The notes beneath the pieces were generated by a model. That model was not told where the DNA came from. It saw only the letters and a list, made by a program, of their open reading frames with translations, and did no database searches. Shown in pieces: positions 1-64,000 of a stretch of 64,000 bases of DNA (positions are counted from its first letter, which is position 1; each line of letters begins with the position of its first letter). Source of the stretch: Bugula neritina (lineage: Eukaryota; Animalia; Bryozoa); NCBI GenBank assembly GCA_964035545.1, contig OZ037769.1, positions 12,492,633 to 12,556,632 on the forward strand, in the 5' to 3' direction. Position numbers and translations under genes: made by a program.

Positions 1-214
1 AGTATGCTTACTATGCACACATAACTACAGCTTAAGAAACCTAATAGCGGACTTTGAAAACTTGAGCCCGGACACATTAAATATAGCTGATATTTTACGT
101 TATGGCCTACCGTACGGTAAGTGTGAATGAGGGGTAAGAAACACACATATTTACAGACGAGCAGTTAAATAATCAACTTGTATAATATAGGCCTAGATCA
201 TAACTAATACTCAC

Positions 215-3200
215 TGGTAACGGGTGGCCTATAGACTCTTTTACAATGGAGCACACAATGGAAGGAACTTGGCTATGTTTTACTAGCTTCTCTTTGCTTA
301 TAGAACTTTGATCTACAAAGAATGTAATATATTTTTTTTGCAAAGTTTGTATGCAAAAAAACTATAATTTTCCGCTTAACAATAAATAAAAGAAATCTAT
401 ATGTTACTAACAATGATGCAATACCTTCACATTTGTAGCTTAAGTGATGCAAATATCTCAAAATAAGTAATTCTTCTAATAATAGTAAAATGACAATGAT
501 ATATGTAGCAGTTACTCATGAAAAAACTTACTATTATATACGACACTTACTATTGTATATTATACTTACATAATTGTATATAACACTTACTGTCAACTGC
601 TAGGTACAGAGATTGCTGTAAGTTAACTATCATGGCTGCCACTGCTGCCTTCTGAGTAGTCAGCGTCTCTTCAGCTGAGAAAATGATCAAAAAATTAAAA
701 TAATAATAATATGCTGACTCAAATACAATATGCATCAAAGCTATCATTATAAAAAGTTGTGTTAAGCCCATATGCTTATGTAAATGTATGAAGAGATAAA
801 GTAACAGGCATAATATTAGTATAATGATAATAAAGCCAAGCTGCTAGCATTGGTCTACATCTTATTACAGCTAGTGAAAACCTATACAATATCTATATGT
901 TTACTTTTACCTGACTTGGAATTTTGCATGTACAGTTTATTCTCTAATGTAATATACCATCACAAAACAATAAATTACTCTCACATAATATAGGCCTACT
1001 ACAAAAATATGTTACTGTACATTATAGTATAATACCAGAGCAAATATTATATTACTACAATATATGTTACATAGTTACAATATCATATACTATTACATAA
1101 TATTTTAGTATTGCAAATGTAAAATATATTTCAGTTTAAATTTCCTATAGTTTCATGGTAACAACCTTAGTGAAGGAAATGGTGTTGTAGCATTAAATAA
1201 CCTATGAACTTGCTTCCTTCTACTTCAACAAAAATGAGTCAGTTAATTGTGATTAGCAATTCCTCCCCATCCAGTAATACAAGAGTGTGGGGGCGGGTAC
1301 CTGGTGCCCGCTAAGCAAGTCTGTTGCTCGCACTAGATGAATCTTTAACTTATTCTTACTCACTCTGTGAATCTGTCACCTCTCCAACCAAACCCTCTTT
1401 GAGCTGGCCCGTGAGCATGCTCAGTTCTACTAGGAATCTTTTCACTTCCTCTTCTTTAAGATCATCGAATGTGAGTTCGGCTGTAGTCAAAAATACCAGA
1501 GTTGTGTTAGAGTACCAGATTCCATCATTTAGATATAGAATTAAAGATGTTCGTATTTACACTTTCAGTGGCTATATTTGGTAGTCAAATCAGTTCCCTA
1601 GGTTACCTTTACATATACTGTCAATACTACAGCTAGTCTCACCACGCCCGTACATAAGTAAATAATGTATTGGATACTAAACATCTGCGTTTATCTAGTA
1701 CCTGATATGATATATACTAGTAATACTATGCAGTGTGGAGCATATATAAGTTTAAAGTCTGGGGATAAATGCACTTTTAAACTAACACATCAAAGTTTTA
1801 CCCTGTAGTCACAGTCTATGTGCTGCAACTAGCTGCTACATACAGACCTTGTTTGTTAACCACATCTGTAGAGGATGAGAAAGCTTCAGTGTTATCCGAG
1901 AATGAAACCATTTCTTCTGCTGTAAATAAATTTTAAAATAAAATAAATTTTAAGTTTATAAGTTTAAAAGTTTTATAAATTCAATGCACACCGGAAATAA
2001 TAACATACACCAATAATAAATGGTTTATATAATTTGGAGAGTGAAAGTTTTATAATGAAAACACATTTTAAGAACAGAAGTTATACATAACATAAGAAGG
2101 TGTAATTTTCAATTAATTACTTTTCATTAGCAAATTTTAGCAACAAACCTTTCTGCAAAATATTTTCACCAGGCCGAGTTTTTGAGTTGAAGAAATCGCT
2201 CGCATCAAGCTTAGCAGAGTGTGTTTGGGAAGGAACCAACTGAACGAGTTGATCCTTCGAGTCTTGAGTAGGTGCCTTTGGTTTGGGTTCAGAGGTCACA
2301 TTTAGAAAGCTTTTCATTGATCTCCTAAAGTCCTCCAGAGATAAAGGAGGAATCTGTTCCCTGGTGTCACAGGCTACAAAGTATTTAACAATATAGATTT
2401 GTTCTATAAGCAGCACTGAGTTAGAGGTGACTGAGTGCAGTAGTTTGGGATTTTCAAGTTTGAGGTTGGAGGATGTAACTTCAAACTTGAGAACCTCAAA
2501 CTACTGCACTCAGTCACCTCTAACTCAGTGCTGCTTATAGAACAATCCAACACTATGAGTCAAAACAACGAACAGCGCGGACACTAAGTAATTGCTGCAC
2601 CAAAATGAGACAGAAATGCAAATTTTCTGTCATAAAATATCATTCCAAAAAAGATCATATAGAATGTTTGTTGTCGTTCTAATAAGTTTGCTAATGTTTT
2701 TTATAATATAATATATAGTATTTCAATCTAATTATAGAATGGAGAAGATAACCCCATATTTCTAGTTATTACAGAGCCTCTGCAATGTAGACTGCTAACA
2801 AATCATAGCAAGCTGACAACAGCTGAAAGATTTCACTCTGTTAAAATCAAATGAGATATTTTACTAAGTAGTACAAACAAGAAGAAAGTAGAAATATTAT
2901 AAGCACAACACAGTTACTGCATATTTACATTCAATGCTATAGCCACAGTATGCATCTGCACAGAGTTGTTATATAGTTTGTTCCCTCCATATTTCACAGA
3001 TGCAGTTCTCACAAAATTCCATAGGTCAAAAGAAGGGCTTGGACACCTCGCCCCTCCCCCCCCCTTTGTGGCTTATGTATGTGTGTATAGGGACAAAATA
3101 GCCGACTTTAACAGATTCGCTAGTTGAATCTGGTATTCTACTATGTTGGCAATAAGGTTGCGTGAGATATGGAGGGAGCACTGTATGTAGTTTGCTCTTT

Positions 3201-6168
3201 TTTTCATAGAAATAACATTGTATTGCATACAACTTACTCTAACATTACTAGAAGTAGTTCAACTTTATAGCAAGTGTCTATATAATTAGACTAAACTATT
3301 ACATAATAGTTTGAACAAATAACACATGATAAAAATTATAGAGATCCTGTTAAAACTGAAAAAGCTGCTGTAAATATCACCTGACAGTTTTTCTTTGAGT
3401 ACAGCAGAGATTTCTTTGTGAACAGACCTGACAAACTGTCCGCTGACGCTGTCATATGAGAATCGAGATTCATCTTCCAGATAATCTCTAAACATGCAAA
3501 GTTCAAAGTCTCATATAACATATGCACTGAGAACAACTCACTATGCATGAGTGAATATATTTTTGCAAAGTAGGTGCAGTAATGGAGAAATTGAGAAAAA
3601 TATGTGTTCTAAATTAGAAATTTAGCAAAAGAAGTTATGTTATCGAAAAAAGTCCTAACCCACGCTTCAAACCAAAATGAAATAAGATTATTAAAGAACT
3701 TAGGCCATGTCAGTTGGTCTACTACCGTTCCTATCTAAATGTAGCTAGCCTGTTTTGATGAGAAAGGGTAATATGGGCTCTGTAACCTATATAATAGCGA
3801 TCTGGTTTACTACATTGTTTCCCTATATCTAGCTCAAAATTTCTTTCTCGCTGCTGTAAATCTGCTCTAGTAAGAATTAGATATGCTTTATGGGAGACAT
3901 ATACATAAAACAAACAATATACATCAAAATGTTACAGCACTAGTCTTATGACAGTTGTCTTCTTTATGCAGCTTGTAGAAAATTGGTGCTATAAACGTTA
4001 GCCTTTTGGCATACAGCATGTATTTTCAGCAGTAGCATTGAGCATTATCAAGAAGACTCAGTATAAAAGTGGGGGGTTATAACAGTGGATGATGATATCA
4101 AAACACCATATCTAGTTGATTTCCAGCCATTGAGTTTATATTTTTATCATAAATATTCCATCCACACCCATTGATAAATTGATCAATATGATTTTAAGGA
4201 TTTTGAGCTAACTTCGCTACTTCCACAGCTAAGCTTTCCACAAATTTTGACATCACGTACACTGAAAGTGATAATTATGCTATAAACTTCTCCATGAGGG
4301 AGCACAACTTCTCAGCATGTGAATTCTACATCGGAAATATAGTGCAAGAGTGCTTTTTCCAGATATGCACTTCCTTTTATTTTCAAAACCCGTGCATGAA
4401 TAGTGGTATATTATCAAGCAATGGCTAGTGTAACAATAGCCTTGTTGTTTGTAATCTTTTATTGTATGCCGCACTAATTACAATATCCTTTAGTTTGTAG
4501 TGAAGAACCAAATCATGAATCCTATGATAGAAAGTTGGTTGGTAGTTTATTATAACCAGTGCAAATATTATATACATCTGTAAACACCTTGACATTGCAC
4601 AGGTCATTGAAATAGCTTGAGATTCTACTTGTCAGTAATGTGACAGCAAATGTAACACCCCTGTTAAAGAATTCCTGACACACCTTATTTATTTAGCATT
4701 AAAATATTCATACATTATATCCTAACTATTACCTACAGACTATTCGAGGATTGCATGCCCTAACCATTTCGTCTGTTGCATGGTATTATAAAACTAATAG
4801 AAAGTATTGCTGACTTCCATAGCATGCTATTCTTAGCTGCAACATACAGCCTAATCACTGAACTGGCCTGAAATTTCAAAGTTTAAACTTTTGGTGCAAG
4901 GTAACTGAAAAGGCCTATAAAGAGTTAATATACAGAAAAATCATACAGATACAGATATTCAAGACCAAAAAGTATACACAATTACTTAACTCTCCTAAGC
5001 AGATATACTCAAGGATTTCAAAATCTGTGAAGGTGAAATTATAACTATGAGCTGACAAAATCAACTTCCTTAATGATATTAACAATCTCTAAAGTTCACT
5101 ATAAAAGAACTGCACAAACATTGTCACGGGTAAAATTGTTCTACAAGCAGCTTCGAGCTGGGGGTGATTAAGTGCAATAGTTTGGGAGTTTTGGAGTTGG
5201 GGGGTTTCAATAAATCTCCAACTCGAAGCTGCCTATAGAACAATCCTTACAGTACAATACTCACTCATATCCCGGCTCATCGCTGTGGCACTGGCATACA
5301 TAAGCGGCAAGCTTCGTCTCCCAGAGAGAACATAACTTACAAATCCACTGAGAACAAATTACGCATTGAACACGCCTTTTGGCGTTAGGAGAGAGCGTGT
5401 CACCACACTGAGAGCAATGCTGACAGTTACTAGCTCGACCTCTAGAGGTCGTGGACCCCCTTGAGTAGCTGCCTTGTGAACTAGTCCGTTTACCACCTGG
5501 GGAGAGACTGTTGGTGGAGGTGCTAGGAGTTACATAATGGTCCAGTGACTGTTGGAGGGTGTAGGAGAGGTGAGATAAACTCTCCAGTGAGTCCACCACG
5601 CTTCTGGCTCTATGGTCAATCGGTGGCTTGCCCAGAACTCGGTTTGACTCTTCAGGTCTGCAATGGAAGTCATATCTAGATGCTACCTTGGTAGATTACT
5701 ACCTGATCAACAGCTACTATATGGTGAGACTGAGAATTTCATTAAACCATTTTGGCAACCAAATAAAACAATTGGATTCTTTTAATTAACCATAATATGT
5801 TTCAATTTTTCATTTAAATAAAATGTCCCTGAAATATATTTTTACTTTGCGCTAACATATAATGTATTTTGCAGAATTATTTCACCATACTACCTTATAA
5901 AACCAATTTACAAGTTATTATTCGAGATGAGTATTTTATATTTACTAGGGGAGGATTCAAGACTAGAGGAAATCCCAACTGCATTGTCTTGAAATAGTCT
6001 CAAACCTATAAACCAGCTGAGAGTTAGAGATGACACACAGACAGATAATGATCACCTTAGCCGAATTCTCTCCTTGGTTCTCAGTTCCCTGTCTCTCTCC
6101 AAGACGTCAAGTAACGTCTCGCATTCATTCTCAGACAAGTGCTCTACATTTAGTCTATTACTAAACAT
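215..6168 (-). CDS. Rab effector-like protein (MyRIP/melanophilin/Slp-homology domain + FYVE-type Zn finger); 3'-partial, continues beyond the left edge
   Basis: Predicted exons (minus strand): 6168-6056, 5657-5265, 3487-3381, 2373-2170 (alternative donor near 2148), 1919-1848, 1480-1364, 674-591, 312-215. All have GT-AG ends and compatible phases. The N-terminus MFSNRLNVEHLSENECETLLDVLERDRELRTKERIRL matches the SHD1 helix pattern (LS.L...E...IL.VL.RD..LR.KE..RL). Exon 2 carries CSQC...CVIC...CKLC...YVCQCH. Confidence 0.75.
2399..2545. mobile_element. Palindromic (foldback) MITE family A, copy 1
   Basis: Near-perfect ~65-bp inverted arms TTGTTCTATAAGCAGCACTGAGTTAGAGG...CCTCTAACTCAGTGCTGCTTATAGAACAA. 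Related copies occur elsewhere in the window. Confidence 0.85.
2975..3183. mobile_element. Tc1/mariner/pogo-type MITE family B (TIR CAGTGCTCCCTCCATATCTCAC), copy 1
   Basis: Terminal inverted repeats (the right one followed by TA). The interior is shared with the copies at 57479, 59825 and 62109. Confidence 0.75.
3572..3733. mobile_element. MITE family C (TIR TAGGTGCAGTAATGGAGAAATTGAGA), degenerate copy
   Basis: The first ~65 bp are nearly identical to 50703 onward; the right end is decayed. Confidence 0.6.
5136..5244. mobile_element. Palindromic MITE family A, copy 2 (internally deleted)
   Basis: ATTGTTCTACAAGCAGCTTCGAG...CTCGAAGCTGCCTATAGAACAAT termini. Confidence 0.75.
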
Positions 6169-6616
6169 GACTCTGCTCTGGCTCTAGCAAGTTTTTAGCA
6201 AATACTGTAAATGAAATGTTGAACTGATTTATCCGTCAAACTTGAGAAAATAATTGCTAATCTTTATGCCTTCAACAAAGTACATATTTGGATGGTACAC
6301 AGTTGTCTGCCCAGATTTATGCTAAACAAAAAGGTGTGAACTTTTGTGTCCAAATAATTCCAAAGTATTTCTTAGGTATGTAAAAAGAAAACTTTCTGAA
6401 TTTCACTCTGAGATATTAGTGGAAAAAAGTTGGTCAATAGGCTGTGATAATAATATATGCAATATTTATAGATTTAAAAATTAATTCTGTCCATCCTAAA
6501 ATATAGATATCACCAACTTAAAATTATTAAGAATAGAGTAATTCAAAGCAAAATAGATTAAGCTGATAAAGCTATTCACATGACACTAAATCAGGTCATC
6601 AAGGTCAAGTATTCGG

Positions 6617-6714
6617 TAGAACACACTGTAGAACACACTGTAAAACACACTGTAGAACACACTGTAGAACACACTGTAGAACACACTGTAAAACACACTG
6701 TAGAACACACCGTA
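6617..6714. repeat. 12-bp minisatellite (TAGAACACACTG) x ~8
   Basis: Tandem copies are directly visible. Confidence 0.95.
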
Positions 6715-8266
6715 ATGTGACGTTCTCAATCTGCCTAAACTATACCATGAAAGAGTGAATAATAACTTCTTCCCAATGAACTAAAAATCTAGCTATAGTT
6801 CAATAATGCTTTTTCCAGTTATAAATGTGGTAAAAAGTGAACGCCCTGAGAGCATCTGGTGTTAGTCTACTATCATATCATCTGTAGGCCTATGCATTGT
6901 ATGTTACAGTGAGATGTTATGATGTATGCCGCAGCTTTGACTATACAATATACAACTGTATGTGCTACAGTGTCTGTGCTACAGCGTATGTTATGATGTA
7001 CACCACAGCATTAACTGCACAATGTCCAGCTGCTTACCTGGTAGTAGCTAAGGATCTAAGCAGAGTGGCACATTTCTATCCCACAATTCCTTCCAACTTC
7101 GTCTGCTTACTTATACTGTAAGAGAAAATTTATAGTAATGTCTTAAAATAGTTCAATTGTAAAACCTGCAGTCACCTAGCATAGTTGTAAACACAATACA
7201 ACTATATAAATTATACTCTGTATTGTGATGCACCAACTCAGATATAAAGCTATCTGACAAGTACATGCCACTATAGTGTCAACAGGTGCTACTTAAGCTA
7301 CTACATGCGCAATGTGCTTGCAGAGTGAGTCATGACTATGCTCTAAGTTTGCTCTATACAAATTTCACCTTACAATAGAGGGCTTGTCGGTTGAAACTGA
7401 TATGCTACTTATATCTAGATCAAATAATACAAAAAAGATGAAGGGAAATCAACTGCGGCTTTTTTTTCAACAGAATACATAATAGTAGCTGGTATAATCA
7501 TGCTGGACTGTATTATATACAATATATTTGTAAACATATTATATCTTCTTGTAAATACTCTCTTTCAACATATGAGTGTAAAACATAATATTATTGGCTC
7601 TTTAATAAAAGGCTGTCCTACTAAGGTGAACATGAGTTTAGTCCTACTCGTAGGGTGAATAGATTAGATTATAAAACCACTTATCTTATTTCATACACAA
7701 GATAAAGCTAATTGCCGAAGAACTGCATGCACCCGATGGTCTAACAAGCTTACGGAATTGTTAATATTAGTTGTGCCTTTTGACAGACAATGCAACTGGT
7801 GCATTGTGGTAAATAGTTATTGGCTTCCTGAGTATCCATGGCAACTGCCAAACTAACTGCCCTAGTTCCCATGCATGAAAAATTCATTCACATAATGCTA
7901 AGTATAGGAACACAGTGCGTTGTTAATAAGAACCATCAAGTATTCGTGATGCAGTGTAAATGACATAAGAAGTGTTGACCCAACTCAAAAACATCTGGTA
8001 ATAATAGTAATTGTCAATGCATGAGCTCAGAGATGTACATAACTTGCGGATAAAAGAGTAAATCTGCAATCTACACCAAATACAATTCATATGTGTCCTT
8101 GATCTCGTAAATTTTCCAGAAGTTTAAACTGATTTATTAAAATCTCAGGCGTTAGTGGCGCATTACATCAGTGTATTCCAAACTATAAAATGAGATTTTT
8201 TAGAATAAATAAGGTGAATAATACACCCTGCATATTTATCCAGAGCTCCTAAGAATTTTGCAACAT

Positions 8267-8476
8267 GGAACAGCCTTTATCTAGGGGTTAGAGCACATGG
8301 CTTAAAGTAAACCCTTAGTCGTGGGTTCAAACCTCTGTACAGGCCATTGGTGATGTTAGGAAAAGCATCCAGTAATAATTGCTCCTGTGCCACATATGAA
8401 TATAAGTCCTTAGCTTTCTTTAAAAAACCTTTCCATTAGGGGTGTCTTACAGGGATAGCGACTATAAACTTGTGTC
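8267..8476 (+). mobile_element. tRNA-derived SINE, diverged copy
   Basis: Colinear with 11963-12176: TCTAGGGGTTA A-box region, GGGTTCAAACC B box, GGCCATTGGTGATGTTAGGAAAAGCATCCAGT core. Confidence 0.8.
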
Positions 8477-8649
8477 AGTTTTTCACAAGTTTTTTCTAAG
8501 AGTTCTCCAATATTTGCATGCTCAGCAAATTTATGTAGCCTCAAAATTATAATTCAAACTGGTTTTTGCAACACCTTGTGCCTGAGAGTGAGACACCTTA
8601 ATATCCCAAGTTCCTTAATTTTCATTATAAATCTTTGATATTTTTCATA

Positions 8650-8693
8650 TCTAGAACACAGGCTTTTCCCAATTTCTCCGTTACTGCACCTAC
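8650..8693 (-). mobile_element. MITE family C terminal fragment
   Basis: Its reverse complement GTAGGTGCAGTAACGGAGAAATTGGGAAAAGCCTGTGTTCTAGA matches 50702 onward. Confidence 0.65.
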
Positions 8694-11600
8694 CTCGTGA
8701 GTGTCTAGTATACATGCATGGTACGTACTTAATATACTTCCAATACACCAATATTTCCAAGAACATGTGTAATTATAAAGTTGTTTCAATTTTACATTGA
8801 AGTTATGCCTCTTGCTTAGGTTGGCTTGACTGTGCTAACTTTGAAAACCACAAATAAAGGCACTTTCTAAAATTACAAGCCTCGAAACAACATTGATAAT
8901 TTTTTAGTTTATAATGGTTTGAAGAAGTTTTGTAATATGACATTTTGTAAACAAGTATAATATTGTCTAATTTCTATAACTAATACTGCGTTGCCTACAC
9001 TAGTGTCGTATGAAGCAGCAAATACCCACAGCCATCAGGCTTCAAATGAGGCAGCTGTTGGCAAGAACTTTAGAAATTGATTAACATGATGTTAGAACCA
9101 ATGCACAAACTTAGAAGCAATTACTTTCTGTAAGATGCATGACTAATAGTGATGGCAATGACAATGGTGATAATCTTAATCAGTTAATGTCACCTCACCA
9201 CTAGGTAGAGGACCAAACAACCAGAGTATTTAATATTGCCTAGTGTTGTAACTGTTATGGATTGAGATGCAGCTAAGCCTTAGGCCTTCTAATTAAATTC
9301 GGCATTTATGTTAAGAAATGCAAACGTGTCTAGCTAAAACAGAACTGATGCTATGAGAAACTCAAACTGAAGCTAGAAATCCGCACCTACCTACACAATC
9401 GGCTGATGGTCCTGTTATTTGTTTGGTTGAGGGAGTACGTCGTAGAGAAGTCACACTCAACCTGTTGCTTATCTACTAACCAATATCTATACTAACGATT
9501 AACTAAATGATAATACTAATGATAGCAGTATAGTATGTAATTATAACATCGCATTAAATTATCATCGCATTAAATTATATTATTTTGAGGTAACAGCAGA
9601 CGGTGCTAGTAGCAGTGAGGCTGCGCGACAATATGAATGAATTGAATCAGTATACTATCCGTTCTCTACTTCATCGCGCAGGTTACAACGACTAGCCTAT
9701 CAGAATAATCGTGCCCTTCTGATGTATCAACAAGGTATAATGTAGCACTGGTAATTGCAATAGGCTCAGTGATTGTTAACAAAAGAATTAATAATTATAA
9801 ATTATCGGCAAGTTTGCATAAAAGACATTTTGTTTGTCTATAAATTCTACAGTCAGGCTAGATAAACACCTATACTGGTGGAAACAAATGTGTCAAATCC
9901 AAACTTGGAATGCCTGAGAAATGGCAGCAAACTAGAAGTTATCATCTCTATATAGAATATTTTTCCAGAATTCTATACAAGCAGGGTTTTTATTATACAG
10001 AAGAGTAGAGAGAAGCCTAAGCCCCAATGCTACTAAGCGGTCCAAGTGAAAAATTGAAGTGAAAAGGGAAAAAAATTATCAAAAACTTCCTTAGAACAAT
10101 TTCCCAGAAAAACCTGCCTTTTATAGAAATGTCTATTATAATTTTCAAATTTTTATCAATATTTTTAGACCGGGTATCCCACCGTTTGCTCCAGAGTTTG
10201 ACCAATGATTTCAATAAATAGCTGCCAATCAATTATAACCATTTATGCTTAGAGTTAGTTTAAGCTTAGCAATATAAGACCAAATTCGACTAAAAATTCA
10301 AAAGCACTATCCTACTTTTAAATTCTGTACAACACAGCAAATTTTGGCCATATAAATTAAAATATATTGTAAATACAGTCAGACAAAGAAAAAGTATTTG
10401 GGTTGCCCGATGTTAACTTTTTACTGTTATAATTTTGGTGTTCGGTTTTTTTATTCAAAGTTGCTATGATATAGAGGTTTACATAAATTAAGTGACAATA
10501 ACTGTAACTTTTATCCAAGAGTTCTCAAAGAGTAGCCTACAAGTCAAGAATTAGAAACTGCTGGTGACAAATGTAAAATTACCACAAATCTCGCATAAAA
10601 ATTTTTAGTAACTAAAATAGATGTAACAACTGCTAAAAACTGCCAAAAAGTCAGCAAGCAAACTATATTCGGTGTGGTTTTTTTAATCCTGTTGTTCTAA
10701 GATTAATGGTAATGGCAAACATTACCACAATATGCATGTGTAATCATGCTGAAAAATATAGCTATTAAAAATATTAAATTTAATATAATTATAATTATTA
10801 TCATTACATGGTAAATTACCTTCCACAATCTTGCCAGACCTTTTCATGACAGTCCATCAGGCGAAAATGGATATCAGTTTCATGAAAAATATTTCATTTT
10901 TATAATAATTTAACAATTATGAAGAACTTTTTTATTTCAGAATAGTACTACGAGGTTACTAGCTTCCATGAGTTAGTAAACTTTCCTGTCCGTGCACTGC
11001 TGTTGTCTGCTCATATTATTATGATTCACGCGGTGTCTCAGCTCTCCGGTGTTACTTTCATAATAATTATTATAGGGAAAAATCAAGATTATGAGAAGAT
11101 AACTTTTAGATAAAGAAATAAACTTTTGCGAAAACCTACAGATTTCCCGCGTTAGTGTTGCAGACGTATAGCTCGTAGACCAAGCAATGGTAAATTATAA
11201 TCATGAAAAGCAATCAGTTCAATAACCCTTGTTAAAACCACAGGTTATGTTACAATTTCAGCAGTCATTCTTTGAAACAGCCAGCTGCGTTCATATAATA
11301 CGTACGTACGTACACTATTACTTATAATTCAGGTTTTTGTGATAAATCAAGTCAATTGCTGGTTTTTGTGATAGCCATAGTTAGTAGTAAGAGTAAACTA
11401 CTGAAAGTCAAACCCCTTTAGTTTTATTTAGCACAATATTATAGTAAGTAATAGTAAGACAATAATTTTCAGAAGTAAAATTTGTCATTGAATTTGATGC
11501 CTAAACTTAAAGTTAAAGTTGATCAGTATCAGTACGAGTTTGTAGAAGTAGAAGTAGATACTGTTGGAATAAGAATTGGATGCTCACCTACTGGTAGTGG

Positions 11601-11962
11601 TACTGATAGTTATGCTCTCAGTCTTGTAGTTTCAATTTGAAGTCACTCTGTTTATCCTAAACGTTAGTCACTTACTTAGAGTTAGTCTTCAAGTTTAGCA
11701 CATAAAATTTGAATTTGTTGCAAATTTTTATATTTTCATTTGATTTTAATATAACATCAGTGTCACTCACTGTCAGACAATCAGTATCAGTATGACTATA
11801 AGACATTAGTATAGCTATATGCCATGATGATGACACTGGCAGTGGCAGTAAGACTAAGTGTAACTCAGTACAAGTATAAATACTAATAGTTGGCGTTCAA
11901 CTAATAACTTAGTGATTGAGTATTAAATTAAATTTATTTTTCATATTAACTATCAAGGTTAA

Positions 11963-12176
11963 AGAGAGCAGCCGTGGTCTAGGGGTTAAAGCGTTTGCCT
12001 TTTAAACACCAAGTCATGGGTTCGAGCCCTGACAAAGGCCATTAGTGATGTTAGGAAGAGCATCCAGTCACAATTGCTCCTGTGCCTCATTTAAATAAGT
12101 CCTTAGCCCGCTTTAACAAAAACCTTTTACACTAGGAGTTTCCTCACAGGGATGGTGACTTTAAACCTGTGTGATA
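11963..12176 (+). mobile_element. tRNA-derived SINE with 18-bp target-site duplication
   Basis: A box TGGTCTAGGGG and B box GGTTCGAGCCC, flanked by a perfect direct repeat ATTAACTATCAAGGTTAA (11945-11962 and 12177-12194). Confidence 0.9.
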
Positions 12177-13280
12177 ATTAACTATCAAGGTTAATATTTA
12201 AAATTAAAAACTATTAAATATAAAATATAGATTTATAAATATCCATCATCATGGTGATCTCAATCTGTTAACCATAACTTAACTGTATGGTAAAACTTTA
12301 TTTAGTAGTAGTAGTAATAATTTTTGTTTATTTTATTGTTTTTTTTTTATTAATATTATTATTATATGATTATGATTACTATTATTGTTATAAACTCTGG
12401 TAATGCAAATGGTCATGGTCACTTGGTGTTTAGCTAATAACTTTCATATTATTACTATTAGTTTTATTAAAATAAATATACCTGTATTAGAGTGGGTGTA
12501 GTCGGATTTTATATTTGTAGTCATAATGAATTGTGATACTAATACTGTGATAGTGATAGTCAGAACTCGGTCTGCAGATTTATACCTGATCTCAAAGTCA
12601 CGGTGATGACTAATGCTATAAGTAATAAATCATAATTGTTTATTAAATAAATGTTGTTATTGTTGAGCTATAAAAGTTGATATAATTAGTAATGACTATT
12701 AGTATTAGTAATATTTAATTTATGGTTAATATGTTTTAATAACAATCTTTAATACAGCTTTTAACCATTACCCAAGTGCTAGGTAGTCAATGGATTTGTT
12801 TATGTTATATTATTTTAACACCACTTGGTAACACTCTGTCCAACAACAGCTGGTGTCGATGACATGTTAAACTTCTTCAATTGCAGCTTTTGAACTGCAA
12901 AGTTATAAAATTCACTCAATGCTTGTAAATTTAGAATATGGAAGAAAATGTTTCACATAACGAAATTCCAGCAATAATTTTTTATAAGTGAGAATTATGC
13001 AGTTGAGCTTGTAGAGTTGAATAAAATATGTGGTGGTAAAATATTACAGTTGGTATAAACATTTGATGAGTCACCCTTACATATTCTACATGTAGAGTTT
13101 GATGAAATCCAACAAGTGCTTCATGTTTCACATATCAGCAGGCTGTGATATGTAGACAACTATAGCAATGGCTTCATTCTTTCTTGGTGACATGCCATGA
13201 CATATTATGACAACTTTAATTTTTTATTCTTAGATTTCAGAACATACTTCTTTACTAATTGTTTGTAGCATTGAAGTAAG

Positions 13281-15946
13281 ATGCAGAAGGTGTTGATATC
13301 CATACTTGCTTGCTTTCTTCTCTTGGCTTTCGGAGTCCATGGTGGTAAGTAATATGAAAAGGAAATGGTTATTTTACTTATTAAAATTGTCGTGAATTTT
13401 TTAGGTGTGCTATTTTCTGAATGTACCTCATCATTCCTAAACGTAAATTACTAGTACTAGCTCAAAAGAGCCTTGCTCAGCTAAGAGAATACAACTTTGT
13501 TGACAGCAGTCTAATACAGCTGTAGATATGAAACTTTAGTTGTAAATTGAATGTTTTGAAACATGAAAAACAACTCAAGCTTAGATTGATGTGAATGTCT
13601 TACAGAGAGATTACAATTTATTCTTTGCATGTTAGCACCTGAAACATGTTCCATAATTCTTGTAATTCATAGGTTTGTATATAAATACATCTTTAGTTCA
13701 CATTTGGCAATTTAAATGGATTTAAAAAAATTGAAAATGTATATCTTCTAATGCAGTATCTATAGAATTTAAAAATTTGTCTTACAGAATATAATATAAT
13801 GCTGCTCTATAGAGATATTGCATATTCTCTATAGCCTGTATAATTTCAAAGAATTTTCTGTCATGTATTGTAATTATGTGCTGCCTGTTATAATGGATTT
13901 ATGTTTCTTTTAACAGCTGATGGATCTTCTGTACCAACCACACCATCTAATGCATCAGTCACACCATCTAATGCACCAGTCACACTATCTAATGCATCAG
14001 TCACACCATCTAATGCATCAGTCACACCATCTAATGCATCAGTCACACCATCTAATGCACCAGTCACACCATCTAATGCATCAGTCACCCCATCTAATGC
14101 ATTAACCGCAAAATCTAATGCACCAGTCACACCATCTACTACATCAATAAAAACATCTACTACATCAACAAAAACATCTACTACATCAACAAAAACATCT
14201 ATTACATCAACAAAAACATCTACTGCACCTAAGGCTGGTCTAACGTCTCCTCAAAGTAAAACGAGTTCACAAGCTGTGCTACCAGAACCTATTATGATCT
14301 CCTCTGATGAATCGAATCCCTCACCTCTCAACAATAGCGAAGGTAACCCAAGCAAAAGCACCACACCATGTTTAGTCTCAGATATATCATCAGTGGAATT
14401 TTTTAAAGAGTCTAACATAGCTCAACTTTTTCAACTTTCTTTATTGGTTTTTGTTTTGAGAACACTTGTTGAAATTCTTTGAGAAATAAACTTCCTACAG
14501 TACATTTGTCATCTAGAACACTGTAGATTTCTTTATTACTGTTCATAATAACCTCTAATTTTGACAGCTTCATTAGTGATTGTCAAATTGAGATGGTAAT
14601 TTCAGGTATGATAAAGAGAGTGCATGTTTTGAGAGTAATAGTAATAGCCACGGTGAAGCCATCTTTCAATTTCCTGTTATTTTAGCTCTCTAAGTGGAAA
14701 GACTAACATTTCCCTAAGCATGTTGTAAACCATATCGGCATACTAATATTTTAAGGTTGCACATTTATAAGACTTTCAAAATGCTTCATCCAGCTTAGCA
14801 AAACATATATGTCAAAAAAAAATTTTTTTCAAGTGCTTGAAATCAAGTTTTAGCATGTGTATAAACTATTATATACATGTAAGTACAACTAATTATTTGT
14901 TTTTGAGTATTATGTGATAGTTCAATTGGTGAAGTTTAGAGGCTTAATTTCTATCATGTAAAATATTATATAATTATGTTATTTTAATTGAAATATAAGT
15001 GACTATAAAATTGTTTACATTTTACTCGCTGCTACATATTTTCAGTGTAATTTAAATTATCGTTATTGAATGCTTATTCATGGTTATTTCCTAAGTTGTC
15101 CATTTTTGAGATGGTCATTTAATGTAACAATCCATGTAGATATTTTTACATGTGGAAATCTTCAAGCAATTACTGGTCCATTCAAAACACATGACATTTG
15201 TTTTGACAGAAACTACACCTGCTGGAAACAGCTCTAAGGTTACAGAGACAGTCGTCAAATCCTCTACCGAACTAAAAACTACCCCTGATACAGTATCAGC
15301 TAGTGACACAAGCAACACACCAACTGAAGCACTCACTACTTCTGCTGAAACCAAAACTACTTCCCTTAAGACCAGCACCGTAATGAAAACACTAAGCAAT
15401 AAAATTACTGATACAAAGGTTAGTTCTTGTGCATTGCTATGTTATATAGACATTAGTTAACTTCAAATTATAAAGATTATACAAAAGTTTGGTATACCAT
15501 ACTAGTACTTGGAACACTTTTTACAAAGTTGGCATTATAAAAATTTCCAGGGTTAGAAGACGTTGCTATTCAATGTTGACTTCATATTTTATCAGATATT
15601 GTTTTGAGCTGCCTTCTATGCTGTTTAGCTGTACACTTTATCATTTGAATGTGTTGATGCTCTTTCATGGTGGTTTAAGTTTTAAATTTATATTTTGCTA
15701 AACTAAAAGCTGTTTTTATTCATCACATTCTGTTCAGAAACTATAGCATTCTTTAAGGAACGACTTTGCTGTTTAATAATCTGTAATATCTATTGCTTTT
15801 AGACTACCAAGGAGCCACCAATAGCAGCCAAAGCTGAGAAGTCTTCTGAAGATGAGCCAAAAAGTGCTCCAGCAAGTTCTGCTGGGTTAATAGCTCAAGC
15901 CATCACCATTATTTATGCATGCCTATTGCTTCCTAGCTGGATATAA
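13281..15946 (+). CDS. Secreted, probably GPI-anchored Ser/Thr-rich mucin-like protein (~280 aa)
   Basis: Exons 13281-13344, 13917-14342, 15210-15418, 15803-15946 (843 nt, in frame). Signal peptide MQKVLISILACFLLLAFGVHG, VTPSNAS and TSTTSTK heptad repeats, and a C-terminal small-residue site plus hydrophobic tail (PASSAGLIAQAITIIYACLLLPSWI*). Confidence 0.85.
13939..14225 (+). repeat. Coding 21-bp tandem repeats (VTPSNAS/P, then TSTTSTK)
   Basis: CACACCATCTAATGCATCAGT units followed by AAAAACATCTACTACATCAAC units, inside exon 2 of the mucin-like gene. Confidence 0.9.
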
Positions 15947-16778
15947 AGAATAATATAATAAATGTATCACATGTTATATTTTTTTCGTAAACATTTTGTT
16001 TATAACCCTTGGCAGGAGTTGTCATTCTTATGCTAATGAGCTATAGCATGGTCTTGTATTTAGTTCACAACTTTTTATTTCTTCACAAACTTTCTTGGCT
16101 AGGAAGTGTATTCTGTGCAATAAACTGAATCGTATTCTTCGCATCTCTTAGCATAAGTTGTTATTGCTCTTTACTCAAAACATCTCTCAATTTTACTCAT
16201 CGCGCAATACAATGATGGTCTATGCCCGAAGGGAAACACTCCTTTCCCCTAACAAGTTGCAACCACTCGTTATATGTCAGGCTTTTCTATGGTAGAAGAG
16301 GCAGAATAGTATATTACAATAGCATAATACATCAATTAAGCTTTCCCTTTATTTCTGCTGCTGAATTAAGCAAAATATCTACGCTGCATAACAGTTATTT
16401 TGGCCAGTGAAGTAAGTGTTTTTTCTTGTTTCAATAATTGCCCCTCCTTACTAGGAATTTAACCGAAGCCATCATACTGGCAACCCAGAAGATGTCAAGT
16501 CCACATAATAGGAAGTAAATGACAGAAGTCCATTGGTATAAAATTATTTTGTAATATATAGAACTAATAACCCGAAATGTAGCATTGGATGGACTATATT
16601 TGAGTAAATATATGATCCAAGTTTTTAAATAAAATTCTGTTTGCATTATGTACACAGTAAAAATTTAGACTAGAAAACAAGAAAAACTTCCAAGTATAAA
16701 ATTTGAACTAAGTTAAGAGAAAAACTGATAAAATTATAATCGAATAGTAGACTTTTTTGTTTACTAAGGTAAACAATA

Positions 16779-19700
16779 CTAGGGTTTCAGATCTGCTGAT
16801 TTGCCAATGCGGTCAGCCATTTTGTATAACTTGTGAAGCTCTGCATTTTCCCGACTCACAAATGCTAACGTTTTCCTTTTGTAGTAGTCGGACTGAATCT
16901 CTATATTATTGATAACGTCGGAGAGTAAATGAGCACCCAGTACATTAGAACCTGCAATGAGAAATAGCGAAACTGATTATAGTTGAACAAAATCACAGTT
17001 ACTATAAGCACGTCTAAACTGTGCCTTACAAGTGTCCAGTATTAAATTTGGGGTCAATTAACTTTGACCTTTATAGTGCAACAATCACTATCATTGATAT
17101 AGCATAGTAAAAATGAATCCAGCAGTAACACAGGCTCATTCTGTAAACAGGTGGTCAATGAAAATGACACCAATAACCTAATGAATAGATGCATATCTAT
17201 AAATAATCATATTCTACGCCATAAGGAATTTTTCATGAGTTTTTCCAATTTAGCTTACACAAACTGAAACTGCATGCTGGTATAAGAGGATAGTTACACA
17301 CCTGCAGCTACGTTTTTGATTTGATTAAAGTGCACATGGAGATGGTAAAAACTTGGCTGATAGTGGAAGTATGCTCTAATCTTGGAACTTTTGATACCAT
17401 ATTTCTCCTCGATGGCCTTCTACAAATTGTACATTGACATATAAAAATACTTATTATTACGAAACCAAAAGTTATTGGTATGTAGAGCTGTAATTTTCTT
17501 ATTGACTGGCTATATGGAGACAAGCACAGGAGAGAATTGTTCAAAAAGCAGCCCCTAGTTGGGAGTAACTGAGTGCAGTAGGTTTTCAAGTTTGGAGCTG
17601 GAGGGGTTTAGGTTAGAACTCCAAACATGAGAACCCTAAAACAATGCACTCAATCACCCCCAACTCTGAGCTGCCTATAGAACAATTCAGGCAGGACCAT
17701 TTTAATCTCGAGAGTGGATGCTGAAGACATACAAAAACTAATGCAATACTTACTAAAGATGTTGTCTGTATATTCCTCAGTAAAGGTAAATGCTCGTCAG
17801 TCAAATCTCGAATAGATTTGATACCATGTCTATAAGAAAATTATTACTTTCTAGTGCAAGTATAATGGTTGAATGCATAGAACACTTGAATATATATCAC
17901 ACTACATAACATGAGCAATAAAAAACTGTAGGTAGTAGTAGTACACCTTGTGTAGGTAGTAGTATACTATTATATTTATTGTAATCAAATTCACATAACA
18001 AGTGAGTATAAAAATGTAAAACAGTACAGGCGTGTATCTTTATTATAGACTGTAGACACTGCACTATAGCTATACTGCACTATAGCTATACTGCACTATA
18101 GCTATACTGCACTATAGCTATACTGCACTATAGCTATACTGCACTATAGCTATACTGCACTATAGCTATACTGCACTATAGCTATACTGCACTATAGCTA
18201 TACTGCACTATAGCTATACTGCACTATAGCTATACTGTACTATAGTTGTAGTATAGTGATGATGTACTGTAATATAAGGAACCTGTAATCTCATTGGCTG
18301 TACCTGTGTACGATAGCAGATAAATACAAGTCATCTAAACTCTTCTTATCCCACTTCAGATCTGGTAGTAAAATGTAACCATTGACTGGGTCCACATCTT
18401 CATAAATTATAAATTCCGACTCTTTTTTCTTCTCCAGAATATTGTAAATCCACTACAACATATTTTTATAGTTAACAAATGAGATCTAGAGTAAATTGCA
18501 TCACATAGGTGACAGTCAAGAATCAAAGATATGACCTCAATAAGGAGTTGTGCTCTCTTTAAGTTGCACTAGACATACCACATTGCCTAATTGTTTAGCA
18601 TTTGTGATATCTTTATATTTATCAAAATGAATTTATAAAAACCTTTCAATATATTAATATAACATAACTATATAGTAAAAAAATTATCACAGAAAGAAAG
18701 CATATTTATAAATCAACCAACCAGGTTATTAAACAAGAAATTCAAATAAACCTGAACCAACATTGTCTTGTCCTCATCTCTGTGAGAACCCTTGGTCTTT
18801 TTAACTCAGCTAAGAGCTTGTTTCTACTTTGGGACAGAATTGATTATCACCAAATGTCGTTCCTGGCATTACCAATTGCATTGCTGGGATTCACACCCAT
18901 AACTTAGTGCTTACTAGGCCATCGCTCTAACCACTGTACCACACTGGCGTCCATAAATTTAAAATAATTCAGATAAACTTGAACTTCTATAAAAGCCATC
19001 ACTTTAGCATATTTGACCTTTGTGAACTATTATTAATATTTTATAACAATCAGGATTAAATATGATCTAGTAACACAGCTAAGAGAATGCTAACAGTTTG
19101 AGCCTCAACAAATAAATGTTATACTAAAAGATACCTGAATATTAAAAGTAGAAGATTGAAGGTAGGGTAAAGTAATGTTTTCATAGTCTTCTGGTGTCTC
19201 GTATATTACATCACCATCATGCAAATGATATTTCTCCAGATGTTTGGCAGTTGCAGGAAATATAATGACCGTCTTCACAGCTAAAAAATTAATACAAAAT
19301 TATGTTTTCATTTAATTTTTAATTTTACAAGATAATCATAGATTTTCTATCAACTAATACATTTTCATATTATTTCATTAGTCAATTTGTCTTTAGAATT
19401 TTAAAAATGATTCAATACAATAAGTATGGCAATGCATGTGGCTGTGGTTATATTTAATCCGAGCCTACAGGAAATAAAATTATTGAATAGAATGTATCAG
19501 TATGACTATTAAACTCAGCACTAGTACGAACAGGCACAGTAACATTACTTAACTTAAACTTAAAGTGATTAACTCATGACTGCCAACACTACAAGTACAA
19601 GTCAAAGTGTGGCATCACTTACAGTTCACAGCTTTCGAAGGGTGGCTAGTATACGTGCCATAAATATCATTGTTGAACACTTGCTCCAAAGATGTGTCTG

Positions 19701-20127
19701 AAGAAAGCAACTCTGCTAGGCCTGTGGAATTTGTATTGAAAGGTGTCTTTTCTAGAAGCAAAATAGCATCATCTTCTCCGGGCTCATCGTCATCTTGATT
19801 CCTGCTGCAATCCCCATCGGCGTCGCTAGCATGGTGTGCCGAACTAACGTCTCTCTTAGCTTTGACGTGTATAACAAGACTCTTTGTTTGTGCATCTGTT
19901 TTCAATACCTTCACCAGCTTGAATGAATTTAAACTTTCCCACTTGGGGTGACTACCGGCTTGAAGTTTAACTTTTTTCTCATCAACGTGGTTGCCATTGT
20001 GACTGTCTATAGACTTGGTACGTTTAGCACCTTGTTCTTCTTTACTTGACACACTTGAAGCTTTTCTTTTATGGTCATTTAACTTTACATTAGCTTCACC
20101 AACTAAATTACTGGAATCAACCTCCAT
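16779..20127 (-). CDS. DCPS: m7GpppX diphosphatase (scavenger decapping enzyme), ~388 aa
   Basis: Exons 20127-19623, 19280-19135, 18452-18304, 17829-17754, 17419-17302, 16951-16779. Motifs LLEKTPF, NDIYGTY, FPATAKHLEKY, WIYNILEKKKE, LPDLKWD, SIRDLTDEHLPLL, and the HIT motif HYQPSFYHLHVH. Confidence 0.97.
17536..17686. mobile_element. Palindromic MITE family A, copy 3 (DcpS intron 4)
   Basis: AATTGTTCAAAAAGCAGC...GCTGCCTATAGAACAATT termini with internal CTGAGTGCAG / TGCACTCA arms. Confidence 0.75.
18057..18247. repeat. 16-bp minisatellite (ACTGCACTATAGCTAT) x ~12 in DcpS intron 3
   Basis: Near-perfect tandem copies. Confidence 0.95.
18750..18952 (-). mobile_element. tRNA-derived SINE, related but more diverged subfamily (DcpS intron 2)
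   Basis: The minus strand reads GGACGCCAGTGTGGTACAGTGGTTAGAGCG (A box)...GGGTGTGAATCCC (B-box-like)...TGGTAATGCCAGGAACGACAT (similar to the core of the other SINEs). Confidence 0.6.
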
Positions 20128-21150
20128 TTTTAAACTGCGGTTCAAAAAGTGCGCAGTTCGAATTAAGTTTGGGAGTTGGATACATGACCCAACCGTAAAT
20201 CTATTGGGGGAGTAGGTGGAGCTTGCGCGACTTTCAACATCCAATCCAATACTTTAAATGTAATTATAACATTTGGGAAGCTTTTATAAGCAGCCCTCAG
20301 TTGGGAGTGACTGAGTGCAGTAGTTTGGGATTCCCGCTTTTGGACATCAGATTCAAATTTTGAAACCCCAACTTTAAACTCTAGACCCCAATCTGAAGTT
20401 GGGTGGATAGCTGTCACTATGATGAATATTATGATGCTACATGCTGCTCCGAGTGTGGACGTTGCTACTACTACGACTACCATTAGACTGTTACTCTTAC
20501 TGTTAGTATCAGTATATTGAGTTAAATTTCAAGATATCAATATAAAATTTATATGTCTTCAGCTATCACTGGGACTATGAGTATTACTATTACTATTAGT
20601 ATATCAAAATTTTTATCAACAAGTGAACATGAATATCAAATTCAAAATCAATTACAGTGATACTGATACTGATAGTGATAGTCATACTCATACTCATAGT
20701 GACAATCACAATGAGTATGACAATGATTCACAATCACCATGTGAATGTAAATATACTCTACTTTTGTTATACTCATTTACTAGGACTATCAATACCACTA
20801 TCAGTCTTAGTCTATCACTATGGATATTTAAAATGCATGTTGTTGTGATGTAACGAATATGATCATTATTAATATTATGCCAACATATTTTTATTTTATA
20901 TAGATCATTAAATGATGATACTGATAGGGATAGTAAACTGTAGCACTGCTTTAGAATTAAATTAATTCTAATGGTTGACCATGTTTAAGTAATGCCAAGG
21001 TAATTAATAGCATTTAAGTCAAGTTCATATATCAGTATGTATTTGCAATTTCAAATTTTCCTGTAAATATTTTATTCTGCCAATTTATATTTTTATCTGT
21101 ATTTTTAAGGTTAAATGACAGCAATTGTTTCAACCACCAATACTTTATGA
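20128..21150. promoter_or_regulatory. Putative bidirectional promoter region DCPS / SETMAR-like
   Basis: Divergent start codons about 1 kb apart. Contains a half copy of MITE family A (20283-20400) and a periodic AGT/ACT tract. Confidence 0.55.
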
Positions 21151-22522
21151 ATGTTGATAAAAGGTAAAAAAGCTGAAATGGAGCCTGTTCATTGGACCGT
21201 GAGTAATTAAAGCACTTTAATGTAAAAATTGAATCAATAGGACGTAGAATAATCTTCTATTACTGTACATGAAGTCTAATTTTTAGTCAAAGCATTGTGC
21301 ATCCTTATTATATTATGTCTTAGAAATGTGATGTCGTGGGTTTTGCTCATTCCGGTTATTGCTTTGTGTTAAAGTTCAAAAGTCGTGTCTATTTGAATAT
21401 CTGAACTTCATATTGTAGCACATAGACACACCCTACACTGAAGAGGAATATATTTTAGATGTTATGGATGACAGGTTCATGGGATGCGACTGCGGGGATA
21501 CAGGTAGCTGCTCCTCCAGTGACTGTCTGTGTGTTAGACTCAGTCTAGGTAAGTCACTATTGGCAGCTCTAATACAGCCATTGTGTCTTCTGTACACAAC
21601 CCAAACATACCTGGCTTTATCCAAGAGTTGTTGTTTGGATTAATGTGCGTTTGTAGTAAGTCAGTGAAATAACCAGAGAGAAAGTAACTCCCAATTGCAT
21701 GTTTACTTATCAATGGGGTTTTATAAGCTGCCCTAACAGCTGTAGTTTGATAGAGAATTGGCTGGCAAAGTGGGGTGAGACCACAATATTTGTGTCAGTC
21801 AATGAAGCTGTATGTTCTTTTGGTGATCCTTATACACCAAGCAGCATGTGAGAGCAGGTGGTTTCTTTAACTGATGCCTTCTATACTGTGTTGTAGGAGT
21901 CAGTTACACACCTTCTGGGAAACTCACCACCTCCTTGACTAGTCATCACCAGAAACCTGTCCTAGAGTGCCACAGTGAGTGCAGCTGTAAGTCTAACATT
22001 TGTACTAATAGAGTGCTCAGTAGAAACACCAAACACAATTTACAAGTGTTTGACACAGAAAATAGAGGGCTAGGACTCAAGGCTAAAACTAACATATGTG
22101 AAGGCGAGTTTGTGTGTGAGTATCTGGGAGAGCTCATTAGTGCAGATGCAGCTAAATCGCGACTGGAGAGCACAACTCCTGCTACTCCACAAACCGCTGG
22201 GAATACTAGCTCGTCTTCTATGAACTACTTAATCACAGTGAATGAGTATTTCACATCTGGGAGCACTCGGTGGTGCATAGACGCTCGCAGGTTTGGCAAC
22301 ATTGCCAGGTTCATCAATCACTCCTGTCAGCCTAACCTGGTGAGTTTAGTATGTCGAGCCGGATGTGACGTCCCCCGTGTGGCGCTGTTTGCCTGTAGGG
22401 ATATTGCTGCAGACGAAGAGCTGACCTTCAGCTATGCTAGTCCCAATTCTGCTCTGTCCACTAAGCCTTGCTTGTGTGGGGCTAAGGATTGCAAGCTTTT
22501 CCTACCATTTGATGTCACGTGA
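21151..22522 (+). CDS. SETMAR: SETMAR-type pre-SET/SET/post-SET lysine methyltransferase (~260 aa, no transposase domain)
   Basis: Exons 21151 (or 21178)-21198, 21419-21548, 21897-22522. Pre-SET GCDC...C...CLC and ECHSECSC...CTNR; SET RGLGL, EYLGE, RFINHSCQPN, EELTFSY; post-SET CLCGAKDCKLFLP. Confidence 0.85.
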
Positions 22523-24336
22523 TACAGTCATGGACAGGCTGAAGACCTCTGAAACTCCTCTTATGGGAAAGTGATAATTATAATTGTTCTCCATCTGCTT
22601 GGAATCATAATCGGGTAGAGACTTTCTATTTTCATAGGTTTATGATTGTCATAGCATGAATAACATGCACAATATTTCACAAGAGTGGGTAGGGTGGGGC
22701 AATAGCCTCCCCTCATAAATTCCAGTCACTCTAGTCAAGTATCTCGGTCTTATTTTACCAATAATGAGTTTCATGATTTCTAATTGTGTGAGTGCTTGAC
22801 ACTTTTAACTTGTGTTTAGTAAACTTTGCTTTTGTTCAAGTTGGAAATAGTATCCTTCCACTACAAAGAAGTTATATTCAACATTTTCTAAACTCTAATG
22901 CGTAATTTTATCACTTTTAGCAAATTTGAAAGCATTATTATCAACTGTATCCATTTTATTACATTTTTACAAAAAATCTAAAGTAAAACTTTATTATTAT
23001 ACAAAGTCATACATATATCTTAAATTCAGACAACTTATTACTTTATGCATTCTAAGATATTCATAATTTTCAAGGATGTCTTCTTTGAGCATGTTTATAG
23101 CACTAGACTTCAAGTTTTCTAATTGATAACCATTTTTGGGTCAATGTCCAACAATACTAGCTGAAATAAAGCAAGTGAATAAATTACATCAAAGCAGAAG
23201 TTTCAGCTATAAGAAAAAGAAGTACAAAACAGTCTATGAATATTATTGTCAATTCCAACAGTACAGTACATAACTGATGATCCAAAAGAACTGTTTTATA
23301 TTACATTACAATATTAAATATCAATTGTTTTAATAGTTCTTTCGCTTGCAGCTCGATGCTAACTCAATCAATGGCTGAATCGGCCACTCAACTAAATAGT
23401 AAACTCAAGAACTAAATAAAAAAAAGTTGAAAAACATACATATTTTTTTCAAATAGTTTAACGAACTTAGCTGGTAAAGTTCACTAGCTTGATCACAAAC
23501 AAAAACAAGTGTAATTTGTAAATTAAAATTTCAGTTTCTCTTCTGTTAAAAACCACTACAATTTTTATAATAACCGTCTATAATCTGTATTATGCTAAAA
23601 AGTTTTTTTTTTGCAAAATTCAATAAAATTATATTATACATCAATTATGAAGTAATAAAAATAATTTTGTTCACAAAGAAAACAATTGAAATGACAACAA
23701 AAGGGTTATAAGCTTATATAGATTTTTCTTAAAGACAATAGCATTGTTTACTATTGTGCTTTATTTCTAACGAAAACTTTGAAATTATGAATTTATGTCA
23801 AGTGTAAACCATAGTCTAACGCAGCTTAAAGCACATTGATAGAAACTGGCTAGTCACCATAGAAACTAGTTATTATTTCTCTCTAAACTTTGTTGTAGAA
23901 TATTATTCCGATTAAATCCACGGCGTGTGGCCCTCACGGCTACCACGCGTTACTACATTCCATCATTCATGTTTACTTGTAAAACAGCTGCACATCATTC
24001 TTGCAAGCTATGTGGACACAACTCCTTCTTTACACTCCCTCCTTTATTCCTTCTCACTGCCTCTTCTACTTGAGACTCTCACATATTATCAAATTATTCT
24101 TTCTACTCTCTAGCCTACTAATACCTCACAACGGCATTTTGTGATAATTTATATTATGTATAATAATAAAATCTGTTAGTCTTCGCTACTAAGTTCAAAA
24201 TATTATGATAATTGTACTATTCTAATGTAAACAACAGATAATGGTATTGTGACAGCAATTTTATAGATGTATCTGGTAACTTGGAGTTGTCTTCTATAAC
24301 TGATAGCATTATAGTGTGAAATAAACATCTGCGTTT

Positions 24337-27300
24337 TCAAACATTCTGTACAGTTGGTAACGGTTCCAAGTCACCCGGATCATTAATGATAAGAACAGTA
24401 GATCTAGGTCTTAGAGAATTCCTTCCATGCTCTGAAGATTTGCATATGGTCCTTGACCCTTTCGGATCATTCTCAATGGGAAACAGTTTGCTGATACATA
24501 TCTGTGTTATAAAGGCGTGACGAAACTTCTTAGACATGGCACTGGAAATAAATGTGAGAGAGAATGAGTGACATGGTATACAATGAACGATGCCTAATTA
24601 TCTACCAACTATACTAGTAGAGATGGCACACAATAATCACACTGATATATTCCTATACTTGTATATCCACTCGTTGTACCCACTTGTCGTCAATTTATTG
24701 CAAAAGTAGCTCTTATATTTAAGTTTATAAATACATAAATTTATATTAGAATGAGATGAACTAATTAGCATTCTCTGTTCTGATTGGTGGTTACAATTTA
24801 AAGTGCTTCTTTTTTACCATAACTAAATGTATTCTAAAACACCCAATATTATCAAGCGTCAATGCCAAGGAAAAAAACTCCATTATAAGCATAATAAACT
24901 TTACTTAATAGAAATAACCATTCTTATTTTTTCCAAGTTTTACTTTTAAATCGGCCAATGCAATTGGTTGTGCATATCTAGTGAATGAATAACATAATAA
25001 AATATTAATGTTATTACCTGTAAAGGATAGGGTTCATTGCACTGTTTGTATAAGCCATGATCTTTACTGATAGATAAAACCAGTCATTATAAAACCTCTT
25101 GTGCTCAGCTGCGAAGGAGTTGTACACTACCCAGGACCTGTACGGGAGCCACAGTACAGCAAACAACACTGTCACCACAATCAGCATCTTCACTACCTGG
25201 AAGATAAACGTCATCATGTTTATTGCTGAAGTTGTCCTCTTTTTTTAATTTTAAAGGCTTCTAATCATAAGTCTAATGACTACATGTATTACCTTATTTT
25301 AATGCATCACCATTTTAGTTTGTCAAATTATCTACCATCTAATCCACATAATAATAAGGGCTGACGAATTAGACAATAGTAAATAAAAATTTTAAGCAAC
25401 AAATTCTACAGGTGGGATCCAGCTGAATCAATGGATGAATGTCAAATGGACAGATAACTCCTGCAAACTCATACCAGCATGATTTTGCAAAAGAGTCTGC
25501 ACATAGAGGAGTGGTTAGCTTAAGCTGGAAAGTGTTAACCTTCAGTTGAAGAACATCAGTTATTGATTTAACAGCAATGCTTATGCAATGATGCTTTCCT
25601 CTTTGCATCTTTTGCCCAGAAAATTATTGTTTATATACATGTCCAATGAGAGAAAGTTTAAGCTTTTACCAATTAGCCTTGTTATAACAATGAAGAAACC
25701 ACAGTGTATAAGTCATCTAGTAGTATCTATGTTCTTCTACAAGGTAGCAATTGCTGGTTGTAATTCGTTAATATTGTGTACAGTGTGCTCAGTAATAACG
25801 AACTCATTATCTGCAGCTCCTGCTGTTAATGCATCTTTCCTGGTTGTTTGATGGCCAGACATCATAATCTAATACGAATTTATAATAATCACAATCATTT
25901 CTAGCTATTGACATATGTATATTTTTCTTTAATTACTTGAGTTACACTTATATTGGTTTAACTAATCAATATTTTATTAGTTAATTGAGTCTTTGTAAAG
26001 AAAAGATTAAGCATTGCAGCTTTACTTTACTTAAACTGAGTTTAGATAGTTCGATACAACTGGTCATTTAATTTTATTGTTTTCATCTTCCTAATTAGCT
26101 TGGATTTTCTGAGAAAGCTTTGGTAAAAGAGTTATTCAATACAACATTGTTTTGAATAACTACATGTAACATCTCTAAAGGTGTTTGTATGTTGTCCTTA
26201 GAGAGTAAGTAGCAGTATGTAATAAATTGAGCTAACTATGCAAAGCATGCATCATTCCAGTAAAACAATGGCTGCACTGACGCATTATACTCTATTCTAC
26301 GAAAAACAAGTCACACATTTTGTTTTAAAGTAACAACTACATATCTGGCCACTAAACTCGGATCTAATCATTTCTGTGAAAATGAAAACAATAACTTAAA
26401 CAATTTCTTTAAAATATGCAGTCATTTTGGTAGAAATATCTGTTAAGAATCTCAAAGTCCCCGAGGTCTAGGGTTTGAATCTCAGTGGGGACAAAAGTTT
26501 TACAATATTGTAACAAAAATGCAATAAACTCTGAAATGCAACTCATTAACCATTTGAGTTTACCTACTTAAGCTCAGGAGTTCAACTTATAAATACATAG
26601 TAACCTCATCACGTATATTATTGCTACTCAACTTTAGCTATTATAGCCGAAACTCATTATATAAGATAGGTAACTATTATTGCATTATTTACTAAAGTAT
26701 AATTTAGTTGGAGAGTAATGTTTAGATCTAGTCAATGTCAGGAGAATCTGGCTGCCTGAAGCCTGTCTTATATTCGTAAGACATGTTTTCTATTGGTCTA
26801 ATCAAATATGAGTTTCTGTCTAATTTGTTTGAACCCTCGTGCTGCTGTAGAAAATAGTCATGTGAGTTCTTCGATTTTAGGTAATAATGGCACAATTGGA
26901 GAAGTAAGTAAAAATGGCCACTGATGCTTAATTTTCCCAAACCCATGCCCTCAACTCGTAAACCCCCTTCCTAAATTCAAACCTTTATCCCAAACCTAAA
27001 CCCTCCCTGCCAAATCCCCAACCCCCTACCCTAAATCCTAATATTGAAAATGTGCCATTTTTACCTACTTTTCAAATTGTGCCATTTTTACCGGACACCA
27101 AGTTCTTGAGTTGGTAAAAATGCTTTATTGTTTTTTATTGTCTTTTTATATCAAAAGAGTTCACCTTTAGTCCCACGTTGATAAAGTTTGAATAGTGTCT
27201 GCATGATATGTTAATCAAAGCTAAAAAATACTGAAGAAGCTTTACGAAAATAAGCTTCAAAGTTATTTACTGCTGCAAAGTTTTACAAATTGTTGTGTTT

Positions 27301-30300
27301 ATTTGGCTTTAGGCACATAGGTACAAGGATGACATTTTTATAAGCATCAGCTTAAATTATACTATAAATTTATCATCACACCGTGTTGTTAACCACAACA
27401 GCTTGATACTTAATGGAAGACTTGCAAAATAAACTTGTTATAGGTAAAATAAACGGTATAGGTAAGGTGATTCAAAATATAATGAATCATTAATTTCCAA
27501 TAATCTCAACCAACGTATTAACTTTTACATAAACATTTTCAGAGACACTATGCTAGACAGGCGTATATTCTAGAACTTATCATGTAGCTCCTGGTGAGAT
27601 TTGAACTCTAGCCATAAGACGCTGGAGTAGAATACCGCTGTGGTGTTATTGATTAAAATAGTGTTAGAGTATTTAGCTGCAGGTTTACCAAAACAGGCAT
27701 AACCCCTTGGCACATCCTTGTATATAATTACGATATAGTGAATATGTCCACTAGACACTTTAAGTGGCTTTACTGCTGATGAAGACCAACAAGTTTATTT
27801 AAGTGAGCTTATATACAGTTCATCGGCAAGTTGAAATGCATTGATTTGTAGTTATGGAAAATCTCTGTCAATCACATTATAGTTTTTATAGCCGTTTATG
27901 TAAAAGAATACCTATAAATTGATGAATTTATTATATCCAGATTGGATAAAATGTTTTCAAAAAAGTAAATAGTTTCAGATCCAATAAAGTCACAAATACG
28001 TCTTTTAGAACTTAAGACTGGGAACAGCTACTTAGTTAGTAAGTAAAAGCATTAGAGTACAGCACTTGGACTTCTGTACTTATAATAGCTGAAGTGGTTA
28101 AATGAGCTAAATTAAACGACTAGTTCATTGCTTAACTAAGCCAATTATTCAACCTACACTACTTTTAATATTGTTATATGTTTTGATTGCAATACCATTA
28201 CCCTTGTTGGTGAAACTGTTTAATGTAATTATTGGATCTGTTATCTTTTAGGTTTTCACGTAGATAAGACAATTTTTGAAATGAAATTAAAATTAATGTG
28301 TAAAGGTTGACAGCCATAGTTTGCTGTAACTGTAGAGTGCAGCGAAATGGTGTCTCTAGAATAATATATAGTTTATTATCTATGAATTCTTTTAGCAATG
28401 TCTACAGCTATACTCATTCATTTGAGTTTACTAGTATTAAAACGTTTATTGATTACTATTTATATTATGCCATATTCTAAAACTTCAACATTGCATAATT
28501 GAAGATTTTCAATTCAAACGATTATAATATAGTTTATCATACTGTGAGCTATATTTTTATATTTGAAAGAAACCAATCTTTAGCAAAGTTACCACTATAA
28601 TTATTGTGTCCATCAAATTGCTAAAAGTTATGATTAGAATAATAATTGAAATGCTTTCATCTGTCAATATCTGTATTGAGTAAAAGGTTATCATACGAGC
28701 TATTTTAGCTTCTATATGATTGATTTTAAAGCTCACTGTCGACATCAAACTTTCTCCTTTTAAATTTAAAGATTGAGCAGCATGATGAACAATACACTTG
28801 TGCATGTTGAACGTGCTAGATTTGATGTGTATCAATTTTCATTACAAATTATTATATATTGGGTCCTCACTGGCATTAGAATTCAACATTTTAGTTCAGT
28901 TATTATAAATACAAACAAATGTTATAGTTGGTTGTTTGCATCCGGAGAAAATGAAATAGAAGAACAGAAAATTGAGTATATACCATTAGCTTACTGAAAG
29001 AGCGAAAGTTATTTAGGATGAGATGTTACACCGGTATCTTTTCTTGTGGGCAACTCCATTCAGTAGGACAAAAAGCTAGTTTGCTTTAACATTAAAGCTG
29101 AGAAAATATCTCCAGCAGTCAGGTATGATAACAAATGTTTTACGAAACCCTCTTACATATATCTGAATGACATGCAACACACTTTTGATAAGGATACATG
29201 CAAATTAAAATCACATGAAAAATACTATAAAACAAAATATTAGTTGTGAAAGTAGGTTTTTTACCCGCGACAAATGTTTTAAAAGTAAAAAAACTTTTAT
29301 AGAAGCATGCAGGAAGTAAAACTCAAAGCAGTAATTCATGTCGACAACTAGAAGCGCACATTGTGTGCAGCACATAGGACGCAGAAATTCATAGTAGCTG
29401 TTCAAATTAAGTCCTCTTTGATTTCAAGATGATCGTTTTACAACAGTTTGAGAATTGTTACTATATTTATCAGTCTAAATAAAATGTAAAATTACCAATA
29501 AAACATTAATGCATATCATAACATTATTACATATATATAAACATAGGAGTACGCAAGTGTAACACACGCACACGCACACACACACACGCACACACACACA
29601 CACAAACACACACACGCACACACGCACACACGCAGCTCACACACACACACACACACACGCACACACACAAACACACTCACACACACACAAACACACAATA
29701 TGTATTATTATTACATACAGTGTTATTGTTTTATAAACAAATATTGAATTGCACTTTTAAAGATTTGCTAAGCCACTAAAAATGAATTTAAATCTAAAGG
29801 TAAAAAATTATAGTTGAAGTTTATTTTAATAATGAAGTTTTTTCTAAAAGTTTGCAATAATTTCTACATACTGTTTTATAACACTTTAAGCTCTATTGAA
29901 GCATCAGAAAATAACAGTACAATAATGCATTAATTAATATTTTTAAACTTGGATGAATTATAGAATTTAATACAAGTTCTAAAAATTATTGTGTAAAAGA
30001 TGTTTTCAATACACATTCAATGTTTTTATCTGTTTATTTAGTAAGCTTTCATTAGCAGCATACAATGCTAATTTTAAAAGCAATGAGTCAAGCAAAAGTC
30101 AGGTTTAGTAAGTAAATAACAGAGCTGCTATTTTAACAATTGCTAATTGGAGCTACATGACTATAATATAATATATTAATAGTTGGTACTTAGCGTGGCA
30201 CCGTGATTTCCATACCCTATAGCAGTGGTTCCCAACCTTTTTCATACCATTCCTGCTTTCACAAATATTTACTACTAATTTCCTCCTTTTGAAAATTGCA

Positions 30301-31814
30301 CTTTATACGCACTCAAAAATGACTGACAACATATGATGATACAAATCTATATTTTTCTATCAAATTTGATTATAATACAATGGTTACAATATTATTATGC
30401 ATGTATAAAACGCAGAGCAGTTTAATTATTAATAATGTGATGAATACAGTTGATGCTTTTGTGCCAACTTGCTGACTCTGTTTTTGACAAGCCAAACCTC
30501 AGGTCGCTCAATGCAAGTCAAGGCACATAGAAAGGCACATAGAAAGGTGGTGACACCAAAATTCTTAGTGCTTTGTCAGCTATGCGTTGATATAGATTTT
30601 ACTCATTGAAACCCATAGAACTGGTCATTTAGTAAAGACTGCATCGCGGAATTATTAAATATACTTAAATGAAATCCTTCTGTAACTCACTACTAAAATC
30701 TAATCAACAGAGCGTTGAAATGAGTCACATAAAATGGGGTCACGTGTCAAGTTGAGAAAAAGTCAGATAAGCATGTACTTTAGAAAATATGGGTTGAAAA
30801 TTCAGAAATCATTAGTGAATTGCATGAAATGTTTAGAAATGGAATTACTTCTTTAAAAAGTCAAAATTATCCTCAGGTTGGGAACTACTGGTGTGGAAAT
30901 TGGAGATCTGGATTGATCCCCACTAGAGGCAGGTATTTTACAACTAGAAATGAGTTTTAAGTTGGCAATTAATATTTTACCTGAAGTCGAGCTGCTTGAA
31001 GCCGTTTTGCTGCTTCTACACCAACTCCCTTGTGCACAGTGCATCTTATTTCAAGCTTATCTTTTTTCAAGTGTTGAGTTTCTGGCTTGTCCTGCAAGTT
31101 TGGGGAGGTAAGCGACATCTTCAAACCTCTGGCACTGTGACACAGAGTTCTGGCTATGAGAGTGTAAAGTGTGCAGGTGGCGGCCAACGGTAGAATGTAG
31201 AAAAGAACCAAGTCAACCATGTAAATATATGCATATTCATCCCTCTCTACTCTGTAAGTACACGTCTGTATGGTTACATTTTCATCGACTAGTCTATATG
31301 GGAATGTTGTGGCCAAGTACAACCAGCTTGAGTGATACAGAACACCAAAAACCCAAAGCGAAAGTATCACCAACTTGGCACGGTGATGAGTACAAAGACT
31401 TTGGGCACGGATTGGATGACAAATGCCGATGTATCTCTCTACTGTGAACGCCGTGATGCACAAAGCCGAGGTATTTATTCCTAAATATTGGAGGAAAATA
31501 AAAATCGCACAAAATACTGGTCCTAAGAAGAACTGTCCGCGGTAAAAAAATGAATCGAACATAGCAGGCAGAGTACAGCTTAGCAAGATTAGCACATCTG
31601 AACAGGCCAAGCTAACCAAATAGAAGTTGGTTATGGTTCGCATTTCTTCACTTCTAATCACCACGACGATAACCAACACATTTCCTAATAGTCCAGTTAG
31701 GAAAACAATTATCAAAAGTAAAGTAGCAACAATTTGGTAGGTTGAGCTAAAATCAACTGCCTCATTTTGCTCAGATATAAAAGTAGTAGAATTCAAAGAT
31801 AACTCTGATCCCAT
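24337..31814 (-). CDS. TRHR: Thyrotropin-releasing hormone receptor-type class A GPCR (~405 aa)
   Basis: Exons 31814-30981, 25196-25018, 24541-24337. TRHR-like segments TNFYLVSLACSD, QYLGINTSALCITAFTVERYIGICHPIRAQSLCT, QVVKML...LWLPYR, NSAMNPILYSAMSKKFRHAF. Confidence 0.9.
26888..27099. mobile_element. Non-autonomous element: ~31-bp inverted repeats around degenerate CCTAA-type repeats
   Basis: TGGCACAATTGGAGAAGTAAGTAAAAATGGC is the near reverse complement of GCCATTTTTACCTACTTTTCAAATTGTGCCA. The interior is rich in CCCTAAA/CCCAAA. Confidence 0.6.
29563..29697. repeat. Imperfect (CA)n microsatellite
   Basis: Directly visible. Confidence 0.95.
30223..30890 (-). mobile_element. Decayed hAT (Charlie/Buster-type) DNA transposon derivative in TRHR intron 1
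   Basis: TIRs CAGTGGTTCCCAACCT / AGGTTGGGAACTACTG. The minus strand has frameshifted remnants of a hAT C-terminal dimerization region (WVSMSKIY / RIADKALRILV / DLRFGLSKTE / KLAQKHQLYSSH*). The 8-bp TSD is not preserved. Confidence 0.75.
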
Positions 31815-32388
31815 GATGCTGCCTAATCTGTTGGAGACTGCTGCCTGCGCTTCATTCCCCTTGTGCTGATTTGATGAGCTGGTAGCTGCTTCAATAGACT
31901 GTGCTTGAATGAAAAGGCAGCCTTCTCTAAATTATTGAATTTATGCAAATTGAGTATATATGGAATACAGTTATATGTACAATGCATAGTGTCTTACATA
32001 AACCGACATTACATTATGTTGTACATAGTAATGTTATGCAAATTATATCTCTTAGGAGTTATTTTCCAGGATAATGTTCTACCTATGAATATGTGTACTG
32101 CACAGATTTCGACATTCCCTTAATTTCTGATGAAGTTTACTTGAAGAAAACAGACTATAATAACATGTGTTGTAATAGTATGATTGCGCTGTTGTGCCAG
32201 CAGCTGCTGAATTGCTATGATGGTTCGCATGACATGCAGCTGCTTACAGTGCAAAAGTTATTGTAATCAATGGCTTTTAAAAAACATAGCTTAGCGCTGT
32301 TACCTTGAATATTGCATTTACCTTGCAATTGGTGAGGTGTTTGAATGCTTTAAGTTATAAATTGTTTGAATGTAAATTCTTTAAAGTA

Positions 32389-33705
32389 GGGGTAAGGGGG
32401 GGCACAACGGGCCGAATTTTGCATTTGTTGCTCTCATTCGTCTGTTTTTTAAGTTACTAGTTCAATAATCTCTAGTCTTAATGCTACATCTGTTGTCTAT
32501 TACAGGTACCAGTTTGTTGTTTCTATCTCTTTCACAACTTTCAGAATAATGAAATTTTCATGACCAAAAAATTGGCCCATTGTGCCCCGGTACCGGGGTA
32601 CAATGGGCCACTGGGTGGGACACAACAAATATATGGAAATTTTGCGTATTTTGTTATATCTGATCTTTATTTATTTAATAATACAAATAAATAAAGATAC
32701 TCTTTTAGATTTACAGCAAAATTCATGTTTTAGCTGTACAGTTTGTGCCACTACGGATAGCAGAGGAGGGCAAAATCAAACGCACGTCACTCGGTTCTGC
32801 AGTGCCATTATCATTACTGTTTAAAACTAAAAATGTTTTGTTATTTTTACTTCAGAGCAACGTTTATTAAAAAAAACTTTACTAAAATGTACTACAAAAT
32901 TCTGAGTGAACTTTTTTCAATGAACTGTAGCTAAGGTGCATGCATGGCTGAGGCTTGTGACTGGAGTACGGAAGGGAGAGGGGGGAGCAAATGAGCAAAT
33001 CACAATTTATTTCAGTCAAATGCATGTATATTCCCTCAATGGTGTAATATATAATGATTATCATGACTATCTACTAGTAGCAACAGCAGAGTGTTTTGTA
33101 TTATGTATAAAATGGCAAAGCTTCAACCTCACCAGATGTATGTATTAGGAGAGCTTCAACTTGTAGTTTTGTAGTCTTACCATGATGTCTTTGATATTTT
33201 ACAAAAAGGTCAGAAATGGCTATATCTATAGATTTTAGTAACATTTCAACCAACTTTTTGGGCAAACAAACTAATAACAGTGATCAGGGTGCAATAATCA
33301 GGTGGCCCATTGTGCCCCGGTCAGCGTGGCCCATTGTGCCCCGTGTGGCCAAATTGAAAATAAATGTGCCTCAAGGAAAATTTATTTCAGTGTTTGCTGT
33401 TATACTAGAAAAGCATTGTAGAGACAAGCAATGGCAACAATATTAGTAAAATCTAGGCTTCTTGCCTTTGAGTGTAAAAAGTTATAAGGCTTCAACGACA
33501 TCCTAAAAAATTTACAAAAAGTAGGCAAAAACAGTTTTTCACTCGCCTTTTCAACACGTATGTTCCGCAAGTGTTGAAACTACAAAGGCTAAATAATTAT
33601 GTCAATATCTTTTTATGGAGAAAAAATCACAACTCTAAGTCAATAAGTTCTCTCACAATTTGGCCGTCTTTTTGTACCCCTATGACCGTTGTGCCCCGTT
33701 ACCCC
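32389..33705. mobile_element. Non-autonomous TA-targeting (Tc1/mariner/pogo-type) element, ~1.3 kb
   Basis: TA|GGGGTAAGGGGGGGCACAACGG ... CCGTTGTGCCCCGTTACCCC|TA, with internal copies of GGCCCATTGTGCCCCG near 32573, 33304 and 33328. No transposase ORF. Confidence 0.85.
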
Positions 33706-34726
33706 TATAGTTATCAAGATTGCAATAACATATATATTATTTTATGATGTTATATAATCATAACCTAATTATATCATATATTATTATATTATTGCTTTCG
33801 AAAATAAACTTGCAGAAACTCAGCTTGTTGCAGTAGAATTGAAAAAGGTTTTAAGAATGTTGGTTCTAAGCAAGATGCTAATCTGTTGTAGTAATTTGTG
33901 CAATTACTGTGCGTGAGTTCCTAGCTTGTAATTATAGTCTATTTATCCACATCAATAAAGTATTTAAATAAGATTCAACGAGGTTTATTTACTACTAAGT
34001 ATAATAAGAGATATCAAAAGTACACAGATTAAAAACACTACATCTTTACTATTCGAGTACGCTCTCTCTACTACTTGCTACATTGCTGGGGGTTATCACA
34101 TGACGCACTCTTATTGGCTAAGGGGACGCGCGTATTATGTACTCACTAATCTGTAGCACAATTTCAATGTGTCTTATCTAAGATACACTTAGCAAAATTC
34201 TCTCATTAATTTATTTTGTTGAAAAACTTGAACCATATTTGCTACCACTTAATTTCTATAGAAGATGCAAGACTGAGTTTAGTATTATAGATATAAAAAT
34301 GTAGCCAAATATATTAATACATTCTTAGGTAAACTGGAAGAACATTTTAATTGATGAAACGAAAGTTAAACTCTTTTTAATTATAAAAAGTTTAAACGAT
34401 GCCAATAACTTATGTATATAGATTTGAAGTTTGGTCAAAGTAGAAATTACAGCTCACAAAATCTTATAGTAATAATTTGCTTAATGCTGTTTATTATTGT
34501 TATATCATTATTAGGCAAATCATTTATTAATTGAGCTGCTTAATTTAGATGAAAGCATCAAAAAGTTACTATATGACACTGACATTATGCACTTCTCCGC
34601 CATTAATTTTATTTAGTTTCATGATAAATACAGCAGTGTGACAGTGTGACATCAACGCAGATGATAACTGGGAAATTAACGTTATAATACAAATCTGATG
34701 GTTCGGTCGTCCATAGCATAAAAGCT

Positions 34727-35929
34727 TCATATGATCTGTGGCCTGTATGGGTAACAGGGAACCATGGGCAGACAACCCTCTCCTGATTTATGAAGCAACA
34801 AAGACTGACTTTGAGCAAACATTATTATTAGAGCTTTGTATTTAGAAATCAACTTAGAATCTGGTATGTCGACAATGATTGTGCATTGCTGTTGATAAAT
34901 GCAAGCAACACGTGTGTTAGGACATTCTGCTGAAACAACGACAAACATCAACTGCGGTGACTCTTTGCGATGGATGGTAAAGATCTCGGAGTTCTGCTCG
35001 GTGTCAATGACTGTATACTCGCAGACGTTTTTGAAGAACATGCCTATAGGGTCTCCCGTGTCACTGAACAGTGCGACTGTGTTTTTATCTTTTCCAAAAG
35101 AGGAATAAAACTGCAGATAACCAAACGTATCTCGGAAGACAATGGAATGAGCCTGGGAGCAGGGATCCTCTTCAATCACCAGTTTGATAATTCCAGAGCA
35201 ACCATCTAATAAGTCCGTAAAGCGACTTCTCTTTAGGCCTTTACACGCTGCACGGAGAGTAAATCGAGAAGTTTCGGATAAGGAATTTAAACTGGGTGGA
35301 CAAGGGTTTCCAGGTGTGAGCTCGCAGAGAATGTTTTGTGGCATGGAATACTCGTGCAGTCTATAAATGGAGTGATAGACTTTCAACGCGTACAAAACAC
35401 AGAGTGACCTGATTCGGCCTGTGCCAACAGGAAGTCCAAATGACAGCACTGCGGTGCAGTTTCGTTTCGACAAGTCTCCTATATTGTCTCCGTTGACATT
35501 TTTAATACTAATCTTTGCATCGTGGCTTTGCACATGCTCGGGAGGGTGTTTAATAGTTAGCTGTGAGGAGTTGTCTCGCTTTCCATCATAAATGAGAAAT
35601 ATTGTATTATGATGTACTTCAGCCATCTTTACTGTTTTACCAGCTCTATCGAACCCACGAACTACCATTACTCCAACTTTGGATGAGAGTCCACCTTCAC
35701 TAAAACACAGAGCGTTGTCACGCAAATCTTTCATTTCTACGTATTCTTCATTTTCCTGTACATGTATTCTACTGAAGACCTCATGGTTTGAGGCCATGAT
35801 GTTATACACACATTTACCTTCACAGTTCCTGCCTTGAGCTCTAAGGCTAACACTCGCATTGCATTCTAAATGAGAGTAGACTTCACTTTTAGCTTGCTGT
35901 GCACCACATGTGCTCAGCACGGATGCCAT
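34727..35929 (-). CDS. Intronless 400-aa protein, probably two tandem phospholipid-scramblase/tubby-like domains
   Basis: Long stop-free ORF with raised GC in AT-rich DNA. PGNPCPPSLNSL resembles the scramblase N-terminal PNCPPGLEYL motif. Both halves end in an IG/VA-x-I strand, a Pro-containing turn and a hydrophobic helix (RSLCVLYALKV; KYKALIIMFA). The CDS is well supported; the fold is inferred. Confidence 0.75.
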   Translation of the reverse strand: MASVLSTCGAQQAKSEVYSHLECNASVSLRAQGRNCEGKCVYNIMASNHEVFSRIHVQENEEYVEMKDLRDNALCFSEGGLSSKVGVMVVRGFDRAGKTVKMAEVHHNTIFLIYDGKRDNSSQLTIKHPPEHVQSHDAKISIKNVNGDNIGDLSKRNCTAVLSFGLPVGTGRIRSLCVLYALKVYHSIYRLHEYSMPQNILCELTPGNPCPPSLNSLSETSRFTLRAACKGLKRSRFTDLLDGCSGIIKLVIEEDPCSQAHSIVFRDTFGYLQFYSSFGKDKNTVALFSDTGDPIGMFFKNVCEYTVIDTEQNSEIFTIHRKESPQLMFVVVSAECPNTRVACIYQQQCTIIVDIPDSKLISKYKALIIMFAQSQSLLLHKSGEGCLPMVPCYPYRPQII

Positions 35930-37964
35930 TTTCAGTCAACAGCTAACTATGCTTTCCCTAAATGTAGTAAAGTTACCGGTACTACATTGTGCAATGCTAG
36001 ACAATGCATTTCTCAAATTCAAATTATTAATTGTTGAAATTTGTAAAAAAAGATGATGAATCAATTAAAATGCATGCATAAATATTAAAACAACTCCTTA
36101 CAATATGATACCATCAATCTATTGTAGTTGCAACAAGAAACATGTGTTCTCATTTACTGTTGTAGATTCTGATAATTTTAAATTTAAAATCAAAAGGAGA
36201 TTTTAAAATTGATGCTTTGTGGGTAATATATAGTTTTTCAATATCCCTGATTTTCATTTTATGGTTAGGAGTTGTGTGCACCAGCGAGTTTGTCATTCTA
36301 CCTAATAATTTAATAGAGAAGTGTCACCAAAGTCTTTAAGGTTAACTACTATATAGAAAAAGCTAATTACTCTATAGAATTGTGCGTTCAAGATTTTTAA
36401 TAGTAGCAGACATGTTTGTATTTTTAGAATTTGGTAAAAAAGCATTTCTTCAAGGTAAAGTTTATTGGAAAAATAAACTTGAAAACCTTTTTGTGTTATT
36501 TTTTATGAAGTAAATTGGTGTCACCACGTTGGTCGCTTTGTCACCAGTATGATATATTCACTTTCATCTCTCTTGTCACTAGAATAATCAAGTTACATTG
36601 TATGCAAGAGTCAGCTGTATAGATCCATGTAAGCTGATAGTTGGCACTGCACATACTTGCCAGATAATGTAATGTATGGTGCAATGGCTTAGTTTTAATT
36701 ATTGGGTTTTAGTATTTAATTAAATTATTTTGAAGGCTTAGTGCTGCATTAACTTCATAGAGCTTCACAGCTTTATAATAAAGTACTTATTATTATAGTA
36801 TTAATTGTTGAGGACTTACTTGGCCAAACTTATTTAACCTTAATTGCAGGTATTGCAAGTTGTTTACAGTATTAAGCATTATGCACAGTGATTCCAAATT
36901 ACATGCTTGTTACCCCCATTATCATATCCTAAGCTACATGTATATTATATTTCAAATTTATAAGAATACATATCAATTGTGAATGCTGGAGCGTCACCCC
37001 ACATTTGTTCTATCTAGTTTCCAAAGCTTGGCAATGTTTTACCAAGACATTTATTATGCACTTGATTGATATTTTGCCAATATATATTAAACTTCAACTT
37101 TGTTAGAGTAGTGCAGAATGCTACATGGGAAAAAGTTACTGCTTACTATTTAGTAACTTTGGCTTAATGTGGGGAACAGGACAAATTCTACCAAAGCTTT
37201 TTTGTGAATCTCAACAAAAATACTTTATTCATGTATAAAATGCGTAGATTTATATTATATTAGTACTGTCTATCATCACTCTTTATGTGAAGGAGCGAGA
37301 TTAAATAATATCAAGTAGTTGTTCCTACTATAAGCTACTGTTATTTTCCCCATTGAAATATAACTCAATTTAATTTAGTGCTTCTCTTGTAGGACATATT
37401 ATTACTATTGGAGATAATAACTGTTAAACAACATAGATAGGGAATTATTATTGAAAGTCAATTAATTAAGTTTTAACAGACAACAATTGGAGGCTACCAC
37501 AATCCGAATTTCGTGGACAGCCAAGGTTTCAAACTTGCCATAGAGTTGTCTTCTCTCGAATAACATAACTAGCTCTCCATAGCAAAGTTATATTGAAATG
37601 CTGAGGTTGAAATGAATTTTTATTACCAATAAAATAATAATTATAACAATACCAATAATGTGCTTATTGTGTGATAATTATTCGTGATTAAATTCAAACT
37701 ATAGGGCTTGGGGTTTGTAAATTACGCCACTCGTCATGTCTCTTCTGCAGCTGAAGATCCCAATCTATCACATAGCGACTAGATTATTATTATTAATTGA
37801 AGAAAACTATTACAATTATTATTATAAAATAATAAATATTTATAATCATCATTATTATTTTGATTATCAATATGTGCTTATGTTTGTCAGTCGCTTGGCG
37901 ATTAGTAGCAAATGTAAACATATAATTTTATAACACCAACAGCTATAAGATTAGGTATATTACC

Positions 37965-38260
37965 TACTATAACTATTACTATTAGTATTACTATTACTAT
38001 TAGTATTACTATTAGTATTAGTATTAGTAGTAATACTACTAGTACTAGTACTACTACTAGTAGAGTACTAGTACAGTAGACTAGTAGTACTAGTAGTAGT
38101 ACTACTACTAGTAGAGTACTAGTACAGTAGACTAGTAGTACTAGTAGTAGTACTACTACTAGTAGAGTACTAGTACAGTAGACTAGTAGTACTACTAGTA
38201 GTAGTACTACTACTACTAGTAGTAGTAGTACTACTACTAGTACTAGTAGTAGTAGTAGTC
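37965..38260. repeat. (TAG/TAC)-based low-complexity satellite with a ~48-bp unit repeated about 3 times
   Basis: TACTACTAGTAGAGTACTAGTACAGTAGACTAGTAG recurs three times. Confidence 0.9.
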
Positions 38261-39125
38261 ATACGGAAAACAGGTTGAATTACTATTAGTATTACTATGA
38301 GTATGTAATTTACATACTCCTAGTCATACTCATAGTAAATGCTATACCCATAGTCATACTCATAATGATAATCATAATGAATTAGTCAATAAGTTCTAAA
38401 GTGATATTGATACTCACACTGCTATTTGTAAATCATAATATTATTATTAAAACAAAAATACTAATGAAACATAATAATAATATTTAAGTTCATTATAGCT
38501 GGTGTGGCTTAAAACAATTTTTAGATAATACTTTTAAAACTTGTATAACTATAAGTTATACTTATACTTATAGTATTCTATTTCCTGTATTCATGTTGTG
38601 TATTAAAATCATTATGAATAATTATCATTATGTGTTATTAGGAATGATATTTGTACAACGTTATTATAATCACAAGTTAAGATATTAATTGAACTACTAC
38701 TAGTACTAATAGTAATATTGTAGTAAGTTTAATAAAGTACAAGTTAAACTAGAAATTCGTCAAGCTGATATATCATTATTAATATTACTAGGACTATAAA
38801 ATTATCTATAATCAATAATCAATAATATTAGTATTAAATTTCATATCTTGGCCATCGATAATATTTCTAAAAGTGGCAAGCTGTTTGTGTTAGTGTTAGT
38901 AACTATGTGTTAGTGTTACTATTAGTATTACTATTTTACTTGCACTATAACTCATTATTAATAGGAATACTAGTAGCCTGTAAGAGTAGTAATATTATCA
39001 GTGTGAGTATAACTATAAGAATAAAACCAAGTATCATTATCATTATGATTTTAATTATTACTATCAAAAATATTTTTTATATTTTCAAATGTAGAAGATG
39101 CATCTTGTATTGTGAAGCTCCAGGC

Positions 39126-41981
39126 ATGGATATTAGACAGTTGATATCGAGCAATATAGACTTGCTTGCTTCTTCTCTTGCTCACCCTTCTACGGAATTT
39201 ATGTATTATCTTCTTGGAAAGCAACTGATCAGTCATGTAGAAGTGAAGAAGCACAGAGAAATTGGCATCACAATTCCTCAAGTGGAGCACTTAGTCAGGT
39301 GTGCTTCTGCTTTTTTTACACTTAATATGGATTTTAACATATGCTAATATTTTACTAGTAAATTGGGTGGAAAAGCTTATTTATTAAGTATTCTTGTATA
39401 ACTTACCTTTGAGTATTACGTTGCAATTATTTTTGTATCTACCACAACAGTAAATTTCCAACAACAATTGTGCATTTAACTGTAAGTCAGATGCTGTAGA
39501 TGGTTATAATAACTGATATAATATTTTGAAGCTTTGTTTACATGTTAAAAATTATATGTAAAAAATTTGTTTATTTCATCTACAATGAAGATAGTTTTAA
39601 AATGTTTTGATGGATGTTTTCTAAGCCATCTTCGAAGTCAATAAAATCAAAAATGTTTTTCTTGAAAACAACATCGTCTTTTTCAATTTTACCACTTATT
39701 GTTATCAATGTGCTTCTAATAATAACTGCATCTTATGCGGCATTTATTGCTCTGCTTGTAGTCTGATATGCAGACGCACAGACACGGATTTAGCCAATGA
39801 GTTTGTTAAATGGCTGGATATAACTGAACAGTTTGAGTTAAGAGATAAAATAGTAGGTACGGCTGCTCCGGCAGCCAAGGGTGATGACGTGAAACCGTCC
39901 CAAGTTCTGACATTCGAGGAGGACAACGGAGAATCTGAGTGCGAGAGTCTGTCGCCAGACACCACTTCTGTGTTGAACATCGATGGAACTCGACCTTCAC
40001 CGGACTATGTTGAACAAGTGGTAAGTATACTTTTGTCTCTTTTGTGACGTTTAAAACATTTGCTAGCCATTACTTGATACTAGTGTTAAAATTGCTTGAA
40101 AAGTGTCAAATTACAACTCTTTGCAGAAAAATTATATTCTCAAAGAAAAAAACTTGATTTGCTTAGAATAAATGTTATAGTGAAGGAATAGCGTGCTAAT
40201 ATTATTATTTGAACCTTTACACTACCTACCCGACTAGCGTCAATAAAGAGAGAACTAAATGCTGAGTTTAAGTTGACCTATGCAGTGTCACATGTTCTGT
40301 TGAGGTTTATACCACCATATGGACATTTCATTTTATTTGATAAATTTAACATATAGCTAAAATACAATAATAATGTATTTAATGTAAGTTAATAATAATA
40401 TAAATGTTATAGATCCTTTATAATTATTTTATGTGTCTCCTTTGTGAAGTTGGCAATCTCAATAATTCAGCTACTATTGTAGTAATGTGAACTGTTTTTT
40501 GCATATGAAAAGCTTTACTATAACCCAAGCATTATAATTTTTTCAATAAATATTTATTTCTATTGTTCTAAACTTTTGATGATCTTCAAAAAAAAATTTG
40601 CAAAAGTTTTATGGCACTGAGCATTTTTTATAAAACTTAAAATTTGGTAAATCCATCTTGAAATACCATAAAACAAATTGTATTGTCTAAAACATGTTTG
40701 TGAAAGAATATTCATTATGCACTTTTACTTTGTTGTGTGCACATTGTTAAGTTTAAATGATTCTCAAGCTTTTTAACGATACAAAAAATTAAGAAGATCT
40801 TTGAATGGTAAAAATAGTGTTCTTTATAACATTCAATTTCAGTTTTTTGTTCATTGTGTGTAATCTGTAAACACATTTCGCAGACGAGTGACACAGAAAA
40901 TGTGTATCCCGTATCGTCCCCTACCCGCGGTGTAGCTATGATAGTTGTGAATGAGAAGTCTGCAAGTTTTCAGAGAGAAGGCTCGGAGTACGACAGAATG
41001 AACCTGAATAAGTTGTTCACATGGCTGGGTTACCAGGTGCTGCAGTTCAAGTGAGTTATGTTGACTTGTTATACTAATAGACTGAGATTCCAGTTACAGC
41101 CCTCTTTGAGGAGCCGCTTAGAATCATATCTACCTAAAGTGAGTTATAGGTTTAGTTTTGTAGCCTACACTTAAAACTGTTCAGTATAGTTGCATACTTT
41201 ATATTCAACATGATGAAACTAGTTTTAGCAAAGCTCCAGTCCTAACTATTGTCTGTGAGCTGCCAATATTGAGATATTAGCCATTAACTGGTATATTCTT
41301 GATTTCAGTAACATGACAGCCACTGAGTTGACCAAGAAGCTACATGATCTTGCGAGAAATCCCGAGCACCATTGTCATAGTTCATTCGTGCTTTGCTTGT
41401 TGACTGGAGGCAACTCTGAAACTGTTGTCATGGCAGACAACTCCAAACTAAACACAGACGAAATTCTAGACAGACTCGATAGCAACCATTTTCCTGCCAT
41501 GGCGGGTAAACCAAAGTTTGTGTTCTTTGATGTTGACAGCCCAAATTCAATGAAGGACACAGGAATACGAGTTCCTAAAGACACTCATGAGGAATTATGG
41601 GACAGACGTACAGGAGACCTCAAACCGATTCAGGTCCGATCACGAAATTCAACAAGTCAACAAAATATAGTGAGGCAGAGGGACACGTCTGCGCCTATAG
41701 TGACAGATTACATCAGCTCTGTGGCTCGAAAAGCTGATTTTGTTATTTTCTTAGCCTCATTTCCACAGTATAAAGCCCTTCATAATTTGCATGTGGGTAG
41801 CATAGCTACTCGTGTATTGGTGGAAGTTTTCTACAAACATGCTCACAGCCATCATATACTACTTCTGGGGCAAAAAATAAGGCGCAAACTCAGTTCCAAA
41901 AACCTTCAAAAGATGAAGCAGGTTTTGACCACTATAGATACATTGAGTAAGGACTTCTATTTATTTCCCCCAACCTCTTGA
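39126..41981 (+). CDS. CARD-containing caspase homologue lacking the catalytic His and Cys (pseudo-caspase), ~423 aa
   Basis: Exons 39126-39298, 39762-40020, 40884-41050, 41309-41981 (1272 nt, in frame). N-terminal ~90-aa CARD-like helical region. p20 motifs YPVSSPTRGVAMIVVN, REGSEYD, LFTWLGYQV, FVLCLLTGG (normally SHG), GKPKFVFFDVDSP (normally QACRG). p10 motifs ADFVIFLASFPQY, GS, TLSKDFYLFP. Confidence 0.9.
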
Positions 41982-44104
41982 ATGTGTAGAATTTACACAG
42001 TGATGGGTTTTTGGTACTGTTATGCTAGTTTTCAACAGCTTACAATGATAATCCTCCAGTGTGAATTTCATGCTATGGCCCCAAATTTTGTTTTTTACTA
42101 TGTTTACATTTCATTTTTTACTAAATAAAACTATCAATATTTTGAAATGTTTGTTTTTGTCATAAGTATGCCCAATAAACTAAAACTTATAGTTCAATGA
42201 ATATGTCCACATGTAGGGACACTATACATAGTTAGCAACAGTGTAAATAATTCTCCACATTCTCACAATAATTCTTAATTTCTAAAAGCTCTGGAGTAGT
42301 AATCTAATACATTACTAACTGCACTAGAATATTTTATTTTATATATCTCAATTGAGGGAAGAAGCACTAAGTTTATGGGCTCTGTGTAATTATAAAATTA
42401 TGGGTTTTAATCAATGCAATAGTGTTCAAACTGTAGTGAAGCAATAAAAGGATGTGTTGGTAGACATGAAACCAATTTAATTTATATATTTATACATACA
42501 AGAGAGAAAAGTCGTGTACACTTCAGTTAAAACAAGTGTTGGCAAAATCTACAGACATGATGAAATTTGTGATACAAAAACTTGACAATCTATGGCTAAA
42601 CATAATCAAAACTACACAGCGCAAGGCAAAAACCACTCTACCAGCAACAGTAGAGCTGATAAAATCACAAAATATTTTTTTAAAATGGTAAGTATAGCTT
42701 AATTAGCATAGAAAATATAATGATGGTTAAATATATATCTTTCAAAAAAACCTTACTACCGTGCGATAACTCAAGAAAAATGTAATGGTTTAGTACGTAA
42801 CACCAATAGATATTTCTGAATGGTAACTGCAATTTCCTAATTTTCTAGGTCAAAGTGGATACAAAGAAAACATTGGTTACTATAACAGCTTAGCCTGTGA
42901 AACAGCATACAGTCAATGAAGGTAAGCAAGCTCACAGTCTAACCTTGGAAGTTGGTATCAGTACTACAAAGGCTATGTTACAGACTATCATAGGTATTAT
43001 ATTCATGCCAATATTGTATTTATCGTAACAAAAATATAGCTCTATGGAGAAGTTGGATATTAGTTAATATAATTATGATGGAGGTTATTTGTCAGCTAAA
43101 AGGATTGAACGGTAGAAACTGGGCTAGAAGTTGGTATAAATTACATAACGTGAAGTATACTTTGATATCATAATCCATGCATTTCTCATGAAACTACCAG
43201 CCATACTACAAGCTACATAAATCTTTACATCGTTGTGATATTACGTATGATACAACTCGCTACACAATTAAAATCCCTCAACAATTATCTCAGTTGTGAG
43301 AAAAGTTGGGTTTAAAGAGTAAGTAATAAAAATGTTGGCTTGAGAGACATAAAGATACCTATGCATAACATACAAACTGAGTGGTAAACCATATACATCT
43401 GTACAACACAACTAATGCAGTCTATGTTACGATTAACCAATTAGGAAACACACATTAATTTTGACTTTTAAAAACTCACTCCCAGCACTGATAAAATAAA
43501 CACTAGTTTATAAAAATTACAATTGAAAGGGTTAATATTGAGAACACAATGACCTGTCCCAACAAACAAGGTGATAGCCATATTATGTAATTTGTAAAGA
43601 AAGATAAATACCAACACTCATATTACCATCTAAATAATGTAAACCAAATAAAAATCATGACAAAGTTAATCAGTTATTATCAATTTAAAACAGTACCAAA
43701 AATCCCGTAATAGGCTTAGTAATAAAAGAGCATGTGAAAATATTAAAATTACCCATTGCCTTCTTTGTAAAGAGAATGGTCAATGTTTTGCGATCTCACT
43801 AAAAGTATAATGATTCTATAAATATGATCATTTTAACACACAAATCTAAAATAATTAAAGCATGAAACAATATTAACTTATCTAACCACAATAACATTAG
43901 TAGGTGTTGTCTCCCCTATTAGGAGCTGTGTTTGTCATTAAGTCTAGCATGTAAGTCGGAGTAGACTCTGGTTCCTGCAAAAATGGAAGACAACTCTTGT
44001 TAATTACAACGGATGGCAAGGAAAGTAGGAACTGAGGCTATATAAAAAGGGAATTCAATTTTGCCCTCAATACAGACAGCTCTATGCAAATAATTCTATA
44101 GTCA

Positions 44105-44139
44105 TACTAGAGTACTACTACTGCTAGTACTACTACTAC

Positions 44140-44179
<40 letters not shown>

Positions 44180-44205
44180 GGCAGTAGTAGAACATAGTAC
44201 TAGTA
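44105..44205. repeat. (TAG)n/(TAC)n microsatellite
   Basis: Directly visible; lies in the putative 3' UTR intron of the RBMS-like gene. Confidence 0.9.
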
Positions 44206-44426
44206 GGATTAAAGAGTCATTATCTCACAGATCAGTGGATTCCTACACTCAGCATAATATAAAGTCATCAGCCATCACAAAATAAAACTGCAGTTACATA
44301 AATCTTTTCAGAAGAGAGAATATAAGAAAACATTGAGAGTATAAATAGAGATGGTTTCATTGACTAATACACTGACATTCCTAGTCCAACACTAACTGGT
44401 TTAGCTAAACGTACTATGAAGCTTAC

Positions 44427-47400
44427 TTAAGAGAAGTTGTAGTGCTCATTCCCATCCAGCTGCTGAGGGGGAGATGTAGAAATGTCGTAAGGCAGCTGCT
44501 GAGGTGGTAATAGTCCAGTCTGACCTCCCGGACCTCCATACTGGGCCGATCCTAGCTGCTGGCTGTACCCAATCTGGCTGTTGTACTGAATAACACACAA
44601 CATTATTACAGCTGCAGTCAAACTAAGAAAAACATGTTTTTTAAAACCTCCACAGCTCAAAGGTGTAGTGCACAGTGTTTATATCCAAATGTCTATGGTT
44701 ACTAGCATAGTACCAGGAGAAAATACCATGACATAAGCCTCTATGGCTGCTAACACTCTTTTACTTTGAACTAATAGTTTTTGAAACAAATTCTAACTAA
44801 CATTCCAGAGGAACTCTAAACCTGTGAATAAACTATGAACGTAGTTGGTGGTGGGCTACTCACGCTTTGTCCAAGGTGCATCTGCGAGAGCTGGGAGGCC
44901 AGGTAGTTGGGGTCTACGGAGCCTGGCAGAGAGGCGGGCAGGGATCCAGGTAGAGAGTTCGGGTTCACAGGAGACATGGCCATCTGGGGGTACATGGGAT
45001 TCATACCTGCAGGGCAGAAAGAGTGCTACAAATCATGCACTCGGCTTTGGGTTTAAACTCTAGTTTGAAAATTTGAAGGAAGCCTTCTGTACTTCATCTG
45101 CCAGCAGTTTGAGAATGAAAAGCTCGAAATAAATTTTAAATTGCAATCTGTAAGACATGATAGAAATATCTTCAAGCATTTTAAAACCGGGTCTTTAAAA
45201 ACTCAAACCCCAAAGCCAAGAAAAAGTAACAATTAACCATTCACCTAAATAACAATCGAGATTTAAAAGAGCATTTGGTGAAAGAAAGGTTTACATGTTT
45301 CTCAAGATTATTGAAGAGTGATATAGAACCAGCCCTGTTGCTATAGACTATAGAGAATGCTGACAAAAGGTCACAGGGGTTATGGCTTGAGCTGTCAGCT
45401 GATTACCACAGAGTCAGCATACAAGTTTGAGTTTAAACTCTGGGCTTTAGTTTCTAGGATTAGAATGAAATTTAAACCTCGAGCCACAAAGCTAACCTGC
45501 TGTGATGTTACCTTGGAATGTCCTTGAACCGACAAACGCCATTTAATGGGAGTACAACTATTACATTATAAATACTTATTTGTTTTATTTTCAATTTCTT
45601 TGCCACAACGGGAAGTAGTAGCATGCTCAAAGTAGTATACCTGTAACTCTAAACTAGACACAACTGATTGAGAGTGAAGACCAGCTGGAGAGCTACTCAC
45701 CCCAGTTACCTGCTCCAGCTCCTTGCATATACTGACTCTGGTTGCTGCTGCCTGGAATAGAGTAGCCACGCGGTGTTAAGTTCATGCTGCCTTGGCCCAT
45801 GATCTGGTGTCCCATCGGCCTGTAAAACCAATTCTCTCCTTTACTGTCCAGCATAATAGCATACAAAACATTTTCAAGAAACGAAGCACTAAGTATTACA
45901 GAGTACAACCAGCATAAGACACAGGAGTTTATTACAATAAAAACTGAACAAGAAATCGGCTTCTGCTTAAAAAAAATAGAATAGCCCAAAGAACAAAAAA
46001 TATCTGCCAATAGTGACAGCCACACAGGTGGGGGGGGTGCTACTCACCCGTGCTGCATTCCACCGTCGTAGCCGCCCATCATGTGCTGATTTCTGATGTC
46101 TCTCTTCTTCTTGTTCCCAGAGTCAGCGAACTTGATGAGCAGCGGCTCCTGGCTGGCCGGCAGCACCTTCTTGTTCAGCGAGTGGATGATCTTCTCGCAC
46201 ATCTCTCTCGTCTCCATGCGGCAGAATCCCACGCCTCTAGACTGAGAACCTGACGGAGAATACTCGTCTGTTTCAGTGGGGGAAGAAAAGAAAAAGCTAC
46301 GGATGAGCTAAAGCGGTGTGCTAGCAAGCAGGGTATGTGAGTCACACATTACTTGGCAATCACAGAGTAGAACAACTCAGCAGTGAATAATGCTGTCAAG
46401 AGCTAATATTAGTTGGCAGAAGACAACTACTGAAAGAGCATTGCTTCCTCTACAGATTAATCTTACGGCTAGAAATAAAATTACATGGTATAAAATGTTA
46501 ACTCCTCACACAGATGTTTAGATATGAATCTTTGGGTTAAATAAAACTACACAAACAAATTAATCTATACTAGGAATTAGAAAGCATAAAAGACTAATAA
46601 TTTGGCAAACTTAGAAACTAAAATAGAATTTGTCAGAGGCCAATCCAAAAATTTTGACCGATTAATGCTTTTCTAAGTTCCATTTAGTATTTTATCTTGG
46701 TTAGAGGTGGTGTAACACTAATAGCTGGATGGTTAAAAGACAACAATCCCAGTGCAAATATTAAAAAGCATTACAGCCAATGAAGACAAATCAAACCATT
46801 GCTTTTTAAGACAAAATGCACAAGAAAAATGTAAAATCAAACAGCAAAGCAAAACTTGAAAAGGTAGAAATTAAGAGCAGCACAAGTAGTGCAGGTGCAA
46901 AAAGTGAAGACTACTCCCTGCTATATTACAGAATTGGCTCTCAAAAAGTTTTCAGGTTATAGTAATATGACTAGAATAAATTGAGCTTTAAAATAGTGAT
47001 CATATTTCCAGGAAAAAAACTGAAATACTGTATTTGAACTATTTTTATTAACAATTATGTGGATTTAATTGTAGAAGAATGTAATGTTTTTAACAGTACA
47101 TGATTACAGTGAAAATATTCTTGCAACTATTAATAAAAGTAGCGGACATCATCAAAAGTAGACATGACATCATCAAAATTAGAGATGACATCACCAATAT
47201 AGGTGGAGATAACAAGGAAGTAGTATAATGACTCACTATTGTCACGGAGCACTCTGGTGCTGACGACAGTACCAAAAGGTCGCGTCATCGTCTCCAGGTA
47301 GTTCTCGTCAACGTAGTCCGGCAGGTTGGCGATGTAGAGGTTGGTGGGATCCTGCTCTTGCTGTCAACACAAACAGCATTGCCATAACGTCAGAGTGAGT

Positions 47401-50400
47401 CGAGTTTGGATTATCACGTCAAAATGTACAAAATTGCATTGGAATGAAGTCTGCAGTGATGGGGCCAATGGCATAACGATACTATTGAAATTCATTATTA
47501 TTCTTTACTTTCGGTAGGTATCAATTTAATTTCTTGGATAATTGATACTTTTTAGAAACATAAAAAAACTCTCCTTTGCCAATGAGAAAAAAGCTCAACA
47601 GAAACAGTTACTGTTATTCTTTTCATGTCCCAGAGAGATAATGTAGAAAATATTAGAAAGTTCTGCGCTGCAACTCTAAAGTAGGAAGTGATGTTCACCT
47701 CTGGAGATTAACTAGAAGATGACTGACCTTGCTCACTTTAGCCATCTGTGCCTGTATGCCAGCAGAACTTAAAGCTTGGGTGGCCTTCTCCGCGTCCCCA
47801 GGGTGCTCAAAGTCCACAAACCCATAACCTGGATGCAGAAATTCATGCTTGTATGGTCAAACAATCACAAACTGATCGGCAGTGAAAGCTCCCAACAATA
47901 ATTCACATTTAAACAGTGGCTCAATAAATTACAGGCACTTTTAAAATTCACTATAATTCACAGAATATAAACAGTTATAAATTCAAACAATATAACCACA
48001 TGCATTATACAAGACAACATGTGTAACTGTTTTACAAAAGCTTTCTCACCTTTGCACTTGCCGCTCATTGGGTCTACTATAGCCTTAGTAGATACGATAC
48101 TACCATAGTTGGAGCAGAGGTTGAGCAGGTCCTGGTCGGTGGTGTTAGGAGTCAGCCCCCTGATGTACAGGTTGGTCTTGCTCAGGTTTTCTGGCCCCTG
48201 GTTGTAGGAGTTACGGCCCTGCAAATAATAAGGGAAGATAAATCTCAGATTCCTTAGAGTAGAGCCATTTTGAAACTTGAGAAAATACAGTTGGAATTAA
48301 GCACACGGACCATAAGACTTCACGGGAGCTACAAGCAAGTCCTCAAGATTTTACTTCTAATTACTAATGAAATTGGAAGGATTATTTGATATTTCAGCTC
48401 CTTTAGATAATCAGAAATGAGGCAATTCTACCTGACCAACCAGACCACTGACCCTTAAAGTGTACACATGCTTATAGGAGTTTACAGATGCTTATAGAAG
48501 TTTATAGATGCTTATAGAGACTTATAACTCACCGTGTAGCTGCCGTAAGCAGCGCCCATCTCGTTGTTGTAGTTTCTAGCAGCAGGTTGTCTGGGCTGGA
48601 ACTGCGATGGAGGCCCACCCCAGTTATGCTGAGGGGGAGGACCCCTGGTTATTCTCATAGGTCCACCCTGCTGAGGATTCATAACTACATTTATATGACT
48701 TACACAGTTATGTAGAGTAAGGGACGCGTATGAGCAGCTAGTAGCTAACTAACTAACAGTATTAGTCAACTAGCAGTAAGTATTAGTCAACTAGCAGTTT
48801 GTACTCAGTGAGTATTTTAGTTAGTGACTTAGTCAGATTCTGCTGTCAATATGAGTTGTAATCAGATAGTGAACTGCAGTACTAGGAGCAGACAGTTGTT
48901 AAACCCTAAACTGACCTTGAATACTAAACTTTCTGCAGTATATTACCAGCTGTAAGATTTTATAATCTAAGTAAGAATGCTTTATATAGCACCTTGACTA
49001 CATAGAAAGCTGGACCATTATCCCTTTAGATTTGTATCAAAAAAGCTGTCTAGATATGAAAAGATTATAAAAGGACACAATGCTCAATAGAGAGGAGAAC
49101 AACTACTAAAGTACTAATTGAAACTCACCCCCTGCTGGTGTTGCTGGGGCCTTTCCATTCCTCCTCCACCTCCTCGAGGACTGGACTGCTGGGGCTGCTG
49201 CTGCGGTGGAACTCTCTTCATACCAGGAGACAGAGTCTCGGAGGGTCCAGGTTGGCCCTAAACACCAGTGAAAGTGAGATGCTAGACAGAGTGTGGAATG
49301 CATATAAGCTGGGCATGAGCCAAACTTCAGCAAAACGTTTTAAAATAAGTTTACAAGGATGTGCTTATTCCGTATTTCAAACAATATGAAAGGTAAATTG
49401 AAAATGATTGTATACATAACTTTGTAATTATTTTATACAGAAATATTATGATACCTGTTATAGCTGCAAAAAGCAATACTGCATGTGGTTTAGTTACCAC
49501 ATTCCCTAATGCACACACAATTAGTTAGAGCATCACATTAAACTACAAGATTCTTACTAATCGGAAGAGCAAGTAAACTATATCATTCATCTAACTTCCA
49601 GTGACAAAAGGATGCTCTAGAGGGAGTGAAGGGAAAGGTCAGTAGATACTAACAATTAATATATAATTTATAAAATAACATAGTAGCATTACTGAATGTT
49701 TGCCAAGACTAACGAAGTAGATCAATAATGGGCTCATATGTGCCTAGTTCTGCGTGTCTACAGCCTAGTAACTAACGCTTCGTGTGTACACTTCGCGGCC
49801 TTGAGATACGCTCGAGTACGCACACCGCATACTGTCAAAGGTGCGATTAAATACTCAAGAGATATTCAGCTGTGGTAATCGCGGGCATGTCACGTGACCA
49901 GGCAGGAATTTAGTAAACAAGAAATTTTACATTATCACCAGTCGGTTTGTATAAGGAAATAACAGGCCTTACAAAGAAGGGCAGATTATAAGCATATTCT
50001 TGTTGAAACTTCTAATCAAGTTTATATGTAGGGCAGACGAGTTGAAGTAGGACAAGGTGGTGAAATCATGATGTTATTGTCTGCAATGTCATATGCTGAG
50101 ACTGTTATGTACTGCAAGCATATGCTGAGAACGAATGGGTAGTATATGTAAAGGTTCCTTTTAAATTGTGATTCAGCAACTAAGTTGGAGGTGAAGGGTG
50201 GATCGTTATTCTTACGAATCGGGGAGTTGGAATGCAAAGTCCTAAGGCTACATGTTGTAAGGTACCACTAGGTGCTGGAGCTAATAAAAGTAGAACGTTT
50301 TGAGTTTTAACTGCTGCTGTAGAAAGTGAGCGGGCTGTCTTGTGGATTTGGGGGATATTTTTGATAGAGATGATATGAAAAGTCCATCAGCTTTTAGATG

Positions 50401-52718
50401 ATTAGTTCACATCAACCTGTACTTAACTAGTAGCCGCCCCCCTGTTCGACCAATCAAAAGTTTGGTGGCGCCATCTCCCTCATAATGTAATACAGTTAGA
50501 CCATCACGTGATCAAAACTGACTGCGAATTACCTTCATCTCAGCGCTGACTGGTTTGGTCTCGGCTACTTCAGCCTGCTCCCCGTTGGTTTGGGGTGGGT
50601 TCTGCTCAGTGGTTGTAGTGCCACTCATCTCGTCCTACAAAAAAATTGTGAGAAATGAACTGGAATGATGAGCACTGAATAACATTAACTTTCAGTTAGA
50701 GGTAGGTGCAGTAATGGGGGAATTGAGAAAAGCCTGTGTTCTAGATTAGAAATGTAGCAAAAGAATTTCAACCTGTGCCCCACACCAAAATTTATAGAAC
50801 TTAAACTATCTCAATTTCTCCACTACTGCTCCTAAGTGTCAGTTAAGCCTACGTGCCACCTTACCAATCACTCTCGTGCAGTGAATATCTAATGATGTCA
50901 ATGTGAATATTAACATGATTCAAATAGGATTAATCACTCCTTATCTGTGCTTGGGCCTTTGCATTTCTTATTGTAAACTCATATTGGAGTATGAAAATAC
51001 TTTTACCCATTTTCAGTAACTAGAAGACCTGGCTAATACCAAATAGATTACTAGCTAGTCAACAACTACAGTGAAATAATAAAATATTTACCAACTGCTG
51101 GCATTATTCAAAACATTCTGCATCAAGTGTAATAATTCTAAAAAGTTTTTCAATACGTTTTAGCAACAGCCCCAATTGAAATTTACAGAGTTGTACTATG
51201 ATTGCCTGAGTAACTTATTGATTATCCTAATCATATTTTTATTATAATATAATACTCAACAATCCAGAGATCAACTTATAAATCAATGAAGTAAAAACTA
51301 CGCTTTACAAAACAAAACTCAATTTTTCAGGTGTTGCACACATTAATGGCCACCATGAAAATCACAATGATGGTCTCAATTTCACACTAATACATGCCAG
51401 TGTAAATCATATTCATGCTGCAACTGAGATAAATTGGTTAATATTTTGAGAATTGATTTAGGTCCTTGCCTAATTTTCATCAACAAAAACTTCAGCAAAT
51501 CATTCAGGTGAGCAGAAACAGAGAGTTATCAAAATGAGTATGAGTGAACTAAAAGTCGCAGTGGAGAGTTTAATTAAGATCTAACTAGAACAGCTAAGTC
51601 AAAATTGGCAAGTGTGATTCCAAATCTACTGTGACAACAAAACCAACAACGTCTATTTACAATGCAAGGCTCAGTCTAATTGCTGACTGACACCAACAAC
51701 ACAACAGATTTAACAATTTTGAACTTTAATTTGCTTTAACTTTTACCTAAATTAAAATAAGGATGTTGGGCTACTATCCTGGTATTTACCAAAATAATGA
51801 TATTTCAGTAATTAGGCCTTTACTGTTATTAAAATAATCAATAACTAGAAATAAACGTACTACTACAACTACTATTACTGTACCAGTAGTCTAGTACTAG
51901 CATTACTATACCTATACCTAATAAGTATATATGAGCTACTATAATTATAATATCACTAGTTATTACACTTACTTATTATTATGTATAGTTATTGCCTATT
52001 GGTGTTACTATTACTACTACTAATCTTAGAGTAAGTCTATTACCATTAGCCATTAGCTTAAGCATTGCACTTGTGATTCAAATAACACTTATAGACAGTT
52101 ATACTTACATTCATAACTTACAGTTATACTATTACTCATTACTGTATTAGTATTACATTTACTAACACTGACACTAACAGTAACGCTAACGGTAAGGGTA
52201 GTAAGACTAAGAGTGTAAGAGTAACTGTAAGTGTAACACAAACCGCCGCAAAAAATGAATTGACTATTGAAATTGCTATTAGTATTAGTATTACTATTAC
52301 TATTAGTATTTATAATTCTCATAATAAATAATGCTGATGTGATGGTGATAGTGTTGCTATTGATTACAAGTTTATATTCATGTTGAGCTGTTCAGTTTGA
52401 GTTTGACTTTCACTTTGAGCTTATGAATCAGAATGAGAATCAGAATGGAACTTGAAGTTGATGCTAACAGTAAAACTAAAAGTAAGAGTAAGTGAGGCTA
52501 AGCTAGTAAGTGCATCATCATTACAACAAATTAAAAACATAATTACAGCATTTTCTTATAACTTCAAATTGGAAACCTAAGCTAAAACGCACAGATAATT
52601 ACTACGACATTAACTGTGAGCCAGTGGCTGTGAGGTGCGAGCCGGTGCGTGAGAAACGTACAAAAACAAAAATCAAAGCGATTACAAAAGTGAGAAAGTA
52701 GGGATAAATTACCTTCAT
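44427..52718 (-). CDS. RBMS: RBMS/MSSP-family two-RRM RNA-binding protein (alan shepard/sup-26-like), ~474 aa
   Basis: Exons 52718-52713 (tentative), 50634-50533, 49257-49129, 48670-48533, 48218-48050, 47828-47737 (or 47728), 47360-47237, 46249 (or 46267)-46048, 45819-45701, 45006-44822, 44585-44427. RRM1 [11 protein letters not shown]...KCKGYGFVDF; linker [19 protein letters not shown]; RRM2 [10 protein letters not shown]...[11 protein letters not shown]. The 5' exons are less certain. Confidence 0.92.
50703..50834. mobile_element. MITE family C, complete copy
   Basis: TAGGTGCAGTAATGGGGGAATTGAGA ... TCTCAATTTCTCCACTACTGCTCCTA terminal inverted repeats. Confidence 0.8.
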
Positions 52719-53273
52719 AATATGAATAATAACTCTTCAGTAAATATCGGTTAAATGCGGCTAAATATGGCGACACAACACTGAAGGGGTTCATATACGG
52801 TCCCTTCAGAAATTTGTGTCAAAAATATTATAAAATACAGAAAAAGGCTTAGTAATATCTACCGCGAACATCAGCGGAAGCTTGAAATGATTGACATCTG
52901 GCAATTAGGTCATCAATGGGCGGAGAATAGCCATTTTATCTGCCGGCTGTCCTTTTCACCGCCTCGTTATCTCGCATTCAGTATTGATCGAGAGCTTAGT
53001 ATTAGCTAAATGAATTTTCCGTAGGTAAAAATAACTTCAGATTTTAAGATGAGTTACTTTACGTATAAAGTCCAACAGAGCTAGCGCTACCTTCGTATTG
53101 AAGCATCAACTAACCGAGAGAAAAATATTGCGTTTTCTTCTCGAACAACTATTATTAATAACTCTAAATCTAATACTAATAGTAATAGTTGTATAAATTA
53201 AAATTTAGGCGGCATTTTTAGTGTGAAAATCAACGCTTGTAATTTGACTCTTAGAAAAGCTTAAATCCACGAA
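52719..53273. promoter_or_regulatory. Putative bidirectional promoter RBMS / API5
   Basis: About 550 bp between divergent start codons, locally CpG-richer. YY1-like ATGGCG (near 52767) and GCCATTTT (52930), and GGGCGG (52918). Confidence 0.6.
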
Positions 53274-56200
53274 ATGGCAACACTTGAAGAACTATATCAG
53301 TATTATGAAGTGCTTAGTGATGCTAAAGACAAAGCTGGAGAAGTAAGTTCAAGTTCGCCACGCTAGAATTTCCCCAAACATCGTGGTCGTGATCCTTTTC
53401 ATATTGAATTTGATTTGTCAAAATATTTATAATGACATTGCTTTAGTTAATAGTCATAAATCATGATTATGATTGTCCTTGTGATTGTAACAAATACTAT
53501 GTAAGGACTCAAGATTTGCTTAAGAAAGTTCTTTAGCAATATTGATATTCACTTCAGTAAATAGAAATTGTTTTTTTTTCTAGCATGAAGCGGGGTTTCT
53601 TGCTATCATAGCATCAGTTAAAGGTGATGCCAAAGAGAAAAGGTTGGCTTCACAGCTTATCTCAAGGTTCTTCAAATATTTTCCCCAGCATATGGAGAAA
53701 GCAATGAACGCCCAACTTGATCTCTGCGAAGATGAAGATGTTAATGTAAGCTCTAAGTCTAACAACTGTTCACTAAAATTAAATCCAAGTTAAAATGGTA
53801 CTGAGTATATGCGATAATACAGAATGAGTGGAATAATATATCTACATCTATATTTACTGCTTATGTCAAACCACTTAATCAAATCAATTTTGAATTAAAC
53901 TGTTTTGATTCAAATATTTTGTGATTTACCAAGCACAAAACTATCTCTTAATTTGCAGTAAAGTTTGAACCCTTACAATGGCAGTAAAGGCAGAGTTTTA
54001 CTTATCGTACTAATGTGCTATAGCATCTTACAACCTGTGTTTAGTGTTTCCTATTTGCAATGTTTATCAAATAAGGTTCTAGCCTTAGTGAACGGATATT
54101 TAGTTATTACTGAATGTGTTTAAACACCCACCAACCTGTTTGTTGTGAGCAGATTAGAAAGCAAGCAATCAAAGATTTACCGTCCATTTGTAAAGAGTCT
54201 CCTGAAAACTTGCCTAGGATTGCCGACGTTTTGACTCAGCTGCTACAGACCGATGACAGCACCGAGCACAACCTAGTTCAGATTGCATTGCTCAATCTCA
54301 TGAGGAGTGACATCAAGGGTTAGTAGTTTCCACTTGTAAGCTCTGTAAGCTCACACCCCCATCGACTTGTACATTCTAAGTTAACAAAGCTCAGGCTATA
54401 GTAACCTATCACCAAATGAACTGGTGATCTCAATGCGGATTCTTTTCTGTTGGGTATAGAATGATACTTTTAGTTACTTTCCATTTAGCCATCAGTTTGA
54501 TCAAATTATTCAAAAAGTATGCAGTGTTTACGGACTATTCTCCATTATAGTGAAAAAAGCAATGTTTTTAATTTTGTAACGTTGCACACCAAAGTCGTAA
54601 TCTCTCTAGGCAGATTATTACATTATGAAGATAATAATTATACCTATTGCAATAGTTCCCTGGTCACACCTAAATACTAGATATGCTATAACTGTGGTGT
54701 AATACGTTGACACATCAGCTCATGTGTTTGCAGGTGCTCTGCAGGGCATATTCACTCAGATTATCAACGGTGATGACACGGTTAGAGAGAAGGCAATCAA
54801 GTTCCTGTCAGTGAGACTCAAGTCTTTAGGAGAAGATTTGGTGTCTGCCAAGATTGAGGAGTTTATTGTAGAGGAATCTAAAAAGGTGATTTGCATTATT
54901 ATTATTGGTTTATAAAAATTTATGAGCCATCTTACTTAATTTAGTACGCACTCGAAATTTCAAGTTTTAGCTATTTTTCACAATTTAGCTGCCAATTTAT
55001 ACAGGGTTTTGCCCAAAACTAACAAAATATTAATAAATCCAAATCAAGGTTCTTTTTAATTTTGCTTAATTTGCCATGTTTTTCTTAATTATTCAGATAA
55101 TTTGGAGTTGTGGACCATCACGAAAAACCCGTGAAGGTCTGCAAATCTAAATTATTAACTAATTACTCGTAATTAGGAAAAAAGATAGCAAATCAAGCAA
55201 AATTAAAAATAATCTCAATTATTTCGTTGTATGTATTAATATTTTGTTAGTTTTGGGCGAAACCCGTATAAATTGGCAACTAAATTGTGAAAAATAGCTA
55301 AAGACTGAAGATTTCCAGTGTGGACTAAATTAAGTAAAATTTATATATTTTACCAAAAGTAGTTACACAACACTGTAAGAAAACTTTGGATGAACATAAC
55401 TGGAATCATGTTCATTTAGATGTGACAGAACAATATCTTAGTGATTTGCTTATTCGTATATTTACAAAAGTTGTTCATTTTTCTTCTATTATAATACTGG
55501 TAGTTTGCTTTGTCAGTTCTCTTGTGTTGGATAACTAAACTGTTTACTCCTTTATTAAAGCGTTTTTACATGTCAATTTTGTTTATGTATATTTACGAGA
55601 AAACTCGCAAATAACTGCTGCCTGTCTCTGCACCAGGTCCTGCAAGACGTGACTGCTGATGAGTTCCTCATGTTCATGACTATCCTCTCCGGGTTAAAGT
55701 GCATGCAGACCCTGGTGGGGAGACAACACCTCGTAGATATTATATCACAGCAAGCTGGATTTGATTCCGACTTTGAGGTATTGCAAGATTGTTACTTTGA
55801 TTTGTTATTCAAATTGTGCTATAGAAAAGTTCTGTTTGAATTTTTACCTTTCAGCTTCTATAATAATTTATTTCACCTGATAAAAATGATTGCATAATAA
55901 GCAGACGGCTCTAGACTGTTTTGCTTTTCAACCAATCATTCGGTATTATTCAGTCATCATGGCCATTCTTTTACTTTATAATAACTCTTCAAATCATATT
56001 ACTATTTATTAGCTTTATATTACTAGTTATTAGCACTATATTACTAGTTATTAGCACTATATTACTAGTTATTAGCACTATATTACTAGTTATTAGCTTT
56101 ATATTACTAGTTATTAGCACTATATTACTAGTTATTAGCACTATATTACTAGTTATTAGCACTATATTACTAGTTATTAGCACTATATTACTAGTTATTA

Positions 56201-59200
56201 GCACTATATTACTAGTTATTAGCACTATATTACTAGTTATTACCAGTATATTACTAGTTATTAGCACTATATTACTAGTTATTAGCACTATATTACTAGT
56301 TATTAGCACTATATTACTAGTTATTAGCTCTATATTACTAGTTATTAGCACTATATTACTAGTTATTACCAGTATATTACTAGTTATTAGCACTATATTA
56401 CTAGTTATTAGCACTATATTACTAGTTATTAGCACTATATTACTAGTTATTAGCACTATATTACTAGTTATTAGCACTATATTACTAGTTATTACCAGTA
56501 TATTACTAGTTATTAGCACTATATTACTAGTTATTACCAGTATATTACTAGTTATTACCAGTATATTACTAGTTATTAGCACTATATTACTAGTTATTAC
56601 CAGTATATTACTAGTTATTAGCACTATATTACTAGTTATTACCAGTATATTACTAGTTATTAGCACTATATTACTAGTTATTAGCACTATATTACTAGTT
56701 ATTAGCACTATATTACTAGTTATTACCAGTATATTACTAGTTATTAGCACTATATTACTAGTTATTAGCACTATATTACTAGTTATTAGCTCTATATTAC
56801 TAGTTATTAGCACTATATTACTAGTTATTAGCACTATATTACTAGTTATTAGCACTATATTACTAGTTATTAGCACTATATTACTAGTTATTACCAGTAT
56901 ATTACTAGTTATTAGCACTATATTACTAGTTATTACCAGTATATTACTAGTTATTACCAGTATATTACTAGTTATTAGCACTATATTACTAGTTATTACC
57001 AGTATATTACTAGTTATTAGCACTATATTACTAGTTATTACCAGTATATTACTAGTTATTAGCACTATATTACTAGTTATTAGCACTATATTACTAGTTA
57101 TTAGCTCTATATTACTAGTTATTAGCACTATATTACTAGTTATTAGCACTATATTACTAGTTATTAGCTCTATATTCTTATTTATTAAAACTATATTACT
57201 AGTATTTATGATGTTTTACTGCTCATTTACACTATTAGCCAGTTATCTTTACTGAATTACTATTTTAATGCTATGTCACATGTTGTGCACTTTATATTGT
57301 TGGTAGTTGTCTGTCCTACATTACTACTTCTGTTCACACAGGCCCAAGACTCTGATTGTGTAGATAGGATTGTATCCTGTACCCAGCAAGCTATCCCAAT
57401 GTTCTCTGTGAGTATACCCTCTACCTTTGTACATTGTAGTAACAGCTGTTGTGACAGTTACCTGCTTGTTCACTAGTACAGTGCTCCCTCTATATCTCAT
57501 GGTTACATTTCTTTAAAAATTCTATAGGTCCTGAGAAGGGCTTAGTTTTCCATTTTGGGGTTTATGTATGTGTGTATAAGGACAAAATGGCAGAATTTAA
57601 CAGATCCGTGAGTTAAATTGGTATTCTACTCTGTAACGAATTGAGGTTTTGGGACACGCAGCTTAGTGAGATATGGAGGGAGCACTATATTAAAAAGCTT
57701 CAATGAAAAGTACTAGTAGTTGTTTTCTCATGAATCTACAAGTATATTTAGAAGACAATTCCATAATATTGTTTGCTTTGCAGAAAAATGTCCACTCAAC
57801 GAAGTTTATGTCTTACTACATGGACCAAGTGGTTGGTAAGATAGCCAGTGTAGCCAACATGGAGGAGGGAGAGGACACCAAGCTGGAGGTGCTCAAACAG
57901 CTGGCTGACATGGCACAGTGGTGCCCTGAGCTGGAGAACCTGCCTGAGAAACTGGCCAACCTGTACACAGCTATCAAGGTTAGTCATCTTCTTCCTTCAC
58001 TGTCTTAGTGGTGTGTAGTGGAGAGGTGCAGCTGGTTGGTGTTGGACTGTGCTGTTGATATCTGTCTGTGTTATATTACTATATTATTATATTACTATAT
58101 TCTTATATTACTATATTCTTATATTACTGTATTATTATATTACTGTATTATTCTATTACTGTATTACTATATTCTTATATTACTATATTCTTATATTACT
58201 ATATTCTTATGTTACTGTATTACTATATTCTTATATTACTGTAGCACTATGTTATTATATTACGGTATTACTATGTTACTATATTCTTATATTACTATAT
58301 TACTGTGTTACTATATTCCTATATTACTATATTCTTATATTACTATGTTCTTATATTACTATATTACTCGGTATTATTATATTAGTATAGTCTTAAATTG
58401 TTGGAATGTTATATTGCTATATTTTTATATTAATATGTTCTTATATTACTGTCTCGCTATATTTTTATATTGCTGCGAGACTATATTCTTATATTACTGT
58501 TATATGATTCGATTGTGTGGGCAATGTGTTGTAGTGTAGATCTTGTAGTGTATTAATATATTATGTCGTGTAGATATAGTAATGTAGGCTAGATAATATA
58601 GTGATGTAGACATTGTAGTCATGTTCAGTTAGCCAGTGCATATAATATGATGTGCTGTACAAGATCTACTCCAAGTATTTCATCAGATAATATAATAACA
58701 TGGCTGTGTTACTACACACTGGACTGTTTGGCTCATAAACTAGTGTCAGCATAGAGATGCCAACTCTGTTATCTCCACATCTCCTCTATTAAATCACTGC
58801 TGCCTATTATGCTGTACTGTGCATTTCCCACACCAGCTGTGAACATAAAGTAGGCTAGCTGAAGTGTGCTGCTCACAGTGTGGTGTGAAATGCTGCCAGG
58901 TTATTCTGGCAGCCTGCAGCTACTGAATAGTTCTATATTTAGACACTATATTTTTGAGCTTTAAATGCTTGTAGCTTCCTTGTTTGACAGCTGAAAATAT
59001 TGCATGTATAAACTTTTTAATCCAACTTCTAAAAATTTAGATTTTCATTCTGTCATTACAAACAAGTCACTATTCTTGCTGTCACAACAGCATCATGATA
59101 GTTGATTAACTCATTCCTCAACCATATGGCTCAAAAACTTAAGTTTTGGTGCATATTAGGTTTATTGTAGTCGGGAAAATGTGAATAACAGAGTGGTAAT

Positions 59201-62200
59201 TTCTTAGCTAAGTTGAGTAGCTCAGTTTCTTAATTTTTTATTAAAAATCAAATTATAAAATTAATTTTAATGTAGAGGCAGTGCTGAAAATCATTCTATA
59301 AGCATTAACTTTTTGAGAAACAGTGATAGGAGGAGATATTTTTGTCCAAGGTGGTCATCAGTAATAGGTGATGTGACCTTTTATCTAACTTTTATCTAGA
59401 CGTGACCTTAAGCTCAGAAAGCTCTGTCCACCAACGTTGTCTACTTGTCATGTTGCAGGAGTACATGCCTATACCTCCGCCAGAAGTTGTGGATGTGGAG
59501 AAGTCGGAGGGTGCGGGTGAGGCCCCCGCCCTGCAGTTCTCCTACGTAGAGTGTCTCCTCTTCACTCTCCACCACCTCGGAAAGAAATGTCCAGAGTTCC
59601 TCTCGGCCGCAGACAACGCGGAGGTGACGGAAAGGATGAAAGACTTCAAGATGAGGTAGACTGGCAGCAAAGCTAGTTCAAGGGTCAAATAATGTGTTTT
59701 ACTATTTGTTGTAATTGTTAGAAATTATGATTGTGATAGCATGATGTCCGTCCTGAGGTTGTTTGATCTGTGGACATCATACTTTCCATGTAGCAAGTAG
59801 TTGTGTTCATGGCGTGTTTCCACTGTGTGCTCCCTCCGTATCTCACTAAGCTAGGAGTCCCGAAACCTCAATTCGTGACATAGTAGAATACTAGATTTAC
59901 TTTATGGATCAGTTTAAGTTGGCCATTTTGTCCCTATGCACGCATACATAAGTGGGGGTCCAAGCCCTTCTCATGACCAATGGAGTTTTGTGAGATCTGT
60001 GAGATACAGAGGAAGCACTGTATTGTGTACAGCTACACTATAATCGTGACTGATTGATTATCCAACAGGTTGCAATATTTCGCCCGGGGAGTTGCCTCCT
60101 ACATCAAGCAGCTCAAGACTGACCTTCAAGGCAAGAAGCCGGAGAAACTCCAGTCTGATGAGGTTTGCAATTTATTTGGTGCTAATATCTGTGTAGACAG
60201 TATAACTATATATCTATGAGCACAAGTAGAGAGTTCGAGCTGCATAGGTGTTGGCAAAATGGGGCTCTGTCACAGGAGTGTAGACAGAATTTGTAAGGGG
60301 TTCTGTCACATGAGTGTAGAGAGAAGGGGTTGAGGGATCACACCTCATGTATCACGGTGTAGTTACTTTCACTCACCATGTGTGTGTGTGTTGCCCACAC
60401 TGTGATGTTTTGTAGTGAGTAGATTGCCATCAGTTACCAGTGTCTCACCCTATCAATCAGCTGTAGTATAGTGTCAGCGTAGTCTTTAGATGTCTTGTTT
60501 AAGAGAATATGATGGTAGAATAAGTAGACACAGAGTGGTCTCAGGGTACCTGTCTAAACTACAGGGACACCTCTGTGACGTACCATATGTGCAGTAGAAC
60601 CTCATAGCATCAGTTCTGTAGCTCAAGTCCTTAACATGAGAAATATTAGCTTTAGTTTCAGTAGTTCAAATTCTGCTGGACACCACGTAGCCCATGCTAA
60701 AGTTATGAGTTGGTGCTTTTCCTGGTATATTATTAAACTGAGTCATTATCATCTCCTGCTGCCGCTGACAGGACAAGGTGAAGCTGGCAGCGTACAAGAC
60801 CACCACCAACATTCAGCAGATTATCAAGGACCTCATGCACGTTCCTCCCAGCTACAAGGTGCAGGTGAAACTCTCCTGGAAACCTTCCGCTGCCGAGCCT
60901 GTTGCCGTGGCAACTAAACGCCCGTCTCTCGATTCCAACAAAACAACTCCTAAAGCAGCAAAAGTTGGCGCCGCTCACATGGACAGGGTCATGTATGCGC
61001 CCCCTACTGGAAAGTTTAGCTCCAAGGCAGGATCTGCTCCAGGTACACATATTATACTCTCTCTCAGGTATATCATACTCTCTCAGGTATATCATACTCC
61101 CTCAGGTATATCATACTCCCTCAGGTATATCATACTCTCTCAGGTATATCATACTCTGTCAGGTATATCATACTCTGTCAGGTATATCCTACTCTCTCTC
61201 TCAGGTATATCATACTCTCTCTCAGGTATATCATACTCTGTCAGGTATATCATACTCTCAGGTATATCATACTCTCAGGTATATCATGCTCTCTCTCAGG
61301 TGTATCATACTCTCTCTCTCAGGTATATCATACTCTCTCTCTCTCAGGTATATCATACTCTCTCAGGTATATCATACTCTCTCAGGTATATCATACTCTC
61401 TCAGGTATATCATACTCTCTCAGGTATATCCTACTCTCTCTCAGGTATATCCTACTCTCTCTCAGGTATATCATACTATTATCAGCTGCACACAGAAACA
61501 TCAGAGTTTCTTTCCAAACTAAGAACAGTCTCTAATAAACAATGGAGTTGGCATTTGTCAATTTTTCTTCCCAGTCTGACTGCAAAAATATAGTGTATGC
61601 AGTGTGGTGGTGCTACACTAGCAAGTTGGGAGGGATGCTAATTATTCATTCTTTCTCATCAAATCAGTAGCATAATATTTTCATTGGCTCTGTATGAGCT
61701 AATAAATAGCCTGTCAGTATCAAGGGTCAAATACATGATGTGGAAAACATGGACCCACAGTCCAAAGTCTTGTTACAGAGCTTGTTGTGGCATGGAGCCG
61801 TCAATCTATGCATACTTTGGCTCTGAGAAAGCAATCACAGCACATCATAATGGTGATGAGCTGTGTTGTTGAATGTCACTTTGGTGAGGCAAAGTTATGT
61901 TTGGAAACTGTTTCCATAGTCTACCACTGTGTAGTCAGCATGGAGTCCATCTCACACATACTCGCTAACTTTGTTTTTGGATCAGATACTTGCGTATGTT
62001 TATTTGAAGGGTAGGTAAATGTTTGTGGAAACTGTAGGCAATGAATGTAGCAGTTTTGAAAATATCAGGCTTCCCATAAGTAAAGGTTGTTACTGGGAAA
62101 CTATAATACAGTGTTCTCTCTATATCTCACTAAGCTGCCGATTTGTGATTAGTAGAATACCAGATTTAACTCACCAATTTTGTTCCTATACACACAAAAG

Positions 62201-63847
62201 GGGGTTTAAGCCTTATGGAAGTTTATGAGAAATGGATCCGTGAGCTATGGAGGTAGCATTGTGTTTCACCAATAGTCCAGATCATAAATAACGCGGGTTT
62301 TGTGGAGATAAACTCAGTGTAGTGTTGGTTTCAACTGAGAATCTGGATTTAAATTTGGTAACCCATCAGTTTCACGAATTGAGTAGACTCTGTAGTTGGC
62401 TGTAGATTCTGTTGTATCTGTGTTTATACGGAACTGTGATTAGCTGGCATAACTGGCCACCAGACATGATAGAGGTGGGTGGCCTCATCAGTGTTCATAT
62501 CAAAACTCTGGCAGCCAGTATGCTGCCCTGCTGCCGTTACTCTCACTCCTTACACAAACATATCATGATATGTTTCCTATCTACAGATATAAACAACTAC
62601 CTCTCCCTCTTTCAAACCTAATACAAGTTGCAGGGGGTAGACCTCTAGCCCCATATGTCAGTAGTTTCAACCTGGGAACTAAGGCCATTGCCCTGGCGTC
62701 ATTGTTTGAATCATCTCTGAAGCCGGGATGTTCATACTAATCCAATTAGATGCCGCTGTGTGGCATCACCCTAACTGTTAGATTCAATAAACATGCTATT
62801 ATATTTTATTCCTGACAAGTGGGCCAATATTCATGATAGTCAGTAAATTGACAAGCTGTAATTTAATAGACCTTATGGCTAATTGTATATAATATTGCCA
62901 AAGGCACTTGCAATATGTTGGGTGTTTGGTGAATAGCAAATCACAAACACTGCATAGTGGAAACTCACAATGAAATTATAGCTTCAATTTGTGTTCTTTG
63001 TTACTCATTTAGCCATCGCAGGTCATCAGTCCTCTGGCATTAGGATTTCTCTGATCTGAAAAGTGCATGTGATTACATCATCATTTATATTTGAGCATCC
63101 AGTGGCCCATGCGGACGAAGGCTGACCATTTTCTTTCTCCATACAAATAAACTATTACTGTATTGCTATTCAAGTTGCCATCAGTATAAACTGGCAATAC
63201 ATGTACCAGCAGTTCCAGCATAGTGACTGTTTCCTGGTAGTGTAGAGCATAGGGGCTTCTCACGCTACACTGATGTGCAAGTTGACTCTATTTAAGGGTT
63301 TAAATACCACTATTGGCATGATGGTTTCAGCATTATGAAATAGCTGGTCACTAAACACTGTTTTTACATTATTTTGAATTTACTGAGTATGAGGAAATAT
63401 GTTGAATGAATATCTTGGGTGGCTATGTGATAATGCTTTTTATTTTGGAGTAAGGGGTCCTCGATATTCTTGTTGCTGCAGTCTATTGTCTTTTATCTTT
63501 ACAACGCTCTTACTGCTACTACTACTCCATTACCACAAAGTACCACCACTCTTTCTGTCACTTCTGCAGCCACTACCACCACTATAGCAGCTACTCCCAC
63601 AGCTCTCCGAAGTTGCTGAAATTTTGAAAGCCTGATTTTTTATGTCTTTTCAAAAAACTGTGATTTCAACAGCAAAGTTTAAACTCTATGAGTGAGTAGC
63701 TGCTTTTCTCCGTAGGTCACCAATAGCTGAGACCATTTGGTATTGTTTCCATTCAGCAAAATATACATGTCTGCTTTGGTTTTAGTTGGAGCTGGGCGAG
63801 GTGGTAGAGGAAGGAGGGGAAGAGGTGCCTGGAGAGGTAGGTATTAG
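53274..63847 (+). CDS. API5: Apoptosis inhibitor 5 (AAC-11), ~524 aa
   Basis: Exons 53274-53342, 53584-53745, 54153-54318, 54734-54885, 55637-55777, 57342-57407, 57784-57978, 59459-59655, 60069-60162, 60772-61042, 63786-63847 (1575 nt). Motifs KEKRLASQLI.RFFKYFP, QLDLCEDED, IRKQAIKDLP, LQFSYVECLL, RLQYFARG, PPSYK...LSWK, Y.PP.GKFS, RG-rich tail. Confidence 0.97.
54932..55337. mobile_element. Foldback/MITE element with ~150-bp inverted arms in API5 intron 4
   Basis: TTACTTAATTTAGT...TTAGCTATTTTTCACAATTTAG...GCCCAAAACTAACAAAATATTAATA mirrors TATTAATATTTTGTTAGTTTTGGGC...CTAAATTGTGAAAAATAGCTAA...ACTAAATTAAGTAA. Confidence 0.85.
55996..57206. repeat. 21-bp minisatellite (ATATTACTAGTTATTAGCACT) x ~57 in API5 intron 5
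   Basis: Direct tandem array with four unit variants (ending AGCACT, ACCAGT, AGCTCT or AGCTTT). Confidence 0.97.
57479..57687. mobile_element. MITE family B, copy 2
   Basis: TA|CAGTGCTCCCTCTATATCTCA ... TGAGATATGGAGGGAGCACTA|TA. Confidence 0.85.
58070..58500. repeat. Degenerate 16-bp minisatellite (TATTACTATATTCTTA) in API5 intron 7
   Basis: Directly visible degenerate tandem array. Confidence 0.9.
59825..60020. mobile_element. MITE family B, copy 3
   Basis: GTGCTCCCTCCGTATCTCAC ... GTGAGATACAGAGGAAGCACTG|TA; the interior is homologous to the other copies. Confidence 0.8.
61052..61477. repeat. ~17-25-bp minisatellite (CTCTCAGGTATATCATACT) x ~21 directly after the API5 exon 10 donor
   Basis: Directly visible; unit length varies with the number of CT steps. 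Confidence 0.95.
62109..62261. mobile_element. MITE family B, copy 4 (internally deleted)
   Basis: TA|CAGTGTTCTCTCTATATCTCAC ... GTGAGCTATGGAGGTAGCATTG. Confidence 0.75.
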
Positions 63848-64000
63848 TGGCTAAACCAGTGGCTCTAGGAATCATGGTCAACACACACCATTTTAGTAGT
63901 CCACAGCTCTGCATCTTAATGGTATGTACATATGTTAGCTATAGTTTAATCTGCATTTAACGAGCCTTCCCAGACCACCCCTTCTTTAGCAAGGTAAGTA

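Follow-up and report, generated by a model that had tools for sequence, protein, structure and literature searches.

A CARD-like pseudo-caspase under purifying selection in the bryozoan Bugula neritina, probably a non-cutting regulator of active caspases

The window analysed here is a stretch of 64,000 nucleotides from contig OZ037769.1 of the bryozoan Bugula neritina. It contains an intact gene of the caspase family in which both catalytic residues are replaced, as had been proposed from the letters alone and as is borne out by a Pfam match and by alignment to CED-3. The caspase fold is complete and the Cys-His dyad is missing. To judge from its sequence, its mode of action is most likely non-proteolytic, and on balance we favour the view that it is a pseudo-caspase, a paralogue of CARD-caspases that is catalytically dead and that would be recruited through its CARD to tune an active CED-3-like paralogue. 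By analogy, a regulatory role resembling that of cFLIP is plausible.

The window sequence and its translations give a gene of 423 codons, in frame across four GT-AG exons, as listed in Table 1. The four exons and approximately 423 amino acids of the sequence-only reading are correct, but only if the acceptor of exon 2 is placed between 39761 and 39762. An alternative acceptor between 39773 and 39774, which gives 419 residues, was rejected because exon 2 of the orthologous locus L006 opens with the same residues as the longer form; comparison with P0010, a full-length Watersipora subatra RefSeq protein of 427 residues, favoured the same acceptor. Exon 1 aligns with that of L006 over all 57 residues at 46% identity, and the two have in common a Met-Asp-x-Arg start and a phase-2 donor. 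With tblastn, exon 2 matches L006 (E 7e-14) and L010 (E 7e-9), and its acidic linker contains a conserved GES-x-CESLS-xx-TT motif inside an otherwise variable stretch. Searches were made with single exons, and statements about the full-length protein rest on P0010; one protein search used as its query the stop-to-stop frame 41259-41978, which carries 17 intron-derived residues ahead of exon 4. A search of sequencing runs for this stretch returned a single run that contains it, which was not RNA, and protein searches found no transcript-derived spliced protein of the orthologue group except the RefSeq model.

Table 1. Positions within the window of the exons, introns, catalytic-site codons and other features of the gene.
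Feature	Positions	Strand	Description
Exon 1	39126..39298	+	Start ATG at 39126, first 57 codons and 2 bases; first part of the CARD-like prodomain
Intron 1, GT/AG pair	39299/39761
Exon 2	39762..40020	+	Remainder of the CARD-like domain, then variable acidic linker
Intron 2, GT/AG pair	40021/40883
Exon 3	40884..41050	+	Caspase large-subunit region begins; PF00656 E 1.4e-4
Arg-179 equivalent	40974-40976		AGA, in exon 3; Arg retained
Intron 3, GT/AG pair	41051/41308
Exon 4	41309..41981	+	Rest of large-subunit region, intersubunit linker, small-subunit region, stop (TGA at 41979-41981); PF00656 E 3.6e-20, aligned to CED-3
Catalytic His column	41406..41408	+	GGA (Gly); SHG reads TGG
QAC of QACRG	41529..41537	+	GAT GTT GAC (Asp-Val-Asp); GAT at 41529-41531, Asp for pocket Gln; GAC at 41535-41537, Asp for catalytic Cys
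Substrate-binding Arg-341 column	41781..41783	+	CAT (His); SWR reads ALH
Candidate polyadenylation signal AATAAA	42124..42129	+	About 145 bases past the stop; inferred from the letters

The Pfam Peptidase_C14 profile (PF00656) matches exon 3 over profile positions 1-41 and exon 4 over positions 45-233, a match that spans both the large- and small-subunit regions and places the protein in the caspase family (Peptidase C14A). The AlphaFold model of the orthologue's caspase domain has a pLDDT of 79.5, and its TM-scores to solved caspases, normalised by target, are 0.80-0.87. The structural motifs REGS..D, GKPK, ADF and TLSKDFYLFP, which the sequence-only reading had described as kept, can all be read in the translation.

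The catalytic site is a different matter. An active caspase carries its catalytic His in SHG and its Cys in QACxG; in the phmmer alignment to CED-3 (4m9r), these motifs are TGG and DVDSP, and SWR is ALH, such that the Trp-Arg of the pocket is Leu-His. The codons for the replacements of His by Gly and Cys by Asp are exactly as first read, and the p10 Arg, first described as His, is encoded as His by CAT. Of the three residues that form the Asp-binding S1 pocket, Arg-179 is kept (it is invariant across 9 aligned sequences), Gln-283 is replaced by Asp, and Arg-341 by His.

For the CARD prodomain that had been claimed for this protein, support comes from predicted structures of the Watersipora orthologue, whereas Pfam CARD profiles and BLASTP find nothing. 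The Pfam CARD profiles (PF00619 and PF16739) gave no match to exons 1 and 2 or to P0010 at E-values up to 1; BLASTP of the N-terminus against real CARDs (those of P0016 and P0028) gave no match; and a CARD search across all six frames of the genome found CARD exons elsewhere, a strong one among them at C2:9945614-9945862, and nothing at this locus. By sequence profile, the domain is not recognisable as a CARD. The structural model was made on P0010, with the exons of the Bugula gene entered as alignment rows rather than as a joined sequence. It is a predicted six-helix bundle (pLDDT 77, pTM 0.70) in which helix 1 is broken in two (residues 3-9 and 11-17) and is followed by five more helices. 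Exon 1 maps to helices 1a, 1b, 2 and 3 and the start of helix 4. Among the solved structures listed, its nearest kin are CARDs and not DEDs, PYDs or DDs: the AlphaFold model matches those of Apaf-1, NOD1, caspase-1, RIP2, ICEBERG, ARC and CED-3 with TM-scores of 0.66-0.80, and the remaining listed PDB matches are two designed proteins, one of which was built on the Apaf-1 CARD. For an Atlas model of P0010 residues 1-95, the ten structures listed as neighbours are all CARD-bearing proteins, with TM-scores of 0.71-0.80. Foldseek E-values for this small domain are weak, the best being 7e-3. We conclude that the N-terminal domain is diverged, with a CARD as its predicted fold. Pfam CARDs are present in P0016 and P0019, the closest Cys-less relatives, and in P0066 from the active sister clade; our search of this genome found no copies of the N-terminal domain beyond this locus.

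We then consider the distribution of the gene. It is single-copy, in that a search of the genome returns only this locus and one 34% paralogue. Orthologues with the same four exons are found in at least four further sources: L006, L007 and L010 have exons 1-4 in the same order, the intron phases of L006 also agree, and P0010 of Watersipora subatra is a further orthologue. A search of 1.84 billion representatives gave 1412 matches, of which the 19 best all lack the catalytic Cys. These 19, the 20th match (P0021) and the C4 paralogue of this genome form one clade (SH-aLRT 96), within which group A is nested (SH-aLRT 97). The sister of the Cys-less clade consists of active bryozoan CED-3-like caspases that carry QACSG or QACAG. 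The clade is old, and so far it is named from bryozoans only.

The residues at the active site suggest an order of events. The catalytic column is without Cys in every member of the clade. In the sister branch, group B, this position is Ser, and the His and both Args are retained. Across orthologues the His column holds G, R, L, H, E, Q or D. The replacement of Gln by Asp does not vary among the ten close orthologues of alignment A2; P0015 has Glu there, and His for Arg-341 is found in every group-A sequence. We infer that the clade derives from a CED-3-like CARD-caspase and that its nucleophile was lost once, the first step probably being Cys to Ser as in group B; the His position would have drifted after the Cys was lost. 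The proposed check that orthologues should share the active-site loss thus gives a clear answer for Cys, which is lost in every member, and a variable one for His. The argument that multi-nucleotide changes are concentrated at the active site proved not to be useful, because the loss happened long ago and orthologues differ by approximately 45-55% over the whole protein. What does carry information is that Cys is lost in all members, that His drifts, and that the Asp and His of the pocket are fixed. An Asp in the intersubunit linker occurs in many orthologues; it was considered as a processing site and dropped, since it is not universal among them.

Selection was assessed against the relative L004 (SRR4020084), an independent sample whose protein is 93% identical. 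Exons 3 and 4 show 21 nonsynonymous and 41 synonymous differences (binomial p 1e-13), and omega is 0.07 for exon 3 and 0.145 for exon 4. Omega may be underestimated, because exon dS (0.23-0.46) exceeds intron divergence (about 0.10); the conservative ratio is 0.34, dN being one third of the flanking non-coding divergence (Fisher p 2.5e-5). Indels are numerous in the introns and absent from the exons. On this comparison the coding sequence is under purifying selection. The gene therefore has the features of a pseudo-caspase: the fold is kept, the catalytic residues are lost, and purifying selection acts across species.

These data bear directly on the suggestion that this is a young pseudogene, a duplicate in decay whose frame is still open by chance. 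The run search that gave no RNA match is consistent with this, as is the similar nucleotide identity to L004 of exons (89-93%) and introns (about 91%). However, several lineages with only 40-55% identity have each of the four exons open, the gene is single-copy, the shared loss is old, and neither omega, even as the conservative ratio, nor the indel-free exons fit decay. We regard this explanation as extremely unlikely, and agree with the sequence-only reading that this is a selected pseudoenzyme, given a loss common to the orthologues and a dN/dS of 0.07-0.15. An artefact of the assembly or of the gene model is scarcely credible. A contig from run X1 with a word depth of 118 is identical throughout the 3.2 kb from 39000 to 42200, although this run is possibly the source sample itself; L004 has the same TGG and DVDSP, and the check for assembly errors in the His and Cys codons therefore found none. 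The exon model has no RNA support, and one acceptor has two in-frame options 12 bases apart, but the exon boundaries and phases are common to L006 and agree with P0010.

The protein could in principle still be a protease that uses other residues. In P0007, P0008 and P0012, SHG is retained and a Cys stands one position ahead of the catalytic column, and residual chemistry may be possible in these lineages; group B, with its His and both Args retained and Ser for Cys, might even be a serine-nucleophile caspase. The Bugula protein, in contrast, has no His, and no Cys or conserved Ser at or adjoining the site (DVDSP), and no candidate nucleophile is conserved across group A, where seven different residues occur in the His column. 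Proteolysis by this protein is accordingly very unlikely. A repurposed binding module deserves more weight, though it too is rather unlikely. According to this explanation the protein is not a caspase regulator: the pocket and the L3 loop bind a new ligand or protein, and the CARD links binding to signalling, so that the protein would serve immunity or metamorphosis as a scaffold or sensor. Among its best-conserved parts are indeed the L3 loop and the replaced pocket residues (Asp74, His158 and ASFP..ALHN..GS..TRVL), for which a pure CARD decoy would have no need, and the caspase repertoire of the genome is very large and varied. On the other hand, conservation of the loop is equally expected if the loops touch those of an active partner in a heterodimer, and the ligand, partner and expression pattern of such a module are all hypothetical. 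A more specific proposal, that the Arg-Asp-His pocket and the L3 loop form a site for an Asp-less ligand in a sensor or adaptor coupled to a CARD, which would nucleate or gate a death or immune platform of bryozoans, we consider doubtful.

We therefore return to the dead CARD-caspase as a regulator. In this mechanism, the CARD would bring the protein to the platform or filament used by active CARD-caspases, and the caspase-like domain, via its conserved last strand, would form a pair with a CED-3-like paralogue that is active. In the sequence-only reading the platform would resemble an apoptosome or PIDDosome, a conjecture, as is the role of inhibitor or activator there. The outcome would be that activation of the partner is blocked or tuned, as cFLIP(L) does with caspase-8. 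The fact that the pocket is strictly conserved and yet remodelled, with Arg-Asp-His for Arg-Gln-Arg, suggests that the groove still binds something, which is probably not an Asp-containing peptide. The same genome contains active CED-3-like genes (L012-L015), and these, like the CARD exons found elsewhere in it, are possible partners, though candidates only.

To our knowledge, pseudo-caspases are few, and cFLIP is the well-understood one. cFLIP(L), or CFLAR, has been termed "the only human pseudo-caspase" (PMC7586951; PMC11121540). Like cFLIP(L), the bryozoan protein has a full-length caspase-like domain that has lost its catalytic residues and lies behind a death-fold recruitment domain, in the bryozoan protein a predicted one; cFLIP(L) heterodimerises with the initiator caspase under its regulation, of which it is a paralogue, and here a counterpart of that kind is presumed. 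The recruitment domains and lineages differ: cFLIP has two DEDs and belongs to the vertebrate caspase-8/10 lineage, while the bryozoan clade is CARD-like and of CED-3-like CARD-caspase descent. In the absence of tandem DEDs and caspase-8/10 descent, it is at most an analogue of cFLIP and not an orthologue.

CARD-only decoys such as ICEBERG, COP/CARD16 and INCA/CARD17 regulate CARD-caspases through the CARD. What they lack, in contrast to the bryozoan protein, is a caspase-like domain; one of them, ICEBERG, is matched in structure by our N-terminal model. Caspase-12, which bears a CARD, has been proposed as a pseudocaspase, although its regulatory role is disputed; its SHG box is mutated in man and its Arg-341 is replaced in mouse (PMC11121540). 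It resembles the bryozoan protein in combining a CARD with a catalytically impaired caspase domain, and has been proposed as a modulator of active CARD-caspases. It differs in that it keeps the Cys and belongs to the mammalian inflammatory cluster, whereas the bryozoan protein has lost the Cys, Gln-283, Arg-341 and, in this species, the His. The C. elegans proteins CSP-3 and CSP-2 are inactive or active-site-less caspase paralogues reported to restrain CED-3 (PMC3591282 and works cited there), but the ectopic deaths reported for them were not reproduced in PMC3591282. The bryozoan gene is likewise a putatively inactive caspase paralogue, one with a CARD-like domain. CSP-3 is essentially a small-subunit homologue, and we know of no CARD in either CSP-3 or CSP-2.

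A lophotrochozoan case also exists: Mg2-like of Mytilus galloprovincialis is a caspase-2 homologue without the conserved Cys and His (PMC7836458). It is CARD-type and lacks Cys and His, as here, and is on record as a sequence in one mussel that we compared by description only. The one named mollusc match in our profile search, P0028 (Haliotis), retains QACRG. With caspase-12 (PMC11121540) and the mussel protein (PMC7836458) already on record, the novelty implied by the sequence-only reading is lessened. The kind of protein is known from cFLIP, caspase-12, CSP-3 and Mg2-like, and what is new is the bryozoan CARD pseudo-caspase clade.

An old and selected clade of CARD-type pseudo-caspases would be a second, independent case of dead caspases regulating live ones, in a phylum whose cell-death machinery is, as far as we know, unstudied. 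It would also make a clean example of the passage from enzyme to pseudoenzyme, because the order of events is readable within the clade: the nucleophile is lost once, the His drifts, and the pocket is fixed again to new residues. Such regulators may be needed as a restraint in this animal, since it has well over a hundred caspase-domain genes. Finally, the naming in the databases can be corrected, as the sole annotated orthologue, P0010, is named only "caspase-6-like".

On the plus strand lies an AT-rich animal gene whose four exons, read from the window sequence, are separated by GT-AG introns and sum to 1272 bases, or 423 codons and a stop. An alternative exon-2 acceptor 12 bases downstream is also in frame (419 residues) and was dropped, since the metagenome contig L006 (scaffold label BRYA16-1) and the Watersipora subatra protein P0010 both share the exon-2 starting residues given by the earlier acceptor; the sequence-only reading, which had four exons splicing to about 423 residues, is therefore correct with that acceptor. 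A search of sequencing runs found no RNA run containing the stretch, and the four-exon model is predicted from DNA. The sequence can be trusted: a contig from run X1, possibly the source sample, spans 39000-42200 at a depth of 118 with zero differences, and both TGG and DVDSP, the altered active-site motifs, also occur in an independent sample from a close relative (L004, SRR4020084), so that assembly error at the His and Cys codons can be set aside. Coordinates are collected in the table, which also lists two intronless ORFs lying upstream of the gene on the opposite strand.

Features of the caspase-like gene, its surroundings and its closest paralogue
Feature	Position	Strand	Remark
Exon 1	39126-39298	+	
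Exon 2	39762-40020	+	
Linker motif, exon 2	39900-39990		
Exon 3	40884-41050	+	
AGA, Arg-179 equivalent	40974-40976	+	exon 3, retained
Exon 4	41309-41981	+	includes stop
GGA at catalytic His position	41406-41408	+	SHG to TGG
GAT (Asp) replacing Gln of QACRG	41529-41531	+	
GAC at catalytic Cys position	41535-41537	+	QACRG to DVDSP
Stop codon TGA	41979-41981	+	
Intronless ORF, 400 aa	34727-35929	-	upstream
Intronless ORF, 281 aa	30969-31814	-	upstream
Closest paralogue in genome	G000:C4:5000982-5001662 (L002:1495-2451)	-	intronless 318-aa ORF

The Pfam caspase profile (Peptidase_C14) aligns with exon 3 over its positions 1-41 (E 1.4e-4) and with exon 4 over its positions 45-233 (E 3.6e-20). A phmmer alignment with CED-3 places TGG at SHG, DVDSP at QACRG and ALH at SWR, in agreement with the earlier proposal that the catalytic His and Cys have become Gly and Asp, and the p10 substrate-binding Arg His. 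Searches were made with single, unjoined exons, and statements about the full-length protein rest on P0010 (427 residues). Modelling of the orthologue's caspase domain gives a full caspase fold with a disordered linker (pLDDT 79.5, above 90 in the core) and TM scores, normalized by target, of 0.80-0.87 against caspases-9, -6, -7 and -3 and CED-3.

Nine proteins with 43-93% identity came from a word search whose query, the open frame containing exon 4, also included 17 intron-derived residues. When 1.84 billion cluster representatives were searched with a profile, 1412 caspase relatives emerged; the 19 best all lack the Cys, and the QAC motif appears from the 20th onwards. Contigs L006, L007 and L010 match exons 1, 2, 3 and 4 in unchanged order, and L006 also shares the Met-Asp-x-Arg start and the intron phases.

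Within the gene's own orthologue group (group A) the catalytic Cys column contains Asp, Asn or Ser and never Cys, the Gln of QACRG is Asp in all but P0015 (Glu), and the Arg-341 position is His throughout. Little variation is seen in the L3 loop (ASFP..ALHN..GS..TRVL), in the stretch DRLDSNNFPAMAGKPK or in the strand and tail at the C-terminus (TT.DTL.KDFYLFP). The expectation that orthologues would share the loss of both catalytic residues holds for Cys but not for His, whose column reads Gly, Arg, Leu, His, Glu, Gln or Asp. The universal absence of Cys beside so varied a His column indicates that loss of the nucleophile predates the species split, and that the His was unconstrained thereafter. 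The lineage of P0007, P0008 and P0012 reads D-C-N-N at the QACRG position, with a Cys one residue before the catalytic column, and SHG is retained in P0008 and in the L006 gene (L006:3583-4257, encoding P0007); residual or altered chemistry is possible in this lineage.

In a maximum-likelihood tree of 90 sequences (LG+G4, quick search), group A forms one clade (SH-aLRT 97). Together with P0019, P0021 and a second set of relatives (group B), all without the Cys, it makes up a larger clade (support 96), the sister of which consists of active QACSG caspases: Watersipora proteins named CED-3-like by NCBI and one B. neritina protein. Group B reads D-A-S-x-G, with His and SWR retained, and includes the intronless C4 paralogue from the same genome (DASFG for QACRG, THW for SHG, SWR pocket kept); the paralogue's relatives P0016-P0018 have DASSG or DASFG, SHG or THG, and an intact SWR. 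Ser also occupies the Cys position of P0015 (E-A-S-Q-G), which branches at the base of group A, so the change from Cys to Ser was probably the first step. The conserved Cys-to-Ser branch, in which every other catalytic and pocket residue is retained, might have serine-type activity.

A decaying duplicate, for which dN/dS near 1 would be expected, is very unlikely. A search of the 216-Mb genome with exon 4 showed the gene to be single-copy, the next best match being the 34% identical paralogue on another chromosome, and exon 1 matched nowhere in that genome but its own locus. Against L004, whose protein is 93% identical, the differences in exon 4 are 17 nonsynonymous and 29 synonymous (omega 0.145) and those in exon 3 are 4 and 12 (omega 0.07), giving a nonsynonymous share of 34% where 78% is expected under neutrality (p 1e-13); exons contain zero indels, non-coding DNA many. 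Over positions 40788-42167 the aligned introns and 3' flank have diverged by 0.097, whereas exon dS is 0.23-0.46, a two- to fourfold excess that may possibly arise from small numbers, counting-method bias in AT-rich DNA, or constrained introns. The ratio of dN to non-coding divergence, 0.34 (Fisher p 2.5e-5), is therefore the more cautious measure. With the old, shared loss of Cys, these values support the view of the gene as a selected pseudoenzyme.

The assignment of the prodomain as a CARD stands on predicted structure and not on sequence. The Pfam CARD profile matched neither exons 1 and 2 nor P0010, and BLASTP of the prodomain against real CARDs gave no match; by contrast, all ten neighbour families of the ESM Atlas model for P0010 residues 1-95 contain a CARD (TM 0.71-0.80). 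An AlphaFold model of P0010 residues 1-100, with the exons of the gene and of L006 added as separate alignment rows, has pLDDT 77 and pTM 0.70, with helix 1 split in two. It resembles the CARDs of Apaf-1, NOD1, caspase-1, RIP2, ICEBERG, ARC and CED-3 and two designed proteins, one built on the Apaf-1 CARD (TM 0.66-0.80, rmsd about 2 Å for the best; E-values weak, the best 7e-3). Pfam does identify CARDs in P0019 (E 3.5e-13) and P0016 (4e-5) of the Cys-less clade and in P0066 (2.5e-9) of the active sister clade. Models and relatives together suggest a strongly diverged CARD. The acidic linker between this region and the caspase domain carries a motif, GES-x-CESLS-xx-TT-x-(V/I)L, common to the gene, L006 and P0010, the rest of the linker being variable; this short motif may serve for binding or be a site of modification.

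The gene thus encodes a conserved, selected caspase homologue that is unable to use the Cys-His mechanism and has a CARD-like prodomain. We infer a non-cleaving role in partnership with active CARD-caspases. The same genome holds several active CED-3-like genes (MTHG, QACSG or QACAG), and CARD exons are present elsewhere in it. By analogy, a cFLIP-like model is plausible as the simplest reading: the CARD would recruit the pseudo-caspase to a platform, where its caspase-like domain would pair with an active paralogue. Another role is compatible with the fixed Arg-Asp-His pocket: the protein may be a scaffold or sensor, its groove binding a new target.

Pseudo-caspases are already known. The classic case, cFLIP(L), differs from the bryozoan protein in having DEDs rather than a CARD-like prodomain and in descending from vertebrate caspase-8 (PMC7586951, PMC11121540). 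Caspase-12 is a CARD-caspase proposed as a pseudocaspase in one review, its role being disputed (PMC11121540); for C. elegans CSP-2 and CSP-3, a restraining effect on CED-3 was reported but not reproduced in PMC3591282; and a mussel caspase-2 homologue without Cys and His is recorded as a sequence (PMC7836458). A literature search for bryozoan caspases found no paper, and the Cys-less bryozoan clade and its history are not previously described. Its only annotated member, P0010 from a cheilostome bryozoan, carries the misleading NCBI name "caspase-6-like [Watersipora subatra]". A B. neritina protein matches the genome studied here at 96% identity over its best exon and at 75-87% over others, in keeping with a bugulid bryozoan. 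A six-frame search of this genome with the caspase profile gave at least 179 matches, many of them arranged in tandem on C1, C6 and C7.
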